From: Lachnospiraceae bacterium | GTDB taxonomy: Bacteria; Bacillota; Clostridia; Lachnospirales; Lachnospiraceae | Assembly (NCBI GenBank): GCA_016282745.1 | Contig: JAEELL010000052.1 | Span: forward strand, 1-12,654 | Reading direction: 5' to 3' | Length of the DNA: 12,654 nt | In this document: one piece after another, positions 1 through 12,654 of the stretch | Position numbering within the stretch: position 1 is the first letter of the stretch | Layout: each line of letters starts with the position of its first letter | Notes under the pieces: model-generated | Told to the model about the DNA's origin: nothing | Seen by the model: only the letters and a program-made list of their open reading frames with translations | Database searches by the model: none | Translations under genes and position numbers: made by a program

Positions 1-1049
1 TATAGAGGGTGGAAGTGCAGGAAGAAAGATTGGAATCCTTGATAGGGATGTATGCTTTGGAAATAAATTATGCACTTTCAATTCTAAAGAGATTGTTAAT
101 AGATATATTTATTACTATCTCCAAAGCTATGAGTTTAAGGCATTTTTTATGGATAATATGTCCGGAATTATTGGCGGCGTAAGTATAAAAAAACTTAAAG
201 AGCTTCCAATTCCGGTGCCTACTGTGCCTGAGCAAAAAGCAATAGTTGCCAAGATAGAGGAACTTCTACCTTATGTAGACCGCTATGCCGAGGCTTATGA
301 GAAGCTGGAACAGTTTAATGCCAAGTTCCCGGAGGATATGAAGAAGTCTATCCTTCAATATGCAATTGGTAGAGCAGAGAGCTGAAGAAGGAACGGCTGA
401 AGAACTGTATCAGCAGATTAAGAAAGAAAAGCATAAGCTAATACAGGAAGGAAAAACAAAGAAAGGAAAGCCTTTTGCGGAAATCTTGGGGGATGAGATA
501 CCATTTGATATTCCAGAGAGTTGGAAGTGGGTTAGATTGATTGATGTAGTAGTGGATAAACCTACAAATGGTTATTCGCCTAAAGGTGTTGATTATGTCA
601 CGAACTATAAGAACCTTACACTGACAGCAACTACCGCAGGATATTTTAAATATGATGCGTTTAAATATGTTGATATTTCAGGAGAAGAAGCAGAAAAATA
701 TTGGTTAAAGCATAATGACATATTAGTTCAGCGTAGCAATTCGAGAGAATTAGTAGGAACCAGTTGTATATATGACGGTAACGATGACAAATATATATAT
801 CCTGACCTGATGATGCGGTTTCACACCATGCCAAACATATGTGTACAGTATATTGATTATGTATTGAAGTCGCCCTTTGTAAGACAATATTATTCAAAAA
901 ATGCGACAGGAACTTCAGAAAGCATGCCTAAAATAAATCAGGCAATAGTTTCATCCACTTTAATTCCGTTGCCACCTTTGGCGGAGCAATATCGAATTAC
1001 TGCAAAGATCGAAGAACTTCTGCCTTATTGCGACAAACTGAATAAGTAG
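1..1049 (+). pseudogene. hsdS: Type I restriction-modification specificity subunit HsdS. The 5' end lies outside the window and the gene is interrupted by a frameshift in the central conserved region (ORF fragments 2..385 and 360..1049).
   Basis: Frame 2 is open from nt 2 and reads ...GNKLCTFNSKEIVNRYIYYYLQSYEFKAFFMDNMSGIIGGVSIKKLKELPIPVPTVPEQKAIVAKIEELLPYVDRYAEAYEKLEQF...SILQYAIGRAES*. After the stop at 383-385 the homology continues in frame 3 (QLVEQRAEEGTAEELYQQIKKEKHKLIQEGK..., a second target-recognition domain, then the distal conserved repeat LIPLPPLAEQYRITAKIEELLPYCDKLNK*). The two near-identical LP..P..EQ..I..KIEELLPY motifs are the hallmark conserved repeats of HsdS. The frame switch falls inside the conserved ...LQYAI(QGK)LVEQ... 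helix around nt 355-375. Confidence 0.8.
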
Positions 1050-1057
1050 TATTTATA

Positions 1058-1093
1058 CGGAGATGGGAACTTAGTCCATCTCCGCTATTTTTA
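1058..1093 (+). terminator. Rho-independent terminator downstream of hsdS
   Basis: Perfect 9-bp stem CGGAGATGG (1058-1066) / CCATCTCCG (1076-1084) with a 9-nt loop, followed by CTATTTTTAT. It starts 9 nt after the hsdS stop. Confidence 0.65.
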
Positions 1094-1290
1094 TGTATTT
1101 ATATACTGAAGCACGGGAACAATCCATAATACGAGCCATCTCAGATATATTGATATTGCCTGTCTTATACATCTGATAATATTTCCAGAACTATTTTTTA
1201 AATTCAAAATATTATGATACATATAGGTTGCATTAAGTATGTCAAAAAGCAATAGCGAAAATCGGTGGAAGTGCTCGATTTTTCGGTATT

Positions 1291-1392
1291 TGAAAAAAAG
1301 TAAAAAATAATGGACTTTTTGAAAATCCACTTCAAATGCCCGAAAATACTGATAAAGTACATTTTATAAAAAGTGTACTTTATTTTTATTAT
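1291..1392. repeat. Left copy of a ~100-bp direct repeat (partner at 9664-9766, about 93% identical). Contains a palindrome AAAGTACA-N12-TGTACTTT.
   Basis: Direct alignment: tgaaaaaaagtaaaaaataatggactttttgaaaatccacttcaaatgcccgaaaatactgataaagtacattttataaaaagtgtactttatttttatt versus the 9664-9766 copy. There is one single-base indel, two mismatches (tcc/cac) and three changes in the palindrome spacer. It embeds TTCAAA(1331-1336)-16nt-TAAAGT(1353-1358) and an inverted repeat AAAGTACA (1354-1361) / TGTACTTT (1374-1381) followed by a T-run. Confidence 0.85.
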
Positions 1393-1609
1393 AGTCAAAT
1401 AAATAACCATAAATAAAGTTCATTTTTAATGCTTGCCAAATGATAAATGATAGAATAATAAAGTAAAATTATAAATTCTAAATATCCATATATATTTTTC
1501 CCAATTTCGAAATAAAATATGATAGAATTATCTTATAAATTAATGATCGGATAAAGCAATAAATTTATACAACTTTCAAACATTCGTCTCTAGGATAGGA
1601 GGAATGCTT

Positions 1610-3520
1610 ATGACTATATATAAATGTAAAATGTGCGGTGGGAATCTAGAAATAAAAGATGGTGATTTAACATGTACATGCGAGTATTGTGGAACTAAAC
1701 AAACCTTGCCCAAACTCACCTCTGAAATAAAAGCCAATCTTTACGACCGAGCAAATCATTTTCGTAGAAATAATGATTTTGACAAAGCCATGAGTATCTA
1801 TGAAAAAATTCTAAACGAGGATAAGACCGATGCAGAAGCATATTGGTCTTTGGTTTTATGTCTTTACGGAATCGAGTACGTCAAAGATCCTCAAACAGGT
1901 AAAATGATTCCAACTATTAACAGAACTCAGTACACATCTATCTATTCTGACGAAAACTACAAATCAGCAATTCATTACGCAGATTCTATGCAGAAATCCA
2001 TATATAAAGAAGAAGCAAAAACTATAGATTCCATACAAAAGAACATTCTGGAGATTTCAAAAAAAGAAGAACCTTTCGACATTTTCATCTGCTATAAAGA
2101 AACTGATGATAGTGGAAGAAGAACTCCTGATTCCGTACTTGCAAATGACTTATATCATCAGTTAACAATCGAGGGTTACAAAGTATTTTTCTCTCGAATC
2201 ACATTAGAAGACAAACTGGGCACTGCTTATGAACCGTATATTTTTGCTGCTCTTAACAGTTCTAAAGTTATGGTTGTAATTGGCACAAAACCTGAATATT
2301 TCAACGCAGTATGGGTAAAAAACGAATGGAGCAGATATCTCACTTTAATCAAAAACGGGGAAGATAAAACTCTGATTCCTGCTTATCGTGATATGGACCC
2401 TTATGATTTACCTGAAGATTTCAGTCACCTTCAGGCACTTGATATGTCTAAACTTGGCTTTATGCAGGACTTAATCCGAGGCATCAAAAAAATTGTAACT
2501 CAGAATACTATTCCACAAAACGAAAAAGTAATTAACTCAAATACTGATTTACAACAACAATTGGAAATGCTCCAACAACAATTAAAACAACAACAGTTGC
2601 AATCCAACAGCAATATAACTGCGTTACTTCAACGTGGGAATATGGCTTTGGAAGATAAAGACTGGAAAAAATCTGATGATTTTTTTGAAGAAGTGTTAAA
2701 TCAGGATGCCCAATGTGCTGAGGCATATTTAGGAAAATTACTTGCAAAAAACACTTCCACAACTTTCGACGAATACATTGATAGCATCATAAATAAATAT
2801 GATAAACCAGAAACAAAAATGATTGAAGTTTGTAAACCAAATCAAAATCACATTGAAAAAATAGCAAATGAATATTATATTCCAAGCTATTATGAAAAGA
2901 AAGATATAATAGCTGAATACTATAAATTTGATAGAACTATTGAAATAATTGATATAAATTCCATTTTAAAAAATAAAGATGATGCAATTAATCATATTAA
3001 GCAAGATTCTTTATTTAAGAGAACACAACAGTATGCCAACAATAAAACTTTAGAAATAATAAATTCAGGATTAGCAAAAATAAACGAGCATTATGAACAA
3101 AATCGTGAAACAGCTGAAAAACACAATAAAAATGAAATTTTCAATCTAACTGATAAATATAATAAACATATAAAAGCAACTGATGAAATAATAAAGAAAA
3201 ATAAGGTGAAAGCAATAGAACTTATGGAGCAAAATTATCAAAGAGCTATTGAAATGTTTAATATTGCAAACTCATTATGGGATTACAACAGTGTAAAAAC
3301 AGAATTTATGAATCTAGCAGAATACAAGAATGCAACTGAATTCATACAAAAATGTAACGATTATATAGAAATGTATAAAAAAAATCAAGTATATTATGAT
3401 CTTGAAAAAGTAATAGCTTTTGAAAAAAGCAAGAGGAAACAAGATACAGTAGTTATTGCTATTTTTATAGTAGTCCCGATTATACTTATATTAGTCATAA
3501 TCATTATAAATAATTTCTAA
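1610..3520 (+). CDS. Large TIR-domain protein (paralog 1). Layout: N-terminal zinc ribbon, TPR-like helices, TIR domain (about nt 2072-2495), a second TPR-like segment, Q-rich coiled coil, long helical region and a C-terminal transmembrane anchor.
   Basis: AGGAGG at 1597-1602 is 7 nt before the ATG at 1610. The track ORF starts at 1604 in the same frame, only 1 nt after the SD. CxxC...CxxC motif: KCKMCGGNLEIKDGDLTCTCEYCGT. TIR motifs: FDIFICYKETDDSG (box 1), GYKVFFSRITLEDKLG, IFAALNSSKVMVVIGTKPEYFNAVWVKNEWSRYL with a conserved Glu in the WxxNEW position. TPR-like segments AEAYWSLVLCLYGIEYV and LLQRGNMALEDKDWKKSDDFFEEVLNQDAQCAEAYLG. C-terminus VVIAIFIVVPIILILVIIIINNF is a hydrophobic helix. 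About 55-60% identical to the 6131-8536 protein across the first ~300 aa. Confidence 0.8.
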   Translation: MTIYKCKMCGGNLEIKDGDLTCTCEYCGTKQTLPKLTSEIKANLYDRANHFRRNNDFDKAMSIYEKILNEDKTDAEAYWSLVLCLYGIEYVKDPQTGKMIPTINRTQYTSIYSDENYKSAIHYADSMQKSIYKEEAKTIDSIQKNILEISKKEEPFDIFICYKETDDSGRRTPDSVLANDLYHQLTIEGYKVFFSRITLEDKLGTAYEPYIFAALNSSKVMVVIGTKPEYFNAVWVKNEWSRYLTLIKNGEDKTLIPAYRDMDPYDLPEDFSHLQALDMSKLGFMQDLIRGIKKIVTQNTIPQNEKVINSNTDLQQQLEMLQQQLKQQQLQSNSNITALLQRGNMALEDKDWKKSDDFFEEVLNQDAQCAEAYLGKLLAKNTSTTFDEYIDSIINKYDKPETKMIEVCKPNQNHIEKIANEYYIPSYYEKKDIIAEYYKFDRTIEIIDINSILKNKDDAINHIKQDSLFKRTQQYANNKTLEIINSGLAKINEHYEQNRETAEKHNKNEIFNLTDKYNKHIKATDEIIKKNKVKAIELMEQNYQRAIEMFNIANSLWDYNSVKTEFMNLAEYKNATEFIQKCNDYIEMYKKNQVYYDLEKVIAFEKSKRKQDTVVIAIFIVVPIILILVIIIINNF

Positions 3521-3599
3521 TATTATTATTTTTTTATTGTTCTACATATCAGAATAAATATATATGATAAATTAGTATTATGGAAAACGGTCGGATAAT

Positions 3600-3626
3600 T
3601 TGACAAAATACAACTACATTTAATAT
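3600..3626 (+). promoter_or_regulatory. Candidate sigma-A type promoter upstream of the 3686-9530 gene string
   Basis: TTGACA (3600-3605), 15-nt spacer, TAATAT (3621-3626). Perfect -35, acceptable -10, short spacer. Sits in the AT-rich gap after the first TIR gene. Confidence 0.3.
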
Positions 3627-3685
3627 CGTCTCTATACCCGGATTCAAATGAATTAATATACAAATGTAATGAACAAATAAGAATA

Positions 3686-3940
3686 ATGACTGAAAATGAA
3701 AAGAAATCCAAAACAAAAAAGAAAAAATTATTTATAAGTGCAATTACATTTTTATTATCATTCTCAATAATAATATATATCTATATTCCATTAAGATTAC
3801 TACAAGATAACTATAATAAATCAGTTAAACAATTAAATTCTATATCTGCTGGTTCATATCATACAGTTGCACTTAAATCTGATAGTACCGTTGTAGCTGT
3901 TGGTGATAATGAAGATAACCAATGTAGCATATCGGATTGA
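3686..3940 (+). pseudogene. Remnant ORF: N-terminal signal-anchor/TM segment plus a single RCC1-type blade. Probably a decayed fragment of an RCC1 propeller like the one in the 6131-8536 protein.
   Basis: ...SISAGSYHTVALKSDSTVVAVGDNEDNQCSISD* is near-identical in pattern to one blade of the downstream paralog (SRNHTIGLKSDSTVVSTGFNEYGQCAVSDWSGI). The ORF stops at TGA exactly where the paralog has TGG (the Trp of ...SDW). Similarity to the paralog ends after that point. No convincing SD precedes the ATG at 3686. Confidence 0.45.
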
Positions 3941-3994
3941 GAAAATATCGAATTTCCCAAAATGAAATAATTAAACAGAAGGAGGTACACAACC

Positions 3995-5404
3995 ATGTTA
4001 ATAAACAAAGGAAAAGATGATGAAATGATTAGCGTAATAAAACATGAGGGAAACAATGATGTATTCATTTGGAAACATCCAATTGAAGATTTCAATTATG
4101 GAACTCAATTAATAGTACACGAGAGTCAGGAAGCTATATTCTTTAGAGACGGACAGGCCTTGGACTTATTTGGTCCGGGACGTTATACACTTGAAAACCA
4201 GCAGTTACCACTTCTTCAAAATGCATACAATATTCCTTCAAACTCTGCTGATGCATTCCATTCGGAAGTTTATTTCATTAACAAAACTGTACAAATGTCC
4301 ATTAAATGGGGAACTCCTGACAAAGTGCGTTTTATTGATCCACTCAGTAATACGCCACTTGAACTTGGAGCATCAGGAACTATGAACTTACAAGTTCATA
4401 ATTCTAGAAAATTGCTAGTAAAATTAGTAGGAACAACATCCGGCATTGCATGGGACGATAGTAGCCAATACGCTAAGTCATTGCAAGAATCTTTCAGACC
4501 AATGATTGCAAATGCAGTAAAATCAAATCTTCCTGCGATTATTAAAAATGAATCAATTGATTTGTTAGAGATTGATGAAAAGTTAGATTTAATTTCAAAT
4601 GATTTGAAATTAAAGGTTAATCCTGAATTTGAGGAGTACGGTCTTACTATTCCACAGTTCTACGTAACCAATATCGTATTACCTGAAAACGACCCTAATT
4701 TCAAGAGAATAAGAGAACTACATACCATATCGCTCCAAACCAGAATGATTCAGGCTGAGGCAACAGTAAAATATGCACAGGCTGAAAGTGAAGCTAAGTA
4801 TAAAGCTGCGCAAGAGCAAAGTAAAGCAACTATTGAAGCAGCACATCGAGAAGCTGAATTACAAAGGCAATTAACAGAAACCGAGATTGCAAAACGTGAA
4901 GCTGAACGAAGAATTATTGCTTCACAGGCTGAAGCCCAAGCTGCAAAGTTGCAAGGCTTAGCAGAAGCAGAAGTAATGCGTGCTAAAGGTTATTCAGAAA
5001 AAGATGTTATTCAGGCTGAAGTTCAAAAAGCTTATGCCGAAGGTATTGGTAATATGGGACCTTCCATTTCCGGTGGTGGAGGAGGAAGTATTGTTGGTGA
5101 TGTTTTGGGACTGGGTGTTGGAATTGCAGCTGCAGGAAATATTGCCCCTCAAGTTTCAGAAATGATAAAAGGAATATCACCAAATAATAATTCAACTAAT
5201 ACCATTCCTACTCAACCACAGATAAACTTTGACACATGGCAATGTAGCTGTGGAAATGCAAATGCAACAGGAAATTTCTGCAACATGTGCGGAGTAAAGA
5301 AACCTGAGCAAAATATAATATCTGATGCTTGGGATTGCAGTTGTGGTAACACGGGTATTATCGGCAACTTCTGTAACATGTGCGGCAAAAAGAGAGGAGA
5401 ATAA
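3995..5404 (+). CDS. SPFH/Band-7 family protein (YdjI-like, Band_7_1 type). Central Ala/Glu-rich coiled coil, Gly-rich linker and two tandem C-terminal zinc ribbons.
   Basis: GAAGGAGG (3976-3983) upstream of the ATG at 3995. N-terminal region VFIWKHPIEDFNYGTQLIVHESQEAIFFRDGQALDLFGPGRYTLENQQLPLL... resembles the B. subtilis YdjI family (COG4260, 'putative virion core protein'). AEATVKYAQAESEAKYKAAQEQSKATIEAAHREAELQRQ...AEAQAAKLQGLAEAEVMRAKG is the typical SPFH/flotillin coiled coil. Two 24-aa repeats at the C-terminus: WQCSCGNANATGNFCNMCGVKKPE and WDCSCGNTGIIGNFCNMCGKKRGE (CxC..CxxC zinc ribbons). Confidence 0.75.
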   Translation: MLINKGKDDEMISVIKHEGNNDVFIWKHPIEDFNYGTQLIVHESQEAIFFRDGQALDLFGPGRYTLENQQLPLLQNAYNIPSNSADAFHSEVYFINKTVQMSIKWGTPDKVRFIDPLSNTPLELGASGTMNLQVHNSRKLLVKLVGTTSGIAWDDSSQYAKSLQESFRPMIANAVKSNLPAIIKNESIDLLEIDEKLDLISNDLKLKVNPEFEEYGLTIPQFYVTNIVLPENDPNFKRIRELHTISLQTRMIQAEATVKYAQAESEAKYKAAQEQSKATIEAAHREAELQRQLTETEIAKREAERRIIASQAEAQAAKLQGLAEAEVMRAKGYSEKDVIQAEVQKAYAEGIGNMGPSISGGGGGSIVGDVLGLGVGIAAAGNIAPQVSEMIKGISPNNNSTNTIPTQPQINFDTWQCSCGNANATGNFCNMCGVKKPEQNIISDAWDCSCGNTGIIGNFCNMCGKKRGE

Positions 5405-5407
5405 ACT

Positions 5408-6100
5408 ATGAGTAAAAACGAAATAAGAACTTATGTTGTTTTATGTATTATATTTATTGCATTTTCTTCAATTGCATTTGCTGCTCCATTTGATAAAAAT
5501 ACAGTCTTTGGGGTTGCCTATCTGTTTGGTGTATTATCAATTTTAGTACAAATTTATGTTTACAAAGTGGCATACATTGAAAAAGGTAATGCAAGAAGTG
5601 CATTCTACGGACTTCCGATAATCAATATTGGTCTAACATATATAACTGTGCAGATCATAGTTAGTATTATTGAAATGATAATAGCGAAAGAGATTCCTTT
5701 ATGGCCTGTAATTATCGCAAACGTAATTATTCTAGCAATAGCATCTGTTGGTTGTATTGCAGCCGAAACAGTAAGAGATGAGATTGTCCGACAGGACACC
5801 AATGATATACAAAACAAAGTCCAGATCATGAGAGAACTCCAATCCATTTCAGGTTCTCTTGTAACTCTGTGCACAGATGATAATCTGAAAAAAGAGATCC
5901 AAAAACTAGCTGATGAATTTCGATACAGTGATCCAGTTTCAAGTGAGCAAACCTCTGATCTTGAAAACCAGCTAAAATCAAAATTGAATGAACTTCAAAA
6001 ATTAATAAGCGCAGGCAACTTTGATAATTCAAAAGGGCTGTGTGCTGATATTCTATCAACATTAACTGAAAGAAACAGAATCTGTAAGAATAGCAAATAG
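5408..6100 (+). CDS. Integral membrane protein (about 4 TM helices) with a C-terminal cytoplasmic coiled-coil tail. Probably translationally coupled to the SPFH gene.
   Basis: SD AGAGAGGAG at 5391-5399. Start lies 3 nt after the SPFH stop. Four hydrophobic stretches (VVLCIIFIAFSSIAFA, FGVAYLFGVLSILVQIYVY, LPIINIGLTYITVQIIVSIIEMII, WPVIIANVIILAIASVGCIAA), then a charged helical tail ...KEIQKLADEFRYSD...LENQLKSKLNELQKLI. No family recognised from sequence. Confidence 0.75.
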   Translation: MSKNEIRTYVVLCIIFIAFSSIAFAAPFDKNTVFGVAYLFGVLSILVQIYVYKVAYIEKGNARSAFYGLPIINIGLTYITVQIIVSIIEMIIAKEIPLWPVIIANVIILAIASVGCIAAETVRDEIVRQDTNDIQNKVQIMRELQSISGSLVTLCTDDNLKKEIQKLADEFRYSDPVSSEQTSDLENQLKSKLNELQKLISAGNFDNSKGLCADILSTLTERNRICKNSK

Positions 6101-6130
6101 TTTATTAATAATTGAAGGGCGGATGAGCGT

Positions 6131-8536
6131 ATGGCAATACTTAAATGTAAAATGTGCGGTGGTGAATTACACTTTGAACCTGATTCAACCATCTGTGAAT
6201 GTGAATACTGTGGTACTAAACAAACAATCCCCAAAATCGATAACGAAAAGAAAATGACGCTCTACGAGCGAGCAAACAGACTTCGCTTCAATTGTGAGTT
6301 TGATAAAGCTGCAAGCGTATACGAGAATATTATTGCTGATTTTCACGAAGAAGCAGAAGCATACTGGGGATTAGTATTGTGCAAGTACGGAATCGAATAT
6401 GTCGATGATCCTGTAACAGCAAAAAAGATTCCGACATGTCACAGATCTTCCTTTGACAGTCTGGCTGACGATGCTGACTTTGAAATGGTTATGGAATATT
6501 CTGATTCGACAAGCAGAAAAGTATATCGTGAAGAAGCAAAAACAATTGAAAATATTAGGAAAAGCATTATTGAAATTTCAGGAAAAGAATCTCCTTACGA
6601 TATTTTTATCTGTTACAAAGAGACTGATGAAAACGGTGAGAGAACTATTGATAGTGTTATGGCTCAGGATATCTATGAGCAACTGGCATCGAAAGGTTAC
6701 CGCGTATTTTTTTCCAGAATATCTTTAGAGGACAAAGTAGGAGTAGAGTATGAGCCATATATCTTTGCTGCATTGCAATCGGCCAAAATAATGCTGGCAA
6801 TTGGCACTGATTATGACTATTTTAACGCTGTCTGGGTAAAAAATGAGTGGAGCCGCTTCTTAAAATTAATGGTTCACGATAAATCTAAGTATCTGATTCC
6901 ATGTTTCAAAAATATTGATGCTTTTGATATTCCAAAAGAATTTGCACGGCTTCAGGCTCAAGACCTCGGAAAAGTTGGTGCAATTCAAGATTTACTTCGT
7001 GGAATCGACAAACTTATTAAGCCGAACTCTTCAATAACAGAAAACAATGATACCATAAAAGAGACAATCCCTATAGTTGTCCATGAAGGCAAGAATTCTG
7101 ACGCTTTACTTAAGCGTGGAAAGATGGCATTAGAAGATAAAGATTGGATAAATGCCGAAAAATACTTTGATCAAGTATTAGATATGAATGCAGAGTGTGG
7201 AGAAGCATATTGGGGATTAGCTCTGGCAACAGCACAGTGTTCTGACAATGAAGAATTTTCGAAATTATATTCAAATGGTTTAGAGGAACTCAAAAAAAAT
7301 TTTCAAATTTTCACAAAATTTGAAAATAATTATAAAAGAGCAATTCAATTTGGAGGCAAAGAATTCTCTGATCTTATTAACAGACTTGAAGATTATAAGT
7401 TAGAGCAATTAGAATATGAGAAGACAATCCGATTGGAATTAGAATATTTGAGGGAAGATAGATTAAAATACTCAATATTATGTAATCAAATTATTACATC
7501 AAAAGGAAATATAACTTTGGCGCTAAAAAGTGATGGAAAACTATTAATCAGTGGAATGGCTTCATCAAATCAATATTCTAATTTGTTAACTTGGAAAGAT
7601 ATTATTATGATTTCAACAAGCAGAAATCATACAATAGGCTTAAAATCTGATAGCACTGTCGTTTCTACCGGATTTAATGAGTACGGACAGTGTGCTGTTT
7701 CTGATTGGTCAGGTATTATTCAAATTGCTTGTGGTGATAATTTCACAATAGGATTAAAAAACAATGGAACAGTTGTTTCCACCGGCAACAATCAATATGG
7801 ACAATGTAATATTTCTAATTGGTCTGATATCATTCAAATCGCTTGTGGTGATTATTTCACATTAGGATTAAAAAAAGACGGCATGGTCGTTTCTACAGGT
7901 TCAAACAAACATGGACCATGTAATGTTTCTAATTGGTCTGGCATCATTTATATTGCTTGTGGAGCTGATTTTTCATTAGGACTAAGAAGCGATGGAACTG
8001 TTGTCTCTACAGGTTACAACGAATCTGGGCAATGCAATGTTTCTGGTTGGCATGACATTATTTCTATTGCTTGTGGACTTGATCATGCAGTTGCAATTAA
8101 AGAAGATGGCAAATTAATCGCTACCGGCTCAAATATGAAGAAACAATGTAATGTCACCGATTGGTCTGATATTGTTTTTATTGCATGTAATGATACTAAT
8201 ACTATTGGCATCAAAAAAAATGGATTATTAATATCAACATCCAATGCCCCTAAATCATATAATTTTGTTGCTTATTATCAACATAAACAAAGTCTCTTTG
8301 GAAATATCGAAAACTTTAATAATTGCAAATTATTTAATAATATTTTAACTCTTGAAGTGGAAAGAAAAAAGGCTTTTAGCGATAGATTAAAGCATTTAAG
8401 AACCGAAAAAGAAAAACTCGAAAATAAATTGACTAATTTGCATGGTATTTTTTCATTTAGTAATCGTAAAATATTAGAAGAACAATTAGATGAAGTTGAA
8501 GATGAAATAAAAGTATTGAGTAACAGTAATCTATAA
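6131..8536 (+). CDS. Large TIR-domain protein (paralog 2). Layout: zinc ribbon, TPR-like helices, TIR domain (about nt 6593-7016), a second TPR-like segment, coiled coil, a 7-bladed RCC1-type beta-propeller (about nt 7493-8246) and a C-terminal coiled coil.
   Basis: N-terminus MAILKCKMCGGELHFEPDSTICECEYCGTKQTIP matches paralog 1. TIR motifs: YDIFICYKETDENG, GYRVFFSRISLEDKVG, IFAALQSAKIMLAIGTDYDYFNAVWVKNEWSRFL. Seven ~36-40-aa repeats of the form HTIGLKSDSTVVSTGFNEYGQCAVSDWSGIIQIACGDNF / TIGLKNNGTVVSTGNNQYGQCNISNWSDIIQIACGDYF / ... (RCC1/ATS1-like blade pattern). Ends with a charged heptad-like tail ...DRLKHLRTEKEKLENKLTNL...EEQLDEVEDEIKVL. Confidence 0.85.
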   Translation: MAILKCKMCGGELHFEPDSTICECEYCGTKQTIPKIDNEKKMTLYERANRLRFNCEFDKAASVYENIIADFHEEAEAYWGLVLCKYGIEYVDDPVTAKKIPTCHRSSFDSLADDADFEMVMEYSDSTSRKVYREEAKTIENIRKSIIEISGKESPYDIFICYKETDENGERTIDSVMAQDIYEQLASKGYRVFFSRISLEDKVGVEYEPYIFAALQSAKIMLAIGTDYDYFNAVWVKNEWSRFLKLMVHDKSKYLIPCFKNIDAFDIPKEFARLQAQDLGKVGAIQDLLRGIDKLIKPNSSITENNDTIKETIPIVVHEGKNSDALLKRGKMALEDKDWINAEKYFDQVLDMNAECGEAYWGLALATAQCSDNEEFSKLYSNGLEELKKNFQIFTKFENNYKRAIQFGGKEFSDLINRLEDYKLEQLEYEKTIRLELEYLREDRLKYSILCNQIITSKGNITLALKSDGKLLISGMASSNQYSNLLTWKDIIMISTSRNHTIGLKSDSTVVSTGFNEYGQCAVSDWSGIIQIACGDNFTIGLKNNGTVVSTGNNQYGQCNISNWSDIIQIACGDYFTLGLKKDGMVVSTGSNKHGPCNVSNWSGIIYIACGADFSLGLRSDGTVVSTGYNESGQCNVSGWHDIISIACGLDHAVAIKEDGKLIATGSNMKKQCNVTDWSDIVFIACNDTNTIGIKKNGLLISTSNAPKSYNFVAYYQHKQSLFGNIENFNNCKLFNNILTLEVERKKAFSDRLKHLRTEKEKLENKLTNLHGIFSFSNRKILEEQLDEVEDEIKVLSNSNL
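7493..8246 (+). repeat. Intragenic tandem DNA repeats (period about 114-120 bp, 7 units) encoding the RCC1-like blades
   Basis: Recurrent nucleotide blocks such as tggtctgatatcattcaaatcgcttgtggtgat...acagttgtttccaccggc...caatatggacaatgtaat repeat across the 3' part of the gene. Confidence 0.6.
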
Positions 8537-8552
8537 AAAATAGGAGAATTAT

Positions 8553-9530
8553 ATGGATATAAATATTAACAGCACTAAAAAACCACAAGTTTTATTATTA
8601 GGAAATGGATTGCTACAAGCATTTGGCGATACAGTTTCGTGGTCAGATTTAGTTAAACAAATGCATATAAATAGCAATGTAGACAAAGATCTATTATTTG
8701 CTAACATTCCTTTTCCTCTAGAAATAGTAATTAGAACAAACGATAACGTAGATACACAAATAAAAGATATAACTATATCTGACAATAATACATTTGCCAA
8801 CAAATCCGTCACTCCTGAATTATATAAACGCTTAGAGAAACTGATTGACTGTGGTTTTGATCATATTCTAACAACAAATTATGGATATGAAATAGAAGCA
8901 GTTGCAATTGGCAAAAATAGCATTAACGATTATTCTTTAACAAAAGGAAAAGATCATACTGATATTGTTAAAAGAGCTGAAAATAAATTCTATCTACATA
9001 CATATTACACATTCAACAACACAAATATATGGCACATTCATGGAGAAGGCAAAAATCCTAACAGTATTATCTTAGGACATTATTATTATGGAAATTTACT
9101 TACAAAATATAAAAAATATCTTGATTCTGTTGGATACAAATATGAATATCGTCAGCAACACAAACAACCACAAATAATAAATAGTTGGATTGACGCTTTC
9201 ATTTTAGGCGACATATATATTTTAGGCTTAAGTATGGATTTTTCAGAGTTAGATTTATGGTGGCTAATCAACAGAAAAAAGAGAGAAAAAGCAAATACAG
9301 GAAATATTTATTTCTTTGAACCAAATGATTGCAACACCTTTAATACAAAAATCGAATTATTAAAATGTTACAATGTCACAGTTGAGAATTGTAATATTTC
9401 ATTGATAAGAAATGATGATAATACAGAAAAGCCCGAATTGAATGTTAAGGAAAAAAATAATGAATTGTATAGACTGTTTTATGACGCGGCAATAGATAAT
9501 ATAATAAATAGGCAAAAAAATTATTTATGA
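8553..9530 (+). CDS. SIR2-like (SIR2_2 / ThsA-type) domain protein. It is a stand-alone SIR2 domain of about 325 aa with no SLOG or Macro domain.
   Basis: SD AGGAG at 8541-8545 is 7 nt before the ATG. Motif order matches ThsA/DSR-type SIR2: QVLLLGNGLLQAFGDTVSWSDLVKQM (Rossmann G-x-G loop, GNG variant), DHILTTNYGYEIE (TTNY(D) catalytic-Asn motif), NIWHIHGE (His motif), DIYILGLSMDFSELDLWWLI (GxSxxD motif), with ThsA-like spacing. Confidence 0.75.
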   Translation: MDININSTKKPQVLLLGNGLLQAFGDTVSWSDLVKQMHINSNVDKDLLFANIPFPLEIVIRTNDNVDTQIKDITISDNNTFANKSVTPELYKRLEKLIDCGFDHILTTNYGYEIEAVAIGKNSINDYSLTKGKDHTDIVKRAENKFYLHTYYTFNNTNIWHIHGEGKNPNSIILGHYYYGNLLTKYKKYLDSVGYKYEYRQQHKQPQIINSWIDAFILGDIYILGLSMDFSELDLWWLINRKKREKANTGNIYFFEPNDCNTFNTKIELLKCYNVTVENCNISLIRNDDNTEKPELNVKEKNNELYRLFYDAAIDNIINRQKNYL

Positions 9531-9560
9531 TTTTTTCTGTGGTTAGAATACAGCATTGTG

Positions 9561-9587
9561 CAAGTACAGAATCCTGTACGTTTTTTA
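9561..9587 (+). terminator. Probable rho-independent terminator after the SIR2-like gene
   Basis: Stem GTACAG (9564-9569) / CTGTAC (9574-9579), loop AATC, then TTTTTT (9581-9586). The stem is short and AT-rich, so only moderate confidence. Confidence 0.45.
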
Positions 9588-9663
9588 GCAAATAAAGTAC
9601 ATTTTTTCAAAATTCTAGTTTTTACTTTTCGATATGGAAATAGTAGAATAAAGTACATTTTTC

Positions 9664-9766
9664 TGAAAAAAAAGTAAAAAATAATGGACTTTTTGAAAAC
9701 ACACTTCAAATGCCCGAAAATACTGATAAAGTACATTTTTTCAAAAGTGTACTTTATTTTTTTATC
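9664..9766. repeat. Right copy of the ~100-bp direct repeat (partner at 1291-1392). Additional AAAGTACATTTTT half-sites lie just upstream at 9593 and 9650.
   Basis: tgaaaaaaaagtaaaaaataatggactttttgaaaacacacttcaaatgcccgaaaatactgataaagtacattttttcaaaagtgtactttattttttta. The same TTCAAA(9705-9710)-16nt-TAAAGT(9727-9732) and palindrome AAAGTACA(9728-9735)-N12-TGTACTTT(9748-9755) as the left copy. Confidence 0.85.
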
Positions 9767-9858
9767 ATCATAATTACTATAAATAATAAAGTCTATTTTC
9801 ATTATCCCAATACGCTGAAAAACATTTCAAAATAAAGTCAATTATCTTTATAATATAA

Positions 9859-9888
9859 TTGCAGACTGTTTTAGAAAAATGGTATAAT
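9859..9888 (+). promoter_or_regulatory. Strong sigma-A promoter with extended -10 (TTGCAG - 18 nt - TGgTATAAT)
   Basis: TTGCAG at 9859-9864. TG at 9880-9881. Perfect TATAAT at 9883-9888. A second TATAAT at 9854-9859. Confidence 0.5.
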
Positions 9889-10036
9889 AAAACCAATAAT
9901 AGCATGCACGGATATAAAAAAACTAAATAACAATTTTTATCTATTTTAGATATATTGTCTAAATAATCCAGTTAATTACATAGACCCAAATGAAAAAATA
10001 GCAATTGCACTTCCTTTATTTACACTGGAAGTTGTT

Positions 10037-10197
10037 GTGGTTTGTTTACTCTTGGCGTTGGCAGTTGTAGTATCAATTGCAATATTGTCAGATCCTGATG
10101 TTCAATATTCCATAAGAAATGTTATTAGAACAGTTGGTGCCAAGATAAAGGGAAAAATAGGAGATTTTATTATAGAAGTAGGTCGAGCGCTTACATA
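10037..10197 (+). CDS. Possible small hydrophobic/amphipathic peptide (about 53 aa, GTG start). Speculative.
   Basis: Frame opens after TAA at 9959-9961. GGAAG (10026-10030) is 6 nt before GTG 10037. Translation VVCLLLALAVVVSIAILSDPDVQYSIRNVIRTVGAKIKGKIGDFIIEVGRALT*, i.e. one TM-like helix plus a cationic amphipathic tail. Lies about 150 nt downstream of the strong promoter. There is no ATG start and it is below the ORF-track length cut-off. Confidence 0.2.
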
Positions 10198-10261
10198 AGC
10201 ACAGGCAAAAAAGAAAAATAATACGTATGAAAGACATCACATAGTAGCGCGAAATGAGCCT

Positions 10262-10489
10262 TTGGCAAAGAAATCTGAAAGGTTGATTAACCGTGTCGGT
10301 ATTTTTGTCAATGATTCTATTAATTTAGTGTATATTAAATATAATTTGCATAAACATATTCATACAAATTTATATCATGATATAGTATATGAATTGCTGT
10401 TATTAGGAAAGAATTCATATAAAAAGACATATGAAATATTGGGGTATATGAAAAATGTATTAAGAGCAGCTAGTGATGCAACACCATAG
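10262..10489 (+). CDS. Hypothetical small protein (75 aa, TTG start in track). Weakly supported.
   Basis: ORF with non-ATG start and no clear SD. Its stop (10487-10489) overlaps the AGGAGG of the next gene, so coupling is possible. No recognisable domain. Confidence 0.3.
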   Translation: MAKKSERLINRVGIFVNDSINLVYIKYNLHKHIHTNLYHDIVYELLLLGKNSYKKTYEILGYMKNVLRAASDATP

Positions 10490-10499
10490 GAGGATAAAA

Positions 10500-11084
10500 A
10501 TGGAATGTTTTAAATACTTATATAATCAATTTGTAGAAGCGATCAATTCTTGGAATGTAGATAAGATACGTGCAGTTTCTGTAATGGTATATTCAAACGA
10601 ATGTTACGTTTACAGAGGAGTTAAAAATTTTTTTGAGGTTTCTATCGGATATATTCCGTGTTTTGGTGATTCTGATGTATTAGACACTGATGCACTTATA
10701 GATCGAGAAGAAGTAAGTGTAGTGGTTGATCCTTATGAAAAAGAAGATATTGGAGCCGCAAAAGTTTGGGATTGGTTACACAGTATTAAAGTTGAAAATA
10801 TTGGATTTGAAGATGAAACTCAGATGTATGATGATGATTTAAATTATATAGGAAAAGGACCAAATGGATATTTTGAATTGTTGATGCTTGTTTCAGATGT
10901 AATGCGTGAGATACAGTCTAATGGAATTGTCAGTCAGAGATTTGATAAAACACCAGTGATTGTCCATGAGTTAAATTCTGCTTGGTATATAGAAGGTGCT
11001 ACTAGAAATGCAAATCCTAATGGAGAAGCGGACGAGTTTTTGGATTATCTAACAAATTTCTTTCAATATTGTAAAGAATTATAA
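10500..11084 (+). CDS. Hypothetical acidic cytoplasmic protein (about 194 aa)
   Basis: Perfect AGGAGG (10488-10493) is 6 nt before ATG 10500. The track ORF begins at 10473 in the same frame, but 10500 has the SD. Rich in D/E (…DSDVLDTDALIDREEVSVVVDPYEKEDIG…DETQMYDDDLNY…). No family recognised. Confidence 0.7.
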   Translation: MECFKYLYNQFVEAINSWNVDKIRAVSVMVYSNECYVYRGVKNFFEVSIGYIPCFGDSDVLDTDALIDREEVSVVVDPYEKEDIGAAKVWDWLHSIKVENIGFEDETQMYDDDLNYIGKGPNGYFELLMLVSDVMREIQSNGIVSQRFDKTPVIVHELNSAWYIEGATRNANPNGEADEFLDYLTNFFQYCKEL

Positions 11085-11184
11085 GCTTCTAGTGTATATT
11101 TGGAATTTTTAATACTATTCCTCTTTAAACATTAATATTTCCTATAATTATCTGATTAAAAAACTAATAATTCAAAAAATAAGT

Positions 11185-11222
11185 GAGTTGTAAAGTAAAT
11201 TTGGGAATTATCAATTTAGAGA
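11185..11222 (+). promoter_or_regulatory. 38-bp module AGTTGTAAAGTAAATTTGGGAATTATCAATTTAGAGAG, copy 1. Promoter-like -35/-10 plus SD, immediately before an ORF start.
   Basis: Identical 38-mer also at 12295-12332. Contains TTGTAA ... TATCAAT and ends in AGAGAG 2-6 nt before ATG 11226/11229. Confidence 0.5.
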
Positions 11223-11225
11223 GTA

Positions 11226-11504
11226 ATGATGAAGAGGAGGTCTGGAGAATTCTTTCTGCCGATTGTAATGAACAGCATTAGGTGTATCAAAAAATCACCG
11301 CAGTCCTATTCTTTAAATACAATTTGGTTACCATCAATACACACCGTATTTGGTACTGAATGGGATAATAAATTGACAGTTTATAATTATTATGGAGATA
11401 AAAGTATTCCTGAAATTTTTGATGATTACTATGATTTAGTAGATATCGATGAATTCCAAATTTATTATATGGGATTTATAATTAATCCAATAATATTGAA
11501 TTAA
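11226..11504 (+). CDS. Hypothetical small protein (about 92 aa). The start may be ATG 11229.
   Basis: ORF directly after the 38-bp module. Acidic C-terminal half (…IPEIFDDYYDLVDIDEFQIYY…). No recognisable domain. Confidence 0.5.
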   Translation: MMKRRSGEFFLPIVMNSIRCIKKSPQSYSLNTIWLPSIHTVFGTEWDNKLTVYNYYGDKSIPEIFDDYYDLVDIDEFQIYYMGFIINPIILN

Positions 11505-11524
11505 GTTTTTACTAGGAGGTTAAT

Positions 11525-12295
11525 ATGCAAAAATCAAAAGACATTTTTAAAATTATTTTTATTATACTAGCGTCCACTATTTTCGTTCTGATAGTCGGGT
11601 TGATTATTCTCATATTCATTTCTAAAAATGAGTACAAAAATACTTCCAAAGCATTAGAAGAAAATTATTATATTTATGAAGACAGTAATACCAATACTTG
11701 TATAGTGAAATGTAAAAATTTAATGTATGAGATTAATGGACATATGTATAAGCGGAAAGCACCGTATGTATATTTTATTGTCGACAACGAAATTTCTGAA
11801 AACCAACTATCAATTTTACATAACCATAACCACGGAAACTATTATATTTCCCCCCACAATGAGGATGAGAAAGATATTGCGGTTTCGGTATATGCGAGAC
11901 CAAATATCAATCAATTAACATTAGCACTGCGCAACAAAAAAACATCTTGGCCAATGAAAGAGAAATCGATAACTCTTAACAAAGCCAATGAATTTGTTGT
12001 TGAAATGCTGCTAAAAAACAAAATTAAATTCAAATATAATGATACTTCTTTAATATTTTTCTCTGAAAATGAATACAAAGTAGATTTGAAAGATGGAGCC
12101 AATGTAAATACTTATGACGTCATCGTAAAAGAACAAGAGGATGCTGCTCAAATATTAATTAAAGATCATGAAGCTGATATTTTAACCGGACAAATATATT
12201 TAAGCGGTTATGATTTCATTCTTGAAGCTGGCAAAAATAGTTTGGGAATTCCAAAAGGTGAAAAGTTGAAGTTTGACACTTTAGATTACGAATAG
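11525..12295 (+). CDS. Hypothetical membrane-anchored protein (N-terminal TM helix, then about 220 aa non-cytoplasmic domain)
   Basis: AGGAGG (11514-11519) is 5 nt before ATG 11525. N-terminus KIIFIILASTIFVLIVGLIILIFI is hydrophobic. The rest is a polar domain with no recognisable family. Confidence 0.7.
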   Translation: MQKSKDIFKIIFIILASTIFVLIVGLIILIFISKNEYKNTSKALEENYYIYEDSNTNTCIVKCKNLMYEINGHMYKRKAPYVYFIVDNEISENQLSILHNHNHGNYYISPHNEDEKDIAVSVYARPNINQLTLALRNKKTSWPMKEKSITLNKANEFVVEMLLKNKIKFKYNDTSLIFFSENEYKVDLKDGANVNTYDVIVKEQEDAAQILIKDHEADILTGQIYLSGYDFILEAGKNSLGIPKGEKLKFDTLDYE

Positions 12296-12332
12296 TTGTA
12301 AAGTAAATTTGGGAATTATCAATTTAGAGAGG
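12295..12332 (+). promoter_or_regulatory. 38-bp module, copy 2 (identical to 11185-11222). It begins at the stop codon of the preceding gene and ends 5 nt before ATG 12338.
   Basis: Exact 38/38 identity with copy 1. AGAGAGG serves as the SD for ATG 12338. Confidence 0.5.
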
Positions 12333-12337
12333 TCAGT

Positions 12338-12654
12338 ATGTACATAATAATACATAGACATGGAGAGGAAGAAAAATTTATTGGTACGTTTCAAGACAAA
12401 GACTTTGTAAATGAAGTCATTGAACGTTATAAACAATTTGAGGGATTCAATAAATATAAGGATGGATTTATTGTTCTTGAGCCACCTTATCGAGGTAAAG
12501 ACATTCTTCAAAAAAGAGAGGTTGTTTATATAGTTGTATCTTACGAGTGGGATTATTCCATTTGGGATGATGGAGACGAAGTAGATGTTAGGTATCATAT
12601 TATATTTGACAATGAAAAAAGTGCACAAAAATATCTTGATTCAATGAAAAAAGA
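12338..12654 (+). CDS. Hypothetical protein, 3'-partial (open to the window end, more than 105 aa)
   Basis: ATG 12338 with SD AGAGAGG. Open frame to 12654: MYIIIHRHGEEEKFIGTFQDKDFVNEVIERYKQFEGFNKYKDGFIVLEPPYRGKDILQKREVVYIVVSYEWDYSIWDDGDEVDVRYHIIFDNEKSAQKYLDSMKK.... Balanced, charged composition, unlike the overlapping minus-strand ORF 12281-12628, which is low-complexity F/I/L/K/N. Confidence 0.65.
   Translation, partial: MYIIIHRHGEEEKFIGTFQDKDFVNEVIERYKQFEGFNKYKDGFIVLEPPYRGKDILQKREVVYIVVSYEWDYSIWDDGDEVDVRYHIIFDNEKSAQKYLDSMKK

Follow-up and report, generated by a model that had tools for sequence, protein, structure and literature searches.

Thoeris pairs a TIR protein (ThsB) with ThsA, in which a SIR2 domain is joined to a SLOG or Macro domain. 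Stand-alone SIR2-like proteins are known from the AbiH/SIRim group, which includes Lactococcus AbiH, a single-gene system predicted to be sirtuin-like (PMC13064643), and human FAM118B/SIRanc. In animals, SIRanc works downstream of TIR-containing Toll-like receptors. A TIR fold with a conserved catalytic Glu is shared by SARM1/TIR-1-like proteins, SPARTA TIR-APAZ and AbTir. The PspA-YdjGHI (SamGHI) complex of B. subtilis includes YdjI (SamI), a soluble Band_7_1 SPFH protein with a low-complexity/coiled-coil region and a C-terminal zinc finger, which YdjG and YdjH bring to the membrane; the N-terminus of YdjG (MIISYKCPNC, taken from a primer) is a Zn ribbon (PMC8581546). YdjI requires YdjG/H and works in membrane-stress signalling (PMC8581546; bioRxiv 10.64898/2026.02.06.704340).

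The locus analysed here shares features with each of these. The window, i.e., the whole stretch of 12,654 nucleotides from a Lachnospiraceae bacterium, contains the following features, and all of the genes listed in the earlier note were found, on the + strand:

1..1049, + strand: hsdS, Type I restriction-modification specificity, in two overlapping ORFs (..385 and 360-1049); context, outside the cluster
1058..1084, + strand: hsdS terminator, a G+C-rich hairpin followed by a T-run (terminator scan)
1293..1387, no strand: left direct-repeat copy, 95 nt (repeat search)
1610..3520, + strand: TIR-A (TIR_2 E=2.9e-12), with full-length homologues of this type in loci L058, L020 and L024
3686..3940, + strand: 84-aa ORF, one predicted TM helix and a single RCC1 blade (RCC1_2 E=1.8e-08)
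3995..5404, + strand: SPFH protein of the Band_7_1 (YdjI/SamI) type (Band_7_1 E=1.1e-35)
5408..6100, + strand: 4-TM protein, four hydrophobic segments within residues 5-124 and a predicted cytoplasmic helical tail
6131..8536, + strand: TIR-B (TIR_2 E=7.2e-11; RCC1_2 E=9e-51)
8553..9530, + strand: stand-alone SIR2-like (SIRim/AbiH-like) protein, a single domain with a long C-terminal helix
9564..9579, + strand: terminator-like hairpin and T-run 3' of the SIR2-like gene (terminator scan)
9667..9761, no strand: right direct-repeat copy, 95 nt (repeat search)

Both large TIR proteins proposed earlier are thus supported by TIR_2 matches. TIR-A, whose longest ORF begins at 1604 although its ribosome-binding site and its homologues make 1610 the likelier start, comprises an N-terminal Zn ribbon, a helical/TPR-like region, the TIR domain (DNA ~2081-2452), a long K/N-rich helical tail and a predicted C-terminal TM anchor (~residues 611-638, numbered from the ORF starting at 1604); here and throughout, TM segments are predictions of a simple hydropathy scan. 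The catalytic Glu, in WVKNEW, is codon 2324-2326. TIR-B has the same order of Zn ribbon, helical region and TIR domain (DNA ~6602-6973; Glu codon 6845-6847), followed by TPR, RCC1 beta-propeller repeats encoded by tandem 114-nt units (~7481-8260) and a C-terminal coiled coil. The hydropathy scan finds no TM helix in TIR-B, and we therefore place it in the cytoplasm. In the AF2 model of TIR-B (pLDDT 82), the TIR part matches TIR-1/SARM1, plant TIRs, SPARTA and AbTir in Foldseek searches; the best Foldseek matches of the N-terminal module belong to the SARM1/TIR-1-like, SPARTA and AbTir group, whose members lack the Zn-ribbon/helical head, the tails with a TM segment and extracytoplasmic propeller, and the SPFH and 4-TM partners.

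The N-terminal module of ~295 aa (Zn ribbon, helical region and TIR with catalytic Glu) is conserved, and the tails are exchanged. Identity of the module to TIR-B is 63-77% among the database matches listed and the fetched loci, and E239 of WVKNEW is invariant. At E<=1e-30, a search with the first 150 aa alone finds 2,373 representatives of 50%-identity clusters; in the best 150 of these 2,373, the matching part lies at the extreme N-terminus. The C-terminal regions are largely unalignable with one another and carry RCC1 (36/94) or DUF6273 (25/94) domains, with TPR, LRR_5 and Ank also found. TM segments are predicted C-terminal to the TIR module in 82 of 151 full-length proteins, and this TM helix before the tail in about half of the proteins suggests a receptor-like layout. 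In two comparisons of close relatives, L099 with L097 and L157 with L155, flanks that are 93-99% identical enclose a different C-terminal or accessory segment. The 84-aa ORF, which was missing from the gene list of the earlier note, has its predicted TM helix at residues 13-40 and aligns to residues 451-540 (TM and first blades) of a ZnR-TIR-TM-RCC1 protein in locus L095; it is a truncated remnant of a TM-RCC1 segment.

The flotillin-like SPFH protein, which we place in the cytosol, consists of the SPFH domain, an A/E/Q-rich coiled coil, a Gly-rich stretch and two C-terminal Zn ribbons, which are read in the sequence as two CxC..CxxC motifs; the Band-7 protein with tandem zinc ribbons described earlier is therefore borne out. 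The hydropathy scan shows no N-terminal TM helix in this protein, and its sole hydrophobic stretch is a marginal Gly/Ala-rich segment (residues 366-384). For the 4-TM gene, the four hydrophobic segments stand, but the overlap with the SPFH stop codon (5402-5404) is in fact a 3-nt spacer before the ATG at 5408. The 4-TM protein matches nothing in Pfam, NCBIfam, PADLOC, PHROG or PDB. It has 428 homologues of uniform length (~228-230 aa among the matches listed), and a Band_7_1 gene lies directly upstream in 4/4 distinct contexts anchored on the 4-TM gene. Presumably the 4-TM protein anchors the SPFH protein to the membrane.

Profile searches recovered TIR_2, Band_7_1 and RCC1_2 as had been anticipated, but the SIR2_2 match of the window SIR2-like protein falls below threshold (E=0.0015, 19.1 bits against a Pfam cut-off of 24.5). 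We nevertheless accept the SIR2 call because (i) 31/32 homologues match SIR2_2, and 21/32 match Pfam AbiH; (ii) in Foldseek, the AF2 model (pLDDT 90.5) is closest to ThsA, KomC and DSR2, with ThsA at the top; and (iii) the motifs GNG, TTN(109) and H(161)xH(163)G are invariant. N109 (8877-8879) and H163 (9039-9041) are the putative catalytic residues, and the modelled fold is of the defence type with conserved Asn and His. The family profile reaches FAM118B, KomC and ThsA in the PDB (ThsA E=0.004). No SLOG, Macro or other ligand-binding domain was found, in keeping with the earlier description and with a model that is a single domain. Like the AbiH/SIRim proteins, this is a single-domain SIR2-like protein of about 310 aa; unlike them, the window protein itself gives no match to the AbiH model or in PADLOC, its similarity to named families is remote, and its gene is embedded in an operon whereas AbiH acts as a single gene. 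The position of SIRanc downstream of Toll-like receptors offers a parallel to a SIR2-like gene beside TIR-receptor-like neighbours.

To define the cluster, we surveyed 80 loci collected via the TIR module (33 of at least 12 kb) and 80 via the SIR2-like gene (50 of at least 12 kb). Of the 33 long TIR-anchored loci, which are metagenomic, 29 carry co-oriented SPFH and/or 4-TM genes and 28 carry the SPFH gene; TIR-anchored loci hold 1-4 TIR paralogs. The same triad occurs in three TIR-anchored and four distinct 4-TM-anchored gene-called contexts. A SIR2-like gene, by comparison, is found in only 6/80 TIR-anchored loci, so the conserved unit is ZnR-TIR (1-4 paralogs), SPFH-ZnR and 4-TM. The AbiH-like SIR2 gene is a facultative cassette placed directly after a TIR paralog; in a relative with 98.7% identical flanks, a DUF2971 gene replaces it. 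These counts reverse two views of the earlier note, namely that TIR and SIR2 form the defining pair and that the SPFH and membrane genes are an embedded insert; the latter are near-obligate TIR partners. A composite of two systems is likewise a poorer description, because the triad behaves as a single unit.

The survey also bears on whether the locus is a Thoeris-like pair, in which TIR senses infection and itself produces a cADPR-type signal, activating SIR2 as the NAD+-depleting effector, with SPFH and 4-TM as accessories. A catalytic-Glu TIR protein and a putative SIRim-type SIR2-fold NADase are indeed adjacent and co-directional, 16 nt apart, and ThsA is the closest structural match of the SIR2-like model. 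We nonetheless consider such a pair improbable: 74/80 TIR-anchored loci (more than 90%) lack the SIR2-like gene, SIR2-like genes occur mostly apart from TIR genes, the slot can hold a DUF2971 gene instead, and a signal-binding domain is missing from the SIR2-like protein. The window TIR proteins are moreover multidomain proteins of 636-801 aa, with a Zn-ribbon head and sensor tails, and the cluster proteins match no Thoeris model: PADLOC gives no ThsA or ThsB match, and the only NCBIfam match is to ThcB4 at 18 bits against a cut-off of 220. That this is not a canonical Thoeris, as first proposed, therefore holds.

Could the SIR2-like gene be an independent, AbiH-type single-gene Abi system that shares the variable island by chance and has no common function with its neighbours? 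No TIR/SPFH set is present in 41 of the 50 long SIR2-anchored loci (82%; 9/50 have one), AbiH matches in the family are frequent, and TIR-associated members are scattered in the family tree, so the gene may be a neighbour that is independent of the cluster and not part of it. Against this, in cluster-bearing loci the gene is nearly always on the same strand and directly 3' of a TIR paralog: it follows a ZnR-TIR paralog directly in 13 of 17 cluster-bearing SIR2-anchored loci, and in two more a separately called cluster RCC1 ORF. Spacers to the next cluster gene are short, or start and stop overlap, as in L015 and L049, where the SIR2-like stop overlaps the SPFH start. A TIR/SPFH set in 14/80 of all SIR2-anchored loci looks well above random for genomes of a few megabases (a judgement, uncomputed), and the nearest tree neighbour is TIR-associated for 12/22 TIR-associated members against 8/63 others. 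Chance co-location seems unlikely to us, though somewhat less so than a Thoeris-like pair.

Our best reading, to which we give a probability of roughly 0.45, is that the cluster is a membrane-platform TIR NADase system, probably for defence by abortive infection. By analogy with YdjG/YdjH and YdjI in B. subtilis, the 4-TM protein would tether an SPFH oligomer to the membrane, and this platform would keep the TIR proteins there, TIR-A through its own C-terminal TM anchor and TIR-B and other TIR proteins perhaps by docking via the Zn-ribbon/helical module. From gene linkage we infer that the TIR, SPFH and 4-TM proteins interact physically. The variable C-termini (RCC1 propellers, DUF6273, TPR) would act as sensors; they are predicted to lie outside the cytoplasm in roughly half of the homologues and inside it in TIR-B. 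Binding of a ligand, or a disturbance of the envelope by, e.g., phage adsorption or DNA injection, could then cluster the TIR domains and trigger NAD+ cleavage, with NAD+ depletion or a nucleotide signal leading to growth arrest or abortive infection. In loci that carry it, the putative SIR2-like NADase would be a second NAD+-depleting effector; because it has no ligand-sensing domain, we propose that contact with the TIR paralog encoded upstream, and not a diffusible ligand, probably controls it.

The same parts could instead form an elaborated SamGHI/YdjGHI-type membrane complex that senses envelope stress or the environment rather than serving immunity. The TIR proteins would stand in for the Zn-ribbon membrane protein YdjG, and cell-wall damage, or host or community glycans bound by RCC1/DUF6273, would adjust physiology by way of a change in NAD+ or a nucleotide signal. 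Like YdjI, the SPFH protein belongs to Band_7_1, has the same layout and is encoded beside a membrane-protein gene, and YdjG begins, as the TIR proteins do, with a Zn ribbon; a match to an approximate YdjG sequence (E=3e-4) covers the ribbon alone and is no more than a lead. Known relatives of the SPFH part work in envelope-stress signalling and not in immunity. The N-module is very widespread and its conservation is unusual for an immune gene; many clusters lie amid housekeeping genes (PFK, flagellin, sugar utilisation); about half of the TIR proteins are predicted to be transmembrane with domains facing outward; and phage, plasmid and IMG/VR collections contain no member of the family. The conservation of the N-module, the housekeeping surroundings and the role of the SPFH relatives, together with the failure of the cluster proteins to match any known defence model, also count against a defence role. 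On the other side, no PspA gene is listed in the gene-called contexts (three TIR-anchored and four 4-TM-anchored), the 4-TM partner matches no family in the libraries searched, and the Zn-ribbon proteins bear TIR and variable sensor domains. Typical of conflict systems, too, are the optional SIR2-like/DUF2971 cassettes, the sensor swaps between near-identical strains, the non-syntenic sites, the integrases and the direct repeats at the flanks. An envelope sensor is accordingly the main rival, a possibility to be taken seriously yet one that we hold to be the less probable.

The cluster family of gut and rumen Clostridia is very common and previously undescribed. PADLOC gave no model at E<=0.01 for the cluster proteins save a marginal PDC-S66 (7e-4), and full-text literature searches gave no paper joining SPFH/Band-7/flotillin with TIR in defence; together with NCBIfam, these agree with the earlier statement that no described system has this gene set.

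For the defence reading of a membrane-platform TIR system, the upstream Type I R-M genes, integrases and defence genes elsewhere, the lack of synteny and the bracketing repeats count in favour. The hsdS neighbour reported earlier is present (Methylase_S E=7e-07 in Pfam; Specificity_I E=1.7e-55 in PADLOC), and upstream of it on the longer contig (locus L001) lie hsdM and a first hsdS ORF. Cluster positions are non-syntenic between loci. In other loci, genes within 7 kb encode an Hsp70-DrmB fusion, a Type IIG enzyme, AbiEi/Eii, PDC-S04, integrases or resolvases; since this flank survey had no matched control, it does not establish enrichment of defence genes around the clusters.

The direct repeats, put earlier at ~100 bp, are confirmed as two 95-nt copies that are 96% identical, with no third copy within 20.6 kb of contig. 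In the left copy, a T-run comes after a perfect hairpin of 15 bp (AUAAAGUACAUUUU..AAAAGUGUACUUUAU), and the RNA fold z is -6.1. The motif ATAAAGTACATTTTT occurs 7 times against 0.31 expected, every copy being clustered at both repeats, and two extra partial copies of the 3' motif of the repeat lie 5' of the right copy (9592-9629 and 9647-9669). The cluster in L059 also lies between long direct repeats, and there the repeat is a duplicated 3' end of the neighbouring gene.

The genes and domains that the earlier note listed for this Lachnospiraceae locus are real: TIR_2, Band_7_1, a 4-TM protein and a SIR2 fold were all recovered on the + strand, with Methylase_S ORFs of hsdS directly upstream, where that note had placed them. 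The coding features are as follows.

1-1049, +: hsdS (21-2141 in L001, the longer 20.6-kb contig that contains the window); two ORFs with a 26-nt overlap, one Methylase_S each
about 1610-3520, +: TIR-A; TIR_2 E=2.9e-12; single hydrophobic helix at the extreme C-terminus
3686-3940, +: 84-aa ORF; one TM helix and a single RCC1 blade
3995-5404, +: SPFH protein; Band_7_1 E=1.1e-35, 123.7 bits against a cut-off of 24; two CxC..CxxC Zn ribbons at the end
5408-6100, +: 4-TM protein, 230 aa; four hydrophobic segments and a helical tail; starts 3 nt past the SPFH stop
6131-8536, +: TIR-B; TIR_2 E=7.2e-11; TPR-like helices; at least five RCC1_2 blades, E=9e-51
8553-9530, +: SIR2-like gene; SIR2_2 E=0.0015, below the Pfam cut-off for the window protein alone

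Related loci were fetched through three anchors: the SIR2-like gene, the TIR module and the 4-TM protein. Of 80 genome loci anchored on the SIR2-like gene (nearly all in MAGs of Clostridia from gut or rumen), 14 have SPFH and the Zn-ribbon-TIR module close by (9 of the 50 loci of at least 12 kb); elsewhere the SIR2-like gene is flanked by unrelated genes or adjoins BspA-type LRR_5 or WD40 repeat proteins. When the TIR module served as the anchor (80 metagenome loci), SPFH and/or 4-TM genes were co-oriented with it in 29 of the 33 loci of at least 12 kb, with one to four TIR paralogs per locus, and the SIR2-like gene was present in only 6 of the 80. Three further contexts obtained with this anchor comprise one or two TIR genes, Band_7_1 and a protein of ~230 aa, without SIR2. 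The 4-TM anchor led to four distinct contexts, each with Band_7_1 directly upstream and TIR proteins alongside, one of which includes a SIR2_2-like gene. Thus, the three sets of neighborhoods define a conserved unit consisting of one or more Zn-ribbon-TIR proteins, an SPFH protein with Zn ribbons and a 4-TM protein (hereafter, the triad), to which the SIR2-like gene is an optional addition. We estimate the probability that the triad exists as a functional unit to be about 90%. The earlier note had taken TIR and SIR2 as the organizing pair and the SPFH and 4-TM genes, which lie between TIR-A and TIR-B in the window, as an embedded insert. The counts overturn both ideas, the organizing principle being TIR-SPFH-4TM.

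The same counts show no obligate TIR-SIR2 pairing of the kind expected for Thoeris. In addition, neither TIR protein matches the PADLOC ThsB model at E<=0.01, the NCBIfam ThcB4 model scores 18 bits against a cut-off of 220, and the SIR2-like protein, unlike ThsA, has no fused SLOG or Macro signal-binding domain. Canonical Thoeris was therefore rejected, in agreement with the earlier note, and with profile models, sensor domain and pairing all at odds with it, a true Thoeris-like relay in which TIR signals to SIR2 is highly improbable. Scans of every ORF against PADLOC, NCBIfam and PHROGs gave no meaningful match for the cluster. A full-text literature search of incomplete coverage found no paper combining SPFH, Band-7 or flotillin proteins with TIR in a defense context, and no description of Zn-ribbon-TIR-RCC1 proteins. 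We class the cluster with the TIR/SIR2 NAD+-based conflict or signaling systems, and the gene set appears to be undescribed, as had been supposed.

The N-terminal module of the TIR proteins (~295 residues) consists of a Zn ribbon, three helices, a beta-hairpin and the TIR domain. TIR-A and TIR-B are 57% identical across their first 295 residues, and the most likely start of TIR-A is 1610, given an AGGAGG 7 nt upstream and homologue N-termini that read M-x-I-x-KCKMCGG. Among the listed database matches and the fetched loci the module is 63-77% identical to that of TIR-B, and more than 3,700 protein clusters were found. An AlphaFold2 model of the module (pLDDT 82) was matched by Foldseek to C. 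elegans TIR-1/SARM1, plant TIRs, the SPARTA TIR-APAZ protein and AbTir. E239 in the motif WVKNEW is invariant in 19/19 aligned homologues, with Glu codons verified in both TIR genes, and we take this residue to be the counterpart of the catalytic glutamate of TIR NADases through the WxxxE/CLxEL motif. The TIR fold, recovered by both the TIR_2 profile and the structural matches, and the conserved Glu are the features of the TIR NADase superfamily. A search with the first 150 residues alone retrieved representatives of 5,036 clusters at 50% identity, and 2,373 of these matched at E<=1e-30, so that at this clustering level no fewer than 2,373 distinct proteins are headed by the module. In the 150 best-scoring representatives the match lies at the extreme N-terminus, and these proteins are mostly 600-1,600 aa long. 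No relatives of the module were found in IMG/VR, INPHARED phages or PLSDB plasmids, which gives no support to an origin from phages or plasmids.

Behind this conserved head, the C-terminal parts are mostly unalignable with one another. The 94 non-redundant tails include RCC1 (36/94) and DUF6273 (25/94), with TPR, LRR_5 or ankyrin in others, and in close relatives with 93-99% identical flanks a tail segment has been replaced wholesale. The coding DNA of the RCC1 blades in TIR-B is made up of tandem 114-nt units.

Table. Architecture after the TIR module in 151 full-length proteins.
No TM, no RCC1: 46
One TM, then an additional domain, type unknown: 33
One TM, then RCC1: 26
RCC1 without TM (TIR-B type): 23
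Four TM helices: 12
C-terminal TM anchor only (TIR-A type): 6
Two or three TM helices: 5

TM segments follow the TIR module in 82 of the 151 proteins, so about half of the family is membrane-inserted; TIR-B itself has no TM helix in a hydropathy scan. For the membrane-inserted members the predicted topology has an inward-facing Zn-ribbon-TIR head and an outward-facing variable domain, which would be a receptor-like layout. TIR-A was also considered as a truncated TIR-B pseudogene, an idea rejected because homologues of the same tail-anchored type occur at full length. The 84-aa ORF corresponds in alignment to the TM helix and first blade of a full-length TIR-TM-RCC1 protein found at a different locus, which marks it as a remnant, the only one among the cluster ORFs of the window.

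The SPFH protein lacks an N-terminal TM helix in a hydropathy scan, its sole above-threshold hydrophobic stretch being a marginal Gly/Ala-rich segment at residues 366-384. Band_7_1, the absence of a TM helix of its own, a C-terminal zinc finger and an adjoining gene for a membrane protein are together the traits of the YdjI/SamI type. In B. subtilis, YdjG and YdjH recruit the soluble, zinc-finger SPFH protein YdjI (PMC8581546; bioRxiv 10.64898/2026.02.06.704340). The window cluster thus shares its SPFH type with SamGHI, the YdjGHI membrane-stress complex, and its membrane partner, the 4-TM protein, matches no known family (no match in Pfam, NCBIfam, PADLOC, PHROGs or PDB). A PDB sequence search was likewise empty for the SPFH protein. 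No PspA family was listed in the gene-called contexts, and no window ORF matches PspA/Snf7. Homology of the TIR head to YdjG was rejected as a conclusion and is kept as a lead only, since the alignment is limited to the Zn ribbon and the YdjG query was an approximate sequence.

By analogy with YdjG/YdjH and YdjI, the 4-TM protein would anchor an SPFH oligomer, and the TIR proteins may be kept on or near the resulting platform. Their tails would sense a ligand or an envelope event, clustering would switch on NAD+ cleavage by the TIR domains, and the SIR2-like partner, where present, could contribute extra NAD+ depletion. Our tentative assignment for the triad, at slightly less than even odds, is putative anti-phage (abortive) immunity. 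The kinship of the SPFH protein with a membrane-stress complex brings in a second role, that of a non-immune sensor of the envelope or environment, which we consider possible and on balance unlikely; even then, SamGHI-type stress sensing would be extended to an NAD+-based output. The immune reading has a more ambitious form that we regard as speculative and, taken as a whole, quite unlikely: a very abundant new class of bacterial transmembrane TIR receptors in gut Clostridia, each with a single TM helix between an outer sensor (beta-propeller or DUF6273) and an inner Zn-ribbon-TIR enzyme head, seated on an SPFH/4-TM platform, sometimes coupled to an immune SIR2 (SIRim) protein, and mediating surface-triggered abortive-infection immunity. 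Such receptors might be, by analogy, a prokaryotic parallel to the 'Toll-like receptor to SIRanc (FAM118B)' axis of animals; human SIRanc is reported to act downstream of Toll-like receptors, a role echoed in bacteria where the genes for a TIR receptor-like protein and a SIRim NADase adjoin.

Interest in the cluster stems from how large the family is, from its receptor-like architecture and from the unexpected association with SPFH. Should the triad work as a unit, it would be among the most widespread uncharacterized TIR systems of the gut and rumen microbiota. It would also link TIR NAD+ chemistry, SPFH/flotillin-type scaffolds and strain-exchanged extracytoplasmic sensor domains, previously unconnected, provide a testable model for the sensing of phage or envelope events at the membrane, and add a new class of TIR-enzyme partner besides SLOG/SIR2, STING and Argonaute.

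The SIR2 call for the product of 8553-9530 is sound. The profile evidence proposed in the earlier note divides here: TIR_2 is recovered for both TIR proteins, and SIR2_2 falls short for the window protein alone but is found in 31/32 sampled homologues. The family counts over 1,500 homologues, about 300-330 aa in length, and in the same sample AbiH is matched in 21/32 (E down to 4e-08). The motifs G17-N18-G19, T107-T108-N109 and H161-x-H163-G164 are invariant in 32 sequences. The AlphaFold2 model (pLDDT 90.5) is a single domain with a long C-terminal helix, its best 50 PDB matches are ThsA, KomC/HAM-SIR2 and DSR2, and the family profile reaches ThsA, KomC and human FAM118B at the sequence level. 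Model and alignment together contain the Rossmann-type fold, Gly-rich loop and catalytic Asn and His of SIR2/SIRim proteins. Homologue profiles, invariant motifs and model matches therefore place the protein in the SIRim group, which takes in AbiH, ThsA, DSR2 and FAM118B (bioRxiv 10.1101/2024.09.18.613514; PMC13064643). Within that group its similarity to each of the named families is remote. For the window protein, PADLOC gave no match and AbiH (PF14253) none at E<=0.01, and no PADLOC AbiH match was obtained; some of the homologues match LmuA, ThsA, PDC-S25 or Dsr2 weakly (ThsA in 8/32). No SLOG or Macro domain was found in the protein, as the earlier note had stated, and Pfam assigns only SIR2_2 and AbiH across the family.

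Where the SIR2-like gene does join a cluster, its position is regular. Of the 17 SIR2-anchored loci that contain a cluster, 13 have it immediately downstream of a Zn-ribbon-TIR paralog, and in two more it directly follows a separately called RCC1 cluster ORF. In loci L015 and L049 its stop overlaps the SPFH start, so it looks operonic. The slot is exchangeable: L155 and L157 have 98.7% identical flanks, and between TIR and SPFH the former has a DUF2971 gene (6508-7443) whereas the latter has the SIR2-like gene (6288-7334). Just upstream in L155 is an Hsp70-DrmB fusion gene (PADLOC DrmB E=6e-78). In the family tree the TIR-associated members are scattered with some local clustering, the nearest neighbor being TIR-associated for 12/22 of them versus 8/63 of the rest.

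Several recurrent neighbors were also seen. Outside TIR clusters, a DUF2201 (VWA/metallopeptidase) gene stands immediately upstream of the SIR2-like gene in L034, L045 and L062; a cytoplasmic BspA-type LRR_5 protein follows it in L034 (with a terminal BRCT domain) and L062, the L045 contig ending sooner. In further loci the SIR2-like gene adjoins secreted LRR_5 or WD40 giants, and there are hints of a more general pairing of a repeat protein with the SIR2-like gene. A ~154-aa protein of unknown function occurs in 12 loci (including L091, 3138-3710), almost always between cluster genes, and a Zn-ribbon-plus-TPR protein without a TIR domain in 9 (including L086, 16708-17226). Small RHH or HTH genes are often first in the cluster operon.

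The direct repeats reported to bracket the block are present at 1293-1387 and 9667-9761 (95 nt, 96% identical), each with a perfect 15-bp AT-rich hairpin followed by a T-run. A 15-nt motif, ATAAAGTACATTTTT, occurs in 7 copies (<=2 mismatches, both orientations) in the 20.6-kb contig piece versus 0.31 expected, all at the two block ends (1352-1427 and 9592-9757); possible roles are an array of protein-binding sites or a recombination end. No integrase or tRNA was found within the window or L001 and no Rfam family in the repeats or window, and the repeats were accordingly rejected as a known RNA or tRNA att site. A dispersed repeat family has no support, as no further copies were found in the 20.6 kb of the source genome or the fetched loci. 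Two other clusters are bracketed by direct repeats. In L059 a 144-nt direct repeat, 97% identical (1866-2009 and 11112-11255), brackets an SPFH-TIR-TIR-SIR2 block; its sequence duplicates the 3' end of a 342-aa gene lying upstream, a type of scar that insertions usually leave. In L015 a 35-nt direct repeat lies beside a tyrosine recombinase gene. By analogy with these clusters, it is plausible that the window repeats are insertion boundaries. Tyrosine recombinase genes were seen at the edge of TIR clusters in L015 (6475-7416) and L148 (10610-11545) and between TIR paralogs in L049 (5530-6666), and recombinase-driven shuffling of TIR tails in the style of an hsdS shufflon is a possibility.

Cluster neighbors vary by locus (flagellin, PFK, melibiase, sigma factor, hsdS). 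Among 114 flanking proteins from ~20 loci were a Type IIG R-M enzyme, AbiEi/AbiEii, an Hsp70-DrmB fusion, PDC-S04, and WYL and SoFic proteins, together with resolvases, integrases, a Mutator transposase and ordinary metabolic genes. This content, which includes several strong defense matches, is compatible with island-like placement; the survey had no matched control, so we claim no enrichment in defense genes. In L001, from JGI metagenome 3300041006, hsdM lies upstream of hsdS, no hsdR was seen before the contig end, and further downstream the contig runs into chromosomal genes (for a cation ATPase, an AI-2E transporter and cytochrome c assembly). A good terminator follows the split hsdS, for which three readings are conceivable: a pseudogene produced by a frameshift, two half-size S genes, or a gene subject to phase variation.

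Downstream of the block (10262-12654) are five ORFs of 75, 203, 92, 256 and ~131 aa, the last running past the window end; the first four have no credible match in Pfam, NCBIfam, PADLOC or PHROGs, and the 256-aa product has an N-terminal TM helix. One copy of a perfect 38-nt direct repeat (11186-11223 and 12294-12331) directly precedes each of two consecutive uncharacterized ORFs. Just outside the left direct repeat, a 39-codon open stretch on the - strand (1071-1190) encodes a helix-turn-helix-like peptide, FWKYYQMYKTGNINISEMARIMDCSRASVYKYIKIAEMD, followed by a stop that falls within the hsdS terminator hairpin; the peptide resembles a residual C-terminus from a recombinase or regulator.

What the first reader, a model, noticed from the sequence alone, without database searches (positions are those of the whole stretch)
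1291..1392. ~100-bp direct repeats (1291-1392 / 9664-9766) delimit the island and carry a promoter-like element overlapping a palindromic operator-like site; extra half-sites cluster near the right copy
Seen in sequence: the two copies are about 93% identical. Each contains TTCAAA-16nt-TAAAGT, whose -10-like hexamer overlaps the left arm of a perfect 8-bp inverted repeat AAAGTACA-N12-TGTACTTT followed by a T-run. Isolated ATAAAGTACATTTTT units recur at 9593 and 9650, with a degenerate one near 1424. Inference, with alternatives kept separate: (a) recombination scars or target duplication left by insertion of the 8.3-kb cassette, in which case a strain without the island should carry one copy; (b) a duplicated repressor-controlled promoter; (c) a duplicated bidirectional terminator or small structured RNA. 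There is no integrase or transposase in the window, which weakens a classical mobile-element reading.
Basis: partly seen in the sequence, partly recalled or inferred. Interest (0 to 1): 0.6.

Follow-up and report, generated by a model that had tools for sequence, protein, structure and literature searches.

The report
Shared terminator module flanking defence cassette
The two ~95-base repeats around the defence island are real, but they are not insertion scars of this island: they are copies of a conserved non-coding block, built around a transcription-terminator hairpin, that sits between unrelated gene cassettes in variable islands of several Lachnospiraceae genomes.

Summary
Observation confirmed. 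Window 1293-1387 and 9667-9761 are direct repeats, 95 nt and 96% identical. Each carries TTCAAA-16-TAAAGT and the palindrome AAAGTACA-N12-TGTACTTT plus a T-run. The motif ATAAAGTNNATTTT occurs 6 times against 0.03 expected, only in the two intergenic regions.

The palindrome folds on the + strand as a 15-bp stem with a 4-nt loop and a U-run, which is the shape of an intrinsic terminator. All four differences between the two copies lie in hairpin loops.

The repeat (block "B") is one unit of a modular non-coding family (Z-A-B-C/C'-D). I found it in five other Clostridia assemblies, where pairs of copies flank unrelated cargo: an Mrr nuclease, DUF3592, and an unknown 425-aa protein. The left copy plus 80 nt (B-C') recurs upstream of the Mrr gene, and that homology stops just after an extended -10 box (TGATAGAAT). 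So B-C' looks like a portable terminator-plus-promoter unit.

Two contigs 99.9% identical to the right flank diverge exactly at the module's 3' end (9842-9846, shared TTATC). The left boundary (~1190) truncates a resolvase gene.

Best reading: neighbouring cassettes each carry this junction module, and its copies supply homology for cassette gain and loss. No recombinase, Rfam family, phage or plasmid match was found. Function is inferred, not shown. Moderately interesting.

The parts
1293..1387 (+). Left copy of block B (the 95-nt repeat)
   Evidence: 96% identical to the right copy. Covariance model R1 scores it 116.5 bits. It is 98.9% identical over 92 nt to a copy in Lachnospiraceae MAG SIG293 (L070).
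9667..9761 (+). Right copy of block B
   Evidence: R1 scores it 118.9 bits.
1351..1387 (+). Terminator-like hairpin of the left copy: 15-bp stem GATAAAGTACATTTT / AAAGTGTACTTTATT, loop ATAA, then a T-run
   Evidence: -15 kcal/mol, z = -6.05, 0 of 200 shuffles fold as well. On the - strand the stem is interrupted.
9725..9763 (+). Terminator-like hairpin of the right copy: same stem, loop TTCA, then 7 T
   Evidence: -13.8 kcal/mol, z = -5.72.
1318..1336 (+). Small hairpin hp1 (TTTGAA, 7-nt loop, TTCAAA). The right-copy equivalent is 9692-9710.
   Evidence: The stem is invariant and the loop varies among copies.
1331..1358 (+).
   Evidence: Read. Invariant in 8 copies. Function untested.
1388..1465 (+). 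Block C': ATAAAGTTCATTTT at 1413-1426 and an extended -10 TGATAGAAT at 1448-1456. Presumed promoter of the TIR-TPR cassette.
   Evidence: It is shared with the region upstream of an unrelated Mrr gene in L124, and the homology ends just after TAGAAT.
9574..9671 (+). Block A: two ATAAAGTACATTTT units (9592, 9648) and a promoter-like TTTACT-17-TAGAAT at 9621-9649
   Evidence: It is 99% identical to L025 (MAG RUI379). It also occurs without B in L025, L041, L053 and L124.
9762..9846 (+). Block C (first part only), with ATAAAGTCTATTTT at 9786 and ATAAAGTC at 9832. It ends at the junction TTATC, 9842-9846.
   Evidence: 81-90% identity to L053, L056, L070. Contigs L142 and L143 are 99.9% identical to the window from 9842 onward only.
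9826..9854 (+). Promoter-like site TTCAAA-17-TATAAT that spans the junction: the -35 comes from block C and the -10 from the right-flank sequence
   Evidence: 10 of 12 matches, the best in the region; for the junction.
1074..1190 (-). 39-aa relic of a serine-recombinase (resolvase) C-terminal HTH. It marks the left edge of the strain-variable segment.
   Evidence: HTH_7, 27.8 bits. The L125 homologue matches the end of the Resolvase domain. Homology to L125 stops at ~1186.
1058..1084 (+). The G+C-rich terminator of hsdS itself, upstream of the left repeat
   Evidence: -16 kcal/mol.
9564..9579 (+). Short terminator-like hairpin GTACAGAATCCTGTAC plus a T-run, after the SIR2-like gene
1604..9530 (+). 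Cargo between the copies: TIR-TPR, RCC1 fragment, SPFH, unknown, TIR-TPR-RCC1, SIR2-like
   Evidence: There are no PADLOC matches apart from one marginal hit (PDC-S66, E 7e-4, 17 bits) for the TIR-TPR-RCC1 protein.

Best explanation
The 95-nt repeat is block B of a lineage-specific, modular, non-coding junction element (order Z-A-B-C or C'-D) found in rumen and gut Lachnospiraceae.

The core of B is a + strand intrinsic terminator, preceded by a small hairpin. B is followed by a promoter-bearing block, C' on the left and C on the right. B plus C/C' therefore works as an insulator: it stops read-through from the gene upstream and restarts transcription for the cassette downstream.

Neighbouring cassettes in these variable defence and toxin islands each carry such a module. 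Any cassette therefore ends up bracketed by direct repeats of whichever blocks its two neighbouring modules share. In the window that shared part is B.

The copies also provide 85-380 nt of near-identical DNA at which homologous, recombinase-independent crossovers can add, delete or swap cassettes.

Shown:
- the repeat and its motif enrichment;
- the hairpin thermodynamics;
- variation confined to loops;
- presence of the block in other genomes around unrelated cargo;
- coincidence of strain-variable breakpoints with module ends.

Inferred: termination, promoter activity, and recombination at the modules.
For: Structure:
- The hairpin has a 15-bp stem, a 4-nt loop and a U-run; z = -5.7 to -6.05.
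- The T.G wobble is tolerated only in + strand RNA.
- Among 7 full copies, 6 of 12 loop columns vary against 6 of 78 other columns (Fisher p = 0.0009). All 4 differences between the two window copies lie in loops.
- The modules are co-oriented with the flanking genes in the window, L070, L053 and L124.

Family:
- B or its neighbouring blocks occur in L070, L053, L056 (= L123), L025, L041 and L124 at 82-99% identity, with no other DNA shared with the window.
- Pairs of copies flank unrelated cargo: DUF3592 (315 nt, 99%, in L070), a 425-aa unknown protein and DUF6560 (L053), and an Mrr_cat-FtsK-gamma protein (L124).
- Elements lie at contig ends or break assemblies in L002, L053, L056 and L025.

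Portable unit:
- B-C' is shared by the window's left copy and the L124 copy upstream of the Mrr gene. Homology ends right after TGATAGAAT.

Variable boundaries:
- L142 and L143 match the window at 99.9% from 9842 onward only, where block C ends, and share the 5 nt TTATC.
- Cassette swapping at short repeats demonstrably occurs 1.5 kb downstream, at the 38-nt repeat, in L145 and L147.

No integrase or transposase is found among the main ORFs scanned around the modules in the loci held.
Against: - No transcript data exist.
- The hairpin pairs never vary, so there is no covariation.
- hsdS and the SIR2-like gene already have their own terminators, so a second terminator is not obviously needed.
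- The unpaired linker ATGCCCGAAAATACTG is invariant in all copies. A plain terminator does not explain that.
- ATAAAGTWCA half-sites recur without a partner arm. In a wider Lachnospiraceae family their layout is conserved while the sequence between them is not. That points to a DNA-level ligand or to transposon ends.
- No empty site with a single B was found.
- Genome-wide copy number is unknown.
Confidence: 0.55

Rival explanations
1. The palindrome and its scattered half-sites (ATAAAGTWCA) are DNA binding sites for an unidentified regulator or nucleoid-type protein. That protein would control the promoters of the island cassettes. The 95-nt repeat would then be a duplicated operator-promoter region, which is the first reader's option (b).
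For: - The half-sites are strongly enriched and confined to the two intergenic regions.
- TTCAAA-16-TGATAAAGT is invariant in 8 copies.
- In a wider family from other Lachnospiraceae, six half-sites keep a fixed layout (offsets -51, 0, +22, +39, +60, +105), and one overlaps a perfect TATAAT. The ~40 nt between them is not conserved in L010 and L078.
Against: - No candidate regulator is linked to the modules in any locus.
- The arms tolerate a T.G wobble, which fits RNA pairing rather than a symmetric DNA site.
- A U-run follows the hairpin.
- Single half-sites can equally be decayed hairpin arms: block A's first unit is 84% identical to B's hairpin (family D6).
Confidence: 0.2
2. B is a recombination site (att-, res- or attC-like) for a site-specific recombinase encoded elsewhere. 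The island would be a cassette inserted at, or excisable through, the two B copies.
For: - Direct repeats bracket cargo in four genomes.
- The palindrome has a 12-8-12 layout with a variable centre, like a recombinase core site, and has extra half-sites nearby.
- A resolvase HTH relic lies ~100 nt from the left copy.
- In related loci, arrays of a second sharply bounded 37-nt hairpin (D) separate small cassettes.
Against: - The duplicated stretch differs in extent and in the blocks it covers at each locus: B only; gene end + Z + A + B; B + C + D; A only. A fixed crossover site would not give that.
- The strain-variable boundaries lie outside B.
- The resolvase relic also occurs in L125, which has no module. 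No recombinase lies near the other modules.
- The centres of the two window palindromes differ (ATAA against TTCA).
- There is no intI, and the attC core motifs are not met.
Confidence: 0.1
3. A plus B is a small RNA gene. The promoter would be TTTACT-17-TAGAAT in A, the transcript ~110 nt, ending at the B terminator. The left copy would be a promoterless duplicate.
For: - The -35 and -10 hexamers of A are invariant while its spacer varies among 6 copies.
- B has two hairpins whose loops vary and whose stems do not.
- A terminator sits at the right distance.
Against: - B occurs without A (window left copy, L056, L070b), and A occurs without B (L025, L041, L053, L124).
- There is no Rfam match, even at permissive thresholds.
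- There is no covariation.
- No target complementarity was noticed in the repeat listing, but no dedicated target search was run.
Confidence: 0.12
4. The blocks are non-autonomous transposable elements (MITE-like, or hairpin-ended elements moved in trans), and their association with cassettes is incidental.
For: - They are multi-copy and break assemblies.
- They are present in several species at up to 99% identity, while the flanking DNA is unrelated.
- In the wider family, the outer half-sites are inverted relative to each other, like terminal inverted repeats.
Against: - No terminal inverted repeats or target duplications can be defined for B in the window.
- Block boundaries differ between copies.
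- No transposase is linked.
- All the copies held are clustered within variable islands and co-oriented with the genes, rather than scattered.
Confidence: 0.1
5. The repeats are a one-off duplication: a target-site duplication or scar made when this particular 8.3-kb island was inserted.
For: Two direct copies bracket the island.
Against: - At 95 nt the repeat is far longer than any target duplication.
- The same block sits in other genomes next to unrelated genes.
- The left copy is more similar to a copy in another MAG (98.9%) than to the right copy (95.8%).
Confidence: 0.03

Closest known systems
[quoted passage not shown] 2011, PMC3049150)
   Same: Both are AT-rich intergenic repeats under 200 bp whose core is a long duplex followed by a U-rich tract. 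SPRITE lies close to the 3' ends of genes, is proposed to have been co-opted as a terminator, and has no linked transposase.
   Different: SPRITE has an 18-bp duplex and AAAA/TTTT ends. It has ~30 copies scattered over the pneumococcal genome and is reported as nearly absent outside S. pneumoniae and S. mitis. The present family is modular (Z-A-B-C-D), is found in Lachnospiraceae, and in all loci held is clustered at cassette junctions. Sequence relatedness could not be tested because the SPRITE logo is not available as text.
Correia repeat-enclosed elements (CREE) of Neisseria (PMC2649163)
   Same: Both are small intergenic repeats that can supply promoters and RNA-processing or terminator-like structures and so change the expression of adjacent genes (abstract).
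   Different: CREE have defined inverted-repeat ends and a conserved core that binds IHF and RNase III (abstract); from my own knowledge they also make TA target duplications. None of these features is seen here.
Minimal mobile elements of Neisseria (Saunders and Snyder 2002, as cited in PMC2649163)
   Same: In both, gene cassettes are exchanged horizontally at a fixed locus by homologous recombination, without any recombinase of their own.
   Different: In minimal mobile elements the homology comes from the conserved flanking genes. Here it would come from dedicated non-coding modules repeated inside the island.
Integron cassette arrays (attC sites)
   Same: Both have structured imperfect palindromes between co-located cassettes, and arrays with variable content between strains.
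   Different: Here there is no integron integrase in any locus held, and the RYYYAAC/GTTRRRY core sites are not matched by B. The flanking repeats are 85-380 nt long and of variable extent. The cassettes have their own promoters and mixed orientation.

Membership tests
Intrinsic (Rho-independent) terminator | Stable stem-loop immediately followed by a U-tract on the transcribed strand | tested here: met
   15-bp stem, 4-nt loop, 5-7 U; -13.8 to -15 kcal/mol; z = -5.7 to -6.05. The tool's consensus scan missed it because it demands at least 3 G-C pairs.
Intrinsic (Rho-independent) terminator | Ends a transcript in vivo or in vitro | not testable with these tools
   No transcript data. The upstream genes have their own terminators.
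Structured RNA (any Rfam family) | Match to a curated covariance model | tested here: not met
   No hit at gathering score in the window or in 15 related loci. Only sub-threshold chance hits appear at E up to 5.
Structured RNA (new family) | Compensatory base changes that support the helices | tested here: inconclusive
   19 of 21 pairs are invariant and none changes on both sides. Variation is concentrated in the loops (p = 0.0009).
Integrase- or transposase-made att site or target duplication | Recombinase gene adjacent, and a repeat specific to the inserted element | tested here: not met
   There is no intact recombinase, only a 39-aa resolvase HTH relic. The repeat occurs around unrelated cargo elsewhere.
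Integron attC site | Linked intI, RYYYAAC...GTTRRRY core sites, and fixed cassette boundaries | tested here: not met
   No tyrosine recombinase in the window, L053, L056, L070 or L124. B lacks the core sites (read). The duplicated stretches differ in extent.
MITE | Terminal inverted repeats and a target-site duplication | tested here: not met
   No terminal inverted repeats at the ends of B or of A-B-C. No flanking duplication is visible where homology ends.
REP/SPRITE-type dispersed repeat | Many copies scattered over the intergenic regions of one genome | tested here: inconclusive
   There are 2-5 copies of individual blocks per island. The same species has at least two loci, judged by comparing the window with L025 of MAG RUI379. 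No other copy occurs in ~23 kb of the source contig.
Sigma-70-type promoter inside the repeat | -35 and -10 hexamers with 16-18 nt spacing, and a transcription start downstream | tested here: inconclusive
   TTCAAA-16-TG-A-TAAAGT is present and invariant, but the hexamers coincide with hairpin arms. A start site is not testable.
Serine-recombinase res or crossover site | Cognate resolvase or invertase nearby, and dyad sites of fixed sequence used as the crossover | tested here: not met
   Only a truncated HTH relic is present. The same relic occurs in L125, which has no module. No resolvase lies near the modules of L053, L056, L070 or L124.

The most novel reading that the evidence does not exclude
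The Z/A/B/C/D blocks could be the working parts of an undescribed cassette system of Lachnospiraceae, a group in which classical integrons are, to my knowledge, not reported. In this reading, structured junction elements are the sites at which defence and toxin cassettes are captured, insulated, expressed and exchanged. Those elements would be the terminator-like 12-8-12 palindromes and the sharply bounded 37-nt D hairpins, which form arrays with 251-967 nt spacing. The exchange would be carried out by an unlinked and so far unidentified recombinase or a single-strand mechanism.
Probability: 0.15. Interest if true: 0.75.

Novelty: new member of a known kind. Interest (0 to 1): 0.42.

Why it matters
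If the reading holds, these blocks mark where variable defence and toxin cassettes sit in uncultured gut and rumen Lachnospiraceae. They would also explain how such islands can be rebuilt without an integrase: through shared non-coding homology that doubles as a terminator-promoter insulator.

Practical uses:
- The block sequences could serve as probes to find variable islands, and new defence genes, in fragmented metagenome assemblies.
- They explain why assemblies break at these places.
- B-C' is a candidate compact insulated-promoter part for low-G+C Firmicutes.

This does not overturn any current view. Small terminator-like or promoter-bearing repeats, and recombinase-free cassette exchange, are already known in other phyla.

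Tried and rejected
- **Genome-collection scan with the bare palindrome.** It was swamped by about 80 Streptococcus hits and by generic AT-rich terminators. The viral hits show that these arms can arise as ordinary bidirectional terminator stems. I therefore do not claim a cross-phylum protein site.
- **Metagenome scan with a specific B pattern.** Only 2 contigs were found, and the source contig was not among them.
- **Viral contigs.** No hit for B or for D.
- **Plasmid and phage records.** No match to A-B-C.
- **Literature.** String searches for the motif returned only unrelated eukaryotic hits. Topic searches found no prior description.
- **Protein search with the spurious 93-aa ORF across A-B,** to fish out more copies: nothing.
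- **Search for an empty site.** hsdM homologues and the P-type ATPase gave related loci without modules, or contigs that end before the region. No single-copy site was found.
- **Exact look-up of the SIR2-like protein.** It returned only the source contig.
- **Antiterminator idea.** In the wider family the upstream half-site can pair with the hairpin's 5' arm (12 bp, about -13 kcal/mol). In the window's B copies it does not, so I rejected it for this finding.
- **PADLOC.** No named defence system for the island proteins.

Full report
**1. Observation**

The window is part of a 31.5-kb JGI metagenome contig (3300041006, Ga0401708_2016387). The P-type ATPase downstream is 98% identical to that of a Lachnospiraceae MAG, RUI379.

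The repeat finder reports a 95-nt direct repeat, 1293-1387 and 9667-9761, 96% identical.
- TTCAAA-16-TAAAGT, preceded by TG.
- The perfect inverted repeat AAAGTACA-N12-TGTACTTT.
- A T-run after the repeat.
- Extra ATAAAGTACATTTT units at 9592 and 9648, with degenerate ones at 1413 and 9786.

ATAAAGTNNATTTT occurs six times, always on the + strand and only in the two intergenic regions, against 0.03 expected.

The genes between the copies are a TIR-TPR protein, an RCC1 fragment, an SPFH protein, an unknown protein, a TIR-TPR-RCC1 protein and a weakly SIR2-like protein. A type I hsdS gene lies upstream.

**2. The palindrome is a hairpin that reads best as a + strand terminator**

Folded as RNA, the + strand forms a continuous 15-bp stem (GAUAAAGUACAUUUU / AAAGUGUACUUUAUU) with a 4-nt loop. 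It is followed by 5 U in the left copy and 7 U in the right. Energies are -15 and -13.8 kcal/mol, with z-scores of -6.05 and -5.72. One pair is U.G, so the - strand stem is interrupted.

A second small hairpin lies upstream: UUUGAA, a 7-nt loop, UUCAAA.

All four differences between the two window copies fall in the loops of these two hairpins. Among seven full copies from five assemblies, 6 of 12 loop columns vary against 6 of 78 other columns (p = 0.0009). The pairs themselves never co-vary. The structure therefore rests on thermodynamics, the U-run, strand asymmetry and the loop-only variation, and not on covariation.

Rfam gives nothing.

**3. The repeat is one block of a modular family found in other genomes**

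A scan of species-representative genomes with the palindrome, followed by BLAST of the whole intergenic regions, found the complete block B in five places:
- Lachnospiraceae MAG SIG293 (L070), two copies, up to 98.9% identical to the window's left copy.
- Eubacterium MAG RUI373 (L053).
- Eubacterium MAG Tb.RUG.99 (L056, which is the same contig as L123).
- A metagenome contig (L124), two copies.

The adjoining block A (window 9574-9671) occurs in L025 (MAG RUI379, 99% identity), L041, L053 and L124. Nothing else in these loci resembles the window.

Alignments define this order:
- Z: a 20-bp-stem hairpin, ATAAAGTACATTTTCTCTCGGAAATGTACTTTAT (-20 kcal/mol).
- A.
- B.
- C, or an alternative block C'.
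- D: a 37-nt hairpin. D is absent from the window.

Several of these elements sit at contig ends. A Logan contig carrying the same hsdS stops inside B, 4 nt before the first position at which the two window copies differ. That is the behaviour expected of a repeat that breaks assemblies.

**4. Pairs of copies flank unrelated cargo**

| Locus | Flanking repeat | Cargo between copies |
|---|---|---|
| L070 | 315 nt, 99% identical, 1139 nt apart | DUF3592 gene |
| L053 | 91 nt, 100% identical | 425-aa unknown gene |
| L053 | Two A copies, 95% identical | DUF6560 gene |
| L124 | ~380 nt (3' end of a DUF4379 gene + Z + A + B), 1.9 kb apart | Mrr_cat-FtsK-gamma nuclease gene |
| Window | B, 95 nt, 96% identical | 8.3-kb island |

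The extent of the duplication and the blocks it covers differ every time. This argues against one fixed crossover site. It fits arrays in which each cassette carries its own more or less complete module, or Campbell-type insertions by homologous recombination.

L025, L053 and L124 place such an array next to the same rluD-type pseudouridine synthase gene. The window's species therefore probably has at least two module-bearing loci.

**5. B-C' behaves as a portable terminator-plus-promoter**

Downstream of the left copy, similarity to the right copy drops to about 62%. However, 1388-1465 (C') is closely matched by the sequence that follows B upstream of the Mrr gene in L124. That homology runs through AATAAAGTTCATT...AATGCTTG...TGATAGAATAATAA and then stops. 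The stop comes just after an extended -10 box (TGATAGAAT, window 1448-1456). From there the two loci continue with cargo-specific leaders and ribosome-binding sites.

Block A carries TTTACT-17-TAGAAT. Its hexamers are invariant and its spacer varies among six copies.

These are consensus matches, not demonstrated promoters.

**6. Boundaries of the strain-variable segment**

Right boundary. Contigs L142 (GCA_016295295.1) and L143 (SRR11783225) are 99.9% identical to the window from 9842 onward. Upstream of that point they carry the end of an M48-peptidase-like gene and no module. The switch falls on TTATC (9842-9846), which both sequences share, exactly where homology to block C of the other MAGs ends (9846). 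The right-hand A-B-C therefore belongs to the variable segment and not to the conserved flank. A -35 from C and a -10 from the flank form the best promoter-like site of the region (9826-9854).

Left boundary. Homology to a related hsdMS locus (L125) ends at ~1186. Window 1074-1190 on the - strand encodes the last 39 residues, the HTH_7 domain, of a serine recombinase whose remainder is missing. The L125 homologue retains the end of the Resolvase domain.

Both B copies thus lie about 80-100 nt inside a segment whose outer joints look illegitimate: one is a gene truncation and the other a 5-nt microhomology. No contig with a single-copy "empty" site was found.

**7. A wider family, and what it does and does not say**

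Several other Lachnospiraceae hold a more distant relative of B. They include Lachnoclostridium phytofermentans L076, Anaerosporobacter L010, Cuneatibacter L078, L019, L064, L119 and L120. R1 scores those that were detected at 26-40 bits.

In these relatives, half-sites ATAAAGTWCA keep a fixed layout (offsets -51, 0, +22, +39, +60, +105), and one overlaps a perfect TATAAT. The ~40 nt between the first and second site is unrelated in L010 and L078. That pattern favours DNA-level sites or transposon-like ends over a conserved RNA body. It is the main reason my confidence in the pure terminator/insulator reading stays moderate.

In those relatives the upstream half-site can pair with the hairpin's 5' arm, giving a possible antiterminator. 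This is not so in the window's B.

The many Streptococcus hits share only the hairpin, and viral hits with the same arms are ordinary bidirectional terminators. The arms alone are therefore not evidence of common descent.

**8. Comparison with known systems**

The closest kinds are small dispersed repeats with regulatory structures:
- SPRITE of the pneumococcus, which is terminator-like and AT-rich and has no transposase (PMC3049150).
- Correia elements of Neisseria, which act as promoters and are RNase III targets (PMC2649163).

Also close is recombinase-free cassette exchange, as in the neisserial minimal mobile elements.

The element is not an integron attC site, a MITE in the strict sense, an att site of an integrase, or any Rfam family. 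The membership table gives the tests.

No description of this family was found in the paper library.

**9. Verdict**

- Option (b) remains open.

The finding is a new, lineage-specific member of the class of regulatory intergenic repeats. What makes it notable is its modularity and its consistent position at the joints of defence and toxin cassettes. Termination, promoter activity and recombination at the modules are inferences that need transcript mapping, complete genomes and read-level junction searches.

Noticed in passing
window 11186-11223 and 12294-12331: A perfect 38-nt direct repeat (AGTTGTAAAGTAAATTTGGGAATTATCAATTTAGAGAG) brackets the 92-aa and 256-aa genes. In contigs L145 and L147 the flanks are 99.4-99.6% identical, but the stretch between is replaced by two other genes (166 and 156 aa). 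That is a cassette swap at this repeat.
   Followed up: partly
window 9944-11084: 9944-10489 is 99% identical to the 3' end of a 1609-aa RHS/AHH toxin gene in L146, where the 194-aa ORF (window 10500-11084) follows the toxin directly. The window therefore holds an orphan toxin tip plus its presumed immunity gene.
   Followed up: partly
window 1074-1190 (- strand): A 39-aa relic of a serine recombinase: an intact resolvase HTH_7 domain with the catalytic part missing. It is convergent with hsdS and shares its terminator. A homologous, frameshifted fragment sits at the same place in L125.
   Followed up: yes
window 1604-3520, 3686-3940, 6131-8536, 7631-8200: The island is internally duplicated. 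Two TIR-TPR genes are offset by 4521 nt (~73% nt identity in N-terminal parts). An 84-aa RCC1 fragment lies after the first, which suggests that gene lost its repeat domain. There are also 114-nt tandem RCC1 repeats.
   Followed up: no
L124 4229-6711; L070 3952-3987 and 5091-5126; L053 5360-6427: A sharply bounded 37-nt imperfect palindrome (CTTGAATGATACACCAAAAATAGTGCATCGTTCAAC) ends the full modules. In L124 it forms an array of 5 copies, 251-967 nt apart, separating small ORFs in both orientations (an ADP-ribosyltransferase toxin, YjcQ and others). The arrangement is attC- or REP-like, with no recombinase in sight. It is absent from the window and from viral contigs.
   Followed up: partly
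L067 3061-3159 and 5929-6027 (Streptococcus nidrosiense), and ~80 other Streptococcus loci: 99-nt direct repeats, 87% identical and 2868 nt apart, each end in ATAAAGTACAYT-N8-AGTGTACTTTAT plus a T-run. They bracket a 340-aa gene and a HEPN_LA2681/TPR gene downstream of a ClC channel gene. The arms are the same as in the window's hairpin. Whether this is homology or convergence is unresolved.
   Followed up: partly
L126 3937-7025; L127 5020-10906: C-terminal hsdM fragments homologous to the one just upstream of the window are directly preceded by serine recombinase genes (three large ones in L127). Nearly all hsdM homologues in the protein collection are truncated at contig ends. This suggests that the R-M locus is itself part of, or a target of, a mobile element.
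   Followed up: no
L064 2440-2620, L076 5686-5866, L119, L120, L019, L010, L078: A conserved ~170-nt non-coding element of other Lachnospiraceae has six ATAAAGTWCA half-sites in a fixed layout, two tandem terminator-like palindromes, and an upstream half-site identical to the hairpin's 3' arm. That gives a possible terminator/antiterminator switch (12 bp, about -13 kcal/mol). It matches no Rfam family.
   Followed up: partly
window 360-1049 and L001 737-1477: Two consecutive half-size hsdS ORFs (246 and 229 aa) overlap by 26 nt instead of forming one full-length specificity gene. This may be a split or rearranged hsdS.
   Followed up: no

Follow-up and report, generated by a model that had tools for sequence, protein, structure and literature searches.

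An SPFH/zinc-ribbon gene and a four-helix membrane partner form the constant core of a TIR gene cassette in gut and rumen Clostridia

Results

A compact TIR operon with a central SPFH gene

The window, i.e., the whole stretch of 12,654 nucleotides analyzed here from a Lachnospiraceae contig (JAEELL010000052.1), carries a block of plus-strand genes that comes after type I restriction-modification genes. The block consists of a first TIR gene (TIR1, 1604 to 3520), a decayed TIR remnant (3686 to 3940), the SPFH-ZnR gene (3995 to 5404, 469 residues), its membrane partner TM4 (5408 to 6100, 230 residues), a second TIR gene (TIR2, 6131 to 8536), and a SIR2-like gene (8553 to 9530). The two central open reading frames are as the original prediction described them. 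The operon is tightly packed: the SPFH stop codon (TAA, 5402 to 5404) is separated from the ATG of TM4 at 5408 by ACT only, a gap of 3 nt, and TIR2 and the SIR2-like gene begin 30 and 16 nt after TM4 and TIR2, respectively. Terminator-like hairpins are present at 1058 to 1084, 3′ of the upstream HsdS gene, and at 9564 to 9579, 3′ of the SIR2-like gene; the sole other plus-strand hairpin match in the scan (1823 to 1850) falls inside the TIR1 coding sequence. Furthermore, a pair of 95-nt direct repeats on the plus strand, 96% identical, brackets the block from TIR1 to the SIR2-like gene, the left copy, with a terminator-like hairpin, at 1293 to 1387 and the right copy at 9667 to 9761.

A YdjI-type SPFH protein with tandem zinc ribbons

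The SPFH gene is preceded by an AGGAGG ribosome-binding site and encodes a short form of the family, i.e., one that lacks an N-terminal zinc-ribbon extension. Residues 31 to 232 (4085 to 4690) match Band_7_1 (PF13421) in the Pfam search with an E-value of 1.1e-35 and 123.7 bits, passing the gathering cut-off of 24, and show beta/alpha secondary structure; Band_7 (PF01145) also matches the protein (E = 1.8e-7). A long Ala/Glu-rich helix of the coiled-coil wall type, highly conserved in the alignment, follows at residues ~234 to 352 (4694 to 5050), with predicted helices at 234 to 330 and 335 to 352, boundaries that come from an AlphaFold model of low overall confidence (pLDDT 57). Downstream of it lies a Gly-rich, glycine-zipper-like hydrophobic segment (residues ~358 to 387; 5066 to 5155), which reads ISGGGGGSIVGDVLGLGVGIAAAG and has a hydropathy of 1.68; G361 to G363, G368, G372, G374, and G376 are conserved among homologues. 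Since this segment is the only weakly hydrophobic stretch of the protein, the SPFH protein has no N-terminal TM helix. Thus, the protein is of the YdjI type, as predicted: it matches PF13421 above the cut-off, has no TM helix of its own, and its gene shows translational coupling to that of a membrane protein.

The C-terminus carries two zinc ribbons, the first at 5237 to 5305 (W415, C417, C419, C429, and C432) and the second at 5330 to 5392 (W446, C448, C450, C460, and C463), both fitting W-x-C-x-C-G-x8-C-x2-C-G (CxC-x9-CxxC type). The DNA coding for them forms a direct repeat with 93-nt spacing, and the Cys columns are invariant or nearly so among 25 homologues. The ribbon tail alone gave only noise in Pfam, where RanBP2 and zinc-ribbon families all stayed below threshold. 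More than 7,998 SPFH homologues were found, the closest 71 to 74% identical, and most relatives exceed the window protein in ribbon number. C-terminal ribbons number two to five in 40 of 44 countable relatives, and relatives often carry an N-terminal extension of ~115 residues that contains five CxxC knuckles. The maximum, six ribbons, was seen in a single homologue (P0045). The short form occurs in 34 of 77 loci, the closest relatives included, and the relation between SPFH form and membrane-type TIR proteins was not significant (Fisher p = 0.059). PADLOC, NCBIfam, and PHROGs gave no defense-system or named-family match for the SPFH protein; PHROGs returned uninformative families over the helical region (best E = 7e-10, function unknown).

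TM4 is a uniform orphan membrane family

TM4 (plus strand) has four hydrophobic helices at residues ~10 to 28, 33 to 51, 70 to 92, and 101 to 119 by hydropathy and AlphaFold (pLDDT 84), so that its TM region covers residues 10 to 119 (nt 5435 to 5764). The four helices had been foreseen in the original prediction, which also proposed a coiled-coil tail; in the AlphaFold model, helix 4 runs on to residue 154 and is followed by three further helices, and the predicted tail (residues 120 to 230; nt 5765 to 6097) is better described as a cytoplasmic helical bundle than as a simple coiled coil. The tail has the invariant motifs SxFYGxP, RDEIxRQD, RYSDPxSS, and ERNR, and invariant polar residues (Q48, Q82, S86, E89, and N105) lie within the TM helices. 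The family is large and uniform, with 3,236 cluster representatives. Sequence searches found no relative of TM4 in Pfam, NCBIfam, PADLOC, or the PDB and no named family for it in PHROGs, the sole PADLOC/NCBIfam match being far below threshold (16.4 bits against a cut-off of 292.55 bits), and the AlphaFold model had no Foldseek match in the PDB (best E = 0.42).

TIR paralogues and accessory genes

TIR1 consists of an N-terminal zinc ribbon, TPR, a TIR_2 domain, a helical region, and a C-terminal TM anchor. This anchor, already noticed in the original prediction, lies at residues 617 to 635 by hydropathy; TIR1 stops just past it, where close relatives extend into an outside domain. TIR2, which contains 114-nt repeats at the DNA level, combines a zinc ribbon, TPR, TIR_2, further TPR, an RCC1 propeller, and a helical tail. 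Both TIR_2 domains match Pfam (E = 2.9e-12 and 7.2e-11), and both proteins have the catalytic-type motif WVKNEW. The 84-residue remnant derives from a TM-plus-RCC1 type paralogue; it retains a Lys-rich segment, the TM helix, the last RCC1 blade, and the natural C-terminus, and has a Trp codon changed to TGA.

Among 111 TIR paralogues from related loci, the N-terminal zinc-ribbon/TPR/TIR module is nearly invariant, and about 105 have the motif W[VI]xNE[WF], which aligns with WCxxE of a TLR TIR domain. The C-termini vary: DUF6273 was found in 38 paralogues, RCC1 in 29, CIDE-N in 5, and LRR_5 in 4. A TM helix ahead of the C-terminal domain is present in 41 of the 111, and four are tail-anchored. 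On the plus strand, which was searched, a DGR VR/TR pair, of the kind marked by adenine-specific mismatches and an Avd gene, occurs in one lineage only (4 of 168 loci; L082-84 and L115) and is absent from the window, so DGR diversification was rejected as a general feature of the cassette. In that lineage, a DGR-diversified lectin-like C-terminus is present.

The SIR2-like protein has an HIHG motif and matches SIR2_2 weakly (E = 0.0015; 19.1 bits, under the Pfam cut-off of 24.5); the motif aligns, also weakly, with FAM118B (E = 0.65). PADLOC gave no match for the SPFH, TM4, TIR1, or SIR2-like protein. Related genes occur in about 6 to 11 of 80 loci, each time after a TIR gene of 800 to 900 residues. 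Thus, the TIR part of the TIR/SIR2 association originally proposed holds, and the SIR2 part does not: SIR2, HEPN-like (Rx4H), and RHH genes are occasional accessories of some cassettes.

Strict co-occurrence of SPFH, TM4, and TIR genes

The link between the SPFH/TM4 pair and TIR genes was assessed from all three sides, and the counts that follow are not phylogenetically independent since the sampled loci form one orthologous clade (SPFH proteins 55 to 75% identical). In a genome sample chosen by SPFH similarity, 42 loci had 5 kb or more of flank on either side, and all 42 carried a same-strand ZnR-TPR-TIR gene within 5 kb; all 110 TIR genes of the SPFH-chosen loci, one to five per locus, were co-directional. 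In metagenome loci chosen by the TM4 gene, SPFH was upstream in 48 of 48 and TIR genes were present in 20 of 20. Four of four TIR-chosen loci adjoined a Band_7_1 gene and a ~230-residue gene. Across 81 loci, SPFH was present in 77, TIR in 69 (111 genes), and TM4 in 62, while the next family reached only 11; TM4 was found in 63 of the 71 loci having downstream sequence, within 300 bp in 58. Some minimal cassettes consist of the three genes alone. Because co-occurrence is strict in three samplings, the functional link to the TIR genes proposed in the original prediction is far stronger than the window alone could tell. Relatives having the pair and lacking TIR genes, the arrangement that would mark an independent module, were not found among loci with adequate flanks.

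The conserved order is [TIR]n-SPFH-4TM-[TIR]n with a constant SPFH-4TM pair, so that the pair is not inserted between two TIR genes, as had been supposed. Flanks vary among genomes and include type I and LlaJI restriction-modification, AAA_21, PBECR4, resolvases, integrases, AAA_25, and prophage lysis modules. Defense and mobile-element functions are only modestly enriched in them, and many loci lie amid housekeeping genes. The distribution appears patchy, some cassettes being at prophage ends or beside recombinases; a scan of IMG/VR found the trio on one viral contig only.

Discussion

The present study reveals a three-part gene cassette with the SPFH/zinc-ribbon gene and the gene for the four-helix membrane protein as its constant core, a pair that is no chance insertion. 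The cassette is widespread in gut and rumen Clostridia and is apparently undescribed. PADLOC-DB 2.0, NCBIfam, the PDB, and the searched literature contain no named system of this make-up, and the searches turned up no relevant paper that pairs SPFH proteins, flotillin and stomatin included, with TIR, Thoeris, anti-phage, or defense systems, in keeping with the earlier impression that an SPFH component of a TIR system had not been described. The constant company of one to five TIR-domain genes suggests an immune or conflict system based at the membrane.

YdjI of Bacillus subtilis is a soluble SPFH-ZnR protein that carries a C-terminal zinc finger (PMC11237479; PMC8581546), and TM partners recruit it to scaffold an effector at the membrane. 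The likeness to the cassette, which rests on the described architecture of YdjI, comprises a Band_7_1 SPFH protein without TM helix, a low-complexity stretch, a C-terminal zinc finger, and co-encoded membrane proteins. Since YdjI itself has such a finger, the C-terminal ribbon is the family norm and not the special fusion that it had first seemed. The ribbons of the cassette protein are tandem, however, and many of its relatives add N-terminal ones. Furthermore, a YdjGHI-like module is not borne out: in contrast to YdjG (ZnR, NTF2-like, TM) and YdjH (TPM), to neither of which it is related, the partner consists of one protein, with four TM helices and a helical tail, the client genes encode TIR proteins, and no PspA gene recurs. 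Of the PspA-YdjGHI (SamGHI) module, the Pfam families of PspA, YdjG, and YdjH were found neither in the window nor in the annotated related loci. Besides, YdjGHI belongs to the sigma-W stress regulon, whereas the cassette appears mobile and patchy. The stomatin/QmcA-NfeD, HflK/C-FtsH, and flotillin-YqiJ/YuaF operons likewise couple an SPFH gene to a small integral-membrane partner and share the expectation of an oligomeric ring or cage in a membrane microdomain. Yet the partner here is neither NfeD nor YqiJ/YuaF and matches no Pfam family, the SPFH protein lacks a TM helix or hairpin, and the client is a TIR family instead of a protease.

Bacterial TIR domains are expected to be NADases. Our best reading is that SPFH and TM4 make up a constant membrane module and that the variable TIR paralogues serve as sensors. 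Specifically, we tentatively favor, as plausible though somewhat short of probable, a mobile, membrane-associated TIR conflict system made of SPFH-ZnR, TM4, and one to five ZnR-TPR-TIR-X paralogues that works by a scaffold mechanism and is most probably directed against phages. TM4, with both termini inside and a conserved cytoplasmic face, would tether the otherwise soluble SPFH-ZnR protein at the cytoplasmic side of the membrane, by analogy with the role of YdjG and YdjH toward YdjI. The SPFH protein may oligomerize via its SPFH domain and the helix of ~100 residues to form a platform in the shape of a ring or cage, an assembly proposed by analogy only, since its AlphaFold model is poor. The TIR paralogues, of which ~40% sit in the membrane themselves, by a tail anchor as in TIR1 or by one TM pass ahead of an outside C-terminal domain, would dock on this platform or be restrained by it, their N-terminal module perhaps contacting SPFH or TM4. 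Recognition of a trigger by the variable C-terminal domains (RCC1 propeller, DUF6273 lectin-like, LRR, and others) could then cluster the TIR domains, whose putative NADase action would deplete NAD+ or produce a signal and arrest growth, with SIR2-like or HEPN-like accessory genes contributing in some loci. A membrane-directed abortive-infection step, as first suggested for this locus, may be the outcome. Receptor-like TIR proteins with outside-facing domains could also allow sensing before or at phage entry.

In a Thoeris-like alternative, which we regard as possible but rather unlikely, the TIR paralogues would make an NAD-derived signal and the SPFH/TM4 pair would be the downstream membrane effector, e.g., a 4-TM channel or pore that causes depolarization; the TM4 bundle would bind the signal, and an SPFH ring would gate opening as stomatins do with ion channels. 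One to several TIR paralogues with a catalytic-type Glu beside a constant non-TIR module, an occasional SIR2-family gene, and, for some loci, an apparent defense-island or prophage setting are shared with Thoeris, and one to five variable TIR genes beside one invariant module mirror multi-thsB loci. Minimal cassettes offer no other effector candidate, and the TM4 family is large and uniform. Its polar TM residues and invariant cytoplasmic motifs could form a ligand site, and, given the polar TM residues, TM4 is no less readily explained as a channel or effector than as a mere anchor. However, neither SPFH nor TM4 has a recognizable SLOG, Macro, SAVED, or CARF domain in Pfam, PADLOC, or NCBIfam, and TM4 is without structural relative in the PDB by Foldseek. 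Whereas Thoeris has a SLOG or Macro effector, the constant module here is SPFH plus TM4; the TIR proteins of the cassette are large and multidomain, with ZnR/TPR parts, sensor-like C-termini, and often a TM helix. Thoeris models in PADLOC and NCBIfam gave no match, the sole NCBIfam hit being ThcB4 (E = 0.001; 18 bits against a cut-off of 220 bits). Furthermore, the TIR proteins could be NAD-depleting effectors themselves, and membrane attachment of ~40% of them would be needless for a diffusible signal.

A non-immune role in envelope or surface sensing appears improbable. Here, outside-facing RCC1, DUF6273, or LRR domains would sense host, mucus, or neighboring cells, the TIR domains would act as adaptors or NAD-metabolizing signaling enzymes, and the SPFH microdomain would organize them. 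The receptor-like topology of many paralogues is consistent with such a role, as are the lectin-like nature of DUF6273, a binding domain of gut phage receptor-binding proteins, the work of YdjI/SamI in membrane-stress signaling and differentiation, and the housekeeping surroundings of several loci. Against it stand the apparently patchy, mobile distribution with its prophage ends and recombinases, accessories typical of conflict systems (HEPN-like, SIR2-like, CIDE-N, and DUF2971-type), the conserved catalytic-type Glu, and the turnover and decay of the TIR array visible in the window. The diversifying, NTP-dependent conflict systems described from multicellular bacteria (Kaur et al. 2020, PMC7159879) and other TIR-effector systems also combine TIR with repeat- or lectin-type sensor domains, and one related cassette lineage has a DGR-diversified lectin-like C-terminus; in contrast to those systems, the cassette lacks a STAND or other NTPase core and belongs to gut and rumen Clostridia. 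In that report, SPFH appears in the reference list only.

It is still less probable that the window copy is a partly decayed and possibly non-functional cassette. The remnant with its Trp-to-stop change, the end of TIR1 just past its TM helix where close relatives continue into an outside domain, and an SPFH protein with two C-terminal ribbons and no N-terminal ones would fit decay. Nevertheless, the short SPFH form is common and occurs in the closest relatives, tail-anchored TIR proteins recur in the set, and the SPFH, TM4, TIR2, and SIR2-like genes are intact, keep conserved motifs, and lie in tight coupling. Finally, a housekeeping YdjI-like membrane-stress pair beside or inserted in a TIR/SIR2 locus, suggested by Band_7_1 membership, YdjI-like architecture, and a GC content at 4001 to 6500 (0.35 to 0.38) slightly above that of neighboring stretches, is very improbable and largely refuted, being rejected, both as a housekeeping and as an inserted module, by the strict co-occurrence counts in three independent samplings, with variable flanks and no PspA, YdjG, or YdjH among recurrent neighbors or Pfam-annotated contexts.

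SPFH proteins (flotillins, stomatins, HflK/C, and YdjI) are ubiquitous, but their bacterial clients are few and debated. The genetic lock between SPFH and TIR proteins gives a bacterial SPFH scaffold a client that is defined and open to testing. In a broader form of the scaffold reading, which we advance with some doubt, the cassettes would make up a widespread and as yet unnamed family of TIR immune systems in bacteria, in which the SPFH protein, as scaffold, and its own 4-TM partner form a microdomain that organizes TIR receptors of a Toll-like kind, some of them transmembrane and, in at least one lineage, with a DGR-hypervariable lectin domain outside the cell. Animal Toll-like receptors in flotillin/raft microdomains offer an analogy only, in the single pass, the outside repeat domain, the inside TIR, and the SPFH-organized membrane, with no homology implied past the TIR and SPFH folds. 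If this reading is true, the cassette would be the first defense system in which an SPFH component is obligate, and it would parallel, in prokaryotes, the raft-organized signaling of TLRs. It would add a membrane-organized branch to TIR-based immunity and assign a role to the very large 4-TM orphan family, which has no Pfam model. Phage defense is poorly mapped in the Clostridia of the human gut and the rumen, in which the cassette family is abundant.

The SPFH-TM4 pair as the core of a conserved cassette

The original prediction regarded the genes for an SPFH protein and a four-helix membrane protein (TM4) as a pair inserted between the two TIR genes of a TIR/SIR2 locus. Similarity to the SPFH protein was used to collect 80 genome loci (Lachnospiraceae, Ruminococcus, Oscillospiraceae, Christensenellales, Solobacterium, and others), and all their ORFs were clustered. 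Only three families recurred: SPFH (77 loci), a zinc ribbon (ZnR)-TPR-TIR family (111 genes in 69 loci), and the 4-TM family (62 loci). The next commonest cluster, a small RHH-like gene, occurred in 11 loci, and the SIR2-like family of the window in 6 loci by clustering and ~11 by tblastn. Counted raw over sampled loci that form one orthologous clade, with phylogenetic kinship ignored, TM4 was present in 63 of the 71 loci whose downstream flank reaches 1 kb or more (≤300 bp away in 58; the strand was the same in every case), and at least one TIR gene lay within 5 kb in 42/42 loci with 5 kb or more of flank on each side. All 110 of 110 TIR genes, in one to five copies per locus, were co-directional with SPFH.

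A second, independent sample of metagenome loci, drawn with a TM4 alignment, contained SPFH in 48/48 loci with enough upstream sequence (46 within 300 bp) and TIR in 20/20 loci flanked by at least 5 kb. A third sampling, which started from TIR homologues, gave the same neighbors, as 4/4 of those examined adjoined a Band_7_1 gene and a ~230-aa gene, and two of these four loci carried a minimal cassette of TIR, SPFH, and TM4 only. Given these counts from the SPFH, TM4, and TIR samplings, [TIR]n-SPFH-TM4-[TIR]n is the conserved state, and the SPFH-TM4 pair is its constant core. The co-occurrence thus contradicts the idea of an insertion.

The SPFH protein and its membrane partner

Both ORFs were found where they had been predicted. 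The SPFH-ZnR protein (3995-5404, forward strand; 469 aa) matches Pfam Band_7_1 (PF13421) over residues 31-232 (E=1.1e-35; 123.7 bits, cut-off 24), its Band_7 match being weaker. In a predicted model of low overall confidence, the Ala/Glu-rich region after the SPFH domain forms a single long helix (234-330) and a further helix (335-352). C-terminal to this helix region lie a Gly-rich, mildly hydrophobic segment, ISGGGGGSIVGDVLGLGVGIAAAG, and two ribbons of the pattern W-x-C-x-C-G-x8-C-x2-C-G. An alignment of 25 homologues shows little or no variation in their Cys, Trp, and Gly columns. The DNA encoding the ribbons is a repeat with 93-nt spacing. The protein collection holds more than 7,998 SPFH homologues, the best being 71-74% identical. 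The relatives take two forms, 43 long (~590-690 aa), with ~115 extra N-terminal residues carrying five CxxC knuckles, and 34 short (~470-500 aa), which are without this extension; the window protein is short, as are the relatives closest to it. The number of C-terminal ribbons is mostly two to five, with six in one homologue. Having two ribbons and no N-terminal extension, the window protein is the minimal form, and extended relatives include the homologues P0004, P0007, P0045, and P0081.

The Bacillus subtilis Band-7 protein YdjI is soluble and has, besides a low-complexity stretch, a zinc finger at its C-terminus; it is recruited by the membrane proteins YdjG and YdjH and in turn localizes PspA (PMC11237479; PMC8581546; SamGHI preprint). 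The window SPFH protein has the architecture of the YdjI type. Since YdjI already bears a C-terminal zinc finger, the fusion of SPFH and zinc ribbon is not a novelty. However, the locus is without PspA, YdjG, and YdjH and does not constitute a PspA-YdjGHI module. Its membrane partner belongs to an orphan family unrelated to YdjG/YdjH, and the linked client is the TIR family instead of PspA.

Between the SPFH stop codon (5402-5404) and the ATG of the partner (5408-6100, forward strand; 230 aa) stands the triplet ACT. The partner has four hydrophobic helices. In its AlphaFold model (pLDDT 84), the fourth TM helix reaches residue 154, and three more helices come after it; the tail is thus modeled as a helical bundle in the cytoplasm and not as a simple coiled coil. 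The positive-inside rule predicts cytoplasmic positions for both termini. Polar residues within the TM helices (Q48, Q82, S86, E89, and N105) and the cytoplasmic motifs SxFYGxP, RDEIxRQD, RYSDPxSS, and ERNR are invariant. A word-indexed search returned 428 homologues, and a profile search returned 3,236 cluster representatives at E≤1e-3, the best-scoring 150 of which are nearly all stand-alone proteins of ~230 aa, with a few shorter fragments. No Pfam domain was found in the partner or its homologues, and neither sequence search nor fold search identified a solved relative.

A variable array of TIR genes

The flanking genes agree with the prediction, all on the forward strand: TIR1 (1604-3520; ZnR, TPR, TIR_2, and a C-terminal TM at residues 617-635), TIR2 (6131-8536; ZnR, TPR, TIR_2, and RCC1), and a gene with a weak SIR2_2-like match (8553-9530). 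The N-terminal modules of TIR1 and TIR2 share DNA stretches that are 70-73% identical, and at least four tandem 114-nt units (7631-8200), 62-76% identical, code for the RCC1 blades of TIR2. Across the TIR family, the N-terminal ribbon KCKMCGG...CEYCG..QT.P is almost invariant, and a catalytic-type W[VI]xNE[WF] motif, whose aligned counterpart in a TLR TIR domain is WCxxE, occurs near residue 234 in ~105 of 111 genes. The C-terminal halves are varied (DUF6273 in 38 of 100, RCC1 in 29, CIDE-N in 5, LRR_5 in 4, and others, WG_beta_rep among them). Receptor-like topology, with a TM before the C-terminal domain, is seen in 41 of 111 paralogues, and 4 of 111 are tail-anchored like TIR1. CIDE-N, an apoptosis-type adaptor domain unusual in bacteria, occurs in five paralogues of loci L002-L081 (best E=7.5e-13).

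DUF6273 is a lectin-like DGR target in gut phage receptor-binding proteins. In the related locus L083, the TIR-TM-DUF6273 gene adjoining SPFH/TM4 (12585-15194) ends in a DGR variable region (15049-15173), followed by a bAvd gene (15327-15716) and a template repeat matching this region (15752-15858). Mismatches fall at template adenines in 11 of 13 cases in this lineage, and no reverse transcriptase lies within 4 kb. Such a repeat pair was found in this one related lineage only (L083, also L082, L084, and L115), in 4 of 168 loci searched on the plus strand.

An 84-aa ORF (3686-3940, forward strand) is a decayed membrane-type TIR paralogue in which the TM, a Lys-rich segment, the final RCC1 blade, and the original C-terminal end survive; a conserved Trp codon, nine codons ahead of the ancestral stop, is now TGA. 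This remnant of a TM-plus-RCC1 paralogue shows that the TIR array undergoes turnover.

Genomic setting and mobility

The gaps along SPFH-TM4-TIR2-SIR2 are 3, 30, and 16 nt. Terminator-like sites on the forward strand follow the upstream HsdS gene (1058-1084) and the SIR2-like gene (9564-9579), and the sole other forward-strand match of the scan (1823-1850) falls within the TIR1 coding sequence. The TIR1-SPFH-TM4-TIR2-SIR2 block is bracketed by 96% identical copies of a 95-nt direct repeat (1293-1387 and 9667-9761), which contains an AT-rich terminator-like hairpin (z=-6.1). The window, like the 16.5-kb source locus, has only two copies, against none expected by chance, and the repeat may mark an island boundary or an att-like duplication. 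Further downstream, a 75-aa ORF (10262-10489) with a weak, below-cut-off match to an AHH (HNH/EndoVII) toxin nuclease (E=0.0012) overlaps the start of a family-less 203-aa ORF (10473-11084); the two could be an orphan polymorphic-toxin tip and its immunity gene.

The flanks of the cassette vary between genomes. The window itself has type I R-M genes directly upstream (149-1049; 21-2141 in the source locus L001), comprising HsdM and two or more HsdS-type ORFs, of which one is split (149-385 and 360-1049), which gives it a defence-island setting. Elsewhere, the flanks contain LlaJI-type R-M, AAA_21, DUF2971, and a transposase, or PBECR4 amid housekeeping genes, and serine recombinases or resolvases, AAA_25, and integrases also occur. 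In two loci with prophage ends, the cassette comes directly after lysis modules, namely a GH25 lysin and resolvase in L168 (4413-13040, the only IMG/VR hit) and, in L172 (1-12485, a Ruminococcus MAG), genes for tail, holin, and amidase; this placement suggests carriage as prophage cargo. The 150 flanking ORFs scanned were mixed (GNATs, cupins, and transporters together with R-M, type IV REase, Hhe, PDC candidates, and SLFN/AlbA_2). A defence-island signal around the cassettes exists but is modest.

Some cassettes enclose accessory genes. Two small HEPN-like families, marked by an Rx4H motif, occur in ~14 loci and two SIR2-like families in 11; others are DUF2971-like. The HEPN-like proteins have 150-215 aa (e.g., L013 8733-9353, L004 3884-4435, and L168 10105-10566), and one of their families weakly matches HEPN pEK499_p136.

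Possible function

Beyond the observed anatomy, coupling, and co-occurrence, all functional steps are what we infer. The best-supported reading of the sequences, which we put forward tentatively, is that the cassette may be a membrane-associated TIR conflict or defence system. An oligomeric SPFH-ZnR platform would be anchored by TM4, TIR sensors would gather on it, or be held back by it, via their common ZnR-TPR module, and the output would be TIR NADase. Several variable TIR genes next to a constant module resemble Thoeris, but no ThsA-type effector and no Thoeris model gave a match (PADLOC-DB 2.0, NCBIfam). In the main rival reading, which is less probable, the direction would be reversed, with the TIR sensors producing a signal and the TM4/SPFH pair forming a membrane effector that opens under control; it is favored by the polar residues that never vary within the TM4 helices. 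A non-immune, surface-sensing role of the cassette is more doubtful still. A housekeeping or inserted SPFH/TM4 pair is essentially refuted.

In the papers searched, nothing relevant linked SPFH, flotillin, or stomatin to TIR, Thoeris, anti-phage, or defence systems. An SPFH and 4-TM pair does lie between TIR genes as originally observed, and its interpretation is borne out in part. What had been taken for an SPFH pair inserted into a TIR/SIR2 locus proves to be the constant core of a cassette, SPFH-4TM-TIR, that is widespread and apparently undescribed.
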